Source: an uncultured Poribacteria bacterium
GTDB taxonomy: Bacteria > Poribacteria > WGA-4E > WGA-3G
Length of the DNA stretch: 64,000 nucleotides
NCBI GenBank assembly: GCA_958296135.2
Contig: CATQHZ020000001.1
Location: 3,776,001 to 3,840,000 of the forward strand
Reading direction: 5' to 3'
Of the stretch, positions 1 through 64,000 are shown piece after piece. The notes under the pieces are model-generated. The model worked only from the letters and a program-made list of their open reading frames with translations, searched no databases and was not told the DNA's origin. Both the position numbers and the translations under genes were made by a program. The first letter of the stretch is position 1; every line of letters starts with the position of its first letter.

Positions 1-63
1 AATCGCCGAGGGCTCCCCTCGCAAACCCGCGAACCGATGATTATTGGGACAAAGGAAAAAACC

Positions 64-594
64 ATGAAATATTACCTTTTCATTTTCTTATCATTCTGCG
101 CGATTATCCCGTTTTCTGGGTGCCAATCCCAGGCACTGCGCGCCCTCATCGAACCGCAGGAATGGACAAACTACGCCGTCACGGAAGGCGTAACCTGCAC
201 CGATGCCGCGATGATAGACGGCGATGCGAAAACCCGCGGGTATGCAGACGGACGATGGATTCATCTCACGCTGCCGACTCGGAAGCCTATCCATCGCATC
301 GTCATCCGTGGCACGAACATTCGGGACGCGATGGTGTATCAGAAACTCCAAGGCAATGGACGGTGGCAGGCAATCCAGCAAGTCACAAATAACCGAGGCC
401 CGGCAATTGAGATGCGGATGAGCGTCGTCACGGAGGCACTCCGCGTCTATATCAGCGGCACCACTGATGATAAGCACAGAGCACGAAAATTTTCCGAACG
501 TCACAACGCGATGGTGCCGCAAATCCAACTCGGCAGAGCCTATGCCCACGAAATCGAGGTCTACGGGTTCGTTTCAAAGGCAGTGCAACCCTGA
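64..594 (+). CDS. putative lipoprotein, discoidin/galactose-binding-like fold
   Basis: Signal peptide with FSGC lipobox; 'IDGDAKT...WIHLTLP...IHRIVI...HEIEVYG' resembles F5/8 type C domains. Confidence 0.6.
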   Translation: MKYYLFIFLSFCAIIPFSGCQSQALRALIEPQEWTNYAVTEGVTCTDAAMIDGDAKTRGYADGRWIHLTLPTRKPIHRIVIRGTNIRDAMVYQKLQGNGRWQAIQQVTNNRGPAIEMRMSVVTEALRVYISGTTDDKHRARKFSERHNAMVPQIQLGRAYAHEIEVYGFVSKAVQP

Positions 595-664
595 TGCCCA
601 GTACCGATTTTCATGTTGGCATTTTTTGTGCAACTTGTCAACACGAAAAAGCATCTGATGATGT

Positions 665-1162
665 TTACCAATTGCAGGGGTCATCGAACTCGTCGAAGCG
701 AATCGAACGCCACGTTCCCTCTTCGTGGAGATACACTTCTATATCGGCCGCATGAGGCGGGGCCGCCCCGGTCTGCCGATAGACGTATCGCTGTGGGCTA
801 TTCGATCTGAGTGAGAGCCCGTTGACAGCGTGAACATGAAACTCAGATCCAAAATCCTGCCACCAATTCTTGCTGTCAGACTCTCGCGTGTAAAAACTCC
901 CTTCCGCGTAGGAAAACACTAAGCCCTCTCGCGCCACCCGAAAACTCACCTTCGTGCGAGTATCCACGGTGTTGAAGGTGAGGATGCCCGTGTTTGTGTC
1001 AGCGTCAGATGATAACATCAAGTAGACTTGCTGCGCTGCATCCCGTGTTCCGACGAGATAGTAATCTGAACATGGAATTCTCCTGTAGGTTAGGTGCAGG
1101 CAACCCCACACCGATAATGGAGCAAGCAACCTACCTGCTCTCTGCCTACAAACACACCTCAA
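665..1162 (-). CDS. hypothetical protein or degraded gene
   Basis: 165-aa ORF; the best RBS-ATG (1073) is in another frame, so possibly frameshifted. Confidence 0.25.
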   Translation of the reverse strand: MRCVCRQRAGRLLAPLSVWGCLHLTYRRIPCSDYYLVGTRDAAQQVYLMLSSDADTNTGILTFNTVDTRTKVSFRVAREGLVFSYAEGSFYTRESDSKNWWQDFGSEFHVHAVNGLSLRSNSPQRYVYRQTGAAPPHAADIEVYLHEEGTWRSIRFDEFDDPCNW

Positions 1163-1242
1163 CCGCCCAATGGTTCGAGTAGTTCAAGAAGAGTTCAAAA
1201 GAAAAAGGGAGAAGGCATCCGCGCCTTCTCCCACATAATCGA

Positions 1243-2409
1243 TTACCTCTCAATGGGTATGTTCGCATGCTCGTAAATCGGACTCAGTATGTGGCTATTC
1301 GGACCAATTAATTCTAGTCCCACATGCGTAGTCTCATCTAGAAGTTCCGCTTTGACGATAACCTCGTGTTTCATCTCAAGTTTGACTACGGGACCGCGGT
1401 CGGTTAATTTTCGTTCACGGATAATCTCATGTCTAACATCATCGCTGAAGTTGAGAACCTGCCATGCTCGACTATCCTTAAGAACTGCATAATCAAAAAT
1501 GTAGTCTTTTGAATATGTGCCATCGGGGTAATAAGGAAATCGCACATCAAATGTAAATCGATATGTGTTAGATTGTCCGATTTTCTTCATTTCCAACAGA
1601 TTCACATGAATGTCTGTTAGAGAGAAGAAGGAAACAAGCACTCGATTCCCTACATTAAAAGCACTATGGCGATTAAGCCACCCCGCAGCACCTGGAGAGA
1701 GTTTATCTTGATGCTGTCCATAGGACATTATGAAGGAATCGTCTCGGTAATCATGGTGGAGTCCCATTGCATGTCCTAGTTCATGCGCCAGCACATCCCA
1801 TGTCCAACATCCGCCAAATACGAATACTTCACCCCAGCTAGAAGTGCCAGCTCCTAATCCGCAACCACGTACTCCAGGCACATCTATGAAGAATACATTG
1901 ATGCTTCTTCGAGGGAACAATTCGCCATCCCCATCATATCTATCCGCATTTATCATATCGACGAGCTCTCGTTCAATCTCATTCCATCCGTGTGTTTCGT
2001 AATAGTTCGCCGATTCTTTTAATGTGATTCGGGTTATACTCACACGATGGGTCGCATCTTTATGAAACGGAAACGTTTTCTTGCCATAGCCGTGACGTTT
2101 CATCTCATCTGCAAAAAAGCGTTGTGCTTTCTTGACAAGCTCATCAATTAGCACAGCGTATTCTGCAAAGTCGGCTTCGGTTGGCGGAATTGGCTGCGAA
2201 TCTGGTTCGAGATAGTAAACTCGCACCGACACGCGAGGCCCGTGTCCGAATGGCAACTCTGGCGCGCCAGCATAAAAATCATCACTGCCAACGGAGACAG
2301 TGGGTAACATCGGTGTTGGCGTGTCCATCTCGTCACCGCATCCCGCCACTATGAGCATGATAACGACTATCATCGTTATCGCTCCGTGTGTGTTAAAATG
2401 TAAATACAT
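1243..2409 (-). CDS. putative lipoprotein zinc metallopeptidase (metzincin-like)
   Basis: HELGHAMGLHH motif, downstream Met-turn (SFIMSY), VAGC lipobox, RBS GAGAGG before ATG 2409. Confidence 0.8.
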   Translation of the reverse strand: MYLHFNTHGAITMIVVIMLIVAGCGDEMDTPTPMLPTVSVGSDDFYAGAPELPFGHGPRVSVRVYYLEPDSQPIPPTEADFAEYAVLIDELVKKAQRFFADEMKRHGYGKKTFPFHKDATHRVSITRITLKESANYYETHGWNEIERELVDMINADRYDGDGELFPRRSINVFFIDVPGVRGCGLGAGTSSWGEVFVFGGCWTWDVLAHELGHAMGLHHDYRDDSFIMSYGQHQDKLSPGAAGWLNRHSAFNVGNRVLVSFFSLTDIHVNLLEMKKIGQSNTYRFTFDVRFPYYPDGTYSKDYIFDYAVLKDSRAWQVLNFSDDVRHEIIRERKLTDRGPVVKLEMKHEVIVKAELLDETTHVGLELIGPNSHILSPIYEHANIPIER

Positions 2410-2920
2410 TATTATCCTCTCCTCTGTATCGGTATTTCGTCCAATCTCTTGCAGCACCCATAAGAAGCTTTTCATGGAAAGAGAGTTTGTCCATAGGAAA
2501 TGTTTCACTCATGAGTTGTTCTCGGAAATTCATATCCAAATAACCCCAGACACCTTTCCAGTACATCACTGAATCCTTTGGGTCTGGAGTAGGAAGGTCC
2601 AATGCACCACCAAGAGCCTGCATATCAGGAACTGAGACTACATATTCCTGAACTTCGAGATAAATCAGAGACCTCGTGGTATTCCACAGCATTCCAAACT
2701 TCATCCCATTGAATTTGGGTGTAGCAGGTCCGTGTAGTTTAACAGCATAGTCATCTATCCCGTTCGTGAATCTGACTGGAGCATCAAGAATGTAAAATTG
2801 CTGGGTTGCAAGACACGCCGGTTCTGAGGCGACCATGGGTTGTTCCGCACCGCATCCGATGAGTCCGATTCCTGCACACACAGCGACTCCAATACATGCG
2901 AGTGTCATGAGTCTTGTCAT
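2393..2920 (-). CDS. hypothetical lipoprotein
   Basis: RBS GGAGG, LIGC lipobox, overlaps the start of the peptidase gene. Confidence 0.65.
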   Translation of the reverse strand: MTRLMTLACIGVAVCAGIGLIGCGAEQPMVASEPACLATQQFYILDAPVRFTNGIDDYAVKLHGPATPKFNGMKFGMLWNTTRSLIYLEVQEYVVSVPDMQALGGALDLPTPDPKDSVMYWKGVWGYLDMNFREQLMSETFPMDKLSFHEKLLMGAARDWTKYRYRGEDNNVFTF

Positions 2921-2994
2921 GTCGTTCCTCCATATTATGCGCGCTGTGCGCGATTAAGCATTCTCAGGTTATCGCGAAACGTTCGCGATAACAC

Positions 2995-3140
2995 CTTAAT
3001 TATACCACAATTTTTTCCATTTGTCAAGAAAAAAAATGCAAAAAAAGTGATTTTTTTTGCATTTATTGTGATATTTTATCGGCATTTGCGGTGTTTGTCA
3101 AGAAATATTTGACAAAAAAGTGAAAAAATGTTAACTTAAT
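2995..3140. promoter_or_regulatory. AT-rich divergent promoter region
   Basis: TTGACA-N17-TAACTT on + (3109); TTGACA-N17-TATAAT on - (about 3026-2998); inverted repeat TTTGTCAA..TTGACAAA at 3094-3116. Confidence 0.6.
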
Positions 3141-3295
3141 AGCAAAAAGGAGATAACATACTATAGTCCGCGTTTCTGTAGATGGAGCCCACCCGCTCTT
3201 AACCTATTCAGGATTGGTTGGCGGATAGGTTTGCAGAACTTCAGACACTCCCGAACAACTCAGGCACCTCGAGTATGAGAGGCTAATCAACAAAC

Positions 3296-4357
3296 ATGAA
3301 ACGCTTGATTTTTGAAGATATATACACCTGGCCGGTCTTCAGTGAAGAGCGGCAGATTGACTTTAACGGACATCTGTGGGTGCGGCAGGAGGGAAATATC
3401 CTGATCGATCCGGTCCCGATGAGCAGTTCCGACGAAGCGCAGCTCGCTGAACTTGGCGGCGCGAAGTGGATCGTCCTCACCAACCGGGACCACGAACGTG
3501 AAGCCGCCGCCTTTCAGGAACTCACTGGTGCCGAGATAATCGTGCATGAGGCGGATGCCGATGCGCTCAGCGTTACTCCCGCGCGAACCATTCACGACTG
3601 CGAAGAAATTGTCCCAGGACTACACGCCGTGCATTTGCGTTACGGAAAGAGCCCCGGCGAAATCGCGCTCTATTTTCCCGGCAAGCAGGCCGTCCTCTTC
3701 GGCGATCTGGTTGTCGGCGAACCGATGGGCGCGGTGACGCTGCTGCCAGATGCAAAACTGGCAGACGCGCCGAACGCCGCGCTGGAACTGCGCAAAATCC
3801 TCGCCCTACGCTTCAACGCAATCCTCGTCGGAGATGGCCACTCCATCTTCAGGGACGGCAGACAACGCCTCCTCGACTGCCTGCAAGCACGACGCGATAT
3901 TTACATCAACCGCATCCACATCGATGAAATCGACTGGGCGCAGAAACACGCACCTGCCCCTTATGATTTTGAGGATAAAGACATCGACGCGCTTATCGGC
4001 AGCAAAAATCTGGGGTACCGCGTTATTCGGCTTCAGCCCAGCAAGATGAGTTTCCCAATGCATTTTCATAACTTCGGGGAGGAAATGTGCTATGTGATGG
4101 AGGGGGCATGCACGCTTAGAACCCCGCGCGGCGATGTGAACGTGCAACAGGGAGATTTCATCGCGTTTCCACCGGGTGCGATCGGCGCGCATAAATTCAT
4201 CAACGATACCAATGCCCCCGTAACGTTGTTCATTCTCGGCACGACAATCCCTCACGATGTAAGCGAATATCCGGATTCCAACAAAGTGTTGCCTTACATC
4301 GTCGGGAAAATTTATCGGAAGGATGAGAGTCTCAGTTATTGGGACGGGGAAGTCTAA
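3296..4357 (+). CDS. metallo-beta-lactamase-fold / cupin fusion protein
   Basis: N-terminal degenerate MBL motifs (LTNRDHER, GDLV, GDGH); C-terminal cupin (HFHNFGEE...G..AHKFIN). Confidence 0.8.
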   Translation: MKRLIFEDIYTWPVFSEERQIDFNGHLWVRQEGNILIDPVPMSSSDEAQLAELGGAKWIVLTNRDHEREAAAFQELTGAEIIVHEADADALSVTPARTIHDCEEIVPGLHAVHLRYGKSPGEIALYFPGKQAVLFGDLVVGEPMGAVTLLPDAKLADAPNAALELRKILALRFNAILVGDGHSIFRDGRQRLLDCLQARRDIYINRIHIDEIDWAQKHAPAPYDFEDKDIDALIGSKNLGYRVIRLQPSKMSFPMHFHNFGEEMCYVMEGACTLRTPRGDVNVQQGDFIAFPPGAIGAHKFINDTNAPVTLFILGTTIPHDVSEYPDSNKVLPYIVGKIYRKDESLSYWDGEV

Positions 4358-4635
4358 TCGCGCTCTGTCGGACGCGTGGACAAATTCGTCTTCGGCGGAA
4401 CATCCCACGAAATGTGCCCACAGCGCGGGCACCGCATCTCAAATTCAACAAGGTTCCGGACAGTGCCTGTCCTCACCGGCTTCCGCCGCGTTTGACACTG
4501 CGGACATCGCGTCGCGCGGAATTCATCAATATCGCTCTTGCTAAAATGCGCACCTATCTTAAAGGCTACCAGCAACAGCACGACGATGAAGAGGCAAACC
4601 ACCACAAAAATGAGGAAGGGAAGAAAGGATACCAC
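4354..4635 (-). CDS. small membrane protein with Zn-ribbon (CPQC...CPRC)
   Basis: Hydrophobic N-terminus and two CxxC pairs. Confidence 0.55.
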   Translation of the reverse strand: MVSFLPFLIFVVVCLFIVVLLLVAFKIGAHFSKSDIDEFRATRCPQCQTRRKPVRTGTVRNLVEFEMRCPRCGHISWDVPPKTNLSTRPTERD

Positions 4636-4640
4636 TAGGA

Positions 4641-5213
4641 TTAAAAACTAAGCCGAATCAGCGGAGCCCTCGCGGCAGCCTCCCGATAAGTATCTTCTGT
4701 GACAACATCCGCAAAGAACGACGCGAAGAACGCGCCAGCATTCTCCAGAAATTCAGGCAGGTTCATTCCCATATAGACACCGTTTGCATCGTTACATTCA
4801 ACAACGACTTGCCGCAACTTCTCGCGCCCGGCAGTGGAGAGCGTCCGCAGCGGTCTCAGCATCCGTGAATGATACTTGATATGTGCCGCCGACACCTGAA
4901 TTAACCCCTGCAGAAAAAGCCGATACGTATCCTCCGCTTGGTGCCACAGCCCTTCCCACGCCTCGTGTGCCTCCCACCAATACGCAAAGTTATAGAGATC
5001 TACGCCGTAGAGGTAATCTTCGTTTTGCCGCCACATCACCGGCGAAAGAGGCGCATCGAGTCCCGAGGTCTCGCCGCCTGGTTCATAACTATGTCCAAGC
5101 GGATCCCGAATAGGATGCGGCGTAACCCCCGGAATATGCCGATACGGCGGGAAAGGTTTGTGCGGACAATATCGCGGCCACTGTGCATCAAAAGGGTGCG
5201 GTTGCTGAATCAT
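4641..5213 (-). CDS. DUF309 family protein
   Basis: GVDLYN..YWWEAHEAWEGLW...LQGLIQVSAA motif; RBS GAGG before ATG 5213. Confidence 0.85.
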   Translation of the reverse strand: MIQQPHPFDAQWPRYCPHKPFPPYRHIPGVTPHPIRDPLGHSYEPGGETSGLDAPLSPVMWRQNEDYLYGVDLYNFAYWWEAHEAWEGLWHQAEDTYRLFLQGLIQVSAAHIKYHSRMLRPLRTLSTAGREKLRQVVVECNDANGVYMGMNLPEFLENAGAFFASFFADVVTEDTYREAAARAPLIRLSF

Positions 5214-5331
5214 TGCTGTTTTCCTCTTTATTCTGATTCGTATCATCTCTGTAGGGAAACCAGATGAGTTCGCCGGGGTTAACCTGTTCGGGTTCCCTGC
5301 GAAGCAGCCCGAGCCCGAACAAGGCTCCGTT

Positions 5332-5509
5332 GTAGGAGAGACCTCCCGGTATCGCCTCGCCTCCCCTGTAGGAGAGACCTCCCGGTATCGACACGCCCCC
5401 GGCATCGGGACAAGGATGTCCCGCCTACCGGAGCCCCCCGGCATCGGGACAAGGATGTCCCTCCTACCGGAGCCCCCTGGTATCGGGACAAGGATGTCCC
5501 GCCTACCGG
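5332..5509. repeat. cluster of GTAG-type REP palindromes
   Basis: 2x GTAGGAGAGACCTCCCGGTATCG on + and 3x GTAGG(C/A)GGGACATCCTTGTCCCGAT on - at 39-bp spacing. Confidence 0.85.
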
Positions 5510-6882
5510 CCCACTCCGACATAATAAAACCCTGCATCGCGCGCATCTTGCGGCAAATACACATTGCGGCCATCAATCAAAATCGGCATCCGCATCTGCT
5601 TAGCGAGTTTGCGCAACTCCAGTTTGTGGTAAACGTCCCATTCGGTGACAAGCACCAGCGCATCCGCTTCGTGAGAGAGGCGATACACATCTTCCCGAAA
5701 ATCCACTGCCGTTCCGTCCAGCGCCATCTCTGCATTCGGCATCGCAATCGGATCGTGCGCGCGAACGCTGGCTCCCTCCGCAACGAGACATCGGATAATG
5801 TCCAACGCAGGTGCCGAACGAACGTCATCCGTGTTCGGCTTAAAGGCGAGTCCGAGGATGCCAATAGTTTTTCCCTTAATCGTGACTCCTGCTCCACAGC
5901 ACCTTTTGAACGCAGCGCGCAACTTTTCAACGATGACTTCGCGCTGCCGAAAATTCACGGCGCGCGCGGCTTCCGTAATCGGCATTTCATAGGCCGATTG
6001 CGCCGCCACCCCTAACAACGCCGCCGTATCCTTCGGGTAGCAGCTGCCGCCCCAGCCGAGGCCTGCCTGCAGAAACCGAGGTCCAATACGCGTGTCAAGT
6101 CCGATGCCGCGCGCGACTTCTGTCACGTCTGCGCCGACTTTCTCACAAAGTCCAGCGATTTCGTTGATAAAACTGATTTTCAGCGCGAGGAACGTATTGG
6201 CGGCGTATTTCAGCATCTCCGCGCTGCTCGGGTCTGTCGTCATCATCGGCGGTAGATGGTATGCCTCAGGCCGCGGGAACGCGCTCGGCGGGTCGAACGT
6301 CTGTTCAAGCAGCGGCTGATACAAGCGACGTAAGGCATCAATAGCATCATCGCAGTGCGCGCCGACGACAATCCGGTCCGGATAGAACGCCCCTTGCAAC
6401 GCCAAACCTTCTTGTAAAAACTCCGGGTTCGATGCAACGGAGACATTCCCTTGAATCCCGCGCGTCGCAAACACCTCATCGACAACTTCGGCGACGCGCC
6501 GATTCGTGCCGATAGGCACCGTCGATTTGACAACAAGCGTATAGTGCCGATGTGGATGGCAGACTTCTGCGACTTCTCGCGCCGCTTGTTCAACATGCCG
6601 CGTGTCTGCTTCCCCGTTCTTTTTCGGCGGCGTGCCGACAGCAATTAAAATGAGCTCCGCTTCTGGAACCACCGCGGCAACGCTCGGCGTGAAACGGAGG
6701 GTATGTCCTACCTCGTCAAGAAGTGTCTGGATGCCGGGTTCATGGATAGGGCTTTTCCCTTGGTGTAACAGTTTGAGTTTATGGGTATCTTTATCGACAG
6801 CCGCAACCTGATGGCTCAGGTAGGCCAGGACAACGGCGGTGGTTAAGCCGACGTAGCCTGTCCCGATGATTGCGATTTTCAC
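5503..6882 (-). CDS. ugd: UDP-glucose/GDP-mannose dehydrogenase
   Basis: GTGYVG Rossmann motif, KSTVP, NPEFL, GWGGSCYPKD, GLAFKPNTDDVR; GTG start. Confidence 0.9.
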   Translation of the reverse strand: MKIAIIGTGYVGLTTAVVLAYLSHQVAAVDKDTHKLKLLHQGKSPIHEPGIQTLLDEVGHTLRFTPSVAAVVPEAELILIAVGTPPKKNGEADTRHVEQAAREVAEVCHPHRHYTLVVKSTVPIGTNRRVAEVVDEVFATRGIQGNVSVASNPEFLQEGLALQGAFYPDRIVVGAHCDDAIDALRRLYQPLLEQTFDPPSAFPRPEAYHLPPMMTTDPSSAEMLKYAANTFLALKISFINEIAGLCEKVGADVTEVARGIGLDTRIGPRFLQAGLGWGGSCYPKDTAALLGVAAQSAYEMPITEAARAVNFRQREVIVEKLRAAFKRCCGAGVTIKGKTIGILGLAFKPNTDDVRSAPALDIIRCLVAEGASVRAHDPIAMPNAEMALDGTAVDFREDVYRLSHEADALVLVTEWDVYHKLELRKLAKQMRMPILIDGRNVYLPQDARDAGFYYVGVGR

Positions 6883-7204
6883 ATGTTTCTCCTCATTGAC
6901 AGCGGAATTGCTTCTACAAGAATAGGGTACCATCTCTCGCGATTTTATGCAAGGCAATTCGGCCAAAGGCATTTAGTTTTCCAATTTTCTTTCCCCTACG
7001 CGGCCGGGGCAGCGGGTTTTCACGGTGAGAAACGCCGAAAACTAAATCGTTCTGCAAATCGGTTTTCATTTTCATTTGACATCGTCTCACTGGATATGTT
7101 ATCATTTTAGGACTGACGTAAGAGTGGATTTTTATATCCACCCGACGCGCACACACTACCGGCGGATATGGACATCCGTCCCGACAAAAAGAGGAATGTC
7201 AGAT

Positions 7205-7918
7205 ATGTCTACACAGACTCGTAACGTCCTAATCACCGGCGGCACCGGCATCTTAGGCAGTGCTGTCACAAAAGCATACATCGCGCAAGGCGACAACGTC
7301 GCTGTCACATACCTGTTTGAAAATGAGGTGGAACGCTTCAAGCAGTATAACCCCGACATCAGCGAGGAGGTAACCTTCCTGTTCGCAAACGTCACCGAAG
7401 AAGCTGAGGTTCAGAAGTCGTTTCAGGAATTTCAATCCCAAATCGGGCCGCTTGATATCCTGATAAACATCGTCGGTGGCTTCGTCGGCGGGATTCCTGC
7501 GGCGGAACTTGAAGTGGAAAAATGGGATTTCATGATGGAACTGAACCTCAAATCCGTCTTCCTCTGCTGCAAAACGGCACTGCCAGAAATGACAGCGCGC
7601 GGCGCAGGCAAGATTGTCAACGTTTCGGCGCGCGCCGGGTTGAAAGGTGAGGCTGGCATGAGTGCCTACTGCGTCTCCAAAGGCGGCGTGCGCACCTTGA
7701 CAGAGGCGTTAGCCGCCGAAGTGATGGATGCCGGGGTCAACGTCAACGCTATTATGCCAAGCGTCATCGATACACCCGCGAATCGCCAGTCTATGCCGGA
7801 CGAAGACCCGGGCCGTTGGGTATCCCCCTCCAACATCGCCAAGGTGATATGTTTCCTCACCTCTGATGAGGCGGCGGTTATTAATGGAGCAGCCATTCCG
7901 GTTTATGGCCGCGCATAA
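7205..7918 (+). CDS. SDR family oxidoreductase
   Basis: TGGTGILG and YCVSK catalytic motif. Confidence 0.9.
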   Translation: MSTQTRNVLITGGTGILGSAVTKAYIAQGDNVAVTYLFENEVERFKQYNPDISEEVTFLFANVTEEAEVQKSFQEFQSQIGPLDILINIVGGFVGGIPAAELEVEKWDFMMELNLKSVFLCCKTALPEMTARGAGKIVNVSARAGLKGEAGMSAYCVSKGGVRTLTEALAAEVMDAGVNVNAIMPSVIDTPANRQSMPDEDPGRWVSPSNIAKVICFLTSDEAAVINGAAIPVYGRA

Positions 7919-8006
7919 ATTGTAAGGGCGGATATGGACATCCGCCCCTACAGTGCATCGCCGTGCATTCCAAAACTGAAGCTGCCGCGTCAAATCACAT
8001 TTCCTA

Positions 8007-8035
8007 TTGCAATCGCCTTAAATTTGTGGTATAAT
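8007..8035 (+). promoter_or_regulatory. sigma70-type promoter
   Basis: TTGCAA-N17-TATAAT with extended TG. Confidence 0.7.
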
Positions 8036-8073
8036 GCAATTTCAATGGAAATGTTCGCAAGAAAGGAGAAAAA

Positions 8074-8841
8074 ATGATGAAAGTCGGTATTCGAGATGGG
8101 ATGTTGCCCGTTTCCTTTGAAGAATCGTTTCAGAAAGCGAAAGACATCGGGTTTGATGGCATCGAACTCTGCATGGGTGTCAACTACCGCGAGCACCCCC
8201 TCTGGCAGGGAGGCGGCGTGGATAAAGTGAACAGCCTCGCGGCGGCCGCCGGTATTGAGGTAGCATCGCTGTCACCCGGAGGGTTCACCGCCTATTCGTT
8301 CATGCATCCAACCGATAGCACGCGGAGCGAAGGAATCGCCAAACTGCAATACCTAGCCGAAACCTGTCCGAAATTGGGCGCGAAAGTCATCTTAGTGCCA
8401 TTTTTCGGAAACGGCCAGATTCAAGACGCGCATGTCACGGCACCACGGTTCCTTGATGGCTTGAAAGCCGCCGCTGAAACCGCTGAGAAACACGGTGTCT
8501 TCCTCGCGCTGGAATCGACGTTGAGTGCCACGCAGCACCAACAAATTATTGACAGCGTTGGTTCGTCGGCAGTCGGTGTCTATTACGACATGGGGAATGC
8601 AACGGGGTTCGGCTATGACGCGCCCTCCGAAATCCGAGCCCTGGGTAGTGGGATTGTGCAAATGCACATTAAGGATACCGGTGGCAATCACGCCGGCGAA
8701 GGCGATGTCGATTTCCCCGCCGTTTTCGAGTCAGCGCACGCCATCGGCTACGACAGCTGGTTCGTGCTTGAAACACCCGGTAAAGATGAGCCGGTCGCCG
8801 CCGCGGAGAAAAACCTCAATTTCGTCAGGAATAGTTTCTGA
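8074..8841 (+). CDS. sugar phosphate isomerase/epimerase (xylose isomerase-like TIM barrel)
   Basis: GFDGIEL, LALES, YYDMGN, MHIKD, VLET motifs. Confidence 0.9.
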   Translation: MMKVGIRDGMLPVSFEESFQKAKDIGFDGIELCMGVNYREHPLWQGGGVDKVNSLAAAAGIEVASLSPGGFTAYSFMHPTDSTRSEGIAKLQYLAETCPKLGAKVILVPFFGNGQIQDAHVTAPRFLDGLKAAAETAEKHGVFLALESTLSATQHQQIIDSVGSSAVGVYYDMGNATGFGYDAPSEIRALGSGIVQMHIKDTGGNHAGEGDVDFPAVFESAHAIGYDSWFVLETPGKDEPVAAAEKNLNFVRNSF

Positions 8842-8890
8842 TACAGCGCGCATCTCACGCGCGCCTACCGATGTTACGGAGGGGTTGCTC

Positions 8891-9724
8891 ATGAACAATC
8901 CAAAGGCGATAGTCCCGCATGTTGAAAGCGGCAAACTGCTGGCATTGCCGACGCGCGAAGCGGAGCAATTGTTCCAAAGTTACGGCAAGCAGCAGCAACT
9001 CGAGATTATTCACGCCACTCGCGACCCGAGGGAGCGAGAACAACTCTATTATCTCGTCCCGGATTGTACGGAACTCATCCAAGAAAGCCCAGCCGAAGAG
9101 GTACTCCAGATCTTCGACACCATGCTTGGCACCGGGCTCGCCTCCGGGCTGCTGCCCTGTCTCTCAAGTGAACAGTTTGAGACACTCGTTGATATTGCAG
9201 TCTGGCGCGATGGAGAATTAGACGAAGAATCACTCGACCTCTGGTTATTTGAGCTCTCTGAATGCGAACCGGATGACCTGGGCCGGTTCCTCGCCGAGAT
9301 AGACATTCGGCTCCTCGCCCAATTGCTCCACGATAGAGTCATCTTGGAAGATAGTTTCGGCGCAATGCTCATTGAAGCAGGATTCATCGACCCGGGGTTG
9401 CCCTCAATTCAATACGCCGATGAACGCGCACGCGCTGTTGTCGATGCCATCTGGGAGGCCGATACCGAACTCTTCGCAGCACTGCTGCGCGAACTCTTCG
9501 CAATTGACGAAGAAGGCGATGCTGAGGAACTCCGAGCCGCCGCAACCGCAGACGCACAAGGAGAAAGAACCGAACGAGTTGAAGAACGCGACAGGGAATC
9601 CGGCATCGATGTCACCGAGACAGACCTGATGCAGCAGGTAGATCTGGACTCGCTCCAACTCCAAGAAGATGAGGATGAGGATGAGGATAAGGACGAATAC
9701 GACTACTATGATGACGACGAATAA
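8891..9724 (+). CDS. acidic hypothetical protein (DUF6178-like N-terminal part)
   Basis: RBS GGAGG; 'SSEQFETLVDIAVWRDGELD' recalls DUF6178; poly-acidic tail. Confidence 0.6.
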   Translation: MNNPKAIVPHVESGKLLALPTREAEQLFQSYGKQQQLEIIHATRDPREREQLYYLVPDCTELIQESPAEEVLQIFDTMLGTGLASGLLPCLSSEQFETLVDIAVWRDGELDEESLDLWLFELSECEPDDLGRFLAEIDIRLLAQLLHDRVILEDSFGAMLIEAGFIDPGLPSIQYADERARAVVDAIWEADTELFAALLRELFAIDEEGDAEELRAAATADAQGERTERVEERDRESGIDVTETDLMQQVDLDSLQLQEDEDEDEDKDEYDYYDDDE

Positions 9725-10643
9725 AGCGGCACTCGTCGCCGCGACACCGCTCGACAGGCAGCTGTTCCTCGCGCAAGCCCTCGCACACGGCGATGCCCTG
9801 GGAAAATTCTCTACAGAGGAAGCGGACGCGCTCTACCAGAACATCGCCGCAATCGCGCACAAACTCATTACGATGAAAACAGCTGACCTCGCCGATGAAT
9901 CGCAACTCCGAACGCAGGTTCAAAACGCGTTCACGCTTACAAGTCTGGGACTGGAATACGGCAGCCAAGGAAACCTAGACAAAGCTGTCCGGGTGCTTAC
10001 CCGGAACCGCACTGTCACATTTTTCCAGATCGGCAGTACGCTGACAAGCCCCTTGTTGGATAGGGCGCGCAACCTACTAAAAAAGGGGACGATTCTGCCA
10101 TCTCTCCCCGGGGCACCCCCGGGAACCTCGGATATTCAGATTTACAACCCAGCGGAGCAGGCGTTCTTAGAGGCCGTCACGAAATACCAAACCACCATTC
10201 GCACATCGCAAGTCACCATAAGGGACCCGGTGACATCGCGCAACCTATCCCGCGTGACTGACGTAGAAATGGTCGACCGGCAATTGAGGTGCATCGAAAA
10301 TCGGTGGCGTTATGTGCGCGCTTTGCCGTTGGATAACGTCTTGAAACTCACGCCGCCGCTGAGCTCCTTCGCGAACCCGATTGAATACCTCACGCTCGGT
10401 TTAATAGTCAATCTGAGTCTCCATCGGCGAATTGATTTCCAGTTGAATGCACACACTCTCGCAGATTTCAACGCGATAGCTTATGAGAATGGCAACATTT
10501 TGCCGCCCCTCCGCAAACGCCTGCTTAAGTGGATCGCCGACTATCTTGCGGAAGCAAAGCAGCCGGAGGCGGTGCAGCAGTATGCTGTCAGTTATTGGGA
10601 TGAGTGCCTGAAACTGGACAGCCCCAAGCCGATGCTTTTGTAG
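9708..10643 (+). CDS. hypothetical protein (DUF6178-like C-terminal part)
   Basis: Long ORF overlapping the previous gene; 'TSLGLEY...FFQIG' motif. Confidence 0.6.
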   Translation: MMTTNKAALVAATPLDRQLFLAQALAHGDALGKFSTEEADALYQNIAAIAHKLITMKTADLADESQLRTQVQNAFTLTSLGLEYGSQGNLDKAVRVLTRNRTVTFFQIGSTLTSPLLDRARNLLKKGTILPSLPGAPPGTSDIQIYNPAEQAFLEAVTKYQTTIRTSQVTIRDPVTSRNLSRVTDVEMVDRQLRCIENRWRYVRALPLDNVLKLTPPLSSFANPIEYLTLGLIVNLSLHRRIDFQLNAHTLADFNAIAYENGNILPPLRKRLLKWIADYLAEAKQPEAVQQYAVSYWDECLKLDSPKPMLL

Positions 10644-10650
10644 CGCAGCG

Positions 10651-11370
10651 TCATTCTGCCGAGAACCGTTTTTTCGCCGCCGCGATTGCTTGTCGCGCTT
10701 CCGGCGTACCGATGTCGTTCAGCGCGCGTTCTGCCATCATACGCCGTTCGCTATCCGTCCCGTTGAGTGCTTCCGTGAGCGCGGGCACCGCTGGCGAGCC
10801 GATAGTAACGAGTGCCCGAACAACAAGCCTGCGGACGTTCCATTCCGGATCGGTGAGGGAACGCATCAGCGCGGCGAGAATATCTTGTAGGCGCGCGCGC
10901 TTAGTCGCGCTATTATCAAACCGTTTGCCGATTTCGCCGAGGGCATAAGCGACATGAAGCCGAGTCTCCATCGATTCTGCAGCTAAGGCATCGATGAGGA
11001 ACGGCACGGCGGGTTCACCGAGCTGCTGTAAGGCGATAGAACCGACAACGCGCACGTTTTCGTCCGGATCGGACAGCACAGAAATCAACGCAGGCACGAC
11101 CCGGGCCGCCGGCGTTGCAATGTCGCTCAACGTCCAAGCAGCGGTTTCCCGAATCTGTGGATTTTCATGCGATATCCCCCAGACGAGGGCATCAATCGCG
11201 CCAGGGCCCATCGCCACGAGTGCGTGAGCCGCTTCGGCGCGGCGTTCCGCCTCCGGGGCCCCAAGTTGGACGACAAGCGTTTTCGCCTCTCGCGTTTGCA
11301 AATAACATGCCGACAGACATAGCAGCAGAAGCAGTAGGAGGGACCTCGGGGCCCGAATCAGGTATTTCAT
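10651..11370 (-). CDS. HEAT/PBS-lyase repeat lipoprotein
   Basis: Repeated 'L.D.D..VR..A..AL..IG.PAVP.L..AL'; LSAC lipobox; start could be 11433 or 11442. Confidence 0.85.
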   Translation of the reverse strand: MKYLIRAPRSLLLLLLLCLSACYLQTREAKTLVVQLGAPEAERRAEAAHALVAMGPGAIDALVWGISHENPQIRETAAWTLSDIATPAARVVPALISVLSDPDENVRVVGSIALQQLGEPAVPFLIDALAAESMETRLHVAYALGEIGKRFDNSATKRARLQDILAALMRSLTDPEWNVRRLVVRALVTIGSPAVPALTEALNGTDSERRMMAERALNDIGTPEARQAIAAAKKRFSAE

Positions 11371-11433
11371 CAGTAGGAGGGACCGCCGGTCCCGATGTAG
11401 GAGGGACCTCGGGGCCCGAATCAGGTATTTCAT
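11334..11433 (+). repeat. GTAG-REP tandem (63-bp period) overlapping the start of the HEAT gene
   Basis: 2x GTAGGAGGGACCTCGGGGCCCGAATCAGGTATTTCAT plus a variant between them. Confidence 0.85.
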
Positions 11434-11514
11434 GTTGTTCAAAAGTATAGCACAGTCTCACATTTTTGGCAAACTTCTCGCCAGGGTGATTCAGTTTTCA
11501 AATCCGGAGGCATT

Positions 11515-11605
11515 CGCGCGTATCATCGTAGGGCGGGGGCCTGTCCCCCGCCGTGCCCGACGCGCGTATCATCGTAGGGCGGGGGCCTGTCTCCCGCCGT
11601 GCCCG
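11515..11605 (+). repeat. two tandem GTAG-REP palindromes
   Basis: 2x CGCGTATCATCGTAGGGCGGGGGCCTGTC(C/T)CCCGCCGTGCCCGA. Confidence 0.85.
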
Positions 11606-11732
11606 AGCGCCTCGGAAATTCGCGAGGAACAGGCCCTCGTATGTCTCTATCCGCCCTTCTCCCGCACCGGGAAAGGAAAAATGAAAGGAGCATCACGGTT
11701 TTCGCCAATGTGCAAAACCAGATAAGAAAAAA

Positions 11733-12287
11733 ATGCAATTAGAAATCGCAACCTTCGGCGCAGGCTGTTTTTGGTGTGTTGAAGCAGTTTTTCAGCAGCT
11801 AGAAGGCGTTCACGAAGTTGTCTCCGGCTACACCGGCGGCACCACGGACAACCCAACTTATCAAGAAATATGCACGGGGCTGACAGGACATGCGGAAGTC
11901 GTCCAGATTCGGTTTGATCCGAGCGTTATTCCCTACGCGGCGTTGTTGGACGTTTTCTGGCACACGCATGATGCGACGACATTGAATCGGCAGGGCGCAG
12001 ACCACGGTACGCAGTATCGCTCTGCGATTTTCTACCACGATGAGGCGCAGCGGCGCAGTGCCGAGCAGTCCAAAGCGGAAATGGAGAACTCCGAAGCGTG
12101 GGACGCGCCGATTGTCACGGAGATAACAGCGGCGGCAACCTTCTATCCGGCCGAGGGTTACCATCAAAACTATTTCCGGGACAACCCGTATCAGCCGTAC
12201 TGCCAATTTGTGATCTACCCGAAAATGCGGAAGTTCACAAAGGATTTTAAGGATAAACTCAGAACCGATGCATCAAAAGTTCGTTAA
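11733..12287 (+). CDS. msrA: peptide-methionine (S)-S-oxide reductase
   Basis: GCFWC active site, GHAEVVQ, GTQYRSAIF, AEGYHQNY. Confidence 0.95.
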   Translation: MQLEIATFGAGCFWCVEAVFQQLEGVHEVVSGYTGGTTDNPTYQEICTGLTGHAEVVQIRFDPSVIPYAALLDVFWHTHDATTLNRQGADHGTQYRSAIFYHDEAQRRSAEQSKAEMENSEAWDAPIVTEITAAATFYPAEGYHQNYFRDNPYQPYCQFVIYPKMRKFTKDFKDKLRTDASKVR

Positions 12288-12364
12288 TCTGGAAAATTTC
12301 CGCTTGACAGATTTCACGAAAATTGATAGAATACCCTATCTTTACCTAACAGGAGGAAATTCTT

Positions 12365-13141
12365 ATGATGAAATTGGTTATGTGTTTAGGCATCGCATTG
12401 CTTCTGGTGATAACTCCCGCCTTCACAAAGGCGGAGGAGTTTACGGACGGGCTCGTCCTCTACCACGCCTACGATGAAGGCGACGGTGCTGTCGCCGAAG
12501 ACCTCAGCGGCAACGGGCACGATGGCGAAATCGATAACCCTATCTGGGTGGATGGCAAGTTTGAAAAAGCACTTGAATTTGGCGGCGAAGGCAGCGGCAC
12601 GTTCGTCACCGTTGAAAGCACGCCGAGACTGAACGTCAACGAATGCACGTTCATGGCGTGGATTAATGCCGAACATTGGAACGGCGTCCGCCAAATCGTC
12701 GGCAAATCTGTCCACGGCGGATGCGGCGGCCGGGTGCAATACGGGCTGTTCAGCGAAGGCGGCACTTTCAAACTCCGCTTTGAAGGCGAAGGCGCCCGAG
12801 CCGACATCTCCACAGATCTGCCTGACACTGAGAAGTGGGTGCATGTCGCTTTTACTAACGACGGAAAAACGGGCATCATCTATATCGATGGCGATGCCGT
12901 GATCGATCAAGCGGTACCGGGAAAACTCGGGGCCAACGATGACCCGTGGCGCATCGGACAGGATTGCGACCGCGAGAACTACATCTTCGCCGGCATTATC
13001 GACGAGGTGCGTCTCTGGAATCGCGCCCTGAGTGAGAAGGATATTAACACCTTCAAAGACCAGGGTGCAAAAGAGGCACTCGCCGTGGATCCGAGCGGTA
13101 AACTCTCAACCACCTGGGGCCGCCTCAAAACGTCCCGATAA
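12365..13141 (+). CDS. secreted LamG (laminin G3) domain protein
   Basis: Signal peptide, DLSGNGHDG, WVHVAFT, FAGIIDEVRLWNRALS; C-terminal AVDPSGKLSTTWGRLK. Confidence 0.9.
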   Translation: MMKLVMCLGIALLLVITPAFTKAEEFTDGLVLYHAYDEGDGAVAEDLSGNGHDGEIDNPIWVDGKFEKALEFGGEGSGTFVTVESTPRLNVNECTFMAWINAEHWNGVRQIVGKSVHGGCGGRVQYGLFSEGGTFKLRFEGEGARADISTDLPDTEKWVHVAFTNDGKTGIIYIDGDAVIDQAVPGKLGANDDPWRIGQDCDRENYIFAGIIDEVRLWNRALSEKDINTFKDQGAKEALAVDPSGKLSTTWGRLKTSR

Positions 13142-13215
13142 TAGTTTGAGGCGAGGGAAACCTCTCCCTCGCCTCACATAAAAATCGCTTGACAAATTCT
13201 CTCACCGTGAATATC

Positions 13216-14001
13216 ATGACTAAAGAGATGGACGAACCAATAAAAACAGTCGTCTGTAGAAATTGCAACGCAGCAATCGATGAAGAGACGTTCGTGACAC
13301 ATCTGAAAGTGTGCGATAGCTGCGGACATCACCACTATCTGACGGCTCACGAACGGCTCGAGCTCCTCATTGACGCGGGCAGCTTTGAGGAACACGATGC
13401 GGATTTATATTCTATCGATTCGTTGGAATTCCCAGAATATCCGCAAAAATTGGCGCGAGACATCGCGAAAACAGGGCTCCGCTCCGAGATGCTCTCCGGC
13501 ATCGCCAACATCGGCGGACACCCAACTGCCATTGCGATTGGGGATGTTAGGTTCATCGGGGGGACATGCGGTTCTGTTATCGGTGAAAAGGTTACCCGAT
13601 GTATTGAACGCGCGCTTGAAAATAGGGTGCCGTTAGTACTCGTCTCCGTGAGCGGTGGGATGCGGATGCAGGAAGGCACGCTCGCTTTGATGCAGATGGC
13701 GAAAACCGCAGCGGCGTGCGCAGCCTATGCCAAAGAGGGAGTCTTTTACATTTCTGTCGTCACCGATCCGACGTTTGGCGGGGCGACAGCGAGTTACACC
13801 TCCCTCGGCGATGTGATTATCGCCGAACCCGGTGCGCGCATCGGCTTTGCGGGCCCGTTGGCGGTTGCGAGCCTACGCGAAGAACTCCCCGAAGACTTTC
13901 AAAAAGCGGAGTCATTGCTGGCACATGGCTTCATCGATGCCATCGTCCACCGCGCCGAGATGCGGCGGATGTTGATGGAACTGCTTGAATTCGCCCGCTA
14001 A
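13216..14001 (+). CDS. accD: acetyl-CoA carboxylase carboxyltransferase beta subunit
   Basis: CxxC..CxxC Zn finger, SGGMRMQEG, LMQMAKT, AEPGARIGFAG. Confidence 0.92.
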   Translation: MTKEMDEPIKTVVCRNCNAAIDEETFVTHLKVCDSCGHHHYLTAHERLELLIDAGSFEEHDADLYSIDSLEFPEYPQKLARDIAKTGLRSEMLSGIANIGGHPTAIAIGDVRFIGGTCGSVIGEKVTRCIERALENRVPLVLVSVSGGMRMQEGTLALMQMAKTAAACAAYAKEGVFYISVVTDPTFGGATASYTSLGDVIIAEPGARIGFAGPLAVASLREELPEDFQKAESLLAHGFIDAIVHRAEMRRMLMELLEFAR

Positions 14002-14172
14002 AAAAACTAACGAACCGTAGAGCGAAGGACAGACACTCGCCCTACGGATACCACTTGGGGTTTTTTGTAGCCTCAATGAAAAACAAGCGTTAATATAGAT
14101 GCAACTCTTGCTCTTCGTTCAGGAAAACCGCGCACTAAAAAATCTCTAAGAAAAGCAAAATAGGAATAGAAC

Positions 14173-16452
14173 ATGCCGAAATCACTCGTCGTTGTTGAAT
14201 CGCCGGCGAAAGCGAAAACCATCAAAAAGATTTTAGGCAGGGATTACATCGTTGAATCCTCTGTCGGGCATATCCGCGATTTGCCGAAAAAAGAGCTCGG
14301 TGTCGATATCGAAAACGCCTTCACGCCCAAATATGTCCGCATCCGCGGGAAGGGGAAGGTGATTAAGGCACTGACAGAATCGGCGCGGAAGGTAGATACC
14401 ATCTACCTCGCCGCTGACCCGGACCGGGAGGGCGAGGCCATTTGTTGGCACCTCGCCGAGGAATTGAAGAAGGCGAAGAAGCCCATCCATCGCATCGTCT
14501 ATAACGAAGTTACCAAAGGCGCGATTTTAGAGGCTATCCAGGCTCCGGGGCAGATTGACATGGCACTCGTTGATGCGCAACAGGCTCGGCGCATTTTAGA
14601 CCGGCTCGTCGGATACCAGATCAGCCCGATTTTGTGGCGAAGCGTCAAACCAGGGCTGAGTGCCGGCCGGGTGCAGTCTGTTGCCGTACGGCTCATCTGC
14701 GAACGCGAGGCAGAAATTGAGGCGTTCAAACCACAGGAATATTGGACGCTCACCGCCACGTTGTCGCCGATGGAAAAGGAGCATCTGTTCCTCGCGAAAC
14801 TACATCGTATCGGGAAAGAGAAGGGGCAGATTAACAACTACGGCTTTCTCATCGATGCGGCGCGTGCCAAAGCACTCGCCGCCGACGCGCAGACGCAACC
14901 CTATATCGTCGAAAAGGTGAAGAAACAGGAGCGGAAACAACGCCCGGTGCCACCTTTTATCACGAGTAGTTTGCAACAGGAGGCGGCCCGCAAACTCCGA
15001 TTTACGGCGAAAAGGACGATGCGCATCGCACAACAACTCTATGAGGGACTTGAACTCGGGAGTGAAGGCTCCGTGGGCCTCATCACCTACATGCGCACCG
15101 ACTCAACGCGCATCGCACAAGAGGCACTTGTTTCCGCGCGCGAATTCATCAAAACAACTTACGGTACGGACTATCTGCCAGCGCGCGCCGTGCAGTATCG
15201 AACCAAAAAAGGCGCGCAAGACGCGCACGAGGCGGTGCGGCCGAGTGTGCCATTGCGCACACCCGCGTCACTGAAACCGTATCTCAACGATGAGCAGTAT
15301 CGCCTCTACGAACTCATTTGGATGCGGTTCATTGCAAGCCAAATGAAGCCTGCCCTTTTTGACGCGACGACAATTGATATAAAAGCCGGGCAGTATCTCT
15401 TCCGGGCGACCGGCGCTGTCATGAAGTTTAAGGGGTTCCGGAGCGTCTACATGGAGGGAGAAGACGATGTCACTGCCGATGGCGATACCGAAGCAAACGT
15501 CTCCCTCCCCATCGTCAAGGAGGGCGATAGGCTCGATTTGCGCAAGTTGGTGCCGAAGCAACACTTCACGCAGCCGCCACCCCGTTACAACGAAGCAACG
15601 CTAGTCAAGGCACTGGAGGCGAAGGAAATCGGCCGCCCAAGCACTTACGCGACAATCCTCTCCACTATCCAAGACCGGGGATACGTGGAGAAAGACCGGG
15701 GCCGCCTGCTACCGACAGACATCGGAAGGCTTGTTAATCAACTCCTCATCCACGGCTTTCCCAACATCGTTGATGTAGAATTCACGGCGAAGATGGAGGA
15801 GCAACTGGATACCGTCGCCGATGGCAAAGTAGCATGGGTGCGGACGTTAGGCGAGTTCTACCCCTCGTTCCAAACCGCACTGAAAGAAGCACCCGACAAA
15901 ATGTATGAGGCGCGCAAAGCGATGGAAACCGAATCCGAGGAGATATGCGAGAAGTGTGGCGGCAAAATGATTATCAAGTGGGGCCGTTATGGGCGGTTCC
16001 TCGGGTGCGCGAACTATCCGGAGTGCCAAAACATCAAACGCTTGAACGGCGATGACACCGCGTCTGCTGAACCGGAACCCACCGACACTCAGTGCGATAA
16101 GTGCGGCTCGCCGATGGTTATCAAGGTGAGCCGCGCGGGTGCCAAGTTTTTATCGTGCAGCGGCTACCCGAAATGCAAAAACGCGAAGCCGCTCCCGATA
16201 GGTATTGACTGCCCGGAGAAAACCTGCGACGGCTACCTCGGTGAACGACGCACGCGCCGGGGCAAAATCTTCTACGGCTGCAGCAATTATCCGAAGTGCG
16301 AGTTTTCGACGTGGGACAAACCGGTTACGGGGCCTTGCCCGGCATGCAACGCACCGATTCTCGTTGAGAGAACCCGAAAACTGAAGGGGAGCGAAGAGGA
16401 GGCAACGCACCTCGCCTGCCACTCGAAAGCGTGTGGGTATACGAACCAATAA
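14173..16452 (+). CDS. topA: DNA topoisomerase I
   Basis: VESPAKAKTI, DPDREGE, SAGRVQS, ITYMRTDS, C-terminal Zn ribbons. Confidence 0.97.
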   Translation: MPKSLVVVESPAKAKTIKKILGRDYIVESSVGHIRDLPKKELGVDIENAFTPKYVRIRGKGKVIKALTESARKVDTIYLAADPDREGEAICWHLAEELKKAKKPIHRIVYNEVTKGAILEAIQAPGQIDMALVDAQQARRILDRLVGYQISPILWRSVKPGLSAGRVQSVAVRLICEREAEIEAFKPQEYWTLTATLSPMEKEHLFLAKLHRIGKEKGQINNYGFLIDAARAKALAADAQTQPYIVEKVKKQERKQRPVPPFITSSLQQEAARKLRFTAKRTMRIAQQLYEGLELGSEGSVGLITYMRTDSTRIAQEALVSAREFIKTTYGTDYLPARAVQYRTKKGAQDAHEAVRPSVPLRTPASLKPYLNDEQYRLYELIWMRFIASQMKPALFDATTIDIKAGQYLFRATGAVMKFKGFRSVYMEGEDDVTADGDTEANVSLPIVKEGDRLDLRKLVPKQHFTQPPPRYNEATLVKALEAKEIGRPSTYATILSTIQDRGYVEKDRGRLLPTDIGRLVNQLLIHGFPNIVDVEFTAKMEEQLDTVADGKVAWVRTLGEFYPSFQTALKEAPDKMYEARKAMETESEEICEKCGGKMIIKWGRYGRFLGCANYPECQNIKRLNGDDTASAEPEPTDTQCDKCGSPMVIKVSRAGAKFLSCSGYPKCKNAKPLPIGIDCPEKTCDGYLGERRTRRGKIFYGCSNYPKCEFSTWDKPVTGPCPACNAPILVERTRKLKGSEEEATHLACHSKACGYTNQ

Positions 16453-16508
16453 ATGAGACGCGGCAAAAATCGCCCGAGCCCGCAGTGCCAGGGCCTGTCC
16501 CTCGCAAA

Positions 16509-16769
16509 CCCGCGCGCCACAGTCTCGATACCGATGCACCCGGTAGGAGAAACCTCCTGCTCTCGAACTGGAGAAAAACAGGCCCGCGCGCCACAGTCTC
16601 GATACCGATGCACCCGGTAGGAGAAACCTCCTGCTCTCGAACTGGAGAAAAACAGGCCCGCGCGCCACAGTCTCGATACCGATGCACCCGGTAGGAGAAA
16701 CCTCCTGCTCTCGAACTGGAGAGACCTTGAGGTAGGAGAAACCTCCCAGTCTCGAACTGGAGAAAAAAA
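16509..16769 (+). repeat. 74-bp tandem repeat (about 3.5 copies) containing a GTAG-REP
   Basis: Units start at 16509, 16583 and 16657, with a partial copy at 16731; core GGTAGGAGAAACCTCCTGCTCTCGAACTGGAGA. Confidence 0.9.
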
Positions 16770-17417
16770 ATGATCCAAGTCCACCAAGTCAGTTTCAGTT
16801 ATGGCGAACTGAGCGTGCTTGAAACAGTCAGCTTTCGGTTGGAACGCGGCGAATTCGCCTTCCTCGTCGGACCGAGTGGCGCGGGGAAGACAACCCTGCT
16901 CCGGCTGTTATACCGCGACCTCGTGCCAACAGCGGGCGACCTGAGCGTCATCGGACAACCCTTATCGGAACTGACCCGGTTAAGTCTTCCCTACTTTCGG
17001 CAGAAAATCGGGCTTGTCTTTCAAGACTTCAAGTTTGTGCCGCATAAGACTGTTCATCAAAATCTCGCGCTGCCCCAGAAATTGATAGGCGCGAAGCCGG
17101 CGACGCTCCGGGAGAATGTGAACAAACTCCTGCATCAGATGGGGCTTGCGCACCATAAAGCGGCGCGGCCGGCAGATATCTCCGGGAACGAACGGCAGCG
17201 GCTGGCCATCGCGAGAGCAGTTATCAACCGGCCGCTGTTGCTGCTCGCTGATGCACCGACAGCGGATTTAGACGCACGCCTCTCCCTTGAAATGATGGCA
17301 CTCCTTGATGCCTTGAATTTCCAAGGAATGACTATCCTCATCGCAACGAGTGACAAACAACTTGCACAAAAATGCAATAAGCGGATTATTGAACTGAGAG
17401 ACGGTAGTATTCGTTGA
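16770..17417 (+). CDS. ftsE: cell division ABC ATPase
   Basis: GPSGAGKT, IGLVFQDFK; degenerate signature/Walker B (ISGNE, LADAPT); followed by an ftsX-like gene. Confidence 0.8.
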   Translation: MIQVHQVSFSYGELSVLETVSFRLERGEFAFLVGPSGAGKTTLLRLLYRDLVPTAGDLSVIGQPLSELTRLSLPYFRQKIGLVFQDFKFVPHKTVHQNLALPQKLIGAKPATLRENVNKLLHQMGLAHHKAARPADISGNERQRLAIARAVINRPLLLLADAPTADLDARLSLEMMALLDALNFQGMTILIATSDKQLAQKCNKRIIELRDGSIR

Positions 17418-17601
17418 TTTTCTCTTTTGTTGTTTCTCGCGATGGTTTGACGTTGGCTTGGAGAAGTGTCTCTCGGGCTCAGGCGAGCCCGAACTACAGC
17501 CCGTCAGGACGTTGTTTTTTCTTGCAGGCTTTGGCTAAGGGTTGCAAGTCGGCCCGTTCCGTCAACGTAGACTTCCGAGGCTAAAAAACCTGTTCCAAAA
17601 C

Positions 17602-18465
17602 ATGCGCTATCATCTGGAAAACGCCTTCTCTCATATCATGCATGCAGGCATCGCAAATCTGATGAGCCTTCTCAGCATCGCGTTTACGATTGTGCTGCTC
17701 ACAATCTTATTGCTCAACCACACTTTTATTGCACAGCAGCTGACATTGGCGAAAGACGCGCCGACGCTCGTCGCATTTCTCAAGGACACCGTCAACGAGC
17801 CAAAAGGACGCGCGTTCGTAAGCCACATTGAGAAAGACGAACGCATCAGCAGTGTGTATTATGTCTCAAAGTCAGAAGAACTCGCACGCGGCGAAACCAA
17901 ATTTAAGGATGTAGGCCGCCTCATTAAAGAGGCTTTTCCCGGAGTTATCCCTTTTCAAGCCTCACTTGAAATTTATATAGACGAAGAGATTGTAACACGG
18001 CGAGCCTTAGAACAAATCGCTTTGGATATTAAAGCGTATGACGAAATCGAGGATGTCATGCTGAAGGGACAAGGCGTGCTGAACGAGTTGTTGCGCGACG
18101 CGGCGCGGCTAACGTTCGCCGCACTTGCTGTCGCCATCGCGATATGCTGGCTGATTATCCGTCACACCGTCGGAAAGACGCTGGCAGCCCGCAAGGACGA
18201 ACTCGCACTCATGGAACTCCTCGGCGCGTTCCCGCGCTACTTCCTCATTCCGCTCCTCATGCACGGGATTTTCCTGGGCGCGTTCGGAACAGGATGTGGA
18301 CTCGGCGTTTTCTACGGCTTGTTTGTCATGTTCAGATATCAACTGGGCGCGGTGCATGTTCTACCGATTTATCAGCCGATTGCCATCGTCATCGGTGGCA
18401 TAACAATTGGCATAATCGCCGGTATCTTCGCGCACAGGAAATTAACGCAAGGAAATGAAAAATGA
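17602..18465 (+). CDS. ftsX: FtsX-like permease
   Basis: 1+3 TM layout, YVSKSEEL, RKDELALMELLGA. Confidence 0.75.
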   Translation: MRYHLENAFSHIMHAGIANLMSLLSIAFTIVLLTILLLNHTFIAQQLTLAKDAPTLVAFLKDTVNEPKGRAFVSHIEKDERISSVYYVSKSEELARGETKFKDVGRLIKEAFPGVIPFQASLEIYIDEEIVTRRALEQIALDIKAYDEIEDVMLKGQGVLNELLRDAARLTFAALAVAIAICWLIIRHTVGKTLAARKDELALMELLGAFPRYFLIPLLMHGIFLGAFGTGCGLGVFYGLFVMFRYQLGAVHVLPIYQPIAIVIGGITIGIIAGIFAHRKLTQGNEK

Positions 18466-20168
18466 AAAATCGTGACATCAGTGCCATCTTCAGAGCCATC
18501 GGCGCGCTTTTGCAAATCCGCGGTGACGATGCCTACCGCGCACGCATTTACGAACGCGCCGCCGACATCATTGATGGCTTAGCCCGTGAACTCGCTGAGA
18601 TGCACACCCTAGCAGAATTCCGCGCCATACCCGGCATCGGCAAAGCCATTGAAGACAAAACAGCCGAAATGATTGAAACGGGACGCTGCAAATTCTACGA
18701 TGAACTCACGACTGAAATGGGGACAGAAGTGTTGGAGTTGTTGGAAATCCGCGGCATCGGCGTGAAAACCGCCAGCAGGTTCTATAACGAACTCGGCATC
18801 CGAAACATCGATGACCTCGGGGAAGCACTAGACAGTGGACAACTCAGAAGAATGAAGGGCACCGGCAAGAAAAGCCTGAAACTCATCGCCGAAAGCTTGA
18901 AGTTTCACGCAGAACAGAAGGGGACACGGCCACTGCAGGATGCACTGAACATTGCCGAACGGCTTGCCGAACTTGTGAAAACGGCACGGATAAAACGCCA
19001 CGAATTCACCGGCGCGCTACGCCGACGCGAAGAAATCTGTCGCGGCATCGACATGGTTGTGGAGGCCGATGGAGAAATAGGGGCTACCCAGCAATCGCTA
19101 CTAGAACTTATTGGCGAAGATGCCTCGGTGCCGGACAGGGATACCAACTGCATTCAATTCCACATCAATCGGGATTTTCCGGTGACTCTCCATATCTGCA
19201 CCGCTGACGCATACAATGCAACGCGCTTCCGCACCACTGCCACCGAGGAACATCTCGCCGCACTCCCTCAGACTGAAGAAGGTAAGGGCGGATGTCTCTA
19301 TCCGCCCACCCCCGATACGGAAGCCGCCATCTATCAAAAAATGGGTTTACCCTATATTCCCCCGGAACTCCGAGGGGATGCAGACTCCATCACCGCAGCG
19401 GCGGAAGGCACCTTGCCCCGGCTTGTGGCACGCAGCGACTTACGCGGCGATCTTCACGCACACACCGACTGGAGTGACGGCCGAAACACCCTCCGAGACA
19501 TGGTAGAAGCGGCGAAAGCGGCAGGGTTTGAATACATCGCCATCACCGATCATTCTGTCTCCTCTACCGTTGCCAAAGGGTTAGACAGAGAACGGTTGTT
19601 GCGCCAGATCGAACAAGTTCGCGAGTTGGACGCAGAGATTGAGGGCATCACAGTGCTTGCCGGTTCGGAGGTGGATATTCGCGAATATGGGCACCTCGAT
19701 TTTCCGGAGAGAATTTTGGAGCAACTGGATATCGTCGTCGCAAGCGTTCACAGTCATTTCTCGCTTTCGGAAGAACGGATGACGCAGCGTATCGTTCGCG
19801 CGATTGAGAGCCCGTTCGTCCACATTATTGGGCATCCTACTGGCAGGTTGCTTGGCAGACGGCCGATGTATCCGCTCAATCTTGAGGAGATTATTGCAGC
19901 CGCCGCAGCAAACGGGACGGTGTTGGAAATCAACAGTGCCCCGAGCCGCTTGGATCTGGGGCCTGAATTTGTTCGTCAGGCGAAGCGCGCCGGAGTGCAG
20001 TTAGCAGTCAACACAGATGCGCATGCGATTGCGCAACTAGAGCATCGTCGTTTCGGCATTAACGTCGCCCGTCGCGGATGGCTGACGAAAGCGGAAGTCA
20101 TCAATACCTATACTTTGGATGAACTCAACGCGGCGTTCGGCATCGGAAGCAGTCGCCAAAGAAAGTAG
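18462..20168 (+). CDS. polX: DNA polymerase X / PHP domain protein
   Basis: IPGIGKAI, YIPPELR, GDLHAHTDWSDG, ITDHS, GHPTGR, NTDAH. Confidence 0.95.
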   Translation: MKNRDISAIFRAIGALLQIRGDDAYRARIYERAADIIDGLARELAEMHTLAEFRAIPGIGKAIEDKTAEMIETGRCKFYDELTTEMGTEVLELLEIRGIGVKTASRFYNELGIRNIDDLGEALDSGQLRRMKGTGKKSLKLIAESLKFHAEQKGTRPLQDALNIAERLAELVKTARIKRHEFTGALRRREEICRGIDMVVEADGEIGATQQSLLELIGEDASVPDRDTNCIQFHINRDFPVTLHICTADAYNATRFRTTATEEHLAALPQTEEGKGGCLYPPTPDTEAAIYQKMGLPYIPPELRGDADSITAAAEGTLPRLVARSDLRGDLHAHTDWSDGRNTLRDMVEAAKAAGFEYIAITDHSVSSTVAKGLDRERLLRQIEQVRELDAEIEGITVLAGSEVDIREYGHLDFPERILEQLDIVVASVHSHFSLSEERMTQRIVRAIESPFVHIIGHPTGRLLGRRPMYPLNLEEIIAAAAANGTVLEINSAPSRLDLGPEFVRQAKRAGVQLAVNTDAHAIAQLEHRRFGINVARRGWLTKAEVINTYTLDELNAAFGIGSSRQRK

Positions 20169-20200
20169 CCCGTAACTCGTGATACATGTATGGTTTTCTG

Positions 20201-20530
20201 ATGCAGATTACTTCGTCACAAAAACTGAACGATTTTTCCCAGAGACATCCGAACAGCAAACCGGGCCTGGCTCGCTGGCGTGAATTGATAGCGCAAGCCA
20301 ATTTCAATTCAATCGTTGCTGTGCGTGAAGTGTTTCCGCACGCCGATCTGGTGAAGAAGAACGTGTCTACGCCACTCGGACAACCTGCACGCGAAATGAC
20401 ATATACCGTGTTCAACATTGGCGGCAACAAAACACGCCTCGTTACAACAATCCGATATGAATTACGACGTATTCGCGTCCATTATGTGTTCACGCACGCC
20501 GAGTATGAGAAATGGCTCAAGAGAGGTTAA
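20201..20530 (+). CDS. higB: HigB-family toxin (mRNA interferase)
   Basis: FPHADLV...TVFNIGGNKTRLV...FTHAEYEK signature. Confidence 0.85.
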   Translation: MQITSSQKLNDFSQRHPNSKPGLARWRELIAQANFNSIVAVREVFPHADLVKKNVSTPLGQPAREMTYTVFNIGGNKTRLVTTIRYELRRIRVHYVFTHAEYEKWLKRG

Positions 20531-20536
20531 GAACCC

Positions 20537-21526
20537 ATGTTAAGTCCGATACAAACCACGCAAAATGTATTACCGTTGCCGATTCTTTCTGTCTCCGCTG
20601 AAGTGAATCCGCCAGAGCCCTTTGTTTCGCAGCAGTCTCACTTACCGGAAGTGAATCACGTTCCTGAGGCAGCCCTCCTTCCGGAAGATTCAATTCCCTG
20701 GCTGCTAAGCGTCCAAGAGCTGCTAACCGAGCTCGTGAGTCGGAACGCCGCTCTCCGCTGCGTCACGGTGACAGAAGATGAATACGAACACCTCTCCGCA
20801 ATAATAGACGAGTTAACTTGGAGTGTTGGGGATGATGAAACGCATCCCTTAGCCGCCGCAGAAGCATGTGTCGGTGATTTTATGAGGAATTACGAAGATA
20901 AAAACTTCCCCAAAATGAGGGACCTCTGGCCGGAACTCCGCGAACAGGACCCGATTATCCAAGAAATTCTCGACAAGACCGGGGCGAATAAGAGGCACCT
21001 TTACGTCCCCACAGAAGAAGAGGTGGCCATTGATGCCTTTTTCGGCCTTGGAGGCTACCTGTGGGAAAAGGGACTGGGAGAACAAGCCATCTCGGCTTAC
21101 GACACGGCTCTCCACCTGAAACCCGATTATGCAGCGGCTTATTGCAACCGCGGGAGTATCCATTACGCCCTCGGCAACCACGCGGCGGCGATCCAGGATT
21201 ACAACGAAGCCATCCAACTACAGCCAGAGCGGGTAGAAGGCCATTTTAACCGCGCCGTGACGAAGTTTCAGATGCAGGACTATGCCGATGCAATTCGCGA
21301 TTACGACGCGGCCCTCGCACGAAAACCGGATTATGCGGACGCTTATGTGGGCCGCGCCCACGCAAAATTCGCAATGCACCAGTACGCCGAAGCAACGCGC
21401 GACTACGATGAGGCACTGCGTCTCACTCCAAACGACGAGGTGCGTTACTATCGAAACATCGCGCAAGCCCGCGCAACAAACGGAGACTCGCCGCTTACAG
21501 AAGGAAACCAAAAGGAGCAAACATGA
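20537..21526 (+). CDS. HigA-like N-terminal domain fused to TPR repeats
   Basis: 'EDEYEHL..IIDEL...VGDDETHPL....GDF...YED..FP' followed by about 4 TPRs (AY.NRG, DYNEAIQL.P). Confidence 0.75.
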   Translation: MLSPIQTTQNVLPLPILSVSAEVNPPEPFVSQQSHLPEVNHVPEAALLPEDSIPWLLSVQELLTELVSRNAALRCVTVTEDEYEHLSAIIDELTWSVGDDETHPLAAAEACVGDFMRNYEDKNFPKMRDLWPELREQDPIIQEILDKTGANKRHLYVPTEEEVAIDAFFGLGGYLWEKGLGEQAISAYDTALHLKPDYAAAYCNRGSIHYALGNHAAAIQDYNEAIQLQPERVEGHFNRAVTKFQMQDYADAIRDYDAALARKPDYADAYVGRAHAKFAMHQYAEATRDYDEALRLTPNDEVRYYRNIAQARATNGDSPLTEGNQKEQT

Positions 21527-23469
21527 AAACACTGACACACCTTGCACCCGCAAAACGCGCGATTATCATCGGTATGGACGGGGCAAGCATGGAACTCGTC
21601 AAAAACTCTATCGACTGGGGACACGCACCGAACATGGCACACCTGCTTAACACCGGCGTGTATCGCCCGATGATAGGCGTGTTCCCGACGCTCACACCAC
21701 CCGGCTGGACAGCACTCTCCACCGGCTCATGGCCCGGCACGCACAAGGTGATGGATTTTAACATCCGCGCCCTCGGCGAACAACTGGACAAGAGCGTATG
21801 GGGTATCAACACAGGGCTTTGTCAATCCGAATACCTGTGGAATCTCGTTGAACGTGCCGGCGGTAAACCGATTTTGGTAAAATGGGAGATGTCCTGGCCG
21901 CCCACCGTCAAAACGGGGATTCAGGTGGAGGGAACGGGCCCCGGGGTATCTAATCACCACCAGATTGCAGGGTATCACCTCTTCGTTGCCGGGAAATGGG
22001 CACCGCGTCCCATCGGCGGCCAACGCGATCCGGAAACCTTAGACCCGAGCGCGCTGCAGAAAATTCAACACATCGATCCTGTAGAAATCCAACCTGTCCC
22101 TCAGGCCCGCCAGGGAGAATTTCCATACCCGCCCTCAGAGAAGCCTGTGCTGGCAGTTGAATTGACTATCCAACCCTTAGCGCGCGGCAGAGAGGATATG
22201 AACCGCGGCGAAACTGGAACACCGAAACCGTTTTACGGGTTCATCTATGCCTCCGGCGAAAACGGATACGACAAAATACGCATCTGCCGAACCCGTTCCG
22301 GCGACGATGTCATCGCCGAACTCGGCGTGGGAGAGTGGAGTGACTGGTGGCTAGATGCTTTTGAAATCGATGGCGAAGAAGTGGAAGGCTACGTGCGGAT
22401 GAAGCTGGTAACGCTTACGCCGAACGCCGATGCGTTTGAGTTATTCGTGCCGCAGATCTGGCCCCGAGAGGGATACACGGTGCCTGCAGCTGTCGCGACG
22501 ACAATCGACGAAGAAATCGGTTCGTTCCTTCAGAATCCGGCGCGCGACGCGCTTGGGCAACTAGACGACGATACCTATTTTGAGCTGCTGGAGTATCACC
22601 ACCAACGCCTCGCCGATGTGGCAACGCACCTCGCCAAAAACAACGACGAGTGGGACGTGCTGATGGTAGAGACGCACGCGCCCGACTACGCCAGCCATTT
22701 CTTCCTCAGCCAAGCGGATGAAATCAGCGGTGCGGCTCCTGAAACCATCCACCGATGCCGTGAAGGCTTGCGCCGCACATACCAATCCGTCGATAGGATG
22801 ATAGGACGGTTGATGCAACTCGCCGATGAAGACACCGTCATCCTCGTCTGTTCCGACCACGGTGGCACGCCAAACCAATTCCGGGCTGTCGATATTGAGA
22901 AAGTGTTGGAGGAGACAGGATTCATCGTCCGCGCCGAAGATGGGGAGATTGACTGGAGCAAAACCCGCGCTGTCAATGTCGGCTTGGTGCATATCTTCAT
23001 CAACTTAGCTGGGCGCGAACCGAACGGCATCGTCGCACCGGCAGACTATGAGGCGACGCAACGTGAAATTATTGCAGCACTCCACGCTTATCAAGATGCA
23101 GAGACAGGAAGACATCCCTTTACCTTAGCGGTAACGCGCGCGGATGCGGAGATGCTCAATTTACACGGCGAGCTCGTTGGAGACGTTGTCTACGCGTTGC
23201 GGCCGGAGTTCGATGGCGCGCACGGGAAGCAGCTGCCTTCCGTCAGTTTCGGCATTGGTGGGCAGCATTCGACGTTTATTCTATCAGGTGCAGGCGTTCG
23301 GGAAGGTGTTGCTTTGCAGCGGCAAGTCCGCGTCGTTGATGTTGCGCCGACGCTTTGCTACTTGCTAGGACTCCCGATGCCAGCGAACGTCGAAGGCGGC
23401 GTGGTTTATGAAGCGTTAGAGGATGCGAATTGGCATTTGACGCGGCTGGCAGAATTGTCCAATCGTTAA
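21523..23469 (+). CDS. alkaline phosphatase / nucleotide pyrophosphatase family protein
   Basis: IGMDGA, PTLTPPGWTALSTG, CSDHG, DVAPTL. Confidence 0.9.
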   Translation: MKTLTHLAPAKRAIIIGMDGASMELVKNSIDWGHAPNMAHLLNTGVYRPMIGVFPTLTPPGWTALSTGSWPGTHKVMDFNIRALGEQLDKSVWGINTGLCQSEYLWNLVERAGGKPILVKWEMSWPPTVKTGIQVEGTGPGVSNHHQIAGYHLFVAGKWAPRPIGGQRDPETLDPSALQKIQHIDPVEIQPVPQARQGEFPYPPSEKPVLAVELTIQPLARGREDMNRGETGTPKPFYGFIYASGENGYDKIRICRTRSGDDVIAELGVGEWSDWWLDAFEIDGEEVEGYVRMKLVTLTPNADAFELFVPQIWPREGYTVPAAVATTIDEEIGSFLQNPARDALGQLDDDTYFELLEYHHQRLADVATHLAKNNDEWDVLMVETHAPDYASHFFLSQADEISGAAPETIHRCREGLRRTYQSVDRMIGRLMQLADEDTVILVCSDHGGTPNQFRAVDIEKVLEETGFIVRAEDGEIDWSKTRAVNVGLVHIFINLAGREPNGIVAPADYEATQREIIAALHAYQDAETGRHPFTLAVTRADAEMLNLHGELVGDVVYALRPEFDGAHGKQLPSVSFGIGGQHSTFILSGAGVREGVALQRQVRVVDVAPTLCYLLGLPMPANVEGGVVYEALEDANWHLTRLAELSNR

Positions 23470-23480
23470 ATCGCTCCATT

Positions 23481-23561
23481 CACCGTAGGGCGAGGCCCTG
23501 TGCCTCGCCATGCCACGTGCCACCTTTTCACCGTAGGGCGAGGTCTTGTGCCTCGCCATGC
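23481..23561 (+). repeat. two GTAG-REP palindromes
   Basis: CACCGTAGGGCGAGG(C/T)C(C/T)TGTGCCTCGCCATGC x2. Confidence 0.8.
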
Positions 23562-23789
23562 ATCGGTCGACTCAAAAATGCCAGGCTCCGGACAGTTCTC
23601 TATCGAGCGAGGGATCGCGGCGGACAGTGGACATCTCTGCAGCGGGACTGCAGAGATGCCAGCGTTTCGGCGTGACGGCCACCGCCCTACGGACGGGAGG
23701 CGCCTCGGCTGTTTTTCGTTTCGAGCGGGAGACCGCGACAGACAAGCCCCGCGCTACGGTAAAAGGCAGTAGGATTCGTTAAAAAAGTC

Positions 23790-25280
23790 CTAAGGCACCC
23801 GATGAATATAAACATCATAATCCTCACCGCGCGCATCACTCCAGACGATAATGGCTTTCCCAGCACCAGCCACTACTGCCTGCGGTGAGATTTGCTCTTT
23901 CTTCGCGGTGCAGACCGGCACCCCATCTGTTTCCCACAGAACCTCGCCATTAGCACTAAGGCGTTGCGCATAGATGGCATCCTCGGTGGTATCGCCGAAG
24001 TCTTCGCGGTAATCAAGCCAATAGGCTATCGCGCCGCCATCACCTGCGGCGACGAGCCGCGGCTCACGCTGGACCCCGGCACCGGTGCAGACCGGCACTC
24101 CCTCCATTGCCCAAAGCACTTCGCCTGCCGCGCTCACCCGCTGCGCATAGATGTCGGCGAAGATATCGCGCTCATCCCACCAAACGACGATGAAGCCGCC
24201 CGCGCCATCCGGCAGACAACTCGGCTGCTGCTGATTCACAGCCAACGTGCAGATAGGCATCCCATCCTTCTGCCAAAGCGCGGTGCCATCGGCATTGACA
24301 TGCTGCGCATACAACTGCGCACTCGTGTAGAAACGCGGATCGTTGCGATAATCTGACCAGGTGAAGAACGCCCCACCGTTCGCATCGCTGACGACAGCTG
24401 GGCCTCCCTGATTGCCCATCGCTGTGCAGATAGGCATCGCGGGCGAACCTGTTGTAGGCGCGCTTTGGAAGCGCGCATCTAAACCCCACATCGGTACGCC
24501 TGCTGCAGACAGGCGTTGCGCGAAGATGTTCCAATCCGGCGTGCTGATGTCCCACCATGCAAAAATCGCGCCGCCCGCGCCATCGGCGATTAAAACCGGG
24601 TCATACTGGTCCCCCTCGCCTTTGTAGGCAGGAACGCCGTTTTCTTCCCAAACCGGTTTTCCGGTGCCGTCAATTTTCTGTGCATAGACATCTTGATTGC
24701 CGTTTCGCCAGTCTTCCCACGTCACAATCACGCCGCCCGCGCCATCGGCGATGGCTTTCAGGCCGTCTTGTAAGGACGGTTCGGTGCAGACAGAGATGCC
24801 TTCGGGTTGCCACAATTTTGTGCCGCTTGCGTCAATGCGTTGCGCGTAGATGTCTTGGTTGCCGTAGCGCGTATCTCCCCAGACAACGATGGCACCGTCG
24901 TCTCCATCGGCTACAATCAGGGGCCAACTTTGCGCGGCGGGCGTATCACAAACGGGGATGCCATCGGGGTTCCAGAGCATCTCGCCGGTTGCGCTGACGC
25001 GCTGTGCGTAGATGTCGCGGTTTGCATCGCGGGCATCACTCCACGCCACGATGGCACCGCCCGCACCATCGGCGATTAGCACAGGGAAGTGTTGTTCGTT
25101 CTTCGCAGTGCAGAGCGGCACATTTTCTGTCGGCGAGGCAACCCAGGCTGCGAAAGCGGTGCCGATGCTCAGCAGAAGAGAAAGCAGGCAGACGCTGAAC
25201 CATTCGGGCCGCCAATAACGTAACACAGCCCTAGAAAAATTATGGAGAAAAAGTGGGTTCCTGGTCGAGGATATAGCCAA
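23790..25280 (-). CDS. secreted repeat protein (probable beta-propeller)
   Basis: About 7-8 repeats of 'Q..P.L.ADGAGGAIV.W.D.R....DIYAQR....G..LW..G.P.C'; exact start uncertain. Confidence 0.8.
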   Translation of the reverse strand: MAISSTRNPLFLHNFSRAVLRYWRPEWFSVCLLSLLLSIGTAFAAWVASPTENVPLCTAKNEQHFPVLIADGAGGAIVAWSDARDANRDIYAQRVSATGEMLWNPDGIPVCDTPAAQSWPLIVADGDDGAIVVWGDTRYGNQDIYAQRIDASGTKLWQPEGISVCTEPSLQDGLKAIADGAGGVIVTWEDWRNGNQDVYAQKIDGTGKPVWEENGVPAYKGEGDQYDPVLIADGAGGAIFAWWDISTPDWNIFAQRLSAAGVPMWGLDARFQSAPTTGSPAMPICTAMGNQGGPAVVSDANGGAFFTWSDYRNDPRFYTSAQLYAQHVNADGTALWQKDGMPICTLAVNQQQPSCLPDGAGGFIVVWWDERDIFADIYAQRVSAAGEVLWAMEGVPVCTGAGVQREPRLVAAGDGGAIAYWLDYREDFGDTTEDAIYAQRLSANGEVLWETDGVPVCTAKKEQISPQAVVAGAGKAIIVWSDARGEDYDVYIHRVP

Positions 25281-26214
25281 TTGGGTTTACCCATTTTCTT
25301 TTGCGGGTGTCGTAAACGCCGTAGTGGAGATGCGGTCCGGTGCTGCGTCCCGTGTTTCCGACGTAGCCGATGACTTGCCCGCGTTTCACTTTCTGTCCTA
25401 CCTTGAGTCCGTCCACGTAACCCTTCAGATGCGCATACAAGGTTTTCAGGTGCTGTGGCGCGTGGTTCAACTCAATCATCTTGCCGAGGTATGCGTCCCG
25501 TTTTATTTTCGTAACGGTTCCATCGCCCGGCGCGAGGACTGGCACGCCTGAGCGGGTTTTGATGTCCAGTCCCCGGTGAAATTCGCGTTTTTTCGTCAAG
25601 GGATGGATGCGCGTCCCGAACGGCGAAGAATACCAGAAAACCCGCTTCTGGTTTCCTTCTGCCACTTCCAATTGAACCGGCAGCACTGAGGGATACCCGT
25701 TCGCTTGTTCTTCATGCTCGACAACGTAATCGTAAAGCGGCTGAATCTCCTGTCTCAGGATGCCGGGCGTGAGAGGTTGCGTCTCGGTATTTCCGCCGTA
25801 TGTTTCGGAGTCGGTGGGCGCGTGGTTCGTACCCGCTGGTTCCCCAAAATCGGTTTCGGTTTCCGAGTCCGATGTCGGTTCATAAGTACCGCCGCCTTGT
25901 CCGAGGATGCCCAACCCCTGTTTGACCTTCACGGCCATGTCGCGGATATCGTTCATTTCCGATTCAACGTTTTCGAGCGCTGTCTCAACGATGAGTTTCT
26001 CCTGCTCCAAGCGTTCAATTCTCTCCAATGAATCTTGTCGTTGTTTTTCGGCGGTAACCGATTTCTTTTTTTGGAAGAGTCCGTAGCCTATCCCGCCGCC
26101 TGTCCCCACAACGGCGAGGAGCACAACGAGCGCGAGTAGCAATAAGTGCCACGGTCCGATTGGATGCTGGCGGAAGGACTTACCGCCCGATGACATAATA
26201 ATGAAGGTATACAT
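25240..26214 (-). CDS. M23 family peptidase
   Basis: TM plus coiled coil; FHRGLD, YAHL, GRSTGPHLHY. Confidence 0.92.
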   Translation of the reverse strand: MYTFIIMSSGGKSFRQHPIGPWHLLLLALVVLLAVVGTGGGIGYGLFQKKKSVTAEKQRQDSLERIERLEQEKLIVETALENVESEMNDIRDMAVKVKQGLGILGQGGGTYEPTSDSETETDFGEPAGTNHAPTDSETYGGNTETQPLTPGILRQEIQPLYDYVVEHEEQANGYPSVLPVQLEVAEGNQKRVFWYSSPFGTRIHPLTKKREFHRGLDIKTRSGVPVLAPGDGTVTKIKRDAYLGKMIELNHAPQHLKTLYAHLKGYVDGLKVGQKVKRGQVIGYVGNTGRSTGPHLHYGVYDTRKRKWVNPIGYILDQEPTFSP

Positions 26215-26276
26215 CAAGAAGTTATCCTTTGCGATTGAAGTTGCAGTGGCGGTAGGCGTGCTTACCGCCACGTCGA

Positions 26277-27830
26277 TTAAATCAGCAGTTCGCTCCCGAT
26301 AGGAAAAAACTGGTCTGCGATGTGTTGTAAATCCATAGAAGTGTTGTGTTCAAACGCCACCACCTCCACGCGTTTGTCCTGTTGTTTGATGAGCTCTGCG
26401 AGCGGGCAAAAGTCACCGTCGCCACTAGCGAGTATGACGACATCCAGCGTGCCGAGCATTGAGACGACATCGACAGCGATGCCGACATCCCAATCGCCTT
26501 TCGCCGAACCGTCGCCGCGCAGACGCAAGTCCTTGCTCTTGATCGTATACCCGTTATGCTCAAGCAGTGACAGAAAGCTGGACTGATTAATCTCCGGTAT
26601 CTGCACCACATAGGCATACGCAGCCTCCAAGTGCCGCGGGCCGACTATCAGGTCGAGCAGTTTGATGTAATCCACGCGTCGGGCAAACCGGTCTTTCGCG
26701 GCGTAAAACATATTCTGGACATCCACAAATACGCCAACGCGCGGCTGCTCGGAAGTCAGCGCGTGCCTGCCGGCAGCGTCCGGCGGCGTATCCAAATAGG
26801 TGAGGGTGTCGCGAATCCGTGTCAGGGCACCGCGCGTAGCATCCTGGTTTTTTTGCAACGCGTTGTAATGCGCATCAAGGCTCGTCTGCAGCTCCTCCAA
26901 TCCCTGATTGCCTTTGTAAACCGCTTCTTCAACTAACGTCAGATCCACGGCGAAGGTTTCTTTTGCTGCCTTAATTCGTTCGTATTCCTTGAGCTGGGCC
27001 GCCGTATTTTCCTGTGCGGCAAACAAGTTCTGATTCTCATACTTCAGCTGCTGCAGCTCCTCATCGGTTTGGGTATACTGCGCCTCCCGCTCGCGGAGAA
27101 TGCTGTTCTCCTGTTCAAGGACGTTCAACCGTTTCCGGTCAACTTGATACTCCTGCTCTTTGGCTTTCAACGCCTCGTTTTCCCCAAGCAGGAACGCAAC
27201 ATGCTGCTCCAACCGCTTATGCTTCCTCTCCAGCGCCGTGTACTGCCCCCGCAAGTCATCCCGTTTGCGTTGGAGAAGCTCCATTTCCCGGGTCTGGTTT
27301 TCAAACTCCTGCTTCGCGCTTTCCAAACTGGAAGCGTATTCGGCTTGGATGCGTTCAATCTTCTCGGTAGTGAGCTGATTTTCGCGCTCGGTTTCGTGCG
27401 CAGCGCGAGTGTCCGCGTCGGCGTGTGAGATGTGCAGGAGGTTATAGCCGTGCGTCGCAACTGCTGTCCGCTCATCGGTTAAAAGAGCCCAAACGACTTC
27501 AGCGAATTCGCCCGCCTCGATGAGCGTTTCGGAAGTATCAAAAAACATTTTGATTTCCTCAACCTCCATATAGCCGACGCGGGCAATCGCTGCTTCCGCC
27601 TGTTCGGAAAAGAACTCGCAGACTGTATCTTCAACGGCAGCCTCGACAAAAAAGGCATCCGTTAAACTGGCCAACAATCGTCGTTTTGAGAGTGAGCAGA
27701 GCCTGTCTATGTCCGGCACAAGCCCTGAAAGGGTTACCAATTGGAAGACAGCACGCTGGTCTAGAAGCATACCGAGCAACCACGTGAACTGGCCCCGCCG
27801 TATTTGCAATTTTGGGTTCAATTTTGACAT
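26277..27830 (-). CDS. NYN (LabA/DUF88) domain protein with long coiled coil
   Basis: VFVDVQNM, KGDWDVG, SGDGDF. Confidence 0.88.
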   Translation of the reverse strand: MSKLNPKLQIRRGQFTWLLGMLLDQRAVFQLVTLSGLVPDIDRLCSLSKRRLLASLTDAFFVEAAVEDTVCEFFSEQAEAAIARVGYMEVEEIKMFFDTSETLIEAGEFAEVVWALLTDERTAVATHGYNLLHISHADADTRAAHETERENQLTTEKIERIQAEYASSLESAKQEFENQTREMELLQRKRDDLRGQYTALERKHKRLEQHVAFLLGENEALKAKEQEYQVDRKRLNVLEQENSILREREAQYTQTDEELQQLKYENQNLFAAQENTAAQLKEYERIKAAKETFAVDLTLVEEAVYKGNQGLEELQTSLDAHYNALQKNQDATRGALTRIRDTLTYLDTPPDAAGRHALTSEQPRVGVFVDVQNMFYAAKDRFARRVDYIKLLDLIVGPRHLEAAYAYVVQIPEINQSSFLSLLEHNGYTIKSKDLRLRGDGSAKGDWDVGIAVDVVSMLGTLDVVILASGDGDFCPLAELIKQQDKRVEVVAFEHNTSMDLQHIADQFFPIGSELLI

Positions 27831-27870
27831 TGTTCACTTCCTCCGCATGGGAGGCGCGGATGTTCCATCG

Positions 27871-29196
27871 TTAAATTTTGATAATTTTTTCTCGGCCTTG
27901 GTGTATCCCCCGGGTTGCGTTGCGCGTATCAACGATGACTTGGGCGTGTTGCACAACTTTCTCGTAATCGATGCCGCCGTGGTCGGTGAGAATCACAACG
28001 CCATCGACACTTTCCACAAGCGCGGGGGTCAGCGGTTGAGAATAATAGGTTTTTGGCGCATCAAGAACAAAATCTGATACGTAAGGATCATGATACACGA
28101 AATCCGCTTTTTTGTCAAGAATTAATCGGATGACTTCAATTGCAGGGGATTCTCGGATGTCGCCGATGCCTTTTTTGTAAGCGATTCCCAAGATGAGGAG
28201 TTTTGAACCGTTGAGCGGTTTCCGTTGGAGATTCAGTGCATGCGTGATTTTGTCAAGCACATATTTCGGCATCGCACCGTTAATATCACTGGCGAGTTCG
28301 ATGAAGCGCGCGTGATGATGATAGGCACGCGCCTTCCAGGAGAGATACTGCGCATCGATGGGGATGCAGTGCCCACCAGAACCGGGCCCAGGATAAAACG
28401 GCATAAACCCGAACGGTTTCGTCGCAGCAGCATCCACAATCTCCCACACATCTAACCCCATCTTATCGCAAATCAGTGCTATCTCATTGATGAACCCAAT
28501 ATTGACACTGCGGAAGGTGTTTTCTAGCAGTTTGACCATCTCTGCGGCGCGCGGTGAAGAGACGGTGTGCGTTTTAGCGATAAATTGCTCGTAGAAGGCG
28601 GTAGCCATGTAAGTGCATTTCGGGGTAATGCCGCCAACAATCTTGGGAGTGTTCGTCATGAAATAGGTGCTATTGCCAGGCTCAATTCGTTCGGGTGAGA
28701 AGGCGAGGTAGAAATCGCGCCCTACCCGCGGACAATTCTGCGTTGTGCCAGATACCAGCATCGGTAGGACGATTTCTTCAGTTGTGCCGGGGTAGGTTGT
28801 GCTCTCCAGAATAATCAGCTGCTCGCGATGCAGGTAGCGCGTAATCTGCTGAACGGCGGCATGGATGAACTGCATATCCGGCGTTCGGTTCGCGTTCAGC
28901 GGCGTCGGCACGCAGATATTGACGGTATCCAATTCGCGAAGCACGGCATAATCTGTCGTCACCTGAATGCGTCCAGCCTCAATCAAATCGGCGAGGATTG
29001 GCCCGGGGACATCGGGAACGTCGGAGGTGCCGCGCTGCAACCGCGCGATTTTCTCCTCGCAGATATCAATGCCCGTGACGCAGAACCCGGCGTTCGCGAT
29101 GGCCACCATGAGCGGCAGCCCGACATAGCCGAGTCCGATAACACCGGCGCAAGCGGTACGGGTTTCAATTTTCTGAAGAAGCGTTTTTTCCATCAT
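27871..29196 (-). CDS. nucleotide-sugar dehydrogenase (WecC/TviB-like)
   Basis: GLGYVGLP, ESTTYPGTT, FSPERI, GGHCIPID. Confidence 0.9.
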   Translation of the reverse strand: MMEKTLLQKIETRTACAGVIGLGYVGLPLMVAIANAGFCVTGIDICEEKIARLQRGTSDVPDVPGPILADLIEAGRIQVTTDYAVLRELDTVNICVPTPLNANRTPDMQFIHAAVQQITRYLHREQLIILESTTYPGTTEEIVLPMLVSGTTQNCPRVGRDFYLAFSPERIEPGNSTYFMTNTPKIVGGITPKCTYMATAFYEQFIAKTHTVSSPRAAEMVKLLENTFRSVNIGFINEIALICDKMGLDVWEIVDAAATKPFGFMPFYPGPGSGGHCIPIDAQYLSWKARAYHHHARFIELASDINGAMPKYVLDKITHALNLQRKPLNGSKLLILGIAYKKGIGDIRESPAIEVIRLILDKKADFVYHDPYVSDFVLDAPKTYYSQPLTPALVESVDGVVILTDHGGIDYEKVVQHAQVIVDTRNATRGIHQGREKIIKI

Positions 29197-29798
29197 TCGC
29201 CGGTTTCCGTTAGCCAACATACTGCTGCGTAGAGGTTGGTAAAGATTTTGTCGGGTTGCGGTGTTATTGCGTTTGCATCCGCGCGCTGGGAATGAATGTA
29301 GCGACGGTAACTCTCGCGTCCATGCCCGGTTAAAACCAGTATCGTTGAGGCACCCGCGCTGTGGCCTGCCTCAATATCCGTTAGTGAATCGCCGATGAAA
29401 TATGTTCTTGACACGTCAACGCCGTGGTCGCGGGCGGCGCGAAGTAGCATTCCCGGCTTCGGCTTTCGGCACTCGCACCCGACATCTGGATGGTGTGGGC
29501 AATAGTAGACAGCGTGGATTTTTCCGCCGGCCGCCGCAACCTCGATAACCATCCGACGGTGGATATCCTTCAGGTTCTCCTCAGTAAAGATACTTCTCCC
29601 GATACCCGCCTGATTGGTAATCACAATAACACGATACCCGTTTTGTGTCAAGTTTCGGATAGCCTTCCGGGCGTTTGGAATGAAGGCGAACTCTTCCCAC
29701 GTTCCAGCATAACCGTAATTTGGTGGATTTTGGATGAAGGAGGACGCTTCCGACGTTTTGTTGATAACGCCGTCTCTATCCAGAAAAATCGTTTTCAT
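29193..29798 (-). CDS. gmhB: D,D-heptose 1,7-bisphosphate phosphatase
   Basis: FLDRDGVIN, TNQAG, CPHHP..CECRKPKPGML, IGD. Confidence 0.88.
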   Translation of the reverse strand: MKTIFLDRDGVINKTSEASSFIQNPPNYGYAGTWEEFAFIPNARKAIRNLTQNGYRVIVITNQAGIGRSIFTEENLKDIHRRMVIEVAAAGGKIHAVYYCPHHPDVGCECRKPKPGMLLRAARDHGVDVSRTYFIGDSLTDIEAGHSAGASTILVLTGHGRESYRRYIHSQRADANAITPQPDKIFTNLYAAVCWLTETGE

Positions 29799-30790
29799 CG
29801 TGCCTCAATTGCCGCTAGCAGTTCTCCCGGTGTGACAGTCGCGCACCCCATTTTCCCTACAACAATGCCGCCGGCAAGATTGGATAACTCAGCGGCACTC
29901 CGAATATCGGCGCACCGCTTGCAACCAAGTGCGAGCGCGAAAACGGCGGTGACTGTGTCACCCGCGCCCGTTACATCGGTAACCGCGCTTGATTGCGGCG
30001 GCAGATGCTCCACTTGATTGCGCTGGAAGAGCGTCATCCCTTTTTCGTCGCGCGTCACCAACACAGCGGTGACAGCGAGCCGTTCCAAAATCTGCTCACC
30101 GGCGGCAGCAAGGCTCGCCTCATCGCTCAGTTTTGTGTCGACAGCAGCACCTGCTTCTTTCTCATTCGGCGTGACAGCGGTTACGCCTTTGTAATGCCAG
30201 AAGTTATTTTTCTTCGGATCGGCGATAATCGGGATGCGCAAGGGCTTCGCCTGTTTCACGACAGCTCGAATGAGTACCGGACTGACAACTCCCTTATCGT
30301 AGTCCGCGAAGACAATCGCATCCGTTTCTGCAAGCTGTGCGGTGACAGCATCCAGCAATCGCGCCCGCTGTCGCGCGGAGATTTGATGCTTCGCCTCTTT
30401 ATCAAGACGGAGTAAATGGTGTCCCTGCCTGTTTTTTTCTGTTCCTCCGACGATGACGCGAGTTTTCGTGCTCGTCGGCCGCTGTGCATCCGTGCAGATG
30501 CCGGTGCTGCCGATACGTCTCTCGGCGAGCATCCGGCGCAGTTCTTCCGCCGCGCTGTCTTCCCCGATGACACCGATGAGTTCTGCCTCGCCGCCTAAAC
30601 TGGCGATGTTCTGTGCGACATTCGCCGCGCCGCCGCAGCCTGTCGCTTCTGCAGTGATGTCAAACACCGGCACCGGTGCCTCCGGAGAAATTCGGTTGAC
30701 ATCGCCCCAGAGATACGCGTCAACGATGATATCCCCGATGATGATGACTCGTTTGCCTTGAAGTTGTGCAAAAAGCGTTTTTAAGTTCAC
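29795..30790 (-). CDS. rfaE1: D-glycero-beta-D-manno-heptose-7-phosphate kinase
   Basis: RISPEAPVP, GGAANVA, DYDKG, DVTGAGDTV. Confidence 0.9.
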   Translation of the reverse strand: MNLKTLFAQLQGKRVIIIGDIIVDAYLWGDVNRISPEAPVPVFDITAEATGCGGAANVAQNIASLGGEAELIGVIGEDSAAEELRRMLAERRIGSTGICTDAQRPTSTKTRVIVGGTEKNRQGHHLLRLDKEAKHQISARQRARLLDAVTAQLAETDAIVFADYDKGVVSPVLIRAVVKQAKPLRIPIIADPKKNNFWHYKGVTAVTPNEKEAGAAVDTKLSDEASLAAAGEQILERLAVTAVLVTRDEKGMTLFQRNQVEHLPPQSSAVTDVTGAGDTVTAVFALALGCKRCADIRSAAELSNLAGGIVVGKMGCATVTPGELLAAIEAR

Positions 30791-31020
30791 GAGATTATAC
30801 TAACAGACATCCGCAGGTTAAAGCAAGCAGCATTTTTATTTATCGGTACTTTACGCTATTTCATTTTTTCAAGCAAGAATTATTTTTCGGCGGAAATAGA
30901 AATCCGCCCTGACAATTCACCCGCGGATTTTGCTTGACAATTTTGATAGGATATGTTAACCTATTTTAACGTTGGAGAATGGGGATGTGAGAAGGGAGAA
31001 GGCGACGCAAAAAGAAAAAG

Positions 31021-31093
<73 letters not shown>

Positions 31094-31200
31094 ACGTTAA
31101 TAATGCGATTGTTTTAATTATACCACATTTCCGTGCGAAATGCAAATTAAATTGCACTTTTTTGCGGAAAATTATCAAAAAAACGACCGGAAGGCTCAAA

Positions 31201-32613
31201 ATGATAACGAAATCACAGATTGACACCGAAAAATTGCGGGCGAACGCGCCATTTTTCGCGCGCGTGCTCGCGGTGAACAACACGGAGCAGACGCTTCTCT
31301 TCACGCTTGAGAACCTCGGACGGCTGCCAAAAGGGTTCGATGGCGAGGTGTTCCTCCCGTTGTTCGCGCATTCAAACCCGAAAATTCGCTGTCTCGCCGT
31401 GAAAAACGTCGGGAAATTGAAAGACGAAGCGTTCTTTGAGGCAGTGTCATCGTTCGCGCGTGCCGAGAAAAACACGCTGTCTCGCCGCGAGGCAGTGTCG
31501 GCAATCGGCAGGCTCAAAACCGAGAAGGCGATTCCGGTGCTGAGTCAGTTCCTGACAGACCCGGATCCGAAGATTATCCTGCAGGCAGTGCGCGGATTGC
31601 TCTGCTTCAAGGAGCACCCAGAAGTCCAGCAGTGCTTAACGCCGCTTTGCGAACATCCCAATGAGCTCCTCCGGGAACACGTCACGCAGGCGTTGGCACC
31701 TGTTCGTGCGTCCGAAAGCATCGCGCATAGCCGGCGAAAACTCCCGCATTCTATCAGCCCCACCTTCCTGAAAAACGTGGTTGTCTGTGCGGATGTCAGT
31801 GAAGCTTTGCAAACGATTCCTGCAGAGTCAGTGCATCTCACGTTCACGTCGCCGCCCTACTACAACGCGCGCGATTACACGATTTTTGAGAGTTACGAGG
31901 CGTATCTCGAATTTCTCGTCGCCGTTTTCGCGGAGACGCATCGGATAACGAAAGAGGGAAGGTTCCTCGTGCTGAACACGTCCCCGGTCATCGTGCCGCG
32001 GATTAGCCGCGCGCATGCGAGCAAGCGGTATGCTATCCCTTACGACATCCACCCGCGCCTCACCGAAATCGGGTGGGAGTTTATTGATGACATCACTTGG
32101 GTGAAACCGGATTATGCCGCGAAGAACCGGAACGGCGGTTTCTTTCAACACCGCAAACCGCTCGGTTACAAGGCGAATTCTGTCACCGAATCGGTTATGG
32201 TTTATCGGAAGAAAACGGACAAACTGCTCGATTGGAACATGCGGCAATATGACGCGGAAACAATTGAAGCCAGCAGAATCTTGGGCGATTATGACAAGAC
32301 AAATGTCTGGCAAATCAATCCCTCAGCGGACAAAGTGCATCCGGCCGTCTTTCCGGTTGAGTTGGCGGTGCGCGTTATTCAGTTCTACTCCTTCAAAGGC
32401 GATTTGGTGTTCGACCCGTTTGGCGGAAGCGGCACCGTTGGCCAGGCGGCAATGGCCCTGGAAAGGTATTTTCTCCTCTGTGAAAAAGAGGCAGAATACG
32501 TGGAACGCGCGATGCAACGGCTTGACGCATCCCTATTCTCCCCCGAACAGCCGCCAAGGAGCCTCTCCTTGGCAGAACTTAACACTGAAGAACGGAGAAA
32601 TCACAAACCGTGA
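31201..32613 (+). CDS. HEAT-repeat / beta-class DNA methyltransferase fusion (probably m4C)
   Basis: N-terminal HEAT repeats; FTSPPY precedes DPFGGSGT; HPAVFP. Confidence 0.88.
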   Translation: MITKSQIDTEKLRANAPFFARVLAVNNTEQTLLFTLENLGRLPKGFDGEVFLPLFAHSNPKIRCLAVKNVGKLKDEAFFEAVSSFARAEKNTLSRREAVSAIGRLKTEKAIPVLSQFLTDPDPKIILQAVRGLLCFKEHPEVQQCLTPLCEHPNELLREHVTQALAPVRASESIAHSRRKLPHSISPTFLKNVVVCADVSEALQTIPAESVHLTFTSPPYYNARDYTIFESYEAYLEFLVAVFAETHRITKEGRFLVLNTSPVIVPRISRAHASKRYAIPYDIHPRLTEIGWEFIDDITWVKPDYAAKNRNGGFFQHRKPLGYKANSVTESVMVYRKKTDKLLDWNMRQYDAETIEASRILGDYDKTNVWQINPSADKVHPAVFPVELAVRVIQFYSFKGDLVFDPFGGSGTVGQAAMALERYFLLCEKEAEYVERAMQRLDASLFSPEQPPRSLSLAELNTEERRNHKP

Positions 32614-33599
32614 CTGTTACTGGAGTCGTCATTAAGAATATCATTCGCAAACTCATCGCGGGTGAAGATTACCGGTCGGAAGTCATTACCCTAATCGATG
32701 CCGAGTTCTTGCAATACGTTGTGGATTTTTTCAAACGCATTGCGCACGCCAAGTTGGAGAATCAAGCCGTAACCGCCGATTGGTATAGAAAGGAACTCCT
32801 CTGCGATGAGTCGCTGACCAAGGAGGAGGTAGCCGTCCATTCGGGCATGAACATGAAAACTATCTCCAATATGTATAACTCGGCGAGCAAGAAAATCGTG
32901 CTAGAAGCATCGTTGGAACACTACGATGCGCTTTACAACGCGATTCATAACCTCACCGAGCAGGACGACGTTGACATAACGTTAACCATAAAACTTCGTC
33001 ACGTAAGCGTTGACCTGAGTCTTAACGAAAGTTTGGTTGTCATCAACACGCTGGCAGTCAAACGTTCGGCACTTCGCGGCGGATTATGGAGCACTGCCGG
33101 GAAACAGGTTGAAAAACCTCTGATGGCAACGCTTTGTGCCCTTTTCCAAGTGCCGAGAAGGTTCTTCGATCAGAGCAATCTTCCGGATTCATTGCGTGAA
33201 GCGGATTTTTATCTTCTCGATGAGACCGGCACGCGGCACCGCTGTGAGGTGAAACTCATGGGAAAAGGTAACCCTGAAAGTGCAGACGTGGTTTACGCGC
33301 GCGGCAGCCGTGTGTTGGTTGCCAACAAACTCTCTGACGCAAACAAAGCGCAGATGGCATCAAATGACATCCTTTGGGTCGAACTCCAAGCAATCCACGG
33401 TTATCAGCGATTTGAGCAGGTGCTCAAGGCACTTTCTATTCCGTGTCGCCCGTTTACCGGAGAACTGCAACCAGCGTTGGATAAAATTTTGCCTGTCATA
33501 CTCTCCGATGACGTGCAGGCCTCCGTCACGCCAGAGGCAATTCTACAAGAACAGGAGCAAGGGCTGAATCACCTTTCAGAACTATTGGTTAAATTGTAA
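32610..33599 (+). CDS. type II restriction endonuclease, CfrBI-like
   Basis: Coupled to the MTase; 'KNII.KL..G.DYR', 'LRGGLWSTAGKQVEKPLM', D...EVKLMGKGNPES (PD-(D/E)xK). Confidence 0.8.
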   Translation: MTVTGVVIKNIIRKLIAGEDYRSEVITLIDAEFLQYVVDFFKRIAHAKLENQAVTADWYRKELLCDESLTKEEVAVHSGMNMKTISNMYNSASKKIVLEASLEHYDALYNAIHNLTEQDDVDITLTIKLRHVSVDLSLNESLVVINTLAVKRSALRGGLWSTAGKQVEKPLMATLCALFQVPRRFFDQSNLPDSLREADFYLLDETGTRHRCEVKLMGKGNPESADVVYARGSRVLVANKLSDANKAQMASNDILWVELQAIHGYQRFEQVLKALSIPCRPFTGELQPALDKILPVILSDDVQASVTPEAILQEQEQGLNHLSELLVKL

Positions 33600-34312
33600 T
33601 GAAAATCTTAGGTATTGACACCGCAACCCCTATCGGAAGCGTCGCCTTAATTGATGGCGAAAGCCTCATCGCAGAGCATACGCTCAATATCGTGCAAGCG
33701 CACTCCTCGCGACTCATGCCTGCGATTGACACCGTCCTCAAATGGGGCGACATCACCGCGGCGGAACTCGACGGATGCGCCGTCGGCATCGGACCGGGTT
33801 CCTTCACCGGCATCCGCATCGGCATCGCAACAATCAAATCGCTCTGTTACGCACTTGATAAACCGATTGTCGGCGTTTCAACGCTAGAATCCATCGCCTA
33901 TAACCTGCGCTGGACTGAAGGCATCATCTGCCCAATACTCGATGCACGACGGAACGAGATTTACGGGGCTATCTTCCGCGGTGGAGACAAATGGCAACGC
34001 CTCAGCGATGATTGCTGTGTAACGGTTGCGTCATTTCTTGCGGAATTTAGCAAGACTAGAAGGGTTCTCCTATCGGAAATCGAGACCGGGGGGACGCACC
34101 TACTGCCGTGCACCTTCGTTGGCGATGGACTGGAGATTTATGCGGATGCGGTGCAGGCGGTACTAGGCGAAGAAATCCGCTTCGCCGATGCAATTTTCAA
34201 TGTGCCGCGCGGTGCGACAGTCGCACACCTCGGCGCGCAACGCTTACAAAATGGGGACAGCGATAGTTATTGGACTTTAGTGCCGAACTATGTTAGAATA
34301 GGGCTCTATTGA
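33599..34312 (+). CDS. tsaB: tRNA threonylcarbamoyladenosine biosynthesis protein
   Basis: LGIDTAT, HS..LMP.I, GPGSFTGIRIG, LDARRNEIY. Confidence 0.95.
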   Translation: MKILGIDTATPIGSVALIDGESLIAEHTLNIVQAHSSRLMPAIDTVLKWGDITAAELDGCAVGIGPGSFTGIRIGIATIKSLCYALDKPIVGVSTLESIAYNLRWTEGIICPILDARRNEIYGAIFRGGDKWQRLSDDCCVTVASFLAEFSKTRRVLLSEIETGGTHLLPCTFVGDGLEIYADAVQAVLGEEIRFADAIFNVPRGATVAHLGAQRLQNGDSDSYWTLVPNYVRIGLY

Positions 34313-37300
34313 GGAGGGAAACTACCTTGTTTAAGGATTATCTCAGAGAAATAGAGCAGAAATGGCACAGCGGCCGCGCAACCGAACATACCTATCGCTC
34401 GAATCTGGAGCGGTTGCTCACCGATTTTCTGAAATCCGATGAGTATACCGTAATCAACGAACCGACGCACCTCGGGCGCAACGCACCGGACATGCTCATC
34501 CTCAAGAATCAGCAACCAGTCGGCTACATTGAGGCGAAAAATATTGGGGCTAACCTTGACAAAGTTGAGGAAACAGAGCAGCTCCAACGCTACCGAAACG
34601 GGTTGGAAAACCTGATTCTGACAGATTACCTCGAATTCCGCCTGTATCGCCAGAGCAAGAAGCACCAAAGCGTTCGGCTTGGTGATGTCTCGTCGCAGCG
34701 GCACTTTCAGTATCTTCCTGAAAACGAATCCGACATCAGGGATTTGCTGAACGCCTTCATCTACGGACATCAACCTGTCGTCGTCATCAGTCCGGAAGAT
34801 TTGGCGGCGCGGCTGAGTCAGAAGGCACTTCTCCTTCGCTACGGGATAAGCCGTATCCTAGAGAACGACAACGCCTCAAAACTCGGCGAACTCTTCGCGG
34901 CGTTCAAAGAGCATCTGGTTGAAGGGCTATCTCCATCGCAATTCGCGGACATGATAGCCCAAACGATGACTTACGGCCTGTTCGCCGCCCGCGCCGAACA
35001 CAAAAGCGGGCCGTTTACGCGAGAGAGTGCCGTGAAAGGTTTCTTGAAAACCAGTCCCTTCCTGCACGCAATTTTCACGCGTGCCGATAAGGGGCTCCAG
35101 GAAGATGCAAACCTGCTTTCACAAGAAATCCTGCTTGACGCGGATCTGAATTGGATTGTGGATGACTTGGTTGCATTCCTTGAGGCAAGCGATATCCATA
35201 ACCTCCTTAAGGGTGTTGCCCAAGGCGATGCCATTGTTCATTTTTATGAGACATTCTTAAGGGCATATAATCCGAACGAAAAGAAGTTGCGCGGGGTATA
35301 CTACACGCCGGATGCGGTTGTCTCTTACATTGTGCGCAGCGTCCACCAGATTTTGCAGAGAGACTTCGGTATTCCGAATGGGCTCGCCGCCACCGAAACC
35401 GTCGCGCAACACAGCGGCGCAGCGCGAACCCAACCGCGGGTAACAATTCTCGACCCGGCCACCGGCACCGGCACCTTCTTACGGCACGTCGTTGACAAGG
35501 TGCATGATGTCTACATAACCGCGCAAGGCAATTCTCCGCAAACCTGGCCCGATTACGTTCGGAAACATCTCCTGCCGCGCCTCTTCGGTTTTGAACTGAT
35601 GGTAGCACCGTATGCGATGTGTCACCTCAGTTTAACGCAGCACCTTGTCAGAATGGGTTACCACTTTACGGAAGACGAACGGCTGCATGTTTATCTCACC
35701 AATACGCTGGACGAACGTGACTTGCAGCTCTATCTCGCTGAGGAGAACGCAATCGCGAAAGAGGGCGATGCCGCCATCAAAATTAAGAAGTTATATCAAC
35801 TGATGGTTATCCTTGGCAACCCGCCTTATGCTGTCCACTCGGCAAACAAAAGCGATTGGATTCACAACCTGCTGCGCGGTTTCGATGGTAGCGACACTGA
35901 GACAGCGAACTACTTCCAAGTTGATGGGCAGCCACTCAACGAGAGAAACCCGAAGATGCTCAACGATGACTACGTCAAATTTTTCCGATTCGCGCAGTGG
36001 CATATTGAACGGACAGGTTATGGCGTGCTCGGCCTCATTACCAACCACGGCTACCTTGACAATCTCACCTTCCGGGGAATGCGGGAAAGTTTGATGCGCA
36101 CCTTTGACGAAATTTACCTGCTGAACCTGCACGGGAATCTGAGAAAAAAAGAGAAAACTCCCGACGGTGGGAAAGACGAGAACGTGTTTGATATCATGCA
36201 AGGAGTTGCAATCGGCTTCTTTGTCAAAAAGGAAGGAGACGCGAACCTACCCTGCCGTGTCTTTTACGCCGACAGCTGGGGAAACCGCGCAAGCAAAATG
36301 AATTGGTTGGCGGAAAACGATATCCACACCACACCGTGGCGAGAAATTTCGCCTACGTCGCCGCACTACTTCTTTGTGCCTAAGGATGCAACCTACGTGG
36401 AAGAATACGAAAGCGGCATAAGCGTTAAGGAAATTTTCCAGGTCAATTCCGTAAGTATCTCTAGCGGCAGAGACAAATTAACGATTCACTGGACGCGAGA
36501 AGACGTACTACAAGTGGTTCGTCAATTCCGCTCGCTGTCGGTAGACGAGGCCTGTCAACGATTCAGTCTCGCCGAAGGGACAGTAGCACTTATACGAGCG
36601 GATCTGGACGAGCCCCCAGAGAGCCCTGGTACCGCCGAGCATATTGTGCCAATTTGCTATCGGCCGTTTGATACGCGCTTTACGTATTACACGGGACGCT
36701 CTGGCGGCTTTCACGACAGGCCGCGACGTGATGTAATGCAGCATTTCCTCAATGCTTCAAATGTGGGGTTGGTTACGGCTCGGTACAATCCACAAGCGTC
36801 TGGGTGGTGTCATGCCTTCGTCTCTCACAATATGCTAGCCATCTCCAACCAATACTACTTTTTTCCGCTCTACCGTTACCCAGATGGCGGAGAAGAACCT
36901 GAACCGAATTTTGCGGAAGGATTTGCCGAGCAACTCGCCCAAAATTTGGGGTTGCGTTTTATCGGATGCGGCTGTGGCGATTTGCACGAAACCTTTGGCG
37001 CGACAGATGTCCTACACTACCTCTATGCCGTGCTCTATGCTCCCAGTTATCGGGAACGCTACGCAGAATGCCTCAAAACTGATTTTCCGCGTATCGCGTT
37101 CACACATCAGCGAAACTTTTTCCAAGTGTTGTGTAAATTTGGCAAACGGTTAGTCAATTGCCATATCCCAACTTCAGAGGGCGAGGTTCACAAAAGCGAA
37201 CCTCGCTTCGATGTGGTGGGCAGCAACGTTGTCGGGCAAATTCGCTATGATGCATCAGTACCCCAGGTCTGGATAAATAAGCGTCAGTATTTTGAGGGAG

Positions 37301-37497
37301 TCATTCCGGAAGTGTGGCAATTTCAGATTGGCGCATATTCCCCTGCGCAAAATTGGCTGAAAGTTCGGAAGGGACGCATCTTGCAACCGGAGGATATTCG
37401 GCACTATCAGTCCATCTGCCAAGCCCTGCGTGAAACCCTATCGGTGATGGCAGAAATCGATAAGGAAATTGAACGGCATGGGGGATGGCCCTTGTAG
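34309..37497 (+). CDS. fused restriction-modification enzyme (type IIG / ISP-like; N6-adenine MTase)
   Basis: N-terminal PD...IEAK nuclease, GVYYTP, LDPATGTGTF, GNPPY, C-terminal YRPFD...DFPRI specificity region. Confidence 0.88.
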   Translation: MRRETTLFKDYLREIEQKWHSGRATEHTYRSNLERLLTDFLKSDEYTVINEPTHLGRNAPDMLILKNQQPVGYIEAKNIGANLDKVEETEQLQRYRNGLENLILTDYLEFRLYRQSKKHQSVRLGDVSSQRHFQYLPENESDIRDLLNAFIYGHQPVVVISPEDLAARLSQKALLLRYGISRILENDNASKLGELFAAFKEHLVEGLSPSQFADMIAQTMTYGLFAARAEHKSGPFTRESAVKGFLKTSPFLHAIFTRADKGLQEDANLLSQEILLDADLNWIVDDLVAFLEASDIHNLLKGVAQGDAIVHFYETFLRAYNPNEKKLRGVYYTPDAVVSYIVRSVHQILQRDFGIPNGLAATETVAQHSGAARTQPRVTILDPATGTGTFLRHVVDKVHDVYITAQGNSPQTWPDYVRKHLLPRLFGFELMVAPYAMCHLSLTQHLVRMGYHFTEDERLHVYLTNTLDERDLQLYLAEENAIAKEGDAAIKIKKLYQLMVILGNPPYAVHSANKSDWIHNLLRGFDGSDTETANYFQVDGQPLNERNPKMLNDDYVKFFRFAQWHIERTGYGVLGLITNHGYLDNLTFRGMRESLMRTFDEIYLLNLHGNLRKKEKTPDGGKDENVFDIMQGVAIGFFVKKEGDANLPCRVFYADSWGNRASKMNWLAENDIHTTPWREISPTSPHYFFVPKDATYVEEYESGISVKEIFQVNSVSISSGRDKLTIHWTREDVLQVVRQFRSLSVDEACQRFSLAEGTVALIRADLDEPPESPGTAEHIVPICYRPFDTRFTYYTGRSGGFHDRPRRDVMQHFLNASNVGLVTARYNPQASGWCHAFVSHNMLAISNQYYFFPLYRYPDGGEEPEPNFAEGFAEQLAQNLGLRFIGCGCGDLHETFGATDVLHYLYAVLYAPSYRERYAECLKTDFPRIAFTHQRNFFQVLCKFGKRLVNCHIPTSEGEVHKSEPRFDVVGSNVVGQIRYDASVPQVWINKRQYFEGVIPEVWQFQIGAYSPAQNWLKVRKGRILQPEDIRHYQSICQALRETLSVMAEIDKEIERHGGWPL

Positions 37498-37625
37498 AAT
37501 TCCCCTAATCGGCGAGGCAAAGCGACTGAGAAAAAATAGCATCGAAAACTTAGAACTTAGTCATCGTCAACGGCGATGACGGCCTTACGAGAACAGACGT
37601 TCTTTTACCAGAAACGTAGCACGCA

Positions 37626-39095
37626 TTGCGAACAACAAAAATAGTCCAAAACACGTCCACACTTTTCGGCGCGCATCTCCTCGGGCGGCTTGGTGCGCTC
37701 GTGATAACTATCTGGCTCATGCCGCGGTATTTCACCGCAAACGCGCTCGGCGGCTATTTCGTCGCGATTGCCCTCACGAACCTCATCGCCAGCCTCACGG
37801 AGTTGGGGCTCCAAAACCCGCTCATCCGAGAGATGACGCTAGACTTGCCGCGCACTCGGCAATTCCTCGGCAACGCGCTCCTCGTGCGCGGTGTCTTATC
37901 GCTCATCGCCTACGCCCTCATGATGATGAGCGGCGTGCAACTCGGCTACGCCCCGGTTATCGTAGAGATGATAGTCTTTTTAGGGCTGGCAGAGATTGCC
38001 AATTCCCTCGCGCAGCTGTATCGCTGCGTCTTCCGCGCGCACGAACAGATGACATACGAGGCACTGACCGTGGTGGCCGAGCGCGGTGCTTTCGTCCTCA
38101 TCGGCGGCGGCGCGATTTTGCTCGGATATGGGCTTGTACCTGTCTGTCAAGCGATGCTGGCGGCGAGTTGCATCAACCTGATGCTGAGCATCGGCATTGC
38201 GAAATATCGATTTCTGAGTGCGCCGCGCACGGCGCAGGACAGGTTTCCCTCGCCCTACCGGTTCAGTTGGCAAATCGTTGAAGTGCTGATGCGGCAGGCA
38301 TTGCCGTTCGCAGTCGGTAACCTCTTCAACCTGCTCTATTTTCGCATCGATGCGATTCTGTTGTCAAAACTCAGTCCAGATGGCGTAGATGCGAATACGT
38401 GGTACGGCTTGGCGTATACGCTAGTTAATGCGTTCACGATTCTGCCGGGCGCGTTCATGATGGGCGCGATGTTCCCCGTCCTCTCCCGCGCGTTTGAGCA
38501 AGCCCCAGCCGAATTCCCGAAGGCATACACATTCGGCGTGCGGTGGATGGTGCTGAGCGGCATCCCGCTCGCCGTGGGGCTTGCAACCCTCTCTCACGAG
38601 ATTACCGCGGCATTATTCCCCGCGGAGACGGTAGATAACATCGCGGTAGCATTGCGATGGCTCGGCGGTTCCGGCGGACTTATCTTCTTAACGACAGTCG
38701 TCTTGACAGTGCTACGCGCCGCCGATAAACGCCGGGCGTTCTCACTGCTCATGGCGACAACCGCACTGCTAAACATCGGTTTGAATCTGTTCCTCATCCC
38801 GCGGTTCAGCCACGTCGGTGCAGCGATAGCGATGGTTCTCAGCGAGGCGTATCTGCTCATCGCCGGGTTCGGCTACATCTCAAAGCGGCTTGCCAAACTG
38901 ACCGAAACGGGATTTATTGTCAAGGCGGTTGTCCTCTCGCTTTTGATGGGAGCAGGGCTGGTTTTGATGAGAGGGTTGCTGTCGGTTTGGGCGTTGATTC
39001 CGCTAGCGGTGTTGTTTTATAGCGGTGGGCTAGCGGTTTTGGGGGAGTTCCGCACGCTAAAAAAACTTGACATTGACTCGGGAGATGAGGTATAA
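37626..39095 (+). CDS. Wzx-like polysaccharide flippase (MOP/MATE superfamily)
   Basis: Many TM helices, ELGL, YFRID.ILL, LIPRFS..GAAIA. Confidence 0.85.
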   Translation: MRTTKIVQNTSTLFGAHLLGRLGALVITIWLMPRYFTANALGGYFVAIALTNLIASLTELGLQNPLIREMTLDLPRTRQFLGNALLVRGVLSLIAYALMMMSGVQLGYAPVIVEMIVFLGLAEIANSLAQLYRCVFRAHEQMTYEALTVVAERGAFVLIGGGAILLGYGLVPVCQAMLAASCINLMLSIGIAKYRFLSAPRTAQDRFPSPYRFSWQIVEVLMRQALPFAVGNLFNLLYFRIDAILLSKLSPDGVDANTWYGLAYTLVNAFTILPGAFMMGAMFPVLSRAFEQAPAEFPKAYTFGVRWMVLSGIPLAVGLATLSHEITAALFPAETVDNIAVALRWLGGSGGLIFLTTVVLTVLRAADKRRAFSLLMATTALLNIGLNLFLIPRFSHVGAAIAMVLSEAYLLIAGFGYISKRLAKLTETGFIVKAVVLSLLMGAGLVLMRGLLSVWALIPLAVLFYSGGLAVLGEFRTLKKLDIDSGDEV

Positions 39096-39130
39096 TAATA
39101 GAGAGAAAACATCACATAGGAGGAACAGAG

Positions 39131-39301
39131 ATGTCAATTCGCGAAGGAACGATGCACTTAACAGTAGAACGCCTGCTTGATAGCGTCAGGCAGCTATCTC
39201 CCACCGAATTGTGGGAGTTCACCGAGCGGTTTGTTGTGGCGCAAATGCTTGGAATTGAAAGAGGTAAACGATGCGTTTTGGGCCTATTAGGGAATTCCTG
39301 A
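39131..39301 (+). pseudogene. short ORF, probable gene remnant
   Basis: TTGACA-N18-TATAAT promoter (39067-39096), RBS AGGAGG, 56-codon ORF MSIREGTMHLTVERLLDSV... Confidence 0.4.
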
Positions 39302-39325
39302 AAAAATTTTGATGGAAAAATTAAT

Positions 39326-39354
39326 TTGACATTCTTAACAAAAAATGATATAAT
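39326..39354 (+). promoter_or_regulatory. perfect consensus sigma70 promoter
   Basis: TTGACA-N17-TATAAT with extended TG. Confidence 0.8.
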
Positions 39355-39459
39355 TTAATATAGTTAACGACGAACCGAACGTAAAAAGGAGGGCTCGGTG
39401 CAGTGGCGATAACTCTATGAGATACTAGGAGTATCTGCCCTAATCTAGCAGTGTGCATT

Positions 39460-40861
39460 TTTATTTGCAGTCGCCGTGGATTTGTGGTAGAATGTAGTTA
39501 CCGTTGGGGGCGAGACGGCTAGGTGCGGCTGCCCGCCGTGTCTCTCGCCCCACCTATCTAGCAGAAGGTGACAACCAACGGGAACGGTGACGCTATGGCA
39601 CTACGAGCCCAGAAGATAGCACTCAATCCAACTGAGGAACAGGTCGAGGCATTTAACCTGCATGTGCAATTCGCACGCGCCGCCTATAATGCCGCGCATT
39701 CTGATTGGAACGCCGACCGCCGTAACTCCCTCTATGATTTGAAGAAAATCTTCAACTCACGGAAGCGCGAGGTGTTCCCCGAATTCGCCGCGTGTTCTCA
39801 AAACGCAGGCAAGACTGCTATCCACGCTTTCGGTGATGCTATCGCCAGATACAAATCGGGACAGAATGGTGCGCCCAAACGGAAGACGCATAAGTCTCGC
39901 CCCGCGTTCCAGATTGATAATGGTGTGGATAGCGTCAAAATAACGGAGGACGGCAAACACGTCGTCCTCCCGATAATTGGACAGGTTAGGTTGCATGAAA
40001 CCCCTCGATGGACAGGTGAAGTTCGCCGTGCTTTCGTCAAACGCATCGCACATCGTTGGTATCTCAGCATCCTCGTCGACGTTAACGAACCGGAACCGCC
40101 TGATAGTTCCAACCTGCCCGCCGCAGGTTGTGATGTCGGCATCTCTGCCCTCGCCACGATGGACGATGGCACTGTCTATGAAAATCCGCGTGCCTTGCGC
40201 GTCAATGAACGCAAACTACGCCGTGCAAATAAGGCACTCGCCCGCAAGACGTTCATGAGCCGCAACTGGTGGAAGGCGAAGGAACGCCTCGCCCGCCTGC
40301 ATGCCCGTATCGCCAATGTGCGAACCGATGCCCATCATCAGGCGACACATCGCATCCTGCAAGGCATCTCGGCACTTGGCATCGAGAGCCTCACCGTCAA
40401 AGGTTTGATGAAAAATCGCAAGCTGAGCAAGGCACTCGCCGATGCAAGTCTTGGCGGCTTCCTCGTCAAACTCAAATATAAGGCGGTGTGGCGTGGCATC
40501 CGCATTGTGTCAGCAGATAAGTTCTGGCCGTCAACACAGCGATGCAGTTCTTGTGGATACGTCAAACGTGGCGAATTCAAACTGACGCTCAAGGACAGAG
40601 AATATCACTGCGGCATCTGCGGATGGGTAGAGGACAGAGACGTTAACGCCGCTATAAACCTTCGACAGCTCGCCTCAAGCACTGAGGAGAGTCAAAACGC
40701 CTGTGGAGATGCTGTAACACCTACTTTGGTAGGCTGGCATCAGAACCCGCGTGTGCGCGGAAGAAGCAGGAAACCGCTGACCGAACAGAGACTCGTAGAC
40801 TTTGCACAGGTTTCCAGATAAGTCTACATTTGACGAGATGCTCATAGGTTATGTAGTGCGG
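39460..40861 (+). mobile_element. non-autonomous tnpB-only element, IS607-like; left end uncertain
   Basis: No tnpA; GC hairpin at 39507-39551; 3' region ends ...GTAGTGCGG, resembling IS607-type right ends. Confidence 0.5.
39595..40821 (+). CDS. tnpB: RNA-guided endonuclease TnpB (IS200/IS605/IS607 superfamily)
   Basis: RuvC-I GCDVG, RuvC-II IESL, CSSCG/CGICG Zn finger, RuvC-III DRDVNAAINL; TTGCAG-N17-TAGAAT promoter at 39465-39493. Confidence 0.93.
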   Translation: MALRAQKIALNPTEEQVEAFNLHVQFARAAYNAAHSDWNADRRNSLYDLKKIFNSRKREVFPEFAACSQNAGKTAIHAFGDAIARYKSGQNGAPKRKTHKSRPAFQIDNGVDSVKITEDGKHVVLPIIGQVRLHETPRWTGEVRRAFVKRIAHRWYLSILVDVNEPEPPDSSNLPAAGCDVGISALATMDDGTVYENPRALRVNERKLRRANKALARKTFMSRNWWKAKERLARLHARIANVRTDAHHQATHRILQGISALGIESLTVKGLMKNRKLSKALADASLGGFLVKLKYKAVWRGIRIVSADKFWPSTQRCSSCGYVKRGEFKLTLKDREYHCGICGWVEDRDVNAAINLRQLASSTEESQNACGDAVTPTLVGWHQNPRVRGRSRKPLTEQRLVDFAQVSR

Positions 40862-40866
40862 TGACA

Positions 40867-41163
40867 ATGAATACCCAAGGACAGATGTTCGGCGGAAACT
40901 GGACAGATCAAAAATTGGAGTGCGTAAGGAAATACCTGCGCGCCTACACAACGATTATGGTTAAGCAGCCCTTTCGTTTCGCTTACAATGTATTTGAGCA
41001 AGTGGCTGATAATCCGCTTCTTCATTACAATTCAAAAAATGTTCCCCTGTATCTGCTCTGCTTTGCCGCAGGAAACCCAAAAGGGGCACCAACGGCAGTA
41101 AAGATTGCCCAGCATATCCTAAACGGAATGCGAACCGGCCCACAACTAACGCTTGAAATATAA
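40867..41163 (+). pseudogene. tcmP: three-Cys-motif partner protein TcmP with large in-frame internal deletion
   Basis: N-terminus FGGNWT..KL....YL.AY...FAY is joined directly to the C-terminus NSKNVPLYLLCFA.GN.KG....KIA; the IDAFAG SAM motif is missing; adjacent to DUF5131. Confidence 0.7.
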
Positions 41164-41174
41164 GAGGTAACCCA

Positions 41175-41936
41175 ATGGCAGCTCAAACATCCAAAATCGA
41201 GTGGACAGAATCAACTTGGAACCCCGTCCGCGGATGCACGCGGGTCTCAGAAGGGTGCCGGTTCTGTTATGCTGAACGGATCGCGTCGCGATTTTCTGAC
41301 GAAGGCATGGCATACGAGGGCCTCGCCGAAAACACCAAAGCCGGTCCGCGCTGGACACAGGAAGTCAGGATTGTCCGAGAAGCGTTCAAGGCACCCCTGA
41401 AATGGAGAAAACCGCGCCGAATTTTCGTCAATTCCATGAGCGACATCTTCCATGAAAAGATCGAATTATCGACGATTCAGGAGCTCTTCGATGTCATGAA
41501 GAAAGCGGATTGGCACCAATTCCAGCTCTTGACGAAGCGAGCAGAACGGCTATTGGCATGCAACGCCGCCTTGCCGTGGCCGCCGAACGTCTGGATGGGA
41601 GTGAGCGTGGAAGATGAGCAAGTTATGCATCGGATAGATGCGCTGCGGCAAACCGATGCGCGCATCAAATTCCTCTCACTTGAACCGCTCCTCGGTCCGC
41701 TTCCGAATTTAGACTTAAGCGGGATAGACTGGGTTATCGTCGGCGGAGAATCCGGTCCGGGTGCACGTCCGATGGATAAAGCATGGGTGATTGCCATCCG
41801 AGAGCGGTGTGCGGAGGCGGGTGTGCCGTTTTTCTTTAAGCAGTGGGGTGGCGTGCGTAAATCGAAAACGGGGCGCGAGTTGGATGGAAAATTTTATGAC
41901 GAGATGCCGCACACGCCGCTATTGCAAATGAGATAG
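41175..41936 (+). CDS. DUF5131 / phage Gp37-Gp68 family protein
   Basis: SKIEWT..TWNP..GC..VS.GC..CYA, FVNSMSD.FH, LTKR, SLEPLLG, GGESG, FFKQWGG. Confidence 0.92.
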   Translation: MAAQTSKIEWTESTWNPVRGCTRVSEGCRFCYAERIASRFSDEGMAYEGLAENTKAGPRWTQEVRIVREAFKAPLKWRKPRRIFVNSMSDIFHEKIELSTIQELFDVMKKADWHQFQLLTKRAERLLACNAALPWPPNVWMGVSVEDEQVMHRIDALRQTDARIKFLSLEPLLGPLPNLDLSGIDWVIVGGESGPGARPMDKAWVIAIRERCAEAGVPFFFKQWGGVRKSKTGRELDGKFYDEMPHTPLLQMR

Positions 41937-41956
41937 AAAATCTAATTGCGGGCCTA

Positions 41957-43579
41957 TCATGGAATCGCCCGTATCTGGCGGATTTCGGAAACCTCAGACA
42001 CCGGCGGCGAGATCGGTTCATGGAATGCCATCTTCGCGGCAATTCTCCCGTAACTGTAACCATCACGGCGGGCTAACAATCGTAAATCCGCAGTGGTGCC
42101 GCTTTTTCGCGAATCTTTCACATCCGGTGCGAAATATTTGACACGGCATCTACGCGGCTTCCCTTTGGGCGTTTTATCAAAGCAGTTAATAACCCCGCGC
42201 CATTTCGTCCCATCTTGCGTTGTGAGCTCAACATGGTCCAACCGCCGGAACCCGTTGCTTTCCGCCCGTTTTTCATTCGGGAGGAAGAAGCCCGGGGCCT
42301 TCATCTTGAAAGTCTTGCGCAGATTATCACGCCGTCCATATCCCTCCGCTTGAATCACGTCAACTTGGAGAGAACTTGGTTGTTTCGGGAGACACGCAAC
42401 CGCGGCCGCGTCGTAGTAATGCGTCTTTGGCAAGCCTGCGAGGTTTCGGTTATGTGCTGTTTTTCCGCCAGTCCCGCTGAGAACGGGCAACTTCATCGCC
42501 TTGAGTATTTCAAAGAGTTTCCAGCGAATCGTGTTCACTGCAGCAGCATCAGAAAGCCCTTTCTTTGACTTGCTCACAGCGGATTTGACCTTTTTCGCAA
42601 ACTTTTCACCGCATTTCGCTTCCAACGCGTCACCGACAAGATTGCCCTTTTTCGCGTTGCACGGACGACACGCCATCGTGAGATTGTCGGGGCGACTGGA
42701 ACCGCCTTTCGCTTTAGGGAGGATGTGTTCAACCTCAAGGCGAACATTTTTGTCCCCACAATAGGCGCACTTTCGTCCGGTGAGTTCCAAGAGGTATTCG
42801 CGAATTTCGCGCCCGTGAAGTGTGCCTTGTTGATATTGAATCCCATGAATGTTGGGCTTGTCCATCAACTGCATATCAAACTTCACCGTTTCAATCGCGA
42901 GCCGTGTTATCGGAGAGACTTTGCGGTATCGCCGCGTCCACGTCTCTATATTGAAAACACGGGACATGAGGCTCGGTGCAACCCATCCGTTATCCGCGCG
43001 CTTTTGATGAGCAACACGGACGCGCTTCCAACGCTTCTTTTGGCGTTGATTCGTTTTCGTTTTCGGCAGACGTTCCCACCGATACCGCGGATCTCGCAAT
43101 TGTGCCCACGAGACGCGATTGAAGTGATTCTGCGTTTGACTCGTATCCGTGCCTTCTGGGGCCTTGGCGCGTTGATACGTCCATCCCTCGTCAGTCAGCA
43201 CCGGCACTTTTCGTCCGCGGTTTGCCCAACGCGCAGGACGATACCGTAGATTCCGAGTGCGGCGACCGCGGCGGAATCCAGACCGGTTAGTCAACGCTTT
43301 CTTTATCTGCCTTCCACGATGGTGGAGTTCCGCGGCATAGATGATATCGCCAGTCTCCGATGTGATGGCGATGCCCGATGTTTTTGAACCCGGATCCCAA
43401 CTCAGGGTGTAGTTCCCGGTAACAATCTCATCGGCAGGCACCGCTTTTTTCAGGATGATTGTAAACGGATGTCGGTTCCAAACAGCCGCCTCACCACGCT
43501 TCAATAAACGTCGCGCTATTGCCGGGTGGCACGGTTCCAATACGTTCTTGTTTCTATCAATCACAAAAACTTTTGACAT
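41957..43579 (-). CDS. iscB: RNA-guided endonuclease IscB (540 aa), CRISPR-associated
   Basis: PLMP-like N-terminus (VLEPCHPAIARRLL...PFTIIL), RuvC-I WDPGSK, Arg-rich bridge helix RRGRRTRNLRYR, RuvC-II IETVKFD, HNH CAYC..EHILP..GG...NL..AC..CN..KG, RuvC-III THYYDA; RBS GGAGAGG. Confidence 0.95.
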   Translation of the reverse strand: MSKVFVIDRNKNVLEPCHPAIARRLLKRGEAAVWNRHPFTIILKKAVPADEIVTGNYTLSWDPGSKTSGIAITSETGDIIYAAELHHRGRQIKKALTNRSGFRRGRRTRNLRYRPARWANRGRKVPVLTDEGWTYQRAKAPEGTDTSQTQNHFNRVSWAQLRDPRYRWERLPKTKTNQRQKKRWKRVRVAHQKRADNGWVAPSLMSRVFNIETWTRRYRKVSPITRLAIETVKFDMQLMDKPNIHGIQYQQGTLHGREIREYLLELTGRKCAYCGDKNVRLEVEHILPKAKGGSSRPDNLTMACRPCNAKKGNLVGDALEAKCGEKFAKKVKSAVSKSKKGLSDAAAVNTIRWKLFEILKAMKLPVLSGTGGKTAHNRNLAGLPKTHYYDAAAVACLPKQPSSLQVDVIQAEGYGRRDNLRKTFKMKAPGFFLPNEKRAESNGFRRLDHVELTTQDGTKWRGVINCFDKTPKGKPRRCRVKYFAPDVKDSRKSGTTADLRLLARRDGYSYGRIAAKMAFHEPISPPVSEVSEIRQIRAIP

Positions 43580-43594
43580 AATGTCCTCTCCTGC

Positions 43595-43857
43595 TACTGC
43601 AGAAGGTAATGTGAGCCTCGCCAATGTTATCTCTGCTTAATTCAGGGTTGACTGCCTCATCTTGACAAGAGACTGTTTACAGAGCCCCCACAGTGCTCCC
43701 GACTGGCTCCATCGGCGATCCGACGTATCTGGAGGTGTGATAACAGAGATAACGTAGTTAGTGAAAACTTAAGCTAGATACCGATTCAATTAGGCAACAA
43801 GGATTCCACCCCTTGTTCCCCGCTCCGCAAGCGGAGCTAACATGGTTTCATTGCAAC
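43595..43857 (-). ncRNA. omega RNA (HEARO-like) scaffold with repeat-complementary 5' region
   Basis: On the minus strand, in order: TAGCTTAAG, CTACGTT, ACACC, GCCAGTC, TAAACAG, GGCAGT, AACATTGGCGAGG, ATTACC; long-range stem GTTATCTCTG/CAGAGATAAC; directly upstream of iscB; exact ends inferred. Confidence 0.85.
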
Positions 43858-43858
43858 T

Positions 43859-43950
43859 TTGCTGTCAACCTCCCGCAACATTTGCGTTATTGGAGGTAGA
43901 CAGCAAGTCCTTACGCCGCAAGCACGGATGCACACGGCGTGATGCCGAGC
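43859..43950 (+). promoter_or_regulatory. putative CRISPR leader with inverted repeat
   Basis: TTGCTGTCAACCTCC-N16-GGAGGTAGACAGCAA ending 44 bp before the first perfect repeat; degenerate repeats are at the far end. Confidence 0.6.
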
Positions 43951-45260
43951 GTTGCAACTTTACCATGCTCAAGCGGTAACTGAAGGATTTAAGCCGACTC
44001 CGCGCAGCCGGAAACGCGTTGCAACTTTACCATGCTCAAGCGGTAACGGTTCCATCTCGATGCGAGTTTGCGTCGTGCGGCACTGGTTGCAACTTTACCA
44101 TGCTCAAGCGGTAACGCTGCGCTTTGCGGTTTAGCTCTCCCCACGCGATTGTTGCAACTTTACCATGCTCAAGCGGTAACTCGTAAGGATAGGCGAGTGC
44201 CTTGTCAATGAGGCGTTCGTTGCAACTTTACCATGCTCAAGCGGTAACTTTACCTAAACTATAATGCGTAAAATTGACAATCTCTAGTTGCAACTTTACC
44301 ATGCTCAAGCGGTAACGCGTGTCGTAAGATTCTGCCGCCGCGTAGATGGAATGCGTTGCAACTTTACCATGCTCAAGCGGTAACCTTCATCGTAAGCCTC
44401 TTCATCGTAGGTGAAGAATTGTTGCAACTTTACCATGCTCAAGCGGTAACCGCTTGATGAACCTGCTGTTGATGAACCCCAGCAGGGCAGGGCGGCGTTG
44501 CAACTTTACCATGCTCAAGCGGTAACCAGCATCTTGAAAAACAAGGTGCGGGTGCTGCGAGCGTTGCAACTTTACCATGCTCAAGCGGTAACAGGTTTTT
44601 ACGTCTACTTGCGCCGGCCCGCCAGCCGGCGCGGTTGCAACTTTACCATGCTCAAGCGGTAACTGAACACGAAGGGCGGGGTGACGCGCATGGGCGTGAG
44701 TTGCAACTTTACCATGCTCAAGCGGTAACCTCTGTATAACCTATGTTAATCCCGTCAAATCTAGTTGCAACTTTACCATGCTCAAGCGGTAACCTAAAAT
44801 ATCCATTACATCTTTAGGCATTGCCAGCCTCGTTGCAACTTTACCATGCTCAAGCGGTAACTTAAGGTCTTCGTGAAGCCCTCCCTGCCCGTCCAGGTTG
44901 CAACTTTACCATGCTCAAGCGGTAACCATTGCAGACGAGCATTGATGTGAAGACCGGACGACTGTTGCAACTTTACCATGCTCAAGCGGTAACGTCATAG
45001 ATGGCTTCTAGCATAGGCGTGAGACGCGGTGTTGCAACTTTACCATGCTCAAGCGGTAACGCGCAGCGTCAGTCTCGGTAGCCGGTGCGGGTGCCGGTGT
45101 TGCAACTTTACCATGCTCAAGCGGTAACTTTTGGGGTTGATTTGCGCTCATGGCGTTGCCGACAGGTTGCAACTTTACCATGCACAAGCGGTAACAAATA
45201 CTGACAGCGATACGACTTCCCGCCAGAACCGTTTCAACTTTACCATGCTCAGGTGGTAAC
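43951..45260. CRISPR. CRISPR array: 20 repeats (30 bp, GTTGCAACTTTACCATGCTCAAGCGGTAAC) and 19 spacers (34-46 bp)
   Basis: 18 identical repeats; repeat 19 (45166) has 1 change and repeat 20 (45231) has 3; spacers are unique. Confidence 0.99.
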
Positions 45261-45275
45261 CGGCAACTATGTTAA

Positions 45276-45304
45276 AGTATACCACGCTTTCTTCTGAATT
45301 GCAA
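45276..45304 (-). promoter_or_regulatory. sigma70 promoter firing into the array toward iscB
   Basis: Minus strand TTGCAA-N17-TATACT with extended TG; same architecture as the promoters at 8007 and upstream of tRNA-Ala. Confidence 0.75.
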
Positions 45305-45378
45305 ATGAAATCGACCTATTTGGTTAGCATCCCGCGTCCGGAAGTGCAATGCTAAAGAAGCGTGTGGTGCTACTAACC

Positions 45379-46302
45379 TCATACAAGTTTGTTCAAATCG
45401 ACAGGTAACCCGACAGATTTCATTTCCTGAGCCAGTCTCAGTTTCCATCCATCCTCGCTCTTCATTGGAATATAAAGGAGTCCATCAAGATCGGAGGGGT
45501 TTTCTAGTTCCCCTTTAACGAGCAAACAGACTCTTCCGCGTTCCAACTTTCCTTGAAAATAGCCGAGTTCTAGGATGACGTTTTGACGAGCCCGAAGTTT
45601 GAGATCCTCATCTGCTTCATTCCTTAGGGCACCAACATCATCGGGAGTCAGCAAAGCAATAGCAAACCTAACGTTGTTTGCCAATTGCTCAAGCTTCTCA
45701 ATAATCGTTAGACCGGAGTTGGGTTGGTTTTCAAGGATGATTTCCTTGAATCCTAAATCCCTGAGGAACAAAACGACAGCGTTTTTCGCCGCATCGTCCC
45801 GTCCATGCACGATAAACACTGAAGTGTCCGCAGGAGTGTCTGAAGGTAGATTACGCAGATTTATCTTTCCCACCGTTTCAGATCTGGCTTCCACCGTAGA
45901 ACCTTCTTGTGCTATCTGTAACCGTGTTAACTGTTCCGGATCCAAAACCGATATTTCGCCATCATCAACAGAATCCACCTCTTTTGCCTTCGGGTGATAG
46001 GAGAGGTAGGAACGTTCCCCTTTTCTTTCTTCGATGATAGCGAGCCATATACCGCCGCAACTCCCTTCGCAGCACAGCGTTTTTTGTCTGTCGCAGAGTT
46101 TGATTTCAAGTTGATGCGAAGCCCCCCAGGGACAAGCAATGTCAATAAATTCGTGAGGTTGTGCCGGCGTGGAAAGAAGGACTTTCCATGCACCACCTCG
46201 TTGCAAGATACCATGCACCTTCTTACCTGTCGTATCTACGATAAGAAGGTCTTTCCCATCAAATGCCCCTGAAGGAAGCATTCCATTATAAGGTCTATAC
46301 AT
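45379..46302 (-). CDS. TIR-like nucleotide-binding domain protein (CAP12/Pycsar-type TIR at the C-terminus)
   Basis: VFIVHGRD, TIIEKLE, LLTPDD, RARQNVILELGYF, PSDLDG; RBS AAGGAG. Confidence 0.88.
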   Translation of the reverse strand: MYRPYNGMLPSGAFDGKDLLIVDTTGKKVHGILQRGGAWKVLLSTPAQPHEFIDIACPWGASHQLEIKLCDRQKTLCCEGSCGGIWLAIIEERKGERSYLSYHPKAKEVDSVDDGEISVLDPEQLTRLQIAQEGSTVEARSETVGKINLRNLPSDTPADTSVFIVHGRDDAAKNAVVLFLRDLGFKEIILENQPNSGLTIIEKLEQLANNVRFAIALLTPDDVGALRNEADEDLKLRARQNVILELGYFQGKLERGRVCLLVKGELENPSDLDGLLYIPMKSEDGWKLRLAQEMKSVGLPVDLNKLV

Positions 46303-46509
46303 TATTTCTCCTTCCACCCGCAGTTCCAGAAAACCCGCACCAGCATCGTTACATTTCAAGGGAAACCGTTAAGTTCTCTCATACCATCGGTGCATGAGCG
46401 CAGCGTTACCATAACCCGACACCGCAATGGCGATGCGAAGCCGGTAACTGAACGTACCTGCATCCTTTTCTTTTAATTATACACGAAATGGTTAGAAATG
46501 TCAATTTTT

Positions 46510-46653
46510 TTAATGATTATCAATCTCCCGATGCCTCGGCACCGCCGCGCGGGTTCCCCGTACTGGATTTGCCCACCACGAGTGGTTTCCACCCTCACGA
46601 ACTAAGTAGCAGCCGTGTCGTCTGAGGTGTTTAATCAACTGCCGCAACTTCAT
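46510..46653 (-). pseudogene. hicA: HicA toxin, C-terminally truncated (47 aa)
   Basis: MKLRQLIKHLRRHGCYLVREGGNHSWW.NP.....AVPRHREIDNH*; overlaps the hicB stop (ATGA); last helix missing. Confidence 0.75.
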
Positions 46654-46862
46654 ACAGAAATTTCCACTTCCTCATATTCGTAGGCGGCGCGCTCTCGTGC
46701 GTCTTGCGCTTCAAACTCCAATGCCTCGCGAAGTGTAATTTGGAGCGTATCTAGCAACGCCTCTCGCGTCCGTTCTTGGCACGTCACGCCCGATACCTCG
46801 CGGATCCACCCAATCCACCACTCACCGCGGTGTTGGATCTGAGCCGTATAGGTTTGTGACAT
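46650..46862 (-). CDS. hicB: HicB family antitoxin
   Basis: YTA.I...GEWWIGW..EV.GV.CQ..TRE.L...L..AL; RBS AAGGAG. Confidence 0.85.
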   Translation of the reverse strand: MSQTYTAQIQHRGEWWIGWIREVSGVTCQERTREALLDTLQITLREALEFEAQDARERAAYEYEEVEISV

Positions 46863-46895
46863 TTTAAATCTCCTTCCCATCGCTACAATTCTCGA

Positions 46896-48167
46896 CTAAA
46901 GGTATAGTCCTTGCAACTCCTCAAAAAAATGCGGAAACGTTTTACTCACACATCCCGGGTCACAAATCTGAATCCCAGGAACTTTCAAGCCTATCAGCGA
47001 AAATGCCATCGCCACGCGATGATCGCGGTAGGTATCAATCGCCGCGGGGGTAATAGGCGCAGGAGTAATCTCTACGCCATCGCGATGCTCTACCACCGGT
47101 ACGCCTAATTTGCGCAACTCTGTCACCATCGCATGAATCCGGTCGGTTTCTTGCCAGCGGGTATGTTCAATGTTTCGGATAATCACTTTGCTATCGGCGA
47201 AGGGGGCGATGGCCGCCAAGGTCAACGCCGTATCGGAGAGTGCCTTCATATCTACGTCAATGCCGCGCAGACGTTCCGGTCCGATAACCTCAAGGCCATC
47301 GGAAGCGGCGTTCACCCGACACCCCATCTCTTCCAAGACGCGGACAAACTGGACATCGCCTTGCGCGGAATCGAGATGCAGGTGCCTCACCTTGAGCCGT
47401 CCCCCTGTGAGCGCGGCTGCAGCGAAAAAATAGGAGGCATTGGAGGCATCCGGCTCAATGTGATACTCGCGCGGTTGATATGACCGGGGGCCTGCGATGC
47501 GGAAATGCCGATAATTGTCATTGGCGACGGTTACGCCGAATGCCTCCATGACAGACGTGGTAATGTCAATATAAGGCGTTTTGAGCGCGCCGACAACCTC
47601 AATCTCCATATCGTTTTTGGCGCAAGGCGCAATGAGAAGCAGTGAGGTGAGGAATTGACTGCTCTTGCTGGCATCCAATCGGGTTTTGCCGCCGCCAAGC
47701 CCGTTTGCCTGCACGATGACAGGGAGATGGCCGTTGTCAAATTGTGAGCGCGCGGAAACGCCGAGTTGCGTCAGCGCGTCGAGTAAATCGGAGATAGGCC
47801 GGCTGCGCCGCATCGGCTCATCGCCATCAATGATAAATTCGCCTTGCCCGAGCGATACATAACTGACGAGGGAGCGGGCAGTAGTGCCAGAGTTCCCGAT
47901 GTAAAGTGCCGCGCTCTCCACCGGTATATACCCGCCGTTGCCGTTGACGTGAAACGTCGCCTGTGCTTCATCTGCATCGATTTGGGCTCCGAGTTTTCGC
48001 AGGGCGTTGCACATATAGCGCGTGTCATCGCTGAAGAGCGCGCCGGTTAACGTGGAGTGTCCGTTCGCCAGCGCGGCAACTAACAACGCGCGGTTCGTAT
48101 AACTTTTAGAGCCCGGCACCGCTATCGTCGCATTGACTGGTTTGCGAAGGGGTTGAATCTCAATCAT
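46896..48167 (-). CDS. aroA: 3-phosphoshikimate 1-carboxyvinyltransferase
   Basis: PGSKSYTNR, GNSGT, SSQF, ETDRI, DHRVAMAF, KTFP.FF. Confidence 0.95.
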   Translation of the reverse strand: MIEIQPLRKPVNATIAVPGSKSYTNRALLVAALANGHSTLTGALFSDDTRYMCNALRKLGAQIDADEAQATFHVNGNGGYIPVESAALYIGNSGTTARSLVSYVSLGQGEFIIDGDEPMRRSRPISDLLDALTQLGVSARSQFDNGHLPVIVQANGLGGGKTRLDASKSSQFLTSLLLIAPCAKNDMEIEVVGALKTPYIDITTSVMEAFGVTVANDNYRHFRIAGPRSYQPREYHIEPDASNASYFFAAAALTGGRLKVRHLHLDSAQGDVQFVRVLEEMGCRVNAASDGLEVIGPERLRGIDVDMKALSDTALTLAAIAPFADSKVIIRNIEHTRWQETDRIHAMVTELRKLGVPVVEHRDGVEITPAPITPAAIDTYRDHRVAMAFSLIGLKVPGIQICDPGCVSKTFPHFFEELQGLYL

Positions 48168-49063
48168 TCGGAAATCCCCAACTCCGTGAGCAACTGCCGA
48201 ATCTCCGCTTTGGCGGCATCGCTCACCGGCAACAGCGGACTCGTCGTGTGCGCTTGGCAGACACCGAGAATGTCCAAGCAAGCCTTCATCCCGCTCACGC
48301 CTTGGCCGTAGGTGTAGATTTTGCTGAGCCGGAGCAGCCACTTTTGCAACCGATGCACTTCGTCAATATCGCGGGCCTTCCCAGCATTGTAGAGCGCGAC
48401 AGCTTGTTTCGGTGCAACGTTTGAGATGGAAACGACACCGCCATCGGCACCGAATAGCAAAGCCGCGCCTAGCGCGGTATGCGAACCGAGAAAGATAGAG
48501 AAATCATCCCTATCTCCAAGCAGTGCTAAAAGGCTCAGGCAGTTGTTCCAATCGCCGGAACTATCCTTCATCCCAACGATGTTATCGCACCGCTCTGCGA
48601 GTTCAGCGACTATCTGTGGCTTAATCGCCGTTTTTACGGTAGAGGGGATGTTGTAAATCAGCACCGGCAGGGCCGTGCTAGCTGCGATAGCTTCATAGAA
48701 TTCAACCAGGTCTGCGTCATTGGTGGAGGGGTAGTAGTAGCCCGGTGTCGCGGCGACAGCATCCACGCCGAACTGCTGCGCAATCTCAATGTTTTGGATA
48801 ACGCGCCGCGTGCTGGTATCCATCACACCGCTGATAATCGGCACGCGGCCGTTGACGACTCTCACGGCGATGTCAATAGCGCGCTCGCGTTCCGCGTTTG
48901 TCAACGTTGTGAACTCACCGGAAGTGCCTAAGAGATAGATGCCGTGAACGCCGTTGCTAATCAAACGGTGGAGTTGCTTGGTAAACCCGAGCTCATCAAC
49001 GCGTTCTTTTGCATCCAGCGGCGTTACCGTGGGGGTAAAAATTCCTTCAAATCGGACATTCAT
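48164..49063 (-). CDS. dihydrodipicolinate synthase family protein
   Basis: GTSGEF, IYNIP, GMKDSSGD. Confidence 0.9.
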   Translation of the reverse strand: MNVRFEGIFTPTVTPLDAKERVDELGFTKQLHRLISNGVHGIYLLGTSGEFTTLTNAERERAIDIAVRVVNGRVPIISGVMDTSTRRVIQNIEIAQQFGVDAVAATPGYYYPSTNDADLVEFYEAIAASTALPVLIYNIPSTVKTAIKPQIVAELAERCDNIVGMKDSSGDWNNCLSLLALLGDRDDFSIFLGSHTALGAALLFGADGGVVSISNVAPKQAVALYNAGKARDIDEVHRLQKWLLRLSKIYTYGQGVSGMKACLDILGVCQAHTTSPLLPVSDAAKAEIRQLLTELGISE

Positions 49064-49125
49064 TCGTTTCGCTCCTCAGTCAAGCTGGCTAAGTCTTTTG
49101 AGTTTAGCAAATTATGGTTCGGTTG

Positions 49126-49569
49126 TCAATCATTTTTTTCCTCCTCCGATGCCTCCATTCTCTCCAAAATGCGATCCAACTTCTCTGTAGCCGCTTTAAT
49201 TTTTCGCCAGATAATGACAGCGGACACTCCAACTGTGAGGGGAAAAACGAACTGAATTATTTCAGCGGGGACAATTGGAATGAGCGATTTGCACTTTTCT
49301 GTCACGTACCCAATCGCCGGGAGAATGAGCCAATTCCAATCCTTCACAAAAGTGATGTATTTTCGGATGCGGCCGCCTTTGGGAGGAATTGGGACAGTGC
49401 TGATTTCATATTTACCGGATTGGACATCAAACCGCACGCTAGTCCCTTCTTCCGGTGTTGAAGAGACCTCTAACATGCCTGTCTCCTGGTCGTATTTAAT
49501 GTTCACGTTTTCCTTATATCGCAACTGTAGCAGGCGATAGTGCCTAACAGTTTTGCGCTGATAGAACAC
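49126..49569 (-). CDS. hypothetical membrane protein
   Basis: 147-aa ORF with C-terminal hydrophobic segments; start uncertain. Confidence 0.4.
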   Translation of the reverse strand: MFYQRKTVRHYRLLQLRYKENVNIKYDQETGMLEVSSTPEEGTSVRFDVQSGKYEISTVPIPPKGGRIRKYITFVKDWNWLILPAIGYVTEKCKSLIPIVPAEIIQFVFPLTVGVSAVIIWRKIKAATEKLDRILERMEASEEEKND

Positions 49570-49626
49570 GCTCGCCTACTTCGCGCGCAGGCGTAGATTT
49601 ATATGCCGCGCGGACAGCCCTATAGG

Positions 49627-49824
49627 TTAACCTGCCCGAACGGGCGTGTTGGGGACAGGTTTTATCATAAATTCCAGTTTTCCATCTTTAAAATAGCGCC
49701 GGATCTGCGGGTCTTTTAAATCCAGCGCGAAATCCGAGCCACTGACAGCCTCAATAATCAACAGGTCATTCGGATTGTCGGGATGGACGATTTTCGCGTT
49801 TCGGTGCCGATATTCCTTTTTCAC
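49627..49824 (-). CDS. small hypothetical protein
   Basis: RBS AAGGAGG before GTG start. Confidence 0.5.
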   Translation of the reverse strand: MKKEYRHRNAKIVHPDNPNDLLIIEAVSGSDFALDLKDPQIRRYFKDGKLEFMIKPVPNTPVRAG

Positions 49825-49956
49825 AGGTCTTCCTCCTTGTTGCCATACAGCGGCCGGTCTGCAAACGCTGCAATGCCCGACCCCGGGGATAAAACTGACA
49901 CGCTACATTAAGTTTATCACATTTTTGTTACCGTGTCAAATTTATTTGCCGCCCTC

Positions 49957-50763
49957 TTACCCACTCCGTTTCAACCTGCCGACGCGCTTGGCATATTTCT
50001 CGCCGAGATGGAAGACCCAAAATCCAAGCGGAATCAGCACAATCCCGATGATGAGTAGTAAGAACAAATTGCCCGCTTGGCTCTCAACCGACGCGTTTTC
50101 AAGCATCGCCGCGCGGATAGACTTGAGGGTGTAAGTCGCCGGGGAAATCCAAGAGAGCGGTTGCAGCCATTCCGGCAGCACCTCAATCTCATAATAAATG
50201 CCGGAGATTAACAGCAGCAGCGATTGGATAATCCCCGTCGCCGCTTGTCCTTTTTCTGGCGAGAGCAGCGGAAAAATTGCAGCCATCAACCCAATTCCGA
50301 TGAAAGAGAGACTGGAAACGGTTACCGTAATCGCCATCGTGAACCAATTCGCGCGCCCGAGGTTGATGTGCTCGCCGAAGAAGAGGGGCATTATCGCCAG
50401 GACGAGCCCTGTCCGTAAAAGTCCATACAGAATCGCGAATAAGCAGGAGCCGACGAGGTGCGTGATGCGGTGAATCGGTGCCATGAAGGTATACTCTATG
50501 GTGCCTTCCCACCGTTCCCACGTAATTGCATCGCTCACCTCGCGCATCATGATAGAGAGAAAGCCCCAGATGAGCGCGCCAATGACGAGATAAAGCACAT
50601 CATCGCTCGAGCCGCGCCCCACCATGATTAAACCGATAGTTAGCGCGTTGACAATAGAGTAACTGAAAAACAAGATTTCCCAGCTGAGGTACCGCTTCAG
50701 GAGATTAAAATTGCGTTCAATGAAGGCGTAGGAAACCACGGTTTCCCGCACGAGATTCAGCAT
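49957..50763 (-). CDS. ABC-2 type transporter permease
   Basis: ERWEGTIE..F.API, SGIYY....LP.WLQ, about 6 TM helices. Confidence 0.9.
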   Translation of the reverse strand: MLNLVRETVVSYAFIERNFNLLKRYLSWEILFFSYSIVNALTIGLIMVGRGSSDDVLYLVIGALIWGFLSIMMREVSDAITWERWEGTIEYTFMAPIHRITHLVGSCLFAILYGLLRTGLVLAIMPLFFGEHINLGRANWFTMAITVTVSSLSFIGIGLMAAIFPLLSPEKGQAATGIIQSLLLLISGIYYEIEVLPEWLQPLSWISPATYTLKSIRAAMLENASVESQAGNLFLLLIIGIVLIPLGFWVFHLGEKYAKRVGRLKRSG

Positions 50764-50767
50764 CGGT

Positions 50768-51643
50768 TTATTCCTCCTCGTCCCCGATATCTTTGCCGGT
50801 GAGCGCGATGAAGACATCTTCCAACGTCGCCGGCGCACCGTTCAGTGATGGCACCCGGGCGATGAGTTCCTGGACAGTGCCTTCCGCGATGAAGCGTCCC
50901 TTATCAATAATGGCGATTTTGTCGCACAACCTTTCCGCTTCCGCCATATCGTGCGTCGTCAGCACGATGACAGCATGCCGTTCGCGGCGGATATCCTCAA
51001 TAAATGCCTGCACATCGCGTTTGGATTTCGGGTCCAGCCCTGTTGTTGGCTCATCAAGCAACAGAAGCATCGGCGAAGTTAACAAAGCACGCGCAATCGC
51101 TACCTTCTGCTGCATCCCGCGCGACAGGTTCTCCATCTCTTCGTCCATCCGCGCCGCATTGAAACCAAGGCGTTCTAAAATCTCACGTGCTTTTTTCTCT
51201 GCGGCCTCCGCGGAGATGCCGTAGAGGCGCGCGGCGTAAATCAGGTTTTCGGTGGAGGAAAGCCGTTTGAAGAAAGATGCCTCAACGGAAACGCGGTTCA
51301 TCACCTGTCTCACCTTCAGACTCTCAGTCACAACGTTGTCGCCGAAAACGTGAATGCTGCCTGCATCGGGCAAAAGTAAGGTAGAAATACAACGAATCAG
51401 GGTAGATTTCCCAGAGCCGTTCGCACCGAGGATGCCGTAGATCTCTCCGATGCCTACCTCCAGCGAGATGTTGTCAACGGCGCGGATAGTCTCTTTCTCA
51501 CGCTTAAAAAACTGGCGCAGGCGTTGGTAAAAATGTAGGTTCTCTGCCAGCTTTGTCCGCTTGGTTCGATGAAAATCTTTCGTCACCTCGCGGACAGATA
51601 GTCCATGGATTGGTTGTTCCACCTCTTTTTCCTCTATAGACAT
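50768..51643 (-). CDS. ABC transporter ATP-binding protein
   Basis: GANGSGKS, LSRGMQQ, LLDEPTTGLD, TTH. Confidence 0.93.
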   Translation of the reverse strand: MSIEEKEVEQPIHGLSVREVTKDFHRTKRTKLAENLHFYQRLRQFFKREKETIRAVDNISLEVGIGEIYGILGANGSGKSTLIRCISTLLLPDAGSIHVFGDNVVTESLKVRQVMNRVSVEASFFKRLSSTENLIYAARLYGISAEAAEKKAREILERLGFNAARMDEEMENLSRGMQQKVAIARALLTSPMLLLLDEPTTGLDPKSKRDVQAFIEDIRRERHAVIVLTTHDMAEAERLCDKIAIIDKGRFIAEGTVQELIARVPSLNGAPATLEDVFIALTGKDIGDEEE

Positions 51644-52116
51644 TAAGCCCCTAATGGTGCTTTATCGGCATGGGGCCAGAGCGATTCAGTTCCCGGATGA
51701 ACTGTCCAGGGCGGATGTCCATATCCACCCTGACAATCGGGAGATTGAAAACGAAATCGTCCTGGGTATAGGGCCTTTTCTTATTGACATTTTTCGTCAG
51801 ATTTTATAGCATATCCCTGAAGCTTCGGGTATATGGCGCGCGATTTAAACAAGGCTCGCCTGACTGCATTTTAACCGAAAAGGCGGAAAATTCTTCAATA
51901 TATCGCTATTTGCTTTTACCGCTGCTGGTGCTATTTTACGTCGTTGTTGCGCAGCAAGACAAACTCGCTGTCACATGGGCGCAAATGAAGGCGTTACCTT
52001 CCAGGTAGGTTTCTTTCCCTATTTCTTCCAGTTCGGCAGACGCGCTTTCCAAGCGCGCACGCGCCACAAAGTGCGCGGTTAAAAACCGAGCCTACCGAAT
52101 CCCGGCTACAGACATC

Positions 52117-52851
52117 CTACGCAAGTAATGAAGCAGAACCTGCATCCAGAAATACAGCGCAATCCGGGTGCGTCTGCAGGATAGACGCGGGATGCATCGG
52201 TGTTATCGCACCGGTGAGGCAATCGCGAACGGCTTCTGCTTTGCGTTCATCGGGGACAGTGCAAATAATTGACTTCGCCATCATGAGCTGGCGGATAGAC
52301 ATGGAGATAGCTTGGGTTGGCACCTCATCAAGCCCAGAAAACCATCCCTCGCCTACCTGCTGAAGCCGACACGCCTCATCCAATTCGACGACAATATAGG
52401 GCGCGTCGGTTTCAAAGTCCGCGGGCGGATCGTTGAAGGCGAGGTGCCCATTTTCGCCGATGCCGACGAATGCCACGTCAATCGGATGTTGCGCGATAAT
52501 GCTATTGAGCCGCGCGCATTCCGCTTGCGGATTGTCCGTTTCGCCGTTCAGGAAATGCACCGTCCCAGGCTGCACCAGATCGACAAGCCGTCCCCGCAGA
52601 TATTTGCGGAAACTGGCAGGATGCGTCTCTGGAATCCCGATGTATTCGTCCAGATGGAACATCGTCGTCTTGTCCCAGTCAATGGCGGTATCCGCAGTGA
52701 GCGCGGCGAGAAAATCAAACTGCGAGGCACCTGTCGCGACGATGAAGTTCGCGTGTCCGTGGGCGCGGAGTGCCTCTTGGAGTTTCGTGCTTGCGGCGTG
52801 TGCCGCCGCTTCGCTAGTTTCGCGTTTGGTTGTCGTTTTAAAAATCTTCAT
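52117..52851 (-). CDS. nagB: glucosamine-6-phosphate deaminase family protein
   Basis: [32 protein letters not shown]. Confidence 0.85.
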
Positions 52852-52894
52852 TGTTTCATTTACGGCTCTTAAGGGGAGTGAGAGATATCCGCCC

Positions 52895-53536
52895 TCACAA
52901 AAGCATACGGGTGAAATCCCGTTTCCAACTCGGCGAGAGAGCCGACAGTTTTCGGGCCCGCTCGATTTTCCCAAGGTTATCCTTATCAAAATAGCGCAGG
53001 TTCAGAATCTCCGTAACGCTCATTGATTCGGATGCCCTTTCAATGCGGATGATGGCATCGCCGGCGGTGATATCTCCTTCCGCAAGCACCCGAAAATAGA
53101 AACCGACACGGCGGCTGGCTAAGAATTGTTTCGCGAACCCTGGCATTCCCATTTTGGACTCCAACTTGAAACAAGGAACGCGCGGTTGCGTGACTTGCAA
53201 TTTTGCCGTTTCCCCTACCTGAAAAACATCGCCGATATGGATAGCGTCTTCCACCATGTCTTCAACGGTAAGATTTTCGCCGAATTGGCCGGCGGTTAAG
53301 TCATCTCGCTGCAACACCTCTTTCCAGAAAACGTAGTGCTCGCTCGGGTAAGCGTAAACGGATTTATAGGTACCACCGTGGACGCGAAGATCTCCCTGGC
53401 CATCGCCGTCAATGTTCTTCTCTCTGAGCATGACGGTGCCGGTTACGGGTTCTTTGAAAATCCCGGTCAGGATAGTTTTTCCGCGGTATTGGATAGGTTT
53501 CGGTTTTGAGACGTTTATAGATAAGAGTTGCATCAT
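52895..53536 (-). CDS. MOSC domain protein (YiiM-like)
   Basis: [33 protein letters not shown]. Confidence 0.92.
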
Positions 53537-53841
53537 AGTAATGAGTATACAAATTTTTTCAGGTTTTGTCAAGACTTTTAATCGCATTCGTCAACGATGG
53601 TTTGTCCACAAGCGGGTTGAAGGAAAAGACAAGGGCGAAGTGAATGCCTTCGTCGAGTGATGCATCTTGTTGCGGTTCGGCGGGTTCTCCATCGCCATCG
53701 GTTTTCCAGTGGCCGGTTTGCTCGGTGGTATCATCGGCGACATCCGTTGGGACAACCAAATTGCTTGGATGTCTCTGGAAAGTGATGTTGATTTAAACGG
53801 CGCGTTCTGGTATACTTTGTCACAATAGATAGGAGATAAAA

Positions 53842-54663
53842 ATGCACGAAGAATACCTGAACGTCCTCCAAAGCAAAGCCGATTCAGATACGCGAGTGCT
53901 AGCAGCTTGGCTTGAGGGAAGCCTCGCCAAAGGCACCGCCGATAAATACTCGGACATGGATATCCACCTCTTGGTTGCCCCAGAAAATAAGGGCGCTTTC
54001 CAGCAGGAACTTGAATCGTGGATCTCCGATATCCAGCCCCTAGTCCTTTTTAGAGAGACGTTTCCGGGGCAAATGATAACCGGTATCACCGAGGCGGGAT
54101 TGCGTCTTGATGTCTGGTTACATTCAGGCACAACGATTTCACGGGACCGGGCGGCCGTTCGCGTGTTGTATGCCGATGAAGGAAGCATTCAATTCAAGGA
54201 GGCACGGGGAGATAGCAAACCGAAAGAGGTTGCTTCAGCATTAGCGCGGCATTTCAACGAGTTTTGGCGGTTGATTGCCATCCTGCCTACGGTTCTCGGA
54301 CGTGAAGAGCACATCGCGGGGTTCATGGGAACGGCATTTGTGGGGATGGCACTTACGGAAGTGCTCATCATCGGCGGCGGGAAACAACGAGATAGAGGCG
54401 TGAAAAACGTCAACGATTTTTTGCAACCGGAACTCAGAGAAGAAATTGAGACAGCATTAAGCAAGGTAGGCCTCGGTAGAGAACCTCTGGCAAAAGCGCA
54501 TCTCCGGTTAGCCGCGATGATGCAACGCTATGGCCCAGGCATTGCAGCGCAGCACGGACTCACGTATCCTTTCGCTTTGGAAAAGGCTGTCATCGGTTAT
54601 ATTGCGAGAGAGCTACAGTTGTTAGGACTTTCGGGGTGTTTAACCGAGTTACACAGATGTTAA
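53842..54663 (+). CDS. nucleotidyltransferase domain protein
   Basis: GSLAKG.AD.YSD.D motif; TTGATT-N17-TATACT promoter and AGGAG RBS upstream. Confidence 0.85.
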   Translation: MHEEYLNVLQSKADSDTRVLAAWLEGSLAKGTADKYSDMDIHLLVAPENKGAFQQELESWISDIQPLVLFRETFPGQMITGITEAGLRLDVWLHSGTTISRDRAAVRVLYADEGSIQFKEARGDSKPKEVASALARHFNEFWRLIAILPTVLGREEHIAGFMGTAFVGMALTEVLIIGGGKQRDRGVKNVNDFLQPELREEIETALSKVGLGREPLAKAHLRLAAMMQRYGPGIAAQHGLTYPFALEKAVIGYIARELQLLGLSGCLTELHRC

Positions 54664-54894
54664 CCCATACATGCCGCTTATTTTCTTATGTATCTTTCCC
54701 AATAACCGTTCCGGGCGCGCTTGATTGAGGCGGCGTATTTTGGGATACTCCCTTCACAATAGAAAGGCGGCACTGATGAAACACGGAAGCAGATTACGTG
54801 CACGGAAGGCACTTGCCAGGGCCCGAACCCAATAGGGTGCCTCAATGCCCATCTGCAGCGCGAATGTCTACAGAGGGGCATTGGGTTTTCCGCG

Positions 54895-56367
54895 CTATTC
54901 AAAACCACCCACTTTCGCCGCTTGCGGTGCGCGCGTCGGAAGCCCTTTCTTTGCCAACGTGTCTGCTGGCACATAGTCGGAATAATCCGAAATCCCGCCG
55001 TGCGTCAGCGCATAGACGACGACGTTCGTCATGAAGCGATATACGCCCGGCGAATAGTGCACACTACGCGTCGGAAGACTCACCGACTCCATCGCGCACA
55101 TATAGTCCCGACGGACAATGAGAACGGACAACTTCTCATCGACAGTGATACCTTCAAGGTAGTTCCGTTTCGGCGGACGCGTCCCCCACCAGAAAATGTC
55201 AAAGCCGATCGGCGGGCCGCCCATTTCATAGAAGTTGTTGTAAACCTCGTGGGAGTTCAAGATACGTTCAATGTGGTATTCCGGCATGACGTACCGCATC
55301 TGCGCGAGGAAGAGCCGCACCATTGCCTGCGCAGGCGCATTCACACCGCAATCGTCAAAGACGAGGAACCCGCCTTTTTCCACAAGATATCGGCGGAGCC
55401 CCGCCGCCTCTGCCTCAGAAAATCGGCTATCCATTTTCCCGCCGCCATACTGTCTAGCGAGTAGGTTACGGGAATGCGTGAGCGAAGGCTCGTGCCCTGT
55501 CATAAAGGCAAGCGGCATTTTTAACAGATTCGCATCCGTCAGTTTCACCGCACCACCCTCAACGTTCATGTCCGTCTTGAGCTTGGTGCGTTCGTTGAGC
55601 CATTTCGTCAAGGCGTTCAACGAAGACGCATCTGCCCACCAGTCGGAAAGAGTATGGCGGATACGCGTGAAACGGAAAACACCGCGGATGTCTCTCCCTA
55701 CACCGACAACGTGTCCACCCGGCTCGCCTCTTTCAAGCGGCCGCACGTCCCCGCCGCCGAGAGGGATGCTCCTCACGACATCGTCTAATCCATTTTTCAC
55801 AGCACCAACGTGCTGCACCATCGCAAGCCCCGGTGCCCGCTCAAATGTGACTTTGAGTTGGACATCGCCCGCTGCTCCCCGATTCATACGAGCGGAACCT
55901 GCGGAAGGTGCAGTCGCCACAGGCGATGAGAAAGCTAACGCCCCGGGCGCATCGGATACCGGCAGCACTGCCTGCATCCACTCCTGCGGTTGCACATTTG
56001 ACACGACAACACTCGGAACGCTCGGGTTCACCGGCGCGTCTACCTTGACAACCTGATTTGTGAATTCCAGCACCGTCTGCGGCCGGAAAACGGTAGACTT
56101 ATCAAGAGCCTTCGTAACATGCGGTTTCACCTGAACAGGTTCAGAGACAACCGTGTGCTGTGGCGATACGACAGGCTTAATCGGCACTCGGATGATGGGC
56201 CTATGCACTATTGGCGGTTTCGGGGGCTCCACGGCAAAGAGGTCAAAATCAAAAAAAGCCTCAAAATAGTCGGTTTGACTGATGAGGTAGAACCCTGCGA
56301 TAAGCGCGATGACCAGGTGTAGCACCAGTGCTGTCACCAGCGCGCTTGAAGTTCTTTTCGCACTCAT
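54895..56367 (-). CDS. membrane-anchored DUF4159-like domain protein
   Basis: N-terminal TM, Pro/Val-rich linker, 'FMTGH...LRRYL..GGFL..DD...N.V.YALT'. Confidence 0.8.
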   Translation of the reverse strand: MSAKRTSSALVTALVLHLVIALIAGFYLISQTDYFEAFFDFDLFAVEPPKPPIVHRPIIRVPIKPVVSPQHTVVSEPVQVKPHVTKALDKSTVFRPQTVLEFTNQVVKVDAPVNPSVPSVVVSNVQPQEWMQAVLPVSDAPGALAFSSPVATAPSAGSARMNRGAAGDVQLKVTFERAPGLAMVQHVGAVKNGLDDVVRSIPLGGGDVRPLERGEPGGHVVGVGRDIRGVFRFTRIRHTLSDWWADASSLNALTKWLNERTKLKTDMNVEGGAVKLTDANLLKMPLAFMTGHEPSLTHSRNLLARQYGGGKMDSRFSEAEAAGLRRYLVEKGGFLVFDDCGVNAPAQAMVRLFLAQMRYVMPEYHIERILNSHEVYNNFYEMGGPPIGFDIFWWGTRPPKRNYLEGITVDEKLSVLIVRRDYMCAMESVSLPTRSVHYSPGVYRFMTNVVVYALTHGGISDYSDYVPADTLAKKGLPTRAPQAAKVGGFE

Positions 56368-56437
56368 TGTTTAGTCCTCCAAAAGATGTTTGCGCGTCTT
56401 AACGCGCCCCTTAAAAAAACTTATTGCAAATATAATT

Positions 56438-56454
56438 AGCAAATTCTATGCCAA
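56438..56454 (-). promoter_or_regulatory. sigma54 (-24/-12) promoter
   Basis: TTGGCATAGAATTTGCT (GG-N10-GC), 70 bp upstream of the DUF4159 gene. Confidence 0.7.
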
Positions 56455-56938
56455 TTTTTTGGTATTCCTAGCGGTTGTTCACGTTTAACGTGGAAACTGA
56501 CGTTGTCTTGCCAGAACGCATTGACGTTGTCAAGGCTTACGGCTCTTTTACCTCAAACAAAGATGCCCATATTTCCTGCCGTAAACCCGTTAAATTACCC
56601 AAAAGGGGCAAAATCCCTTTTAAAATGCACGAAAAGGTCCTTTGGGGTTCCTAGCGGTTGTTTCGCGGCGACTTGGCTGTTGACGTTGTAAATGCTTACG
56701 GTTCCAGCTATCCGGAGAAAAAATGCAACTTTTTGCGGTTTCAAGTGTATTAACAAGTAACAGGCTCAACATGAAGTTGTGATAAGGGTAAGGGCGGATG
56801 TCTCTATCCGCCCGTATCGCTCAAAAATCACTCATTCATTTTTTTTAATCTTCATGCGCTCTGGTTTCCCTACAGAGAGGATACAAATCAACATCATTTG
56901 GTATAACAGACTCAGCCAGAAACCGTAGGAGGATACGT

Positions 56939-57655
56939 ATGAATTTACTCTTGAAGATTGCCGGCCTTGCGGGAATCGGAGGTGTGGTATGCCTATTTTT
57001 AGTGTTCGCGCTCCGAGTGCCATACGCCCAAGATAAACCCGCTAGCGGTGCCATCCCCAGCGCGCCGAAGCAAAAATCCGTGATGCAACAACGCACACGA
57101 GCCCGTGCCAGCCAACGCCAAGTGGACTTCGGCGAAAATGAAGCGTTTTACCGCGTCATCATCGACAACAATCTCTTTCGGCCCCTCGGATGGAAAAAGC
57201 CGGAGGACAAGCCATCGTATAGCCTCCTCGGCACCGTTGTTGACACAGACAACGCGCGGGCGCAGGCGATTCTACTAGAGCCGCGGACGAATCGCTATTA
57301 CTTTGTCACCATCGGCGAGAAGGTAGGCGATACAACGGTGAAGGATATTCAACCGAAACAGGTTATCTTGGACGAAGCCGGAAAGACGATAACGCTGAAG
57401 GTAAGTCCGCTGCAGTTCCTTACGCAATCGCGCTCGCGCGGCGGGCCCGGGCGAGATGACGATGCACGCGCGAAAGCCAATGCCAAACGTAGTCACGAAA
57501 GCGGAAAAGCCGCGGTGAGTCCCAATTTGAACGTCGTGATTCCGAACAGAAAGCCCGGCAGATTTCAGATGAGCGCGGGGGTAGCCGAAAAGTTTCGTAA
57601 TGCTTCGCCGGAAGAGCGGCGGAAGATGATAGAGCAGGAATTCCGCAAGCGGTAA
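56939..57655 (+). CDS. GspC/PilP-like membrane-anchored protein
   Basis: N-terminal TM; 'NNLFRP...L.GTV...A.L.......IGE......VK.I.PK.V.L'. Confidence 0.6.
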   Translation: MNLLLKIAGLAGIGGVVCLFLVFALRVPYAQDKPASGAIPSAPKQKSVMQQRTRARASQRQVDFGENEAFYRVIIDNNLFRPLGWKKPEDKPSYSLLGTVVDTDNARAQAILLEPRTNRYYFVTIGEKVGDTTVKDIQPKQVILDEAGKTITLKVSPLQFLTQSRSRGGPGRDDDARAKANAKRSHESGKAAVSPNLNVVIPNRKPGRFQMSAGVAEKFRNASPEERRKMIEQEFRKR

Positions 57656-57836
57656 GCGAGAAGGAGGAGCAACGCAGGTGATAGAAGGCGGAATAGTGAC
57701 GGCTACTAACGAGACAAACCGACCTGGGCACCCGCTATCTTGTCATTTCTCGCGACGAAAAAACTGCTTCCGCAAAAAATGTGCAACTTTTTCGGCTTTA
57801 GTTTGTAGTGACGAATAAATGAAAAGGAGGATTCTC

Positions 57837-58847
57837 ATGAAAACCCGTTTTTTTCCAATTGTTCTCGGCGTATGCCTCGTTTCCCTGATTGGAGTGGCAC
57901 TCTTTGTGGTGTCGCGCTCCCAAACGGAGGCACCGATCGCGTCAGAGAGCATAACAACAACAGCGGCGCACCAAACAGAGGAGACAAATGTCAGCACAAC
58001 CTCCACGCGCGACGCTGAAGAAGTTGCGAAAAACCCCCAGTCTGCGAAGAGTCCCGCCCCATCTGCCGAAGAAACAGCGAAAATGGACGCTGTTAAACAG
58101 CAGCTCGTCCAGTCACTCGCTCAACGGTTTGAAGGGAAAACGCTTGCCGACGCGCCGGACATCGATTTCTCGCTACAAGAGATGCTTGACATCTTCGCCG
58201 ATGCCCAAGGCAAAGAGCGGATTGATATCGGGCAGATTGGACTGTATGCATTTCAAGAATTCGGTCCCGGCGGAGATCCGGCGGACTACGAACCCGAAAT
58301 GGCAGCGAAGGTTCACGAAATGGTTTTTAATACCCCTGGCGACTTTAGAGAGGTCCTGAGTGTTGTCGGAGATGCCGCCCACGAAAACCAGGATTTTTTG
58401 GTATGGAACCTGGCCTACTTCAAAGGCGACATCGGCGCAGGAATGGGGTGGATGATGGAACAAATCCTCGTCGCAGGTAATCTAGAGGAGGACCCGTTTT
58501 CTGTCCCGCCAGAGATGGCACCCCTCTTCGCGCCCGCTGTGCCAGAGGAAACTTCCTCAACAGCACCGCCTACGTTTGTGGAGACAGCCGATTCTCAACC
58601 TGACGCGCCCGCACCGATGTCAACCGCGCGGATAACAACTATCCGAGAGACGCTGTCTTCACACGGCACTGATGAAGGCATCTTGCATCTGCTTGAAACC
58701 GATGAGGCAGCGGCAAATTGGATTTTGGAACGCTTCGGTTCCTCCGAAGAAATAAAGGCATGGCTGGCTTCCGATGAACAGCCGCCTGCGGCACCCAAGC
58801 AAGCACCGAGTAGCCAACAACCTTTACCAACGGAGGTGCAACCGTGA
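57837..58847 (+). CDS. hypothetical exported protein
   Basis: RBS AGGAGG, N-terminal TM/signal, acidic composition. Confidence 0.7.
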   Translation: MKTRFFPIVLGVCLVSLIGVALFVVSRSQTEAPIASESITTTAAHQTEETNVSTTSTRDAEEVAKNPQSAKSPAPSAEETAKMDAVKQQLVQSLAQRFEGKTLADAPDIDFSLQEMLDIFADAQGKERIDIGQIGLYAFQEFGPGGDPADYEPEMAAKVHEMVFNTPGDFREVLSVVGDAAHENQDFLVWNLAYFKGDIGAGMGWMMEQILVAGNLEEDPFSVPPEMAPLFAPAVPEETSSTAPPTFVETADSQPDAPAPMSTARITTIRETLSSHGTDEGILHLLETDEAAANWILERFGSSEEIKAWLASDEQPPAAPKQAPSSQQPLPTEVQP

Positions 58848-59683
58848 GACAAAACACCCTCGCAAGAATCAGGAACGGGATATTACTCCTTTCGCTCTTT
58901 CTGCCGCTCTGCCTCGGTAACGGCTTAGCAGGCGCGAAAGAAAAAGTCCCGGTCGGCGAAGTAGTGAACGGCATGAAAGACATCGCCGACAAGAAAGCAC
59001 AGAGCAAAGCGGCTTTAGAGCAGGGGGCGCGGGCACCGTTAACCGATGCGCAGCAAAAACTTCTCCAGACACTTCTGAAGAACCGCGGGCCGGTAGACGA
59101 AGTCTTGTCAACCGCGCCCTATCTCGCCTACCTGAAGGAGCAAGTGGGCAAGGAATATCCTAACTTTCCTGCCTACCTCGCCGCGATGCCGACACCGAAG
59201 CGAAAAACCGCTGTGTTGTTCGCGTTTAAGGATGCCTTCTCTCCGGAGACATCGGCGAAAGAGTTGCACATCTTCGTCGATTACTATTTCAAAGCGCGGC
59301 GACTGATTGCGAAGAAGGGATTCACCATCCTTGACACGGAGGCGGCCGCCGAATTCAGAAGCATCTATCTGGTAAAACCTTATGCCGAGTTGATGCAGAA
59401 GGAGTTCAAGGACATCCCTTTTCCGCTGTTTTTCAAGAAAATGATGCAGATAGGGGTGATTCCTGATAATCTCGCCGCCATGCATACTGAAGTGTTTCAG
59501 CGCGCCTGGCGAGAACGGCTGGAAAAGCACGGCGCGGCGGAGGGGCTTCTGCGGTGTGCCATCGCAACGCCAGCCGAATTTGCGCTGATGCGTTCATTTT
59601 TTCAGGAGACAGCCACGTTTGAAAAGTGGATTATGGAGGCAGCTGAAGGTGATGCGGCAGAAGAAAACTCGCCGAGTCCGTAG
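58844..59683 (+). CDS. hypothetical exported protein
   Basis: RBS GGAGG, GTGA overlap with the previous gene, signal peptide. Confidence 0.7.
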   Translation: MRQNTLARIRNGILLLSLFLPLCLGNGLAGAKEKVPVGEVVNGMKDIADKKAQSKAALEQGARAPLTDAQQKLLQTLLKNRGPVDEVLSTAPYLAYLKEQVGKEYPNFPAYLAAMPTPKRKTAVLFAFKDAFSPETSAKELHIFVDYYFKARRLIAKKGFTILDTEAAAEFRSIYLVKPYAELMQKEFKDIPFPLFFKKMMQIGVIPDNLAAMHTEVFQRAWRERLEKHGAAEGLLRCAIATPAEFALMRSFFQETATFEKWIMEAAEGDAAEENSPSP

Positions 59684-59870
59684 GACGAGGGCCGGTCCCT
59701 CCCGAATCCTTTAGTTCTCCCCCTGCGTAGTTTGCGATAACTTGAGCGCAAACAGGTGGAGCTCAGGCGAGCTCCACCTACACGGAGGGACACGTTTTGA
59801 TTTCACTGTTGAATGCCACACCTAAAACTGAATGCCAATGCCTATCCCTCCTCCTACCGGCCAAAGAAGG

Positions 59871-60755
59871 TTATGTGCGGGGTTGAAGCTGTCCCGCCAA
59901 AATCGCGATGAGTTCCGCTAATGTCGGAAACCGGTCGCGAGCCTCCGGCGGCAGGTTAGCGAGGTGCGTTTCGCTAACGAAACGATACATGTCCGCCGCA
60001 CCGGACAAAATTCTCGGGGTTAACCCAGCATATTCAAAGGTTGCCGAGATTTCCTCCATTTCGCCGATCCATCGTCTTGCCTTAGGCGGCATGCCCGGCA
60101 GCCCTTTTTCCATCCGCTCAAAAAGCGCGGATTGACTTAACCGAAACTCTGCAGTGAGCGCATCCGAAACGCCCAAGACTTCCGCCGCCGTCAGGAGTTC
60201 AGTGCAGAGCGCAGTTAACCCTTTCGTTAACGAGGCATAACACATCTTAATCGCCGACGCGAGCCCGATTTCATCGCCGAGGGAACGCACGTCTAAGCCA
60301 TATCGGTTGAGTGCCAAAAACGCTTCAAGTGCCGGCCCTGAGGCATAGAAGCGCGTCGCGCCAGAGGTCCGCGGCGGTGGGCCGATGATAGACGCATCCA
60401 CAAACGTGCCGCCTGCCGATGTGATAACCTCGCCGAGTTTGCGCACCGTCTGCGGCGCGATGGCGTTGCAATCCGCATACGTCAGCGGCGTATCTGTCAC
60501 GAGCAGTGCATCGGCGACAGCTGCCGCAGCGGACATCGCCTGTGCTGGCACCATGATGGAGAGCACCAGGTCTGCCTCGGTGACGAGTTGCCGATACGTC
60601 GGCACATCAATAATTCCTGCTTTTTCGGCGAGCGCGCGAGTGCGAGCACTTCTCCCCACTAGACAAGTGATGACGCGCAACCCGTTTTGACGCAGAACAT
60701 CGCCGACGGTATGCCCCATATCACCGGGACTTAAAATTCCAATGGTGTCCGACAT
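59871..60755 (-). CDS. NAD(P)-dependent oxidoreductase (6-phosphogluconate DH / DUF1932 family)
   Basis: SPGDMG, DCNAIAP, ASAIKMCYA..TKG, RWIGEMEEI. Confidence 0.88.
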   Translation of the reverse strand: MSDTIGILSPGDMGHTVGDVLRQNGLRVITCLVGRSARTRALAEKAGIIDVPTYRQLVTEADLVLSIMVPAQAMSAAAAVADALLVTDTPLTYADCNAIAPQTVRKLGEVITSAGGTFVDASIIGPPPRTSGATRFYASGPALEAFLALNRYGLDVRSLGDEIGLASAIKMCYASLTKGLTALCTELLTAAEVLGVSDALTAEFRLSQSALFERMEKGLPGMPPKARRWIGEMEEISATFEYAGLTPRILSGAADMYRFVSETHLANLPPEARDRFPTLAELIAILAGQLQPRT

Positions 60756-60858
60756 ATTTGAAAATTCCTATAGACATGAAGGACCTAACGTCCCTTTTTT
60801 TCATATTGCGTTGAGTCAGTGGCGCGCTCCCAAAGCGCGCCTACCGGCCTTGCACGCT

Positions 60859-61743
60859 TTAAATCCGAATGCCAACATCAATGAGAGCCTTGAATACCAA
60901 GACAGCCCCCAGAATAATCACAACGGCGGCACTGAAAATCGGCAACCGTTTGAGCCAGACACCTTCGCCGGTGAACCGTTCAATAAACGGCTTCGCCACT
61001 ACCATCAGCACGCCGATGGCGACTAACACTGCAGCGAGCCCGAACGAAAACGCGCACAAGATAATGATACCCCACGTCAGTTTGTTGAGGCTGATGGCAA
61101 ACAGCAGTCCCACGAGCGCGTCAACGCACGGCACGATCCCCCCGGAGATGCCAAGTGATAACAGGCCCCAAAAACCGGTCCGCGTTGAAACTTCCGCCGG
61201 CGCGTGCGAGTGGGTGTGCCCATCGCCGTGATGATGGTGGTGGCCATGCGCGTGCCCGTGGTCGTGGCTATGGTCGTGCCCATGTCCGCGCCCACCATAA
61301 TACTGTTTCATATTTTTTGCCAGAAGCCACGCGCCGATGCCGGCAATCAACACACCAGAGAACAGACTGAGCCACGGGACGATGTCCTCTGGCACCAAAT
61401 AATTCTCCGCCAATAGCATCACTATCCCGAGGGCGATGACGCTGAAGGTGTGCGTGAACGTGACTACCAGCCCTAAGAAAACAGCATCGATAATCCTGCC
61501 TTTAGAACCGACTAAATACGCGGCGACAACCGCTTTGCCGTGGCCGGGAGTTAAGGCATGCAATCCACCGAGCACGAATGAGACAACTAAGGCGACGACT
61601 GCCAACTGTAGCGTGAGCGGTTGCGTGATAAATTCTTTCAACCGGTCGCCGGAGTGTTCGTGGCCACTGTCCGCAAACGCCGTAACGCTGCTCATGAGCG
61701 TGACAATAACGAGAATGATAAGACAAGCATAGCGTTTCTTCAA
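60859..61743 (-). CDS. RcnA-like nickel/cobalt efflux transporter
   Basis: HALTPGHGK, THTFSV, His-rich loop, GISGGIVPC. Confidence 0.88.
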   Translation of the reverse strand: MKKRYACLIILVIVTLMSSVTAFADSGHEHSGDRLKEFITQPLTLQLAVVALVVSFVLGGLHALTPGHGKAVVAAYLVGSKGRIIDAVFLGLVVTFTHTFSVIALGIVMLLAENYLVPEDIVPWLSLFSGVLIAGIGAWLLAKNMKQYYGGRGHGHDHSHDHGHAHGHHHHHGDGHTHSHAPAEVSTRTGFWGLLSLGISGGIVPCVDALVGLLFAISLNKLTWGIIILCAFSFGLAAVLVAIGVLMVVAKPFIERFTGEGVWLKRLPIFSAAVVIILGAVLVFKALIDVGIRI

Positions 61744-61803
61744 AACGAATTTCTCCTCAGGTTGCGGGCGGATAGAGACATCCGCCCATACCCTTTGTCT
61801 CCC

Positions 61804-62652
61804 TTAAACGCGCGCGAATTTCTGGAAGCGTCTCTCCGCGATGACTTCGCTGACGTAGATGTCGCCTTTTGAATCGAGCCAGATGCCGTGCGGCGAATCA
61901 CTGAATTGCCCTGGGGCAGTGCCTTTCTCACCCCACTGTCCGATGACTTCGCCATCAAGCGTCATAATGCTGATGCGTTGCCCCGCTTCGGCGATGTGGA
62001 TAATGCTATCGGCATCAATGAACAGATCGTTCGGAGAACGAAGGTCGCGCCATTCGGTGAGGTATTCGCCATTCGCATTGAAAATCTGGCATCGGAGGTT
62101 ACCCCGGTCCAGAATATAGACGCGTTCATTGCTATCAACAGTGACATCGTGCGGGAGGTTGAACTCGCTGGGCCCCGTGCCCGGTGCTCCCCACGAGACG
62201 ATGACATCTCCATCAGCTGTCATGCGATGCACGCGCGACTGTCCGTATCCATCGGAGACATACATCTCACCAGATGCGGAGAGGACAGCGCGCGTCGGTT
62301 CATTAAACGGTGTGCCGGGCGCGCCCGGTCTATTGACGGTGCCGAACGTCTGTAGCAGTTCGCCATTAAGCGAGAACTTGCAGACGGTGTGAGCTACCGT
62401 GTCAGTCGTATAGATTTCATCGTCCGGGCTAATCCAAATGCCGTGAGGTTTCTGGAAAATATCTTTTCCCCATTCCGCGATGAGGGTGCCATCTGCCTCA
62501 AAAACGAGCATAGCGGGTTGTGGACTGCGGTTGTAGACGTAAACCCGGTCGTTCGAGTCACACGCCACGCCGGAAACGAGTCCGAGTTGCGGAATCATTC
62601 CCCAGCCTTCCACTACCTCATATTGATAATCGCCGGTCCCGAAAGTTGCCAT
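61804..62652 (-). CDS. NHL-repeat protein (peptidyl-alpha-hydroxyglycine lyase family)
   Basis: PHGI, FN.PT, VSDGYG, WG.PG.GP..FNLPH, DRGN. Confidence 0.88.
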   Translation of the reverse strand: MATFGTGDYQYEVVEGWGMIPQLGLVSGVACDSNDRVYVYNRSPQPAMLVFEADGTLIAEWGKDIFQKPHGIWISPDDEIYTTDTVAHTVCKFSLNGELLQTFGTVNRPGAPGTPFNEPTRAVLSASGEMYVSDGYGQSRVHRMTADGDVIVSWGAPGTGPSEFNLPHDVTVDSNERVYILDRGNLRCQIFNANGEYLTEWRDLRSPNDLFIDADSIIHIAEAGQRISIMTLDGEVIGQWGEKGTAPGQFSDSPHGIWLDSKGDIYVSEVIAERRFQKFARV

Positions 62653-62668
62653 GGTCCTGCCTCCTGCG

Positions 62669-63332
62669 TTAGTTGCATTTGCTGTGTTGCTTCGCGACGA
62701 TAGCCTTCAGAATCTGCACAATGCGTTCGGCATCTGAAACGCTGTTGTATTCCGGCGCGAACGCAATTGTGAACGTCGGTTTTTCGGAGTCGATGTCGCG
62801 AACGATGCCTCGAATGAAAGCCCAGGTAGCCGCGACGGTGTAGCACCCGAAGATTTCCTGTTCGGGATTGTCATCCTTTTTCCAATTGAGCCAGGCGGCA
62901 GCAAGCATTTCACCCAGGAGTTGCACCTCCAGATCGGACGCGTCGATACCACGTTTGGCCTCATGCGCAATCAGATAAGGCGGATGAATCTTCCCACCGA
63001 TGTCAAGGGCAAGCGCGCCATCCGCCTCACCTTCCAAGTGGAAATTGGGATAGACAGCTTTCAGTGGAACGCCTGCCCACGCTTGAATTGCACCCTGTTC
63101 GGCGAGGACTAGCATCGGGTAGATAGCGCGCCCACACCGTCGCCTCGTTCATGACGCTCAAGTGGCGTTGATACCAGATGGATCTCAGATAGTCAATTTG
63201 CCCGAGCTCCGCGGAAGTCAAGGAGACTTCCTGCATCTTCTCCCAGTCTTCGGACACCCCCGCGATTTTGTTCAGAGCCACCAACGTGCTGAGTTTCTCT
63301 TCTGATAATTCTGAGAACCGATAGGTTTGCAT
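62669..63332 (-). pseudogene. frameshifted paralog of the neighbouring hypothetical protein
   Basis: ORFs 63027-63377 and 62669-63115 join if GC is restored in GCGCGC at about 63126-63131; similar to the ORF at 63361. Confidence 0.75.
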
Positions 63333-63360
63333 GGATGAATTCCTCCACTTCTTGCCGAGA

Positions 63361-64000
63361 CTACAAATGCTTGGCAACGATAGCCTTCAGAATCTGCACG
63401 ATGCGTTCGGCATCCGAAACGCCGTTATACGTCCGCGACTTCTCCACGGCGAACGCCGGTTTTTCGGCATCCATCTCGCCGACAACCCCACGAACGAAAG
63501 CCCAACTATCAGCCACCGTATAGCACCCGAAAATCTCGGGTTCGGAGTTGACATCCTTTTTCCAATTGAGCCACGCGGCAGCAAGCATCTCGCCGAGGAG
63601 TTGATACAGCGGGTCCGGCGCGTTCACGCCACGCTTCGCCTCGTGCACAACAAAATAAGGCTGACGCATCCGTCCCAAAATGCACGGGGCGAGTGCACCA
63701 TCCGCCTCACCTTCCAATTGAAACCTGGGATAGGTAGCTTTGAGCGGAACGCCTGCCCACGCCCGAATATGTCCCTGTTCCGCAAGAACTAAAAGCGGAT
63801 AAATGACACGGGACCAGAGGGTGGCTTCGTTCATCGCAATCAACTCAAGCTCTTCCAAACTTGACTTAAAAACGTCAATGCGTCTGCCTTCTTCCCCGGT
63901 GAGGGGTATCTGCATTTTCGCCCAGTCTTCAGACACACCCACCTTTTCGTGCAGTGTCACGAGGGAACCGAGCGTTTCCTCAGACAACTCGGATAAACGA
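63361..64000 (-). CDS. hypothetical protein with PD-(D/E)xK-like motif (5' end outside window)
   Basis: 'NEATL....IYP.L...GEADG....VHEAKRG....Q..EM.AA...IFGCY.....W.F'. Confidence 0.7.
   Translation of the reverse strand, partial: RLSELSEETLGSLVTLHEKVGVSEDWAKMQIPLTGEEGRRIDVFKSSLEELELIAMNEATLWSRVIYPLLVLAEQGHIRAWAGVPLKATYPRFQLEGEADGALAPCILGRMRQPYFVVHEAKRGVNAPDPLYQLLGEMLAAAWLNWKKDVNSEPEIFGCYTVADSWAFVRGVVGEMDAEKPAFAVEKSRTYNGVSDAERIVQILKAIVAKHL

Follow-up and report, generated by a model that had tools for sequence, protein, structure and literature searches.

In the genome of a sponge-symbiont-type bacterium, the guide RNA of an IscB nuclease, a small ancestor of Cas9, is coupled to a CRISPR array of 19 spacers. 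The locus lies within the 64,000-nt stretch of DNA that we analyzed as a whole (hereafter the window) and its parts follow one another on the minus strand:

45276..45304, minus strand: candidate promoter-like site 5' of the array (TTGCAA, 17 nt, TG-n-TATACT), from a consensus scan
43951..45260, minus strand: CRISPR array, 20 repeats of 30 nt and 19 spacers of 34 to 46 nt
43861..43950, minus strand: linker of 90 nt from the last repeat to the anti-repeat, with a conserved hairpin at 43861-43904
43777..43860, minus strand: anti-repeat of 84 nt, from MFE fold, cofold and covariation
43606..43841, minus strand: omega RNA scaffold, Rfam HEARO (RF02033), 83.4 bits for a gathering score of 83, E 3e-16
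41957..43579, minus strand: iscB, 540 aa, ATG at 43579 and stop at 41957-41959

An earlier note on this DNA had listed a promoter-like site, a 20-repeat array, a HEARO/omega RNA and an intact 540-aa iscB on this strand, all of which were confirmed. Its description of these parts as adjoining without gaps has to be corrected, as the 90-nt linker and the 84-nt anti-repeat region separate the last repeat from the omega RNA core. At its 5' end the scaffold itself shares sequence with the anti-repeat, and at its 3' end with the 5' UTR of iscB. Promoter-like sites numbered six in the region versus 2.6 expected from shuffles. The TTGCAA..TGGTATACT of the site in front of the array is also present at a locus of the same genus (G065a), and the site resembles the leader promoter of the type I-B array in the same genome, TTGACA..TGGTATCAT, which has an extended -10. 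Promoters internal to the repeats (TGGTAAAGT in the window repeat) were rejected as a general mechanism since the TAnnnT hexamer, read by eye, occurs there in only 4 of 11 repeat families.

The protein has the architecture of an IscB/HEARO ORF, with a PLMP/RRXRR N-terminus, a split RuvC, an HNH domain and a HEARO RNA directly upstream (Pfam RRXRR 1.6e-55, HNH 2e-12). The catalytic residues are in place: D62, E230, H285, N308, H387 and D390, as well as four Zn-ribbon cysteines, are invariant in the alignment of 11 relatives. Its sequence matches in PDB include TbaIscB (4e-37) and OgeuIscB (1e-21), and the top Foldseek matches of an AF2 model built from 11 sequences are IscB structures (E 1e-18). 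At the REC site (approximately residues 124-197), an insertion of about 75 aa is predicted to be mostly beta; the model has middling confidence (pLDDT 68), at which no REC fold is claimed. Across the clade, the proteins range from 518 to 621 aa with graded REC-site insertions reaching about 190 aa in relatives.

Written in the orientation of the RNA (minus strand), the repeat is GTTACCGCTTGAGCATGGTAAAGTTGCAAC. The two promoter-proximal copies carry 3 and 1 mismatches, and the other 18 of 20 are perfect. Three segments of the anti-repeat, GUUGCAAU, ACCAUGUU and CGGUA, together pair along the full length of the repeat; two additional hairpins are inserted between them. Over the 11 loci of this kind described below, the repeat/anti-repeat duplex comprises 20 pairs with 93.2% of cells paired, and eight of the pairs show compensatory changes on both sides. 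None of 500 shuffles paired as well and slid controls reached 26 to 51%. Covariation with the anti-repeat covers repeat positions 3-10. The repeat of the related genome G069 pairs well with its own anti-repeat only (-28.6 in cofold, versus -11.4 or weaker with the others). Likewise, the linker hairpin has 12 pairs, 93.2% paired over 11 loci, four of them changed on both sides. The linker sequence is conserved and is therefore not a spacer; read on the plus strand, it may instead act as the 'leader' for spacer integration. The omega RNAs of the relatives score 64 to 76 bits with RF02033. Judged from these predicted pairings, each repeat can pair end to end with the anti-repeat and the RNA has the topology known from Cas9, that is a 5' spacer-repeat paired to an anti-repeat that continues into the scaffold. 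The last spacer and repeat would be joined in cis to the omega RNA, resembling a natural single guide RNA. In a crRNA of the spacer-repeat form, the first repeat of the array has no spacer before it.

To what extent could this arrangement be a matter of chance, with a mobile IscB element inserted next to an orphan type I array? The repeat end GTTGCAAC does recall a type I repeat end, ATTGAAAC, and a TnpB element is found at a distance of 1.1 kb. All 20 matches to the repeat in the 5.19-Mb genome fall within this array, and repeats differ among the three arrays present in the genome, so that the IscB array does not belong to a type I array family or represent an orphan type I-B or I-D array. 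The genome contains a single RRXRR gene. Y1 TnpA was found neither in the window nor near any of the 11 loci (the window and ten related ones), and the position of the locus is syntenic in one genome of the same genus and in four genomes of genus g6. Single-copy, syntenic and with no Y1 transposase found nearby, the locus differs from an IS200/IS605-type mobile element and fits the domesticated IscB proposed in the earlier note. That note had also reported no cas or tnpA genes within the 64 kb, and the profile scan agrees: none of 52 greedy ORFs of at least 100 aa, nor one shorter ORF, matched Cas or Y1 transposase families, in a scan through which a Cas2-sized ORF below 100 aa would slip. A chance insertion is contradicted by the conservation of the arrangement at 11 loci, by a repeat family seen only beside iscB and by an anti-repeat that co-varies with the repeat. 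We consider it very improbable.

Homologous repeats were found directly upstream of iscB at ten further loci in nine related genomes, which probably belong to Poribacteria. Each of the 11 arrays built from these repeats immediately precedes an iscB gene on its own strand, and the repeat pattern occurs at least three times in only 10 of 176 genomes, all with iscB-linked arrays. No array was found directly upstream of iscB at 155 outgroup loci (76 from other genomes and 79 from metagenomes). A metagenome scan with the IscB protein alignment returned only distant IscBs of at most 50% identity, and none of these has an array upstream. Phylogenetically, the 16 IscBs of the phylum group in one clade (100/100) within which the five array-less proteins form one nested clade (100/99), a topology that suggests one gain of the array and one loss. 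The absence of arrays from close homologs had been proposed as grounds for abandoning a functional link, and we observed the opposite: the array is kept in the same place and orientation at 10 of 10 other loci of the CRISPR-bearing subclades. Comparison of these loci indicates that array, omega RNA and catalytically intact IscB have been kept together as a unit across a clade of related genomes.

The proposal that Cas1-Cas2 would be encoded elsewhere was borne out by the presence of one type I-B and one type I-D module in the window genome, whose only two Cas1 genes are both outside the window, and by a spacer common to an IscB and an I-B array in G069. The type I-B Cas1-Cas2-Cas4 module is located about 575 kb from the IscB locus, and its array has the same geometry (30-nt repeats, 33- to 41-nt spacers). 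IscB-array spacer lengths of 35 to 39 nt agree with those of type I arrays. Comparing 148 IscB-array spacers with 991 type I spacers revealed one shared sequence: spacer 17 of the G069 IscB array, as its reverse complement, corresponds to I-B spacer 96 with identical 37-nt ends and 36/37 identity. An ATAGC-like junction motif is common to the IscB array and I-B leaders, and 'CA' is found at the PAM position of an IscB protospacer and of an I-B protospacer, one case each, the I-B match having six mismatches. Type I leaders were not significantly similar to either flank of the IscB array (best 21 vs 15.1 +/- 2.2, reached by 5 of 300 shuffles), and only about half of the positions agree between IscB and I-B repeats as counted by eye. 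The long IscB arrays of at least 13 repeats (six arrays in five genomes) all occur in genomes with an I-B-type Cas1. G173 has only a fragment of Cas1 and keeps Cas2, Cas6 and a 46-repeat I-B array. G150, a single contig and 95% complete, is without Cas1, Cas2 and Cas6, yet has eight unique spacers.

Comparison of close relatives indicates that IscB arrays turn over. Identity between G150 and G171 is 98.9% for iscB, 99.1% for the omega RNA and 94.7% for the sequence that precedes the array, and the two have no spacer in common (eight and five spacers, respectively). Because this turnover is seen only by comparing relatives, taking the homogeneous array of the window's own genome as a sign of ongoing acquisition is an overstatement. 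The arrays also have a polarity. In 7 of 11 IscB arrays the first repeat has decayed furthest, and none of the 11 has a singly decayed last repeat. Decay in the IscB arrays is thus found next to the promoter. The type I arrays of these genomes show the reverse polarity: four of the seven I-B arrays with the leader end in view, as well as the I-D array of the window genome, decay at the trailer end. Relaxed selection could be another source of the decayed first repeat. The sole spacer common to syntenic IscB arrays is at the promoter end, and one variant base is common to the four omega-proximal repeats of G150. Duplicated spacers were seen within two arrays (G152 spacers 4 and 6; G069 spacers 18 and 24).

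These duplications show recombination within arrays and could be read as part of a route that fills the array without Cas1-Cas2, either by recombination or whole-array exchange between strains, for which the highly conserved array flanks could serve, or by an IscB- or omega-linked route. Such a route would account for the unique spacers of G150 and G173, both without an intact Cas1, although their loss of cas genes could be recent, as G173 with its remaining Cas2, Cas6 and I-B array illustrates. It would leave aside spacer lengths equal to those of type I arrays and one spacer with the exact ends of an I-B spacer, and we regard it as quite unlikely. Supply of spacers in trans by the type I-B module is the explanation that we retain below.

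Regarding targets, the 19 spacers of the window had no match in their own genome (best 21 nt) or in 50,697 phage records at E up to 1, and matched only repeats or repeat-spacer edges in 176 related genomes, with the best two candidates per genome scored. The protospacer search with the G065a array spacers was likewise without a match. Spacer 23 of G077 matched 36/36 on an 80-kb contig of 44.8% GC with phage tail-like ORFs. Two other candidates were set aside. Spacer 8 of G065b matched a cohesin/dockerin-type gene of the window genome at 32 of 36 positions and was not used for the TAM because of its four mismatches and chromosomal target, and 'spacer 1' of G077, with matches in nine genomes, is a conserved chromosomal sequence beside a pseudo-repeat. 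The locus was present in four public sequencing runs (one study, two samples), with no RNA run among them. Contigs from these runs break at every repeat, all spacers are present at similar depth, and neither joints nor spacer variants were observed in the IscB array.

Neither the Pfam families nor the signature motif of RNase III were found in the window genome. Moreover, PF14622 is present in none of the 159 genomes of the order (158 relatives and the window genome) versus 14 of 17 genomes of the phylum outside this order. Guide maturation would thus have to proceed without RNase III. Some type II-C systems function without this enzyme.

Could the array then be a relic, captured once and no longer growing, in which only the last spacer acts as a fixed cis guide and the others are dead weight? 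Without RNase III, processing in trans has no obvious enzyme; adaptation genes are absent from all 11 loci; G150 retains the locus without Cas1, Cas2 and Cas6; and the contigs of the four public runs from one study contain no spacer variants. A relic is difficult to reconcile with near-identical loci that have no spacers in common, with 18 of 20 perfect repeats in the window and an anti-repeat pairing that co-varies across lineages, and with the 36/36 match to a phage-like contig, which suggests recent capture. In addition, the arrays of at least 13 repeats are all found alongside an I-B-type Cas1. For these reasons we judge a relic unlikely.

Our preferred reading, to which we assign a probability of about 80%, is that this CasIscB locus consists of a no-longer-mobile IscB whose omega RNA is coupled to a CRISPR array, and that the locus most likely acts in defence. 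The immune function and the use of spacers by IscB are what we infer from sequence. IscB would take the spacers as guides and cut DNA beside a 3' TAM, while the type I-B Cas1-Cas2-Cas4 module would provide spacers in trans. New units would integrate at the omega-RNA-proximal end, so that the array would grow on the strand opposite to the one read by IscB. Through this opposite-strand growth, the 5' type I PAM would become a 3' TAM and the newest spacer would lie next to the omega RNA. This fuller scheme, which combines loading in trans by the I-B module, omega-proximal growth, reading of the other strand by IscB and a lineage without RNase III, is tentative and, in our estimate, somewhat short of an even chance. 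If true, the 3' TAM required by a Cas9-like enzyme derives from a 5' type I PAM, the spacer acquired last is always found in cis beside the omega RNA as a natural single guide, and the system functions in a lineage that has lost RNase III. It would also be a living example of a type II-like system built from an OMEGA nuclease and a borrowed adaptation module.

The origin of Cas9 from IscB, the use of an array by a single-guide transposon nuclease and the source of its spacers have been argued from few metagenomic loci. The DelIscB paper (PMC12660989) gives as an open question whether, and by what means, transcripts of the array are processed to make more than one spacer usable. The clade described here offers 11 loci in mostly well-assembled genomes, inherited in place, with changing arrays, co-occurring type I systems and no RNase III. 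Which machinery supplies the spacers, by which end and in what orientation they enter, and how guides mature without RNase III become testable questions in this clade. Furthermore, proteins of 518 to 621 aa with natural single-guide-like RNAs may interest builders of compact editors.

The locus belongs to a known, rare kind, the CRISPR-associated IscBs, for which the term CasIscB appears in PMC13180657 as far as described there, and represents a further member and clade. Their rarity and novelty were overstated in the earlier note since such IscBs have already been described and one has been characterized; they include DelIscB (Altae-Tran et al., 2021, as described in PMC12660989). As in the account of DelIscB given in PMC12660989, the array precedes the omega RNA and iscB, all three on one strand, the direct repeat in the ncRNA pairs with an anti-repeat, and the locus is without cas1, cas2 and cas4. 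The same features define CasIscB here, with the array conserved upstream on the same strand at 11 of 11 loci and the repeat paired to the 5' anti-repeat of the omega RNA. Compared by description, DelIscB has 457 aa, whereas the window IscB has 540 aa and the REC-site insertion of about 75 aa, and here long arrays occur beside type I-B and I-D systems in an order without RNase III. In the literature covered, in which Altae-Tran et al. (2021) entered through the account in PMC12660989, we did not find in print the array turnover, the promoter-end repeat decay opposite to type I, the correspondence in one relative between an IscB spacer and an I-B spacer in opposite orientation, an order without RNase III or a spacer matching a phage-like contig at 36/36.

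Of the proteins with a solved structure, TbaIscB is the closest in sequence (131 bits, E 4e-37, versus 80 to 87 bits for other IscBs). Both proteins have an insertion between the bridge helix (FNNR; here RWANR) and RuvC-II (LTP; here APSL). That of the window protein differs from that of TbaIscB in being short and in its predicted, mostly beta structure, and no closeness to the Cas9 stem is claimed. The spacer-repeat/anti-repeat duplex followed by a scaffold, together with RuvC and HNH, recalls type II systems (Cas9 with tracrRNA), including type II-D Cas9d as far as described in PMC9755519, and the target motif of the window IscB would be expected on the 3' side as in type II. In contrast to type II, the protein has no REC lobe, the locus has no adaptation module (no cas1-cas2), and RNase III, on which tracrRNA processing depends there, was not found in the host. 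The scaffold has remained a complete HEARO-type omega RNA that runs into the mRNA leader. By these features the protein is not a type II Cas9. With the canonical transposon-borne IscB-omega RNA systems (OgeuIscB, KraIscB), the locus shares protein family, fold and omega RNA family. Those OMEGA elements, often present in several copies per genome, use one guide that the flanking DNA determines, whereas the window IscB is single-copy and fixed in position, and an array replaces the single guide.

The unit lies on the minus strand, and sequence, Rfam and Pfam bore out the order proposed in the earlier note (promoter, array, omega RNA, intact iscB). The parts do not abut without gaps as had been stated, however, since a linker and an anti-repeat region separate the array from the omega RNA core:

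45304-45276, minus strand: promoter-like site (TTGCAA, 17 nt, TATACT; TG before TATACT)
45260-43951, minus strand: CRISPR array of 20 repeats of 30 nt and 19 spacers of 34-46 nt
Between array and anti-repeat, minus strand: linker of 90 nt with a strong hairpin
Between linker and omega RNA core, minus strand: anti-repeat region of 84 nt, complementary to the repeat
43841-43606, minus strand: HEARO/omega RNA (Rfam RF02033, 83.4 bits against a gathering score of 83, E 3e-16)
43579-41957, minus strand: iscB ORF of 540 aa (Pfam RRXRR 1.6e-55, HNH 2e-12)

The own genome (5.19 Mb, 4 contigs) holds a single IscB gene copy, and all 20 genome matches of the array repeat fall inside the IscB array. Contig C1 also has dozens of short repeats in clusters, their cores GC-rich and palindromic (e.g. 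GGGACAGGCCCTCGCG); they look like REP-type elements with no relation to CRISPR arrays. Contig C2 (143,886 bp) has a GC content of 36.8% vs 54.4% for the chromosome, with 67% for C3 and 60% for C4; these three could be extrachromosomal elements or represent foreign bins.

The best solved relatives of the protein by sequence were IscBs (TbaIscB 4e-37, OgeuIscB 1e-21), as were the top structure matches of an AlphaFold2 model with a pLDDT of 68.1 (8csz, E 1e-18). The RuvC residues D62, E230, H387 and D390, the HNH residues H285 and N308 and four zinc-ribbon cysteines were invariant among 11 relatives. Array-linked IscBs are longer than canonical ones (518-621 aa vs 427-456 aa), and most of the added length falls between the arginine-rich bridge helix (RWANR) and RuvC-II (APSL). 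This insertion measures about 75 aa here, about 140 aa in the related genus g6, about 190 aa in the related genome G069 and about 20 aa in array-less relatives of the same phylum, with none in the outgroup. It occupies the same site as the REC-like insertions of other IscBs, described as flanked by FNNR and LTP motifs in the available text of PMC13180657. Because the model predicts a mostly beta segment at moderate confidence, we refrain from naming this segment a REC domain.

The neighbours of the unit have a defence flavour, and the locus sits within a defence-rich stretch that is partly kept in a same-genus genome:

20186-20530, plus strand: HigB-like toxin
31162-33599, plus strand: type II restriction-modification pair (N6/N4 methylase and CfrBI-like endonuclease)
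34309-37497, plus strand: Type ISP restriction enzyme of 1062 aa
39568-40821, plus strand: solo TnpB (OrfB_IS605 1e-24 and a Cas12f1-like TNB domain)
41175-41936, plus strand: DUF5131 (phage Gp37/Gp68-like) gene, tail to tail with iscB and retained in the same-genus locus
45379-46359, minus strand: TIR-domain protein of 326 aa (CAP12/Pycsar-type TIR 4e-37)

The earlier note had reported cas genes and tnpA to be absent from the 64 kb, and indeed no Cas family or Y1 transposase matched among 52 greedy ORFs of at least 100 aa and one shorter ORF of the window. The solo TnpB, between the DUF5131 and flippase genes, is missing from the syntenic same-genus locus G065a and is therefore probably a recent insertion with no relation to the IscB unit. 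The TIR gene, which adjoins the array promoter on its upstream side, is also missing from G065a and is possibly a separate defence gene. Spacer 17 of the IscB array in the related genome G077 has a 19-nt exact match in the DUF5131 gene (41333-41351, E 4e-4), which may be due to chance.

Judged from sequence, the association of array and iscB is conserved and no accident. In one-genome-per-species collections, an array lay upstream of iscB only in the 2 closest of 78 related loci, both from Candidatus Poribacteria MAGs, and none was found at 79 more distant metagenome IscB loci. When 176 genomes of the phylum were searched and the flanks fetched, 11 array-iscB loci emerged in 10 genomes, own genome included, with 4-28 homologous repeats of the form GTTnnCGCTTGrGCATGkTnnnGTTGCAAC, the final 8 nt being identical in 11/11 repeat consensuses. 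That homologs keep the array, a check proposed in the earlier note, held for 11/11 loci of the array-bearing branches, each array being directly upstream of iscB on the same strand. The repeat-family pattern occurred at least three times only in those 10 genomes, with 0-1 matches per strand in the others, a level like that of a backwards control of the pattern. The window is syntenic with the same-genus locus G065a (EPSP synthase, array, iscB, DUF5131, flippase, Type ISP), and the four g6 loci are mutually syntenic. At E up to 1e-8, a cut-off that may overlook a weak Cas2, 110 ORFs lying no more than about 7 kb from 10 related loci gave no match to a Cas or Y1 transposase family. A maximum-likelihood tree of 25 rows, which omits the truncated copy G112c and the long outlier L017, placed the IscBs of this phylum in one clade (support 100/100). 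Since the five array-less copies fell into one nested clade (100/99), the simplest reading is that the array was gained once and lost once.

Contig C137 of the same-genus genome G065 carries two distinct IscB-array loci (L121 and L122), separated by about 20 kb, whose repeats differ and whose proteins have 552 aa and 592 aa. At locus L125 of genome G160, one perfect repeat stands apart, 317 nt upstream of the remaining array, which seems to have been split by an insertion.

Cofolding predicted, at every locus, that the repeat (approximately positions 3-30) pairs with sequence immediately 5' to the omega RNA core. The window and three other loci have two additional hairpins within the anti-repeat strand. 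The two strands co-vary: repeat positions 4-6 read ACC, TCC, ATC, CTC, TAC and TGA, with partners GGT, GGA, GGT, GAG, GTA and TCA. Over 20 pairs (8 repeat/anti-repeat and 12 linker hairpin) in an alignment of the 11 loci, 93.2% of cells were paired and 8 pairs had changed on both sides; none of 500 shuffles reached any of five pairing measures, and slid controls gave 26-51% pairing. The predicted topology is that of a Cas9 guide RNA (spacer, repeat paired to anti-repeat, scaffold), with the last spacer-repeat unit joined in cis to the anti-repeat and scaffold.

Neither of the RNase III families PF14622 and PF00636 was found in the own genome (94.7% complete), nor did six-frame searches of it reveal what we take to be the RNase III signature motif. 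PF14622 was absent from all 159 genomes of the order, namely the own genome and 158 relatives in its four families (0/111, 0/11, 0/29 and 0/7), and present in 14/17 genomes of the phylum's other families. All 11 array-iscB loci sit in the order devoid of PF14622. With RNase III not found in the host order, guide maturation cannot follow the type II-A route.

No spacer of the window matched the own genome, the best alignment being 21 nt with one mismatch, which argues against self-targeting or transposon homing. Spacer 23 (of 26) of G077 matched 36/36 on an 80-kb contig binned with a related genome (G148 contig C3; loci L239, L262-L265). This contig has a GC content of 44.8%, vs 54% for the chromosome of the window's genome, and ORFs with matches to phage tail families: baseplate hub/lysozyme (7e-17), tape-measure-like (3e-5) and an endonuclease (4e-9). 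The match to a phage-like contig lends indirect support to a role in defence. The same contig is weakly matched (31/37) by one G077 type I-B spacer.

IscB arrays evidently change fast, since G150 and G171 are nearly identical in iscB (98.9%), omega RNA (99.1%) and the 300 nt upstream of the array (94.7%) and have no spacer in common (8 and 5 spacers). The first, promoter-proximal repeat was the most decayed in 7/11 arrays (3, 7, 9, 2, 3+5, 2+1 and 6 mismatches), and the last was singly decayed in 0/11. Type I-B arrays with the leader end in view showed promoter-distal decay in 4/7 cases, as did the own I-D array. Syntenic loci have just one spacer in common, spacer 1 in G173 and spacer 2 in G150, and it sits at the promoter end. 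In G150, one variant base is common to the four omega-proximal repeats, as copying of the last repeat would lead one to expect.

The Cas1-Cas2 that the earlier note had placed elsewhere was located outside the window, in two modules of the own genome: a type I-D system (Csc2, Cas6, Cas4-Cas1 fusion, Cas2) alongside 37-nt repeats, and a type I-B system (Cas6, Cas7, Cas5, Cas3, Cas4, Cas1, Cas2) alongside more than 70 repeats. The I-B array, with repeats of 30 nt and spacers of 33-41 nt, has the geometry of the IscB array. Among 148 IscB-array spacers compared with 991 type I spacers from 15 arrays, the only full match was in G069, where the reverse complement of IscB-array spacer 17 (of 27) corresponds to I-B spacer 96 of 169, with identical 37-nt ends and 36/37 bases in agreement. 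Read on the opposite strand, the flank at the last repeat ends in CATAGC/TATAGC in five loci and TATAGG in three, and GATAGC is the end of the I-B leader in the own genome, G069 and G077. CA stood at both positions expected for a type I PAM in the single IscB protospacer and in a single I-B protospacer (31/37).

Together, turnover, polarity, shared spacer, junction motif and CA sites suggest that a type I-B adaptation module fills the array. Insertion would take place at the omega-proximal repeat and on the opposite strand to that transcribed with IscB, and this would turn a 5' PAM into the 3' TAM needed by a Cas9-like enzyme. We count the shared spacer and the CA sites, one case each, as weak points. 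Against I-B supply stand the lack of significant overall likeness between type I leaders and the IscB-array flank, the absence of Cas1, Cas2 and Cas6 from G150, and the finding of only a Cas1 fragment in G173.

Overall, the observation of the earlier note was confirmed and its interpretation supported in outline. The literature searched contained nothing on Poribacteria IscBs, array polarity or spacer source for such arrays, and the founding paper's lists may already include these loci. The part worth testing is the proposed combination of type I-B supply, an array read backwards and no RNase III. The kind itself is not new, as CRISPR-associated IscBs are already known (PMC10734277, PMC10691335, PMC12660989, in their available parts). 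The accessible portions of PMC10734277, PMC10691335, PMC11610941 and PMC10734217 indicate that CRISPR arrays joined IscB several times independently, typically with array or omega RNA upstream of the gene. According to the sections available of PMC12660989, DelIscB (457 aa) was both characterised and engineered, and the guide RNA topology predicted here is also reported for it. Because it shows the testable features of this kind, exemplified by DelIscB, the locus appears to be a new member and clade of the known CRISPR-associated IscBs.

What the first reader, a model, noticed from the sequence alone, without database searches (positions are those of the whole stretch)
43777..43980. Omega RNA appears split: the CRISPR repeat supplies the missing 5' strand (tracrRNA-like two-part anti-repeat)
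The minus-strand repeat is GTTACCGCTTGAGCATGGTAAAGTTGCAAC. Its nt 1-12 can pair with the transcript at 43788-43777 (TGAATCGGTATC, 9/12). This segment lies just before TAGCTTAAG...CTACGTT, where canonical omega RNAs have the GTTGAC strand that pairs with their own 5' end. Repeat nt 12-30 can pair with 43857-43839 (GTTGCAATGAAACCATGTT; 14/19 plus 2 G-U, with a small internal loop). Two hairpins (GCTCCGC/GCGGAGC and AACAAGG/CCTTGTT) loop out between the segments. The whole repeat is therefore covered, so any spacer-repeat unit could load in trans. This would parallel the Cas9 crRNA:tracrRNA design and argues for co-adaptation rather than chance adjacency.
Basis: partly seen in the sequence, partly recalled or inferred. 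Interest (0 to 1): 0.87.

Follow-up and report, generated by a model that had tools for sequence, protein, structure and literature searches.

The report
CRISPR repeat completes IscB guide RNA
A small Cas9-like nuclease (IscB) sits next to a CRISPR array whose repeat base-pairs with the nuclease's guide-RNA scaffold in place of the scaffold's own missing 5' strand; this is a natural intermediate between transposon guide RNAs and the Cas9 crRNA:tracrRNA pair, and the kind has already been described.

Summary
On the minus strand a 20-repeat CRISPR array (45260-43951) is followed by a 93-nt linker, a HEARO/omega RNA (43841-43606) and a single-copy iscB gene (43579-41957). Cofolding gives this structure unprompted (-16.3 kcal/mol against -5.6 +/- 2.6 for 300 shuffles, none as low).

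The decisive evidence is covariation. In 16 array-bearing IscB loci with about 7 unrelated repeat families, the repeat's 5' end is complementary to the segment just before the conserved omega-RNA anchor. Stand-alone omega RNAs of the same phylum carry that 5' strand in cis.

Trans loading of every spacer is not shown. The terminal repeat is joined in cis, and no promoter-like or terminator-like site was predicted between array and omega RNA. No RNase III was found in 21 related genomes, and no cas1 is adjacent.

CRISPR-associated IscBs with a repeat/anti-repeat ncRNA are already published (Altae-Tran 2021, known here only through citing papers; DelIscB 2025), so this is a new member of a known kind. 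It belongs to a sponge-symbiont clade that I did not find in the searchable literature.

The parts
45276..45304 (-). Promoter-like site (TTGCAA, 17 nt, TATACT, with TG before the second hexamer), ending 15 nt upstream of the first (degenerate) repeat
   Evidence: consensus scan and sequence. This is a consensus match only, not shown to function.
43951..45260 (-). CRISPR array: 20 repeats of 30 nt and 19 unique spacers of 34-46 nt (most common repeat period 68 nt, i.e. spacers of about 38 nt). The two repeats furthest from iscB are degenerate.
   Evidence: No spacer matches the organism's own genome outside the array beyond 14-21 nt chance hits, and none matches the phage collection.
43951..43980 (-). 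Terminal repeat, joined in cis to the omega RNA through the linker
43858..43950 (-). 93-nt linker containing a short hairpin (about 43940-43913) and a long hairpin (about 43906-43859; ..UUGCUGUCUACCUCC...GGAGGUUGACAGCAA..). The GGTTGAC(A/G)(G/A)CAAA arm is conserved in relatives.
   Evidence: Fold; conservation and compensatory changes by eye. Function unknown; it may be the array's leader or a processing element (inference).
43839..43857 (-). Anti-repeat part A (GUUGCAAUGAAACCAUGUU), which pairs with repeat nt 12-30
   Evidence: hand count on the sequence.
43792..43837 (-). Two hairpins (43837-43822 GCUCCG/CGGAGC; 43821-43792 with AACAAGG/CCUUGUU) looped out between the two anti-repeat parts. 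They correspond to the two small hairpins enclosed by P1 in the HEARO model.
   Evidence: They are absent in L002, L244 and L264-L268, where the anti-repeat is contiguous.
43777..43788 (-). Anti-repeat part B, the 3' strand of the omega RNA's first (guide-adaptor) stem. It pairs with repeat nt 1-12 and lies immediately 5' of the conserved UAGCUUAAG...CUACGUU.
43606..43841 (-). Omega RNA / HEARO RNA body (Rfam RF02033, 83.4 bits, E 2.3e-16); the only copy in the genome
   Evidence: RNA contigs from sponge metatranscriptomes cover 43605-43786 at about 90-95% likeness, so they come from relatives.
41957..43579 (-). iscB gene, 540 aa (RRXRR/PLMP-RuvC N-terminal region, HNH); single copy in the genome

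Best explanation
This is a CRISPR-associated IscB system. The array, the omega RNA and iscB lie head to tail on the minus strand and are probably transcribed in that direction from a promoter-like site upstream of the array. The omega RNA scaffold has lost the 5' (ascending) strand of its guide-adaptor stem. The first 7-12 nt of each CRISPR repeat provide that strand, which places the 3' end of the preceding spacer where a canonical omega RNA carries its guide. The rest of the repeat (nt 12-30) pairs with a second anti-repeat segment at the 5' end of the scaffold and closes the junction like a Cas9 repeat:anti-repeat duplex. The terminal spacer-repeat can do this in cis. Upstream units would do it in trans after the precursor is cut, so the omega RNA acts as a tracrRNA. 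IscB then uses the repeat-proximal part of the spacer to cut matching DNA. Shown here: the pairing, its covariation, and the absence of a cis 5' strand. Inferred: transcription direction, processing, trans loading, DNA targeting, and spacer acquisition by Cas1-Cas2 encoded elsewhere in the genome.
For: - Pairing: the cofold MFE reproduces the two-part model. No shuffle of 300 is as low.
- Fixed-register test: repeat nt 1-8 against the 8 nt before the conserved anchor in 6 loci gives 41 of 48 pairs for cognate partners, the best of all 720 permutations.
- Covariation on a MAFFT alignment of 11 natural sequences, not fitted to the structure: the 12-pair stem has 83.3% of cells paired against 72.7 +/- 1.8 in shuffles (0 of 500). 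The covariation score is 0.382 against 0.167 (0 of 500). Five pairs change on both sides, and slid registers reach at most 53.3%.
- 13x13 cofold matrix: cognate mean -20.8 against non-cognate -9.2 kcal/mol, and 0 of 20000 permutations reach the cognate sum.
- Cis strand: the stand-alone omega RNAs of the same phylum (L261, L269, L270) carry the 5' strand in cis. The array-linked ones do not.
- Phylogeny: the window's IscB falls in a clade with 99/96 support. Of its 16 rows, 12 have arrays of at least 3 repeats, 3 have 1-2 repeats and 1 has none.
- Spacer turnover: six related loci share no spacer in any of 15 pairwise comparisons, and four of them are close relatives whose array flanks are 83-90% identical.
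- Array geometry: spacer and repeat sizes (30 nt, most common spacer 38 nt) equal those of a Cas1-linked array in the same genome.
- Single copy: the genome has one iscB and one omega RNA.
- RNA: an RNA-library contig from a relative joins an omega-RNA body to a repeat-like segment.
- Literature: in DelIscB a repeat/anti-repeat hairpin could be shortened to a tetraloop with activity retained (PMC12660989, passages).
Against: - There is no direct RNA evidence for this organism. The RNA contigs laid are 90-95% alike, so they come from relatives, and contigs cannot show RNA ends. DNA carried into RNA libraries cannot be excluded.
- No promoter-like site was predicted in the linker for a separate tracr transcript, and no terminator-like site after the array.
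- There is only one omega RNA gene for 19 spacers.
- On the window alone, with the palindrome removed, the pairing is only modestly unusual (13 of 300 shuffles reach it).
- Within the family of related repeats, non-cognate pairs can be as good or better. Cognate is best in its row for 8 of 13 and in its column for 6 of 13.
- No RNase III was found, so the Cas9-type maturation route is unavailable and the alternative is unknown.
- No cas1 is adjacent. One relative with an 8-repeat array (G150) has no detectable cas1.
- No protospacer was found, so targeting and the TAM are unknown.
Confidence: 0.65

Rival explanations
1. Cis-only guide. Only the terminal spacer-repeat, covalently linked to the omega RNA through the 93-nt linker, is ever used, as one long omega RNA with an extended guide-adaptor hairpin. 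The upstream units are an archive, or become usable only when they reach the terminal position.
For: The cis fold forms all the helices. No promoter-like or terminator-like site was predicted between array and omega RNA. There is one omega RNA per array. Relatives exist with a single repeat (L253, L263) or two (L251), which can work only in or near cis. In L256 the last repeat is truncated and joined to the anti-repeat by a short loop. The characterised DelIscB ncRNA is described as a single ncRNA, and its processing into two parts is stated to be unknown (PMC12660989, passage). Degenerate repeats at the far end and one partly shared far-end spacer (seen by eye) suggest that new spacers enter next to the omega RNA, which would put the newest spacer in cis.
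Against: In this window 18 of 20 repeats are kept identical over 1.3 kb. Arrays reach at least 27 repeats in L002. Keeping many perfect repeats without use is hard to explain, although acquisition by copying would also keep them identical.
Confidence: 0.25
2. Chance adjacency. The array is an orphan or belongs to another CRISPR-Cas system, and it sits next to an IscB transposon whose omega RNA happens to show some complementarity, helped by the palindrome GTTGCAAC.
For: No cas genes flank the array. Two other Cas1-linked arrays exist in the genome. Without the palindrome the single-locus statistic is weak (13 of 300).
Against: The repeat is found nowhere else in the genome. The same arrangement recurs in 16 loci with different repeats that each match their own omega RNA. 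The array-bearing IscBs form a supported clade. iscB is single-copy, not a multi-copy transposon.
Confidence: 0.02
3. Relic repeat. The segment 43857-43839 is a decayed 21st repeat read in the same sense (AAAGTTGCAA matches repeat nt 20-29 directly), not an anti-repeat, and only the P1 pairing is functional.
For: There is a 10-nt direct match because of the palindrome (by eye).
Against: ACCAUGUU is complementary, not identical, to repeat nt 12-19. The spacing does not fit the 64-76 nt period. In L079, L080, L002, L244 and L256, which have non-palindromic or different repeats, the same position carries 11-17 nt of clear complement. The cofold uses it.
Confidence: 0.05

Closest known systems
CRISPR-associated IscB systems (Altae-Tran et al. 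2021, Science; the DelIscB system, PMC12660989)
   Same: An IscB of roughly 450-550 aa sits downstream of a CRISPR array, with an ncRNA between them. The ncRNA contains a repeat and an anti-repeat and otherwise resembles an omega RNA. No adjacent adaptation genes were found in this window. In DelIscB the DR/anti-repeat hairpin can be shortened to make an sgRNA (passages). Reviews state that such associations arose several times independently (PMC10734277, passage), which matches L079, L080 and L098 lying outside the window's clade.
   Different: I could not read the 2021 paper (not held) or any supplement, so I cannot say whether this clade or the interrupted two-part anti-repeat is already in its set of loci. 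This clade is confined to one phylum in the genomes searched; its closest public records are titled Poribacteria MAGs. It shows both contiguous and interrupted anti-repeats, a conserved linker hairpin, and hosts without a detectable RNase III.
Type II CRISPR-Cas9 crRNA:tracrRNA dual guide
   Same: The crRNA polarity is spacer then repeat, the repeat:anti-repeat duplex lies next to the guide, and the scaffold RNA is encoded beside the array and nuclease. The published evolutionary model says the ascending strand of the omega 5' stem was replaced by crRNA (PMC9581776, passage), and that the repeat:anti-repeat duplex corresponds to IscB's guide-adaptor hairpin (PMC9640706, passage).
   Different: The effector keeps the IscB architecture (the RRXRR/PLMP N-terminal region matches Pfam PF14239, and there is no REC lobe) and a full-size scaffold of about 235 nt. 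cas1, cas2 and csn2/cas4 are not adjacent. RNase III was not found. Separate transcription of the scaffold is not shown.
Canonical OMEGA IscB-omega RNA (HEARO RNA, Rfam RF02033)
   Same: The body of the RNA matches the HEARO model from the P1 3' strand to the 3' end (model positions about 50-211 at high posterior). The protein domains are the same.
   Different: The 5' strand of P1 with its fixed flanking guide is missing in cis and is replaced by a repeated unit with variable spacers. The gene is single-copy and no TnpA was seen beside it.
RNase III-independent crRNA biogenesis in type II-C systems (recalled, not read here)
   Same: A host or system in which Cas9-type guides mature without RNase III would be the nearest precedent, if the RNase III absence here is real.
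   Different: The type II-C mechanism relies on promoters inside each repeat. The TGnT...GT motif in these repeats is not kept as a -10 box across relatives (by eye), so I do not favour it.

Membership tests
IscB (OMEGA effector) | N-terminal PLMP/RRXRR region with RuvC-I and an arginine-rich bridge segment | tested here: met
   Pfam PF14239 RRXRR, E 1.5e-55, residues 4-125. Homology to solved IscBs: 9k30 at E 4.3e-37, 7xht at E 9.6e-22.
IscB (OMEGA effector) | HNH nuclease domain inserted in the RuvC fold | tested here: met
   PF14279 at E 2.9e-13 and PF01844 at E 1.9e-12, residues 271-320. Flanking regions align to IscB RuvC-II/III. The assignment of catalytic residues is recalled, not tested.
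IscB (OMEGA effector) | Omega/HEARO RNA encoded immediately upstream of the ORF | tested here: met
   RF02033 at 83.4 bits (threshold 83), 43841-43606, ending 27 nt before the start codon.
IscB (OMEGA effector) | Self-contained omega RNA with its own 5' P1 strand and one fixed guide; element mobile or multi-copy with IS200/IS605 features | tested here: not met
   P1 is not formed in cis. There is one copy in the genome. No TnpA was seen among the neighbours scanned. A TnpB gene lies 1.1 kb downstream, but its link to this locus is unknown.
CRISPR array | At least 3 near-identical direct repeats with unique spacers of similar length | tested here: met
   20 repeats and 19 unique spacers of 34-46 nt.
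tracrRNA-type dual guide | Anti-repeat complementary to the repeat, maintained by selection | tested here: met
tracrRNA-type dual guide | Scaffold RNA made as a separate molecule that pairs with pre-crRNA in trans | not testable with these tools
   No promoter-like site was found in the linker. The RNA contigs come from relatives and cannot show RNA ends.
tracrRNA-type dual guide | Co-processing of the duplex by host RNase III | tested here: not met
   PF14622 and PF00636 gave no match in the organism's own genome (94.7% complete). TIGR02191 gave only a 20-bit match to the dsRBD part. PF14622 was found in 0 of 21 genomes of the order. This means not found, not proven absent.
Type II CRISPR-Cas | Cas9 effector with a REC lobe | tested here: not met
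   The protein is 540 aa with IscB architecture. The only addition is an insertion of about 70 aa at the REC position.
Type II CRISPR-Cas | cas1-cas2 adaptation module in the locus | tested here: not met
   The nearest Cas1 hits are at C1:3646401 and C1:4395030, about 170 kb and 575 kb from the array. Neighbouring ORFs are a TIR-domain protein, aroA-like and DapA-like genes, DUF5131 and TnpB.

The most novel reading that the evidence does not exclude
This sponge-symbiont clade is an independent, working IscB-based adaptive immune system. The omega RNA has become a true trans-acting tracrRNA. Guides mature without RNase III. New spacers are inserted next to the omega RNA, with the conserved hairpin-bearing linker serving as leader, by Cas1-Cas2 borrowed from another CRISPR locus. 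The REC-position insertion in the protein has grown alongside the new repeat:anti-repeat helix. Together with its single-repeat and stand-alone relatives, it would be a living series replaying the OMEGA-to-Cas9 transition.
Probability: 0.3. Interest if true: 0.7.

Novelty: new member of a known kind. Interest (0 to 1): 0.5.

Why it matters
How the one-piece transposon guide RNA became the two-piece crRNA:tracrRNA of Cas9 has so far been inferred mainly from structures and a few metagenomic loci. This phylum holds several stages side by side:
- stand-alone omega RNAs with a cis 5' strand;
- single-repeat and two-repeat forms;
- arrays of 4 to at least 27 repeats;
- anti-repeats that are either contiguous or interrupted by the ancestral hairpins.

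The hosts also have no detectable RNase III, which gives a concrete setting for asking how a dual guide matures without it. It also supplies compact nucleases of 520-620 aa with natural crRNA-like guides. The principle itself is already in print, so the value is as a well-populated natural test set, not as a new mechanism.

Tried and rejected
- Internal promoters in each repeat. TGGTAAAGT in the window's repeat resembles an extended -10 box. The central bases vary across relatives' repeats (by eye) and fall in the internal loop of the duplex. The scan found no repeat-borne promoter. I do not favour this idea.
- TTGACA in the conserved GGTTGACAGCAAA as the -35 box of a tracr promoter. No consistent -10 box lies 16-18 nt downstream in the window, L243, L245, L244, L266, L002, L079 or L080 (by eye). 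The motif is the 3' arm of a hairpin with compensatory changes. Rejected.
- Shared leader motif with the Cas1-linked arrays. Local alignment of the 93-nt linker to both flanks of both other arrays gave a best score of 28 against 18 +/- 3.2 for shuffles, in one of 8 comparisons. Inconclusive.
- Protospacers. The whole array was searched against 50,697 phage records with no match. The 19 spacers were searched against the organism's own genome, giving only 14-21 nt chance matches. I did not scan IMG/VR with spacers.
- Viral contigs. A scan with the protein alignment returned 80 loci, of which only L161 matched most of the protein. The rest matched little more than the HNH region. They were not examined for arrays.
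- RNA evidence. The four RNA runs laid (X5, X6, X16, X18) covered only 43579-43797, plus a repeat piece in X6, at about 90-95% likeness. There was no cover over iscB or the rest of the stretch laid. The uncovered parts say nothing.
- Papers and tools. Altae-Tran 2021 is not held. A search for Poribacteria plus IscB found 0 papers.
- Rows left out. The tree omits L258 (truncated), L259 (no ORF found), and L246 and L260 (contig ends). L252 and L255 are the same loci as L002 and L001. L025 and L068 have repeats downstream of the gene and unrelated to it, so they were not counted.
Full report
What is there. Read on the minus strand, the region holds the following, in order:
- a promoter-like site at 45304-45276;
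- a CRISPR array of 20 repeats of 30 nt and 19 unique spacers of 34-46 nt, from 45260 to 43951;
- a 93-nt linker;
- a match to Rfam HEARO RNA (RF02033), the omega RNA of IscB, at 43841-43606 (83.4 bits, threshold 83, E 2.3e-16);
- a 540-aa ORF at 43579-41957 with an RRXRR domain (E 1.5e-55) and HNH domains, whose closest solved relatives are IscB structures.

The genome (5.19 Mb, 4 contigs) has one iscB and one omega RNA. The repeat occurs only in this array.

Checking the observation. Repeat nt 1-12 against 43788-43777 gives 9 of 12 pairs. Repeat nt 12-30 against 43857-43839 gives 14 Watson-Crick pairs plus 2 G-U around a 3x3 loop (hand count).

RNAcofold of the repeat with the 110 nt ending at 43777 returns this two-part pairing with the two hairpins looped out. 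Folding the natural transcript 44000-43600 gives the same helices in cis.

The interaction energy is -16.3 kcal/mol.
- 300 dinucleotide shuffles of the repeat average -5.6 +/- 2.6, and none is as low (z = -4.15).
- 1 of 400 random window 30-mers is as low.
- The reverse-complement repeat reaches only -9.5.
- With the palindrome removed (nt 1-22 only) the value is -9.9, reached by 13 of 300 shuffles.

On this locus alone the case is therefore good but not overwhelming.

Related loci decide it. The closest homologs in species-representative genomes (L001 and L002, 45-53% best-segment identity; record titles name Poribacteria MAGs) also have arrays upstream. Three of the 80 metagenome loci do as well (L079, L080, L098). 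A search of 176 genomes of the window's phylum found IscB in 21. Of the 25 loci examined, 12 have at least 3 repeats upstream. Three more have one or two repeats (L253, L263, L251). L261, L269 and L270 have ordinary omega RNAs.

The repeats fall into about 7 unrelated sequence families. In every array-bearing locus the first 6-17 nt of the repeat are complementary to the segment that ends right before the conserved anchor (C/U)AGNNUNAG...CUACGUU. The evidence is:
- Fixed-register pairing of nt 1-8 in 6 loci gives 41 of 48 pairs for cognate partners, the best of 720 permutations.
- On a MAFFT alignment of 11 natural sequences running from terminal repeat to start codon, the 12-pair stem has 83.3% of cells paired against 72.7 +/- 1.8 in shuffles (0 of 500). 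The covariation score is 0.382 against 0.167 (0 of 500). Five pairs change on both sides, and slid registers give 22-53%.
- The window has A4-U, C5-G and C6-G. Relatives have U-A or C-G at position 4; U-A, A-U, G-C or U-G at position 5; and A-U at position 6.
- A U.U mismatch at position 2 is kept in all 11 rows.
- A 13x13 cofold matrix gives a cognate mean of -20.8 against a non-cognate mean of -9.2 kcal/mol, and 0 of 20000 permutations reach the cognate sum.

Against this, repeats of the window's own family are similar enough that non-cognate partners are sometimes better. Cognate is best in its row for 8 of 13 and in its column for 6 of 13.

The 5' strand really is missing in cis. The stand-alone omega RNAs L261 and L269 score 148 and 104 bits with an intact GUCAACUA/UAGUUGAC stem at high posterior. 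The array-linked window, L243 and L244 score 83.4, 66.9 and 56.0 bits, with the P1 pairs flagged non-standard or gapped.

In L002, L244 and L264-L268 the anti-repeat is one contiguous stretch of 26-32 nt. In the window, L243, L245 and L001 it is interrupted by the two hairpins that the HEARO model places inside P1. The two-part form is therefore one of two variants.

Phylogeny. In a maximum-likelihood tree of 37 IscBs, the window sits in a clade with 99/96 support. All 16 rows come from its phylum: 12 with arrays, 3 with mini-arrays and 1 without. L079, L080 and L098 lie among stand-alone IscBs in the other main clade, so they are separate associations. This agrees with the published statement that CRISPR association arose several times in IscB (PMC10734277, passage).

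Is the array alive? Six related loci share no spacer in any of 15 pairwise comparisons. Four of them are close relatives whose array flanks are 83-90% identical. Degenerate repeats sit at the end far from iscB in the window, L266 and L268, and one far-end spacer looks partly shared between L267 and L268 (by eye). This hints that new spacers enter next to the omega RNA, but the evidence is thin.

No cas1 is adjacent. The genome has Cas1 at two other loci. One of them has an array with the same geometry as the IscB array, with a 30-nt repeat and a most common spacer of 38 nt. Cas1 was found somewhere in 9 of 10 other array-bearing genomes, but not in G150.

Maturation. RNase III was not found in the genome with three profiles, nor in any of 21 genomes of the order with PF14622. 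That model rang in all 8 bacterial controls listed. If the absence is real, the Cas9-type route is unavailable.

No promoter-like or terminator-like site was predicted between array and omega RNA. The linker carries a long hairpin (about 43906-43859) whose GGTTGAC arm is conserved, with compensatory changes in L243 and L265 (by eye). Its role is unknown.

RNA evidence. Contigs from four RNA libraries, labelled sponge metagenome or metagenome, cover 43605-43786 at roughly 90-95% likeness, so they come from relatives. One 356-nt contig joins such an omega body, through 163 other letters, to a repeat-like segment. This is consistent with co-transcription of the last repeat and the scaffold in a relative. 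Contigs cannot show RNA ends, and DNA carry-over cannot be excluded.

Comparison with what is known.
- CRISPR-associated IscBs were reported in 2021. That paper is not held, and I know it only through citing papers and recall.
- The DelIscB paper says its ncRNA contains spacers, repeats and an anti-repeat. It says the DR/anti-repeat hairpin can be truncated to a GAAA loop, and that whether the ncRNA is processed into crRNA-like and tracrRNA-like parts is unknown (PMC12660989, passages).
- The IsrB structure paper states that the ascending strand of the omega 5' stem was replaced by crRNA on the way to Cas9 (PMC9581776, passage).
- The IscB structure paper equates the repeat:anti-repeat duplex with the guide-adaptor hairpin (PMC9640706, passage).

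I found no paper linking IscB to Poribacteria (0 papers).

Verdict. Trans loading of all spacers is plausible but untested. This is a new member of a known kind, made more useful by the surrounding natural series and by the apparent lack of RNase III.

Noticed in passing
window 45379-46359 (-): The ORF just upstream of the array encodes a 326-aa protein with a C-terminal CAP12/Pycsar-effector TIR domain (PF10137, E 4.3e-37). A defence-type gene next to the IscB array suggests a defence island.
   Followed up: partly
window 39568-40821 (+) and 41175-41936 (+): A TnpB gene (OrfB_IS605 plus Cas12f1-like TNB domains, 417 aa), which is a second OMEGA-type nuclease, and a DUF5131 phage-type protein lie just downstream of iscB.
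   Followed up: no
whole genome G000 and 20 relatives: No RNase III was detected. PF14622 and PF00636 found nothing in the organism's own genome, TIGR02191 gave only a 20-bit dsRBD match at C1:1007174-1007398, and PF14622 was found in 0 of 21 genomes of the order. This would be unusual for bacteria if real.
   Followed up: partly
IscB proteins of the clade (P0001 residues about 126-197): The distance from the N-terminus to the W-x-PS-L motif that opens RuvC-II is 123-136 aa in most stand-alone IscBs. In the array-linked clade it is 142-157, 198-202 (the window), 255 or 268 aa. This is a growing, Arg/Lys-rich insertion at the position where Cas9 carries its REC lobe.
   Followed up: partly
L253, L263 (G115, same contig) and L251: These clade members have only one or two repeats, followed by the same linker hairpin and anti-repeat. 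G115 carries several copies of this IscB. In the tree they are nested inside the array-bearing clade, so they may be reductions rather than ancestors.
   Followed up: partly
L254 (G047): This is the one clade member without any repeat. It has a consensus TTGACA-17-TATAAT promoter directly upstream of a short self-contained first stem.
   Followed up: no
L098 1-270: Upstream of its 5-repeat array there is what looks like the 3' part of another omega RNA (..GGCGAGGCCAACATAACC..) without an ORF.
   Followed up: no
G150 (locus L268): A one-contig genome (95% complete) carries an 8-repeat IscB array with unique spacers but has no detectable Cas1.
   Followed up: no
genome contig C2 (143,886 bp): Its GC content is 36.8%, against 54.4% for the main contig. 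It may be a plasmid, a phage or a binning contaminant. No spacer matched it.
   Followed up: no
genome contig C1, many sites: Dozens of short clusters of GC-rich palindromic units (such as ..GCGAGGGACAGGCCCTCGC..CTACGG..) mimic small arrays in a k-mer scan. They look like REP-like interspersed elements.
   Followed up: no
L080 30-263: From recall only, its 36-nt repeat resembles repeats of type II-C Cas9 systems. This was not tested, because sequences from memory may not be used.
   Followed up: no

What the first reader, a model, noticed from the sequence alone, without database searches (positions are those of the whole stretch)
43859..45304. Array seems to be written from one end and read from the other; a class-1-style leader could convert a 5' PAM into a 3' TAM
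Seen: degenerate (oldest) repeats are at the right end, and an inverted repeat CTGTCAACCTCC..GGAGGTAGACAG lies about 45 bp before the left-most repeat, so acquisition is probably at the left. The only clear promoter is at the right end and points left. From memory, the inverted repeat resembles the GTCGACCTCC..GGAGGTCGAC motif of many type I-B leaders, and a 30-bp repeat with mostly 35-38-bp spacers also fits type I-B. The + strand repeat ends GCGGTAAC rather than the usual ATTGAAAC handle, and this is the part that pairs with the omega RNA. Inference: host type I Cas1-2-4 inserts spacers with a 5' PAM, and antisense transcription puts that motif 3' of the target, as IscB requires.
Basis: partly seen in the sequence, partly recalled or inferred. 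Interest (0 to 1): 0.85.

Follow-up and report, generated by a model that had tools for sequence, protein, structure and literature searches.

The report
IscB CRISPR array with I-B leader
A small Cas9-like nuclease (IscB) in a sponge-symbiont genome sits beside a CRISPR array whose near end carries a copy of the host's type I-B 'leader' pointing against the direction of reading, which suggests that the host's type I machinery fills the array and IscB reads it backwards.

Summary
Window 43951-45260 holds 20 repeats of 30 nt with 19 spacers; the two right-most repeats are degenerate. An inverted repeat lies 45 nt left of the first repeat, and a minus-strand promoter lies at the right end.

The locus is a CRISPR-associated IscB system, a known kind. 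IscB (41957-43579, minus) follows a HEARO/omega RNA whose 5' end is an anti-repeat, so the crRNA must be the minus strand.

The new result is that the 50 nt around the inverted repeat are homologous to a conserved element of the type I-B leaders of Poribacteria. A profile of 25 foreign I-B leaders hits, genome-wide, only the host's own I-B leader and this flank (26 bits, E 1e-5). The match is on the + strand, antisense to IscB. Eleven related IscB arrays keep the element exactly 45 nt from the repeat. None keeps the I-B promoter in the 45-nt interval. Nine have their degenerate repeat at the far, promoter end. No spacer is shared between arrays.

The genome has an intact I-B cas1-cas2-cas4 module. 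Acquisition at the omega-proximal end with antisense reading is therefore well supported, but it is inferred. The PAM-to-TAM link is geometrically sound and untested, because I found no protospacers and no RNA data. Type II-C arrays already show the same polarity.

The parts
41957..43579 (-). IscB nuclease gene, 540 aa from the ATG at 43579
   Evidence: Pfam gives RRXRR at 188 bits plus HNH domains. phmmer finds solved IscB structures: TbaIscB E 4e-37 and OgeuIscB E 1e-21. Homologues of 55-83% identity exist.
43606..43841 (-). Omega RNA scaffold (Rfam HEARO RF02033)
   Evidence: cmscan gives 83.4 bits (gathering score 83), E 2.3e-16, over the full model 1-211.
43841..43860 (-). Anti-repeat, 5' half (AAAGTTGCAATGAAACCATG). 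It pairs with the 3' two-thirds of the minus-strand repeat.
   Evidence: Alignment of nine loci. The duplex with the locus's own repeat is -29.4 kcal/mol, against -20.8 for the other strand's repeat. Consensus pairs are listed.
43777..43784 (-). Anti-repeat, 3' half (TCGGTATC). It pairs with the repeat's 5' end GTTACCG. About 55 nt (two hairpins), inserted only in the window and its sister species, separate it from the 5' half.
   Evidence: In the alignment, the other seven loci have a continuous anti-repeat.
43860..43950 (+). Type I-B-leader-like flank. It consists of a conserved 50-nt element (43860-43909) and a 45-nt spacer segment that ends in AGC at the leader-repeat junction. It has no promoter.
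   Evidence: nhmmer with a profile of 25 I-B leaders from other genomes gives 26.0 bits, E 9.7e-6 genome-wide, on the + strand. No + strand promoter-like site lies here.
43862..43873 (.). Left arm of the inverted repeat (CTGTCAACCTCC)
   Evidence: TGCWGTCNACCT occurs 7 times in the genome: 2 are these arms and 1 is in the I-B leader.
43892..43903 (.). Right arm of the inverted repeat (GGAGGTAGACAG)
43951..45260 (-). CRISPR array of 20 repeats and 19 spacers. It is read on the minus strand; its integration orientation, set by the leader, is the + strand.
45166..45260 (-). The two degenerate repeats (45166-45195, 1 mismatch; 45231-45260, 3 mismatches) and the oldest spacer between them
   Evidence: The same polarity is seen in relatives.
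45276..45304 (-). Promoter-like site TTGCAA-17-TG.TATACT reading into the array. The start is predicted near 45269.
   Evidence: It is conserved in the sister species. Expression was not tested.

Best explanation
This is a domesticated, CRISPR-associated IscB system of a Candidatus Poribacteria genome that borrows the host's type I-B adaptation machinery.

Reading. A promoter at the IscB-distal end (about 45290) transcribes the array on the minus strand, through the leader-like flank, into the anti-repeat, the omega RNA and iscB. Each unit of spacer plus downstream repeat pairs through its repeat with the anti-repeat at the 5' end of the omega RNA, as a crRNA pairs with a tracrRNA. It then guides IscB to DNA.

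Writing. New spacers are added at the other end, next to the omega RNA. That flank is a promoter-less copy of the type I-B leader, placed on the opposite strand. The host's I-B Cas1-Cas2-Cas4, encoded about 575 kb away, would integrate there.

Consequence. Type I integrases place the PAM-proximal end of a spacer next to the leader-side repeat. Antisense reading therefore puts that end directly 5' of the repeat that docks on the omega RNA. The reverse complement of the 5' PAM then lies 3' of the IscB target, where IscB needs its TAM.

Shown: the anatomy, the strand of the crRNA, the homology, orientation and fixed spacing of the leader, the polarity of repeat decay, array turnover, and the presence of the I-B module.

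Inferred: that the I-B integrase is the enzyme, that integration happens at that end, where transcription starts, how the RNA is processed (RNase III is assumed), and that the TAM equals the reverse complement of the PAM.
For: 1. IscB, the omega RNA and the array are adjacent. The only Cas1/Cas2 genes in the genome lie at the I-D and I-B loci, about 173 kb and 575 kb away.

2. The minus-strand repeat pairs with the anti-repeat at -23 to -41 kcal/mol in 9 of 9 loci. The other strand's repeat gives only -9 to -21. Divergent loci (L046, L045) pair best with their own partner.

3. Leader homology. A profile of 27 Poribacteria I-B leaders hits the flank of 9 of 9 IscB arrays on the strand antisense to IscB, with scores of 44.1, 44.1, 43.1, 36.3, 31.3, 24.2, 13.0, 10.3 and 3.3 bits. 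The other orientation never exceeds 10.6 bits. A profile built without G000 and G007 finds, in the whole G000 genome, its own I-B leader (129 bits) and then this flank (26.0 bits, E 9.7e-6). The next hit scores 15.7 bits.

4. The element ends exactly 45 nt from the repeat in 11 of 11 IscB arrays. In 17 of 27 I-B leaders the distance is 87 or 86 nt, so the difference of 42 nt is four helical turns. The junction reads AGC or AGG in 11 of 11 IscB flanks and in 26 of 27 I-B leaders.

5. The I-B promoter TTGACA-18-TATCAT lies in the roughly 87-nt stretch between the element and the repeat of the I-B leader, which IscB flanks replace by an unrelated 45 nt; scans of four of the loci found no promoter-like site there.

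6. Degenerate or truncated repeats lie at the IscB-distal end in 9 of 11 arrays and at the omega-proximal end in 0 of 11. Promoter-like sites point into the array from that distal end in the window, L035, L046 and L047.

7. No spacer is shared among the 11 arrays, including the syntenic sister species. The arrays have therefore turned over.

8. Spacer lengths have a mode of 38 nt, as in the host I-B array.

9. All five arrays with 12 or more repeats lie in genomes with an intact I-B cas1. The three genomes without one have at most 9 repeats.

10. There is precedent for leader inverted repeats docking the integrase and directing it to foreign repeats (type I-F; bioRxiv 10.1101/2023.05.26.542337, passages read).
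Against: - No acquisition event was observed. No two arrays share spacers, and the four runs that hold the locus show the same array.
- No protospacer was found, so neither the I-B PAM nor the IscB TAM is known.
- The IscB repeat and the I-B repeat are alike at only 14 of 30 positions (my own count). Compatibility with the I-B integrase is therefore unproven.
- IscB arrays exist in genomes without an I-B cas1. G062 is a single contig, 95% complete, and has no Cas1 at all. G114 has only an I-D-like Cas4-Cas1. G070 has a cas1 fragment.
- The link between array size and cas1 is confounded by clade. The four small arrays belong to one IscB subclade, and one of them (G080) does have an I-B cas1.
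- The inverted repeat is nearly invariant, so covariation decides nothing. On the IscB-sense strand it keeps a G-U pair in 7 of 8 loci. That would also fit an RNA hairpin in the pre-crRNA/omega transcript.
- What the element does in I-B leaders is itself unknown. It lies upstream of the -35 box and could be a regulator site.
- A degenerate first-transcribed repeat can also be selected to silence an 'extraneous' crRNA, as proposed for type II-C (PMC12080349).
Confidence: 0.6

Rival explanations
1. The leader-like element is an evolutionary relic or an RNA-level part of the IscB guide. Under this reading the array was once copied from a type I-B array. The inverted repeat now serves as a hairpin in the long transcript between the last repeat and the anti-repeat, for folding, processing or stability. 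Spacers are gained rarely, or by another route such as recombination, the I-D module, or the distal end.
For: The hairpin is predicted on the IscB-sense RNA, with 15-16 pairs and a G-U in 7 of 8 loci, which would be an A-C mismatch on the other strand. Arrays persist in genomes without an I-B cas1. DelIscB is described as using a single long ncRNA with a repeat/anti-repeat hairpin (PMC12660989, passages read).
Against: In I-B leaders the same element lies upstream of the array promoter. In the sense direction it is therefore not part of the pre-crRNA, which points to a role at the DNA level. A relic would not keep an exact 45-nt distance to the repeat and the AGC/AGG junction in 11 of 11 loci while the sequence between them varies. 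The distal flanks are unrelated between loci. Complete spacer turnover requires an active integration route.
Confidence: 0.2
2. The inverted repeat is the binding site of a shared transcription regulator that co-regulates the I-B array and the IscB locus. It is not an integration signal, and the polarity of the array has another cause.
For: The element is palindromic and conserved in sequence rather than by covariation. In I-B leaders it sits about 30 nt upstream of the -35 box. Each arm contains TTGAC on one strand.
Against: IscB flanks have no promoter downstream of the element on the + strand. No conserved -10 box lies between the element and the anti-repeat on the minus strand (alignment). 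The exact spacing to the repeat and the shared junction triplet are features of an integration site.
Confidence: 0.12
3. The array is a decaying, non-functional remnant beside an IscB that acts only with one fixed guide, and the resemblance to a leader is fortuitous.
For: Some relatives have very short or interrupted arrays (L039, L145).
Against: Eighteen identical repeats are maintained. The locus is syntenic in two species with entirely different spacers. The leader match has a genome-wide E of 9.7e-6 and recurs in 9 of 9 loci. Putative catalytic residues of IscB are invariant in 25 homologues (mapping those columns to catalytic roles is from my own recall).
Confidence: 0.05

Closest known systems
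CRISPR-associated IscB systems (KraIscB-1 and DelIscB; Altae-Tran et al. 2021 as described in PMC11610941, PMC12660989 and PMC10734277, passages read)
   Same: A small RuvC-HNH IscB, a HEARO/omega RNA upstream on the same strand, a CRISPR array upstream of that, a repeat/anti-repeat duplex, and no adjacent adaptation genes.
   Different: In the passages I could read, nothing is said about a leader, about which end gains spacers, or about which integrase serves the array. Here the array carries a type I-B leader module in inverted orientation, and the host I-B module is identified. The window's omega RNA also has a roughly 55-nt insertion that splits the anti-repeat.
Type II-C CRISPR-Cas9 arrays (PMC12080349, passages read)
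   Same: Spacers are acquired at the last repeat with respect to transcription, and the first-transcribed 'extra' repeat accumulates mutations. The effector is Cas9-like and needs its motif 3' of the target.
   Different: Type II-C has its own Cas1-Cas2 next to cas9 and a promoter in each repeat. Here there is no adjacent integrase, the leader is of type I-B, and one distal promoter is predicted. The window's repeat does contain TGGTAAAGT, which looks like an extended -10 box, but this was not tested.
Adaptation in trans between CRISPR types (type VI-A of Listeria seeligeri using type II-C Cas1-Cas2, bioRxiv 10.1101/2024.10.25.620265, abstract read; PMC8092290, search listing only)
   Same: An effector locus without an integrase gains spacers through the integrase of a co-resident system.
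   Different: In those cases the borrowed array is read in its ordinary sense. Here the proposal is that reading is antisense to the integration orientation, which converts the side of the motif.
Leader inverted repeats of type I-F bound by Cas2 (bioRxiv 10.1101/2023.05.26.542337, passages read)
   Same: Inverted-repeat motifs at fixed distances upstream of the first repeat dock the integrase. The leader motifs, rather than the repeat sequence, direct integration.
   Different: The subtype and the motif differ. Binding of the Poribacteria element by any protein has not been tested.
The type I-B arrays of the same family (G000:C1:4396604-4401380 and 26 relatives)
   Same: A 30-nt repeat, a spacer-length mode of 38 nt, the conserved leader element, and the AGC junction.
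   Different: The I-B repeat ends in ATTGAAAC and is 14/30 identical to the IscB repeat. The I-B leader has a promoter, places the element 87 nt from the repeat, and lies beside cas6-cas8-cas7-cas5-cas3-cas4-cas1-cas2.

Membership tests
CRISPR-associated IscB (OMEGA/HEARO class) | IscB protein: a RuvC-like nuclease with an inserted HNH domain and an arginine-rich RRXRR segment | tested here: met
   Pfam gives RRXRR at 188 bits and HNH_5/HNH. Solved IscB structures match at E 4e-37 to 1e-21.
CRISPR-associated IscB (OMEGA/HEARO class) | Omega (HEARO) RNA directly upstream of iscB on the same strand | tested here: met
   RF02033 matches at 83.4 bits, just above its gathering score of 83, at 43606-43841 on the minus strand.
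CRISPR-associated IscB (OMEGA/HEARO class) | CRISPR array next to the omega RNA, with an anti-repeat complementary to the repeat | tested here: met
CRISPR-associated IscB (OMEGA/HEARO class) | No adaptation genes in the locus | tested here: met
   The genome has only two Cas1 and two Cas2 matches, both outside the window. The genes annotated at 34-52 kb of the window are not cas genes.
CRISPR-associated IscB (OMEGA/HEARO class) | RNA-guided, TAM-dependent DNA cleavage | not testable with these tools
   This needs biochemistry or a plasmid-depletion screen.
Type I-B CRISPR array | Leader with the lineage's conserved element upstream of the first repeat | tested here: met
Type I-B CRISPR array | Promoter in the leader that drives sense transcription | tested here: not met
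   No + strand promoter-like site lies at 43860-43950. The 42 nt that carry TTGACA..TATAAT in I-B leaders are missing.
Type I-B CRISPR array | Repeat of the I-B family ending in ATTGAAAC, as a Cas6 substrate | tested here: not met
   The + strand repeat ends in GCGGTAAC and is 14/30 identical to the host I-B repeat. The minus strand ends in GTTGCAAC.
Type I-B CRISPR array | Adjacent type I-B cas operon | tested here: not met
   The I-B operon lies at C1:4.388-4.396 Mb, about 575 kb from the array.
Type II-C-like array polarity | New spacers enter at the last transcribed repeat | tested here: inconclusive
   Leader position and repeat decay fit this, but no array pair shares spacers.
Type II-C-like array polarity | Own Cas1-Cas2 beside the effector | tested here: not met

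The most novel reading that the evidence does not exclude
[quoted passage not shown] An IscB/omega RNA captured a class 1 (I-B) leader-repeat unit in inverted orientation, so that a type I integrase with Cas4 supplies spacers whose 5' PAM becomes the 3' TAM. The inherited geometry would explain why type II-C arrays, if they keep an early arrangement, still gain spacers at the last transcribed repeat.
Probability: 0.35. Interest if true: 0.85.

Novelty: new variant of a known kind. Interest (0 to 1): 0.72.

Why it matters
IscB is regarded as the ancestor of Cas9, but how such an effector first gained an adaptation route is an open question. Class 1 integrases select a motif on the 5' side of the protospacer, whereas IscB and Cas9 need theirs on the 3' side.

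A family of natural loci in which an IscB array carries a type I-B leader on the opposite strand offers a concrete, testable answer: read the array backwards. It also gives a reason for the odd polarity of type II-C arrays.

In practice, the locus names a defined set of parts (I-B Cas1-Cas2-Cas4, the leader element, the repeat, IscB and the omega RNA) with which the idea can be tested in E. coli.

Tried and rejected
Expression. The look-up of sequencing runs listed no RNA holder. Four runs from one study hold the DNA. Laying them showed only contig pieces identical to the window, with no joints and no alternative spacers, so they give no information on strand, start site or polarity. Parts without cover in X2-X4 are not evidence.

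Protospacers. All searches came back empty:
- The whole array against the phage and plasmid collections gave no match.
- The window's spacers and G007's spacers against the G000 genome gave only 17-25-nt chance-level hits.
- 349 spacers from all loci held against G000 gave one 19-nt hit, to the DUF5131 gene at 41333-41351. It is too short to read a TAM from.
- The array against 112 family genomes matched only repeats. Only 3 candidates per genome were scored, so spacer hits may have been missed.
- Three exact scans of viral contigs and one of metagenome contigs with spacer parts gave 0.
- The repeat pattern in metagenome contigs gave 0.

Strain comparison. No spacer is shared among the 11 arrays, so the end that gains spacers could not be read directly.

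Repeat variants. The G/A variant at repeat position 7 in L038 (the four omega-proximal repeats carry A) fits copying of the leader-side repeat. L040 carries the same variant in one old repeat, so I do not count it as evidence.

First alignment. A simple local alignment of the flank with the G000 I-B leader was marginal: score 23 against 16 +/- 2.2 in shuffles, with a shuffle maximum of 24. Only the profile of many leaders made the match clear. No similarity to the I-D leader was seen.

Failed design. The pattern TTGACNGCAAANTTGCAA with 2 mismatches was as frequent as its reversed control in every genome and is useless. I drew nothing from it.

Literature. Six searches found no paper that describes a class 1 leader on an IscB array or antisense reading as a PAM/TAM converter. 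The primary paper on CRISPR-associated IscB (Altae-Tran et al. 2021) is not held, and supplements are closed. Its text, its supplementary locus tables and Supplementary Fig. 1a of PMC12660989 may bear on the novelty claim. What I say of that paper beyond the quoted secondary passages is recalled.

Full report
WHAT IS THERE

Window 43951-45260 is a CRISPR array of 20 repeats of 30 nt (GTTGCAACTTTACCATGCTCAAGCGGTAAC on the + strand) with 19 spacers of 34-46 nt; 16 of the 19 are 35-38 nt. Eighteen repeats are identical. The two right-most have 1 and 3 mismatches. The repeat occurs nowhere else in the 5.19-Mb genome.

To the left, on the minus strand, lies a 540-aa IscB gene (41957-43579). It has RRXRR and HNH domains and is related to solved IscB structures at E 4e-37 to 1e-21. 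A full-length match to Rfam HEARO, the omega RNA, lies at 43606-43841 on the minus strand (83.4 bits, E 2.3e-16).

It ends 45 nt before the first repeat. The minus-strand promoter-like site TTGCAA-17-TG.TATACT is at 45304..45276.

WHICH STRAND IS READ

I aligned nine Poribacteria IscB loci that have an array directly upstream: the window, L035, L036, L038, L039, L040, L045, L046 and L047. Read in the IscB sense, the 5' end of the omega RNA is the reverse complement of the whole repeat, that is, an anti-repeat.

The minus-strand repeat pairs with its own anti-repeat at -23 to -41 kcal/mol in 9 of 9 loci. A repeat RNA from the other strand gives -9 to -21. The most divergent loci (L046, L045) pair far better with their own partner than with foreign ones.

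In the window and its sister species the anti-repeat is split by about 55 nt that form two hairpins. GTTGCAATGAAACCATG lies at 43841-43857 and TCGGTATC at 43777-43784.

The functional crRNA must therefore be the minus strand: a spacer followed by its downstream repeat, as in Cas9 crRNA with tracrRNA. This matches what is described for KraIscB-1 and DelIscB (PMC11610941 and PMC12660989, passages read).

THE GENOME'S ADAPTATION MODULES

The genome has three arrays and two Cas1/Cas2 pairs.
- A type I-D system with a Cas4-Cas1 fusion and a 37-nt repeat lies at C1:3.64 Mb.
- A complete type I-B system (cas6, an unassigned large gene, cas7, cas5, cas3, cas4, cas1b, cas2) lies at C1:4.39 Mb. Its array has about 72 repeats of 30 nt, CTTTTAATCGCACCAGTTTGGAATTGAAAC.
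- I-B spacers are 33-41 nt with a mode of 38. The IscB array has the same mode.

The record titles of relatives name Candidatus Poribacteria.

THE FLANK IS A TYPE I-B LEADER ON THE OTHER STRAND

I took cas1b loci from 30 of the 49 family genomes that had a match. In 27 of them an I-B array was in reach, and I extracted the leaders.

These leaders share three features:
- A 50-nt element, tgCCGTCaACCTCCCaGaGAATTTGCACgAttGGAGGTCGACAGCAA, about 87 nt upstream of the repeat.
- An A-rich stretch with a TTGACA...TATAAT promoter.
- A junction that ends in AGC.

The omega-proximal flank of every IscB array contains the same element, including its asymmetric loop, colinear with the window's + strand.

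A profile of the 27 leaders scores the nine IscB flanks at 44.1, 44.1, 43.1, 36.3, 31.3, 24.2 (the window), 13.0, 10.3 and 3.3 bits on the strand antisense to IscB. In the other orientation no score exceeds 10.6 bits. L047, the weakest, has an 85-nt insertion in the loop.

I then built a profile from 25 leaders, leaving out G000 and G007, and ran it over the whole G000 genome. It finds the genome's own I-B leader (129 bits) and then window 43860-43909 on the + strand (26.0 bits, E 9.7e-6). The next hit scores 15.7 bits. Consistent with this, GTCGACCTCC occurs 3 times and TGCWGTCNACCT 7 times in the genome. Of the seven, two are the arms here and one is in the I-B leader.

The element ends exactly 45 nt from the repeat in 11 of 11 IscB arrays, although the sequence in between varies. 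In I-B leaders the distance is 87 nt in 15 leaders, 86 in 2 and 76 in 1, of 27; in the rest my simple pattern misfired. The difference of 42 nt is four helical turns, and it is the segment that carries the I-B promoter. The last three leader bases are AGC or AGG in 11 of 11 IscB flanks and in 26 of 27 I-B leaders.

I did not test 'many type I-B leaders' outside it.

POLARITY

- In 9 of 11 IscB arrays a degenerate or truncated repeat sits at the IscB-distal end: the window, L035, L036, L038, L040, L045, L046, L047 and L141. Two arrays (L039, L145) show none.
- In none is the omega-proximal repeat degenerate. In L038 the four proximal repeats share a one-base variant.
- The distal flanks are unrelated between loci, except between the window and its sister species. 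The proximal flank is conserved in all.
- Promoter-like sites point into the array from the distal end in the window, L035, L046 (11 of 12 matches, the only site found in 2.4 kb) and L047. L036 shows none there.
- The locus is syntenic in two congeneric species, between EPSP synthase and a DUF5131 gene, yet the two share no spacer. No spacer is shared among all 11 arrays. Spacers have therefore been replaced throughout.
- The five arrays with 12-27 repeats lie in genomes with an intact I-B cas1 (G000, G007, G033, G009, G030). G062 has no Cas1 at all and is a single contig, 95% complete. G114 has only an I-D-like Cas4-Cas1. G070 has a cas1 fragment. These three carry at most 9 repeats, and G080, which does have an I-B cas1, carries 5-6.

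The last point fits dependence on the I-B module, but the small arrays all belong to one IscB subclade, so it is weak.

HOW IT MOST LIKELY WORKS

Established knowledge: a type I integrase inserts a spacer so that its PAM-proximal end abuts the leader-side repeat on the sense strand. IscB uses a guide immediately 5' of its scaffold and needs its TAM 3' of the target (PMC11610941, passage read).

If the + strand is the integration sense, then in the minus-strand transcript the PAM-proximal end of each spacer lies directly 5' of the repeat that docks on the anti-repeat. The reverse complement of the PAM then lies 3' of the IscB target. A guide only 16 nt long (the length used for DelIscB, PMC12660989), taken from a 35-38-nt spacer, would then sit next to the selected motif.

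Had the array been filled from the promoter end, the guide would lie at the PAM-distal end of spacers of variable length, and no motif would be selected for IscB. It remains an inference, because all my attempts to find protospacers failed.

WHAT SPEAKS AGAINST IT, AND THE RIVALS

- No acquisition was observed.
- The two repeats share only 14 of 30 positions.
- Arrays persist without an I-B cas1.
- The element's role in I-B leaders is unknown.
- The element is almost invariant, so covariation cannot separate a protein site from a hairpin. On the IscB-sense RNA it keeps a G-U pair in 7 of 8 loci, which would also fit an RNA role.
- A mutated first-transcribed repeat may be selected for its own sake, as argued for type II-C (PMC12080349).

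I give 0.6 to the full model. I give 0.2 to a relic or RNA-level role without I-B integration at that end, 0.12 to a regulator site, and 0.05 to a dead array.

COMPARISON AND NOVELTY

CRISPR-associated IscB is known, and independent associations of IscB with CRISPR are noted in reviews (PMC10734277). Gaining spacers at the last transcribed repeat is known for type II-C (PMC12080349). Borrowing an integrase from another type is also known (10.1101/2024.10.25.620265, abstract read). Leader inverted repeats that dock Cas2 and steer integration to foreign repeats are known for type I-F (10.1101/2023.05.26.542337).

What I did not find in six literature searches is an IscB-associated array carrying a class 1 leader on the opposite strand, or the argument that antisense reading converts a 5' PAM into a 3' TAM. 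The primary IscB paper and all supplements could not be read, so this claim of novelty is provisional.

I rate the finding a new variant of a known kind, with an interest of 0.72. [quoted passage not shown]

Noticed in passing
window 45379-46359 (-): A 326-aa protein with a CAP12/Pycsar-type TIR effector domain (127 bits) lies between the array's promoter and EPSP synthase. It is absent from the syntenic locus of the sister species, where about 400 nt separate EPSP synthase from the array. It may be a defence gene inserted beside the IscB system.
   Followed up: partly
window 34309-37497 (+), 39568-40821 (+), 41175-41936 (+): A type ISP restriction-modification enzyme, a TnpB-like OrfB_IS605/Cas12f-TNB protein and a DUF5131 (phage Gp37/Gp68-like) gene lie next to IscB, so the neighbourhood looks like a defence island. 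No TnpA was seen beside IscB.
   Followed up: no
window 41333-41351 (+) and L036 spacer 16: The repeat-proximal 19 nt of one spacer of a relative's IscB array match the window's DUF5131 gene exactly (E 4e-4), while the rest of the spacer does not. The real target is probably a DUF5131 homologue of a phage or mobile element. The match is too short to read a TAM from.
   Followed up: partly
window array repeats, minus strand (for example 43951-43980): The minus-strand repeat contains TGGTAAAGT, which resembles an extended -10 box. The distal promoter's TGGTATACT looks like a decayed copy of the same repeat segment. Promoters inside repeats are a hallmark of type II-C. The motif is weaker in the repeats of the other loci.
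   Followed up: no
L046 3939-5699; L141 (G030) array: One array holds the same protospacer twice, with a 1-nt slip between two 36-nt spacers. Another array holds two identical 37-nt spacers two units apart. This points to repeated acquisition from a preferred site, or to duplication of units.
   Followed up: no
L035 and L047 (same contig of G007): The sister species has two IscB loci with arrays about 20 kb apart on one contig. Their IscB proteins are 78% and 45% identical to the window's. Both have the leader-like element, and in L047 an 85-nt insertion interrupts it.
   Followed up: partly
L039 5094-5667: This relative's array is interrupted: one perfect repeat, about 450 nt without repeats, then three to four repeats (two to three spacers, by the two counts). 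The genome has no I-B cas1.
   Followed up: no
G000 contig C2 (143,886 bp): Contig C2 has 36.8% G+C against 54.4% for the chromosome. It may be a plasmid, a phage or a contaminant of the bin.
   Followed up: no
G000 contig C1, many sites (for example 162633-162936, 2651544-2651946): My simple array finder flagged more than a hundred short clusters of G+C-rich palindromic units, such as CCGTAGCGCGAGGGACAGGCCCTCGC. These appear to be a dispersed REP-like repeat family of this genome.
   Followed up: no
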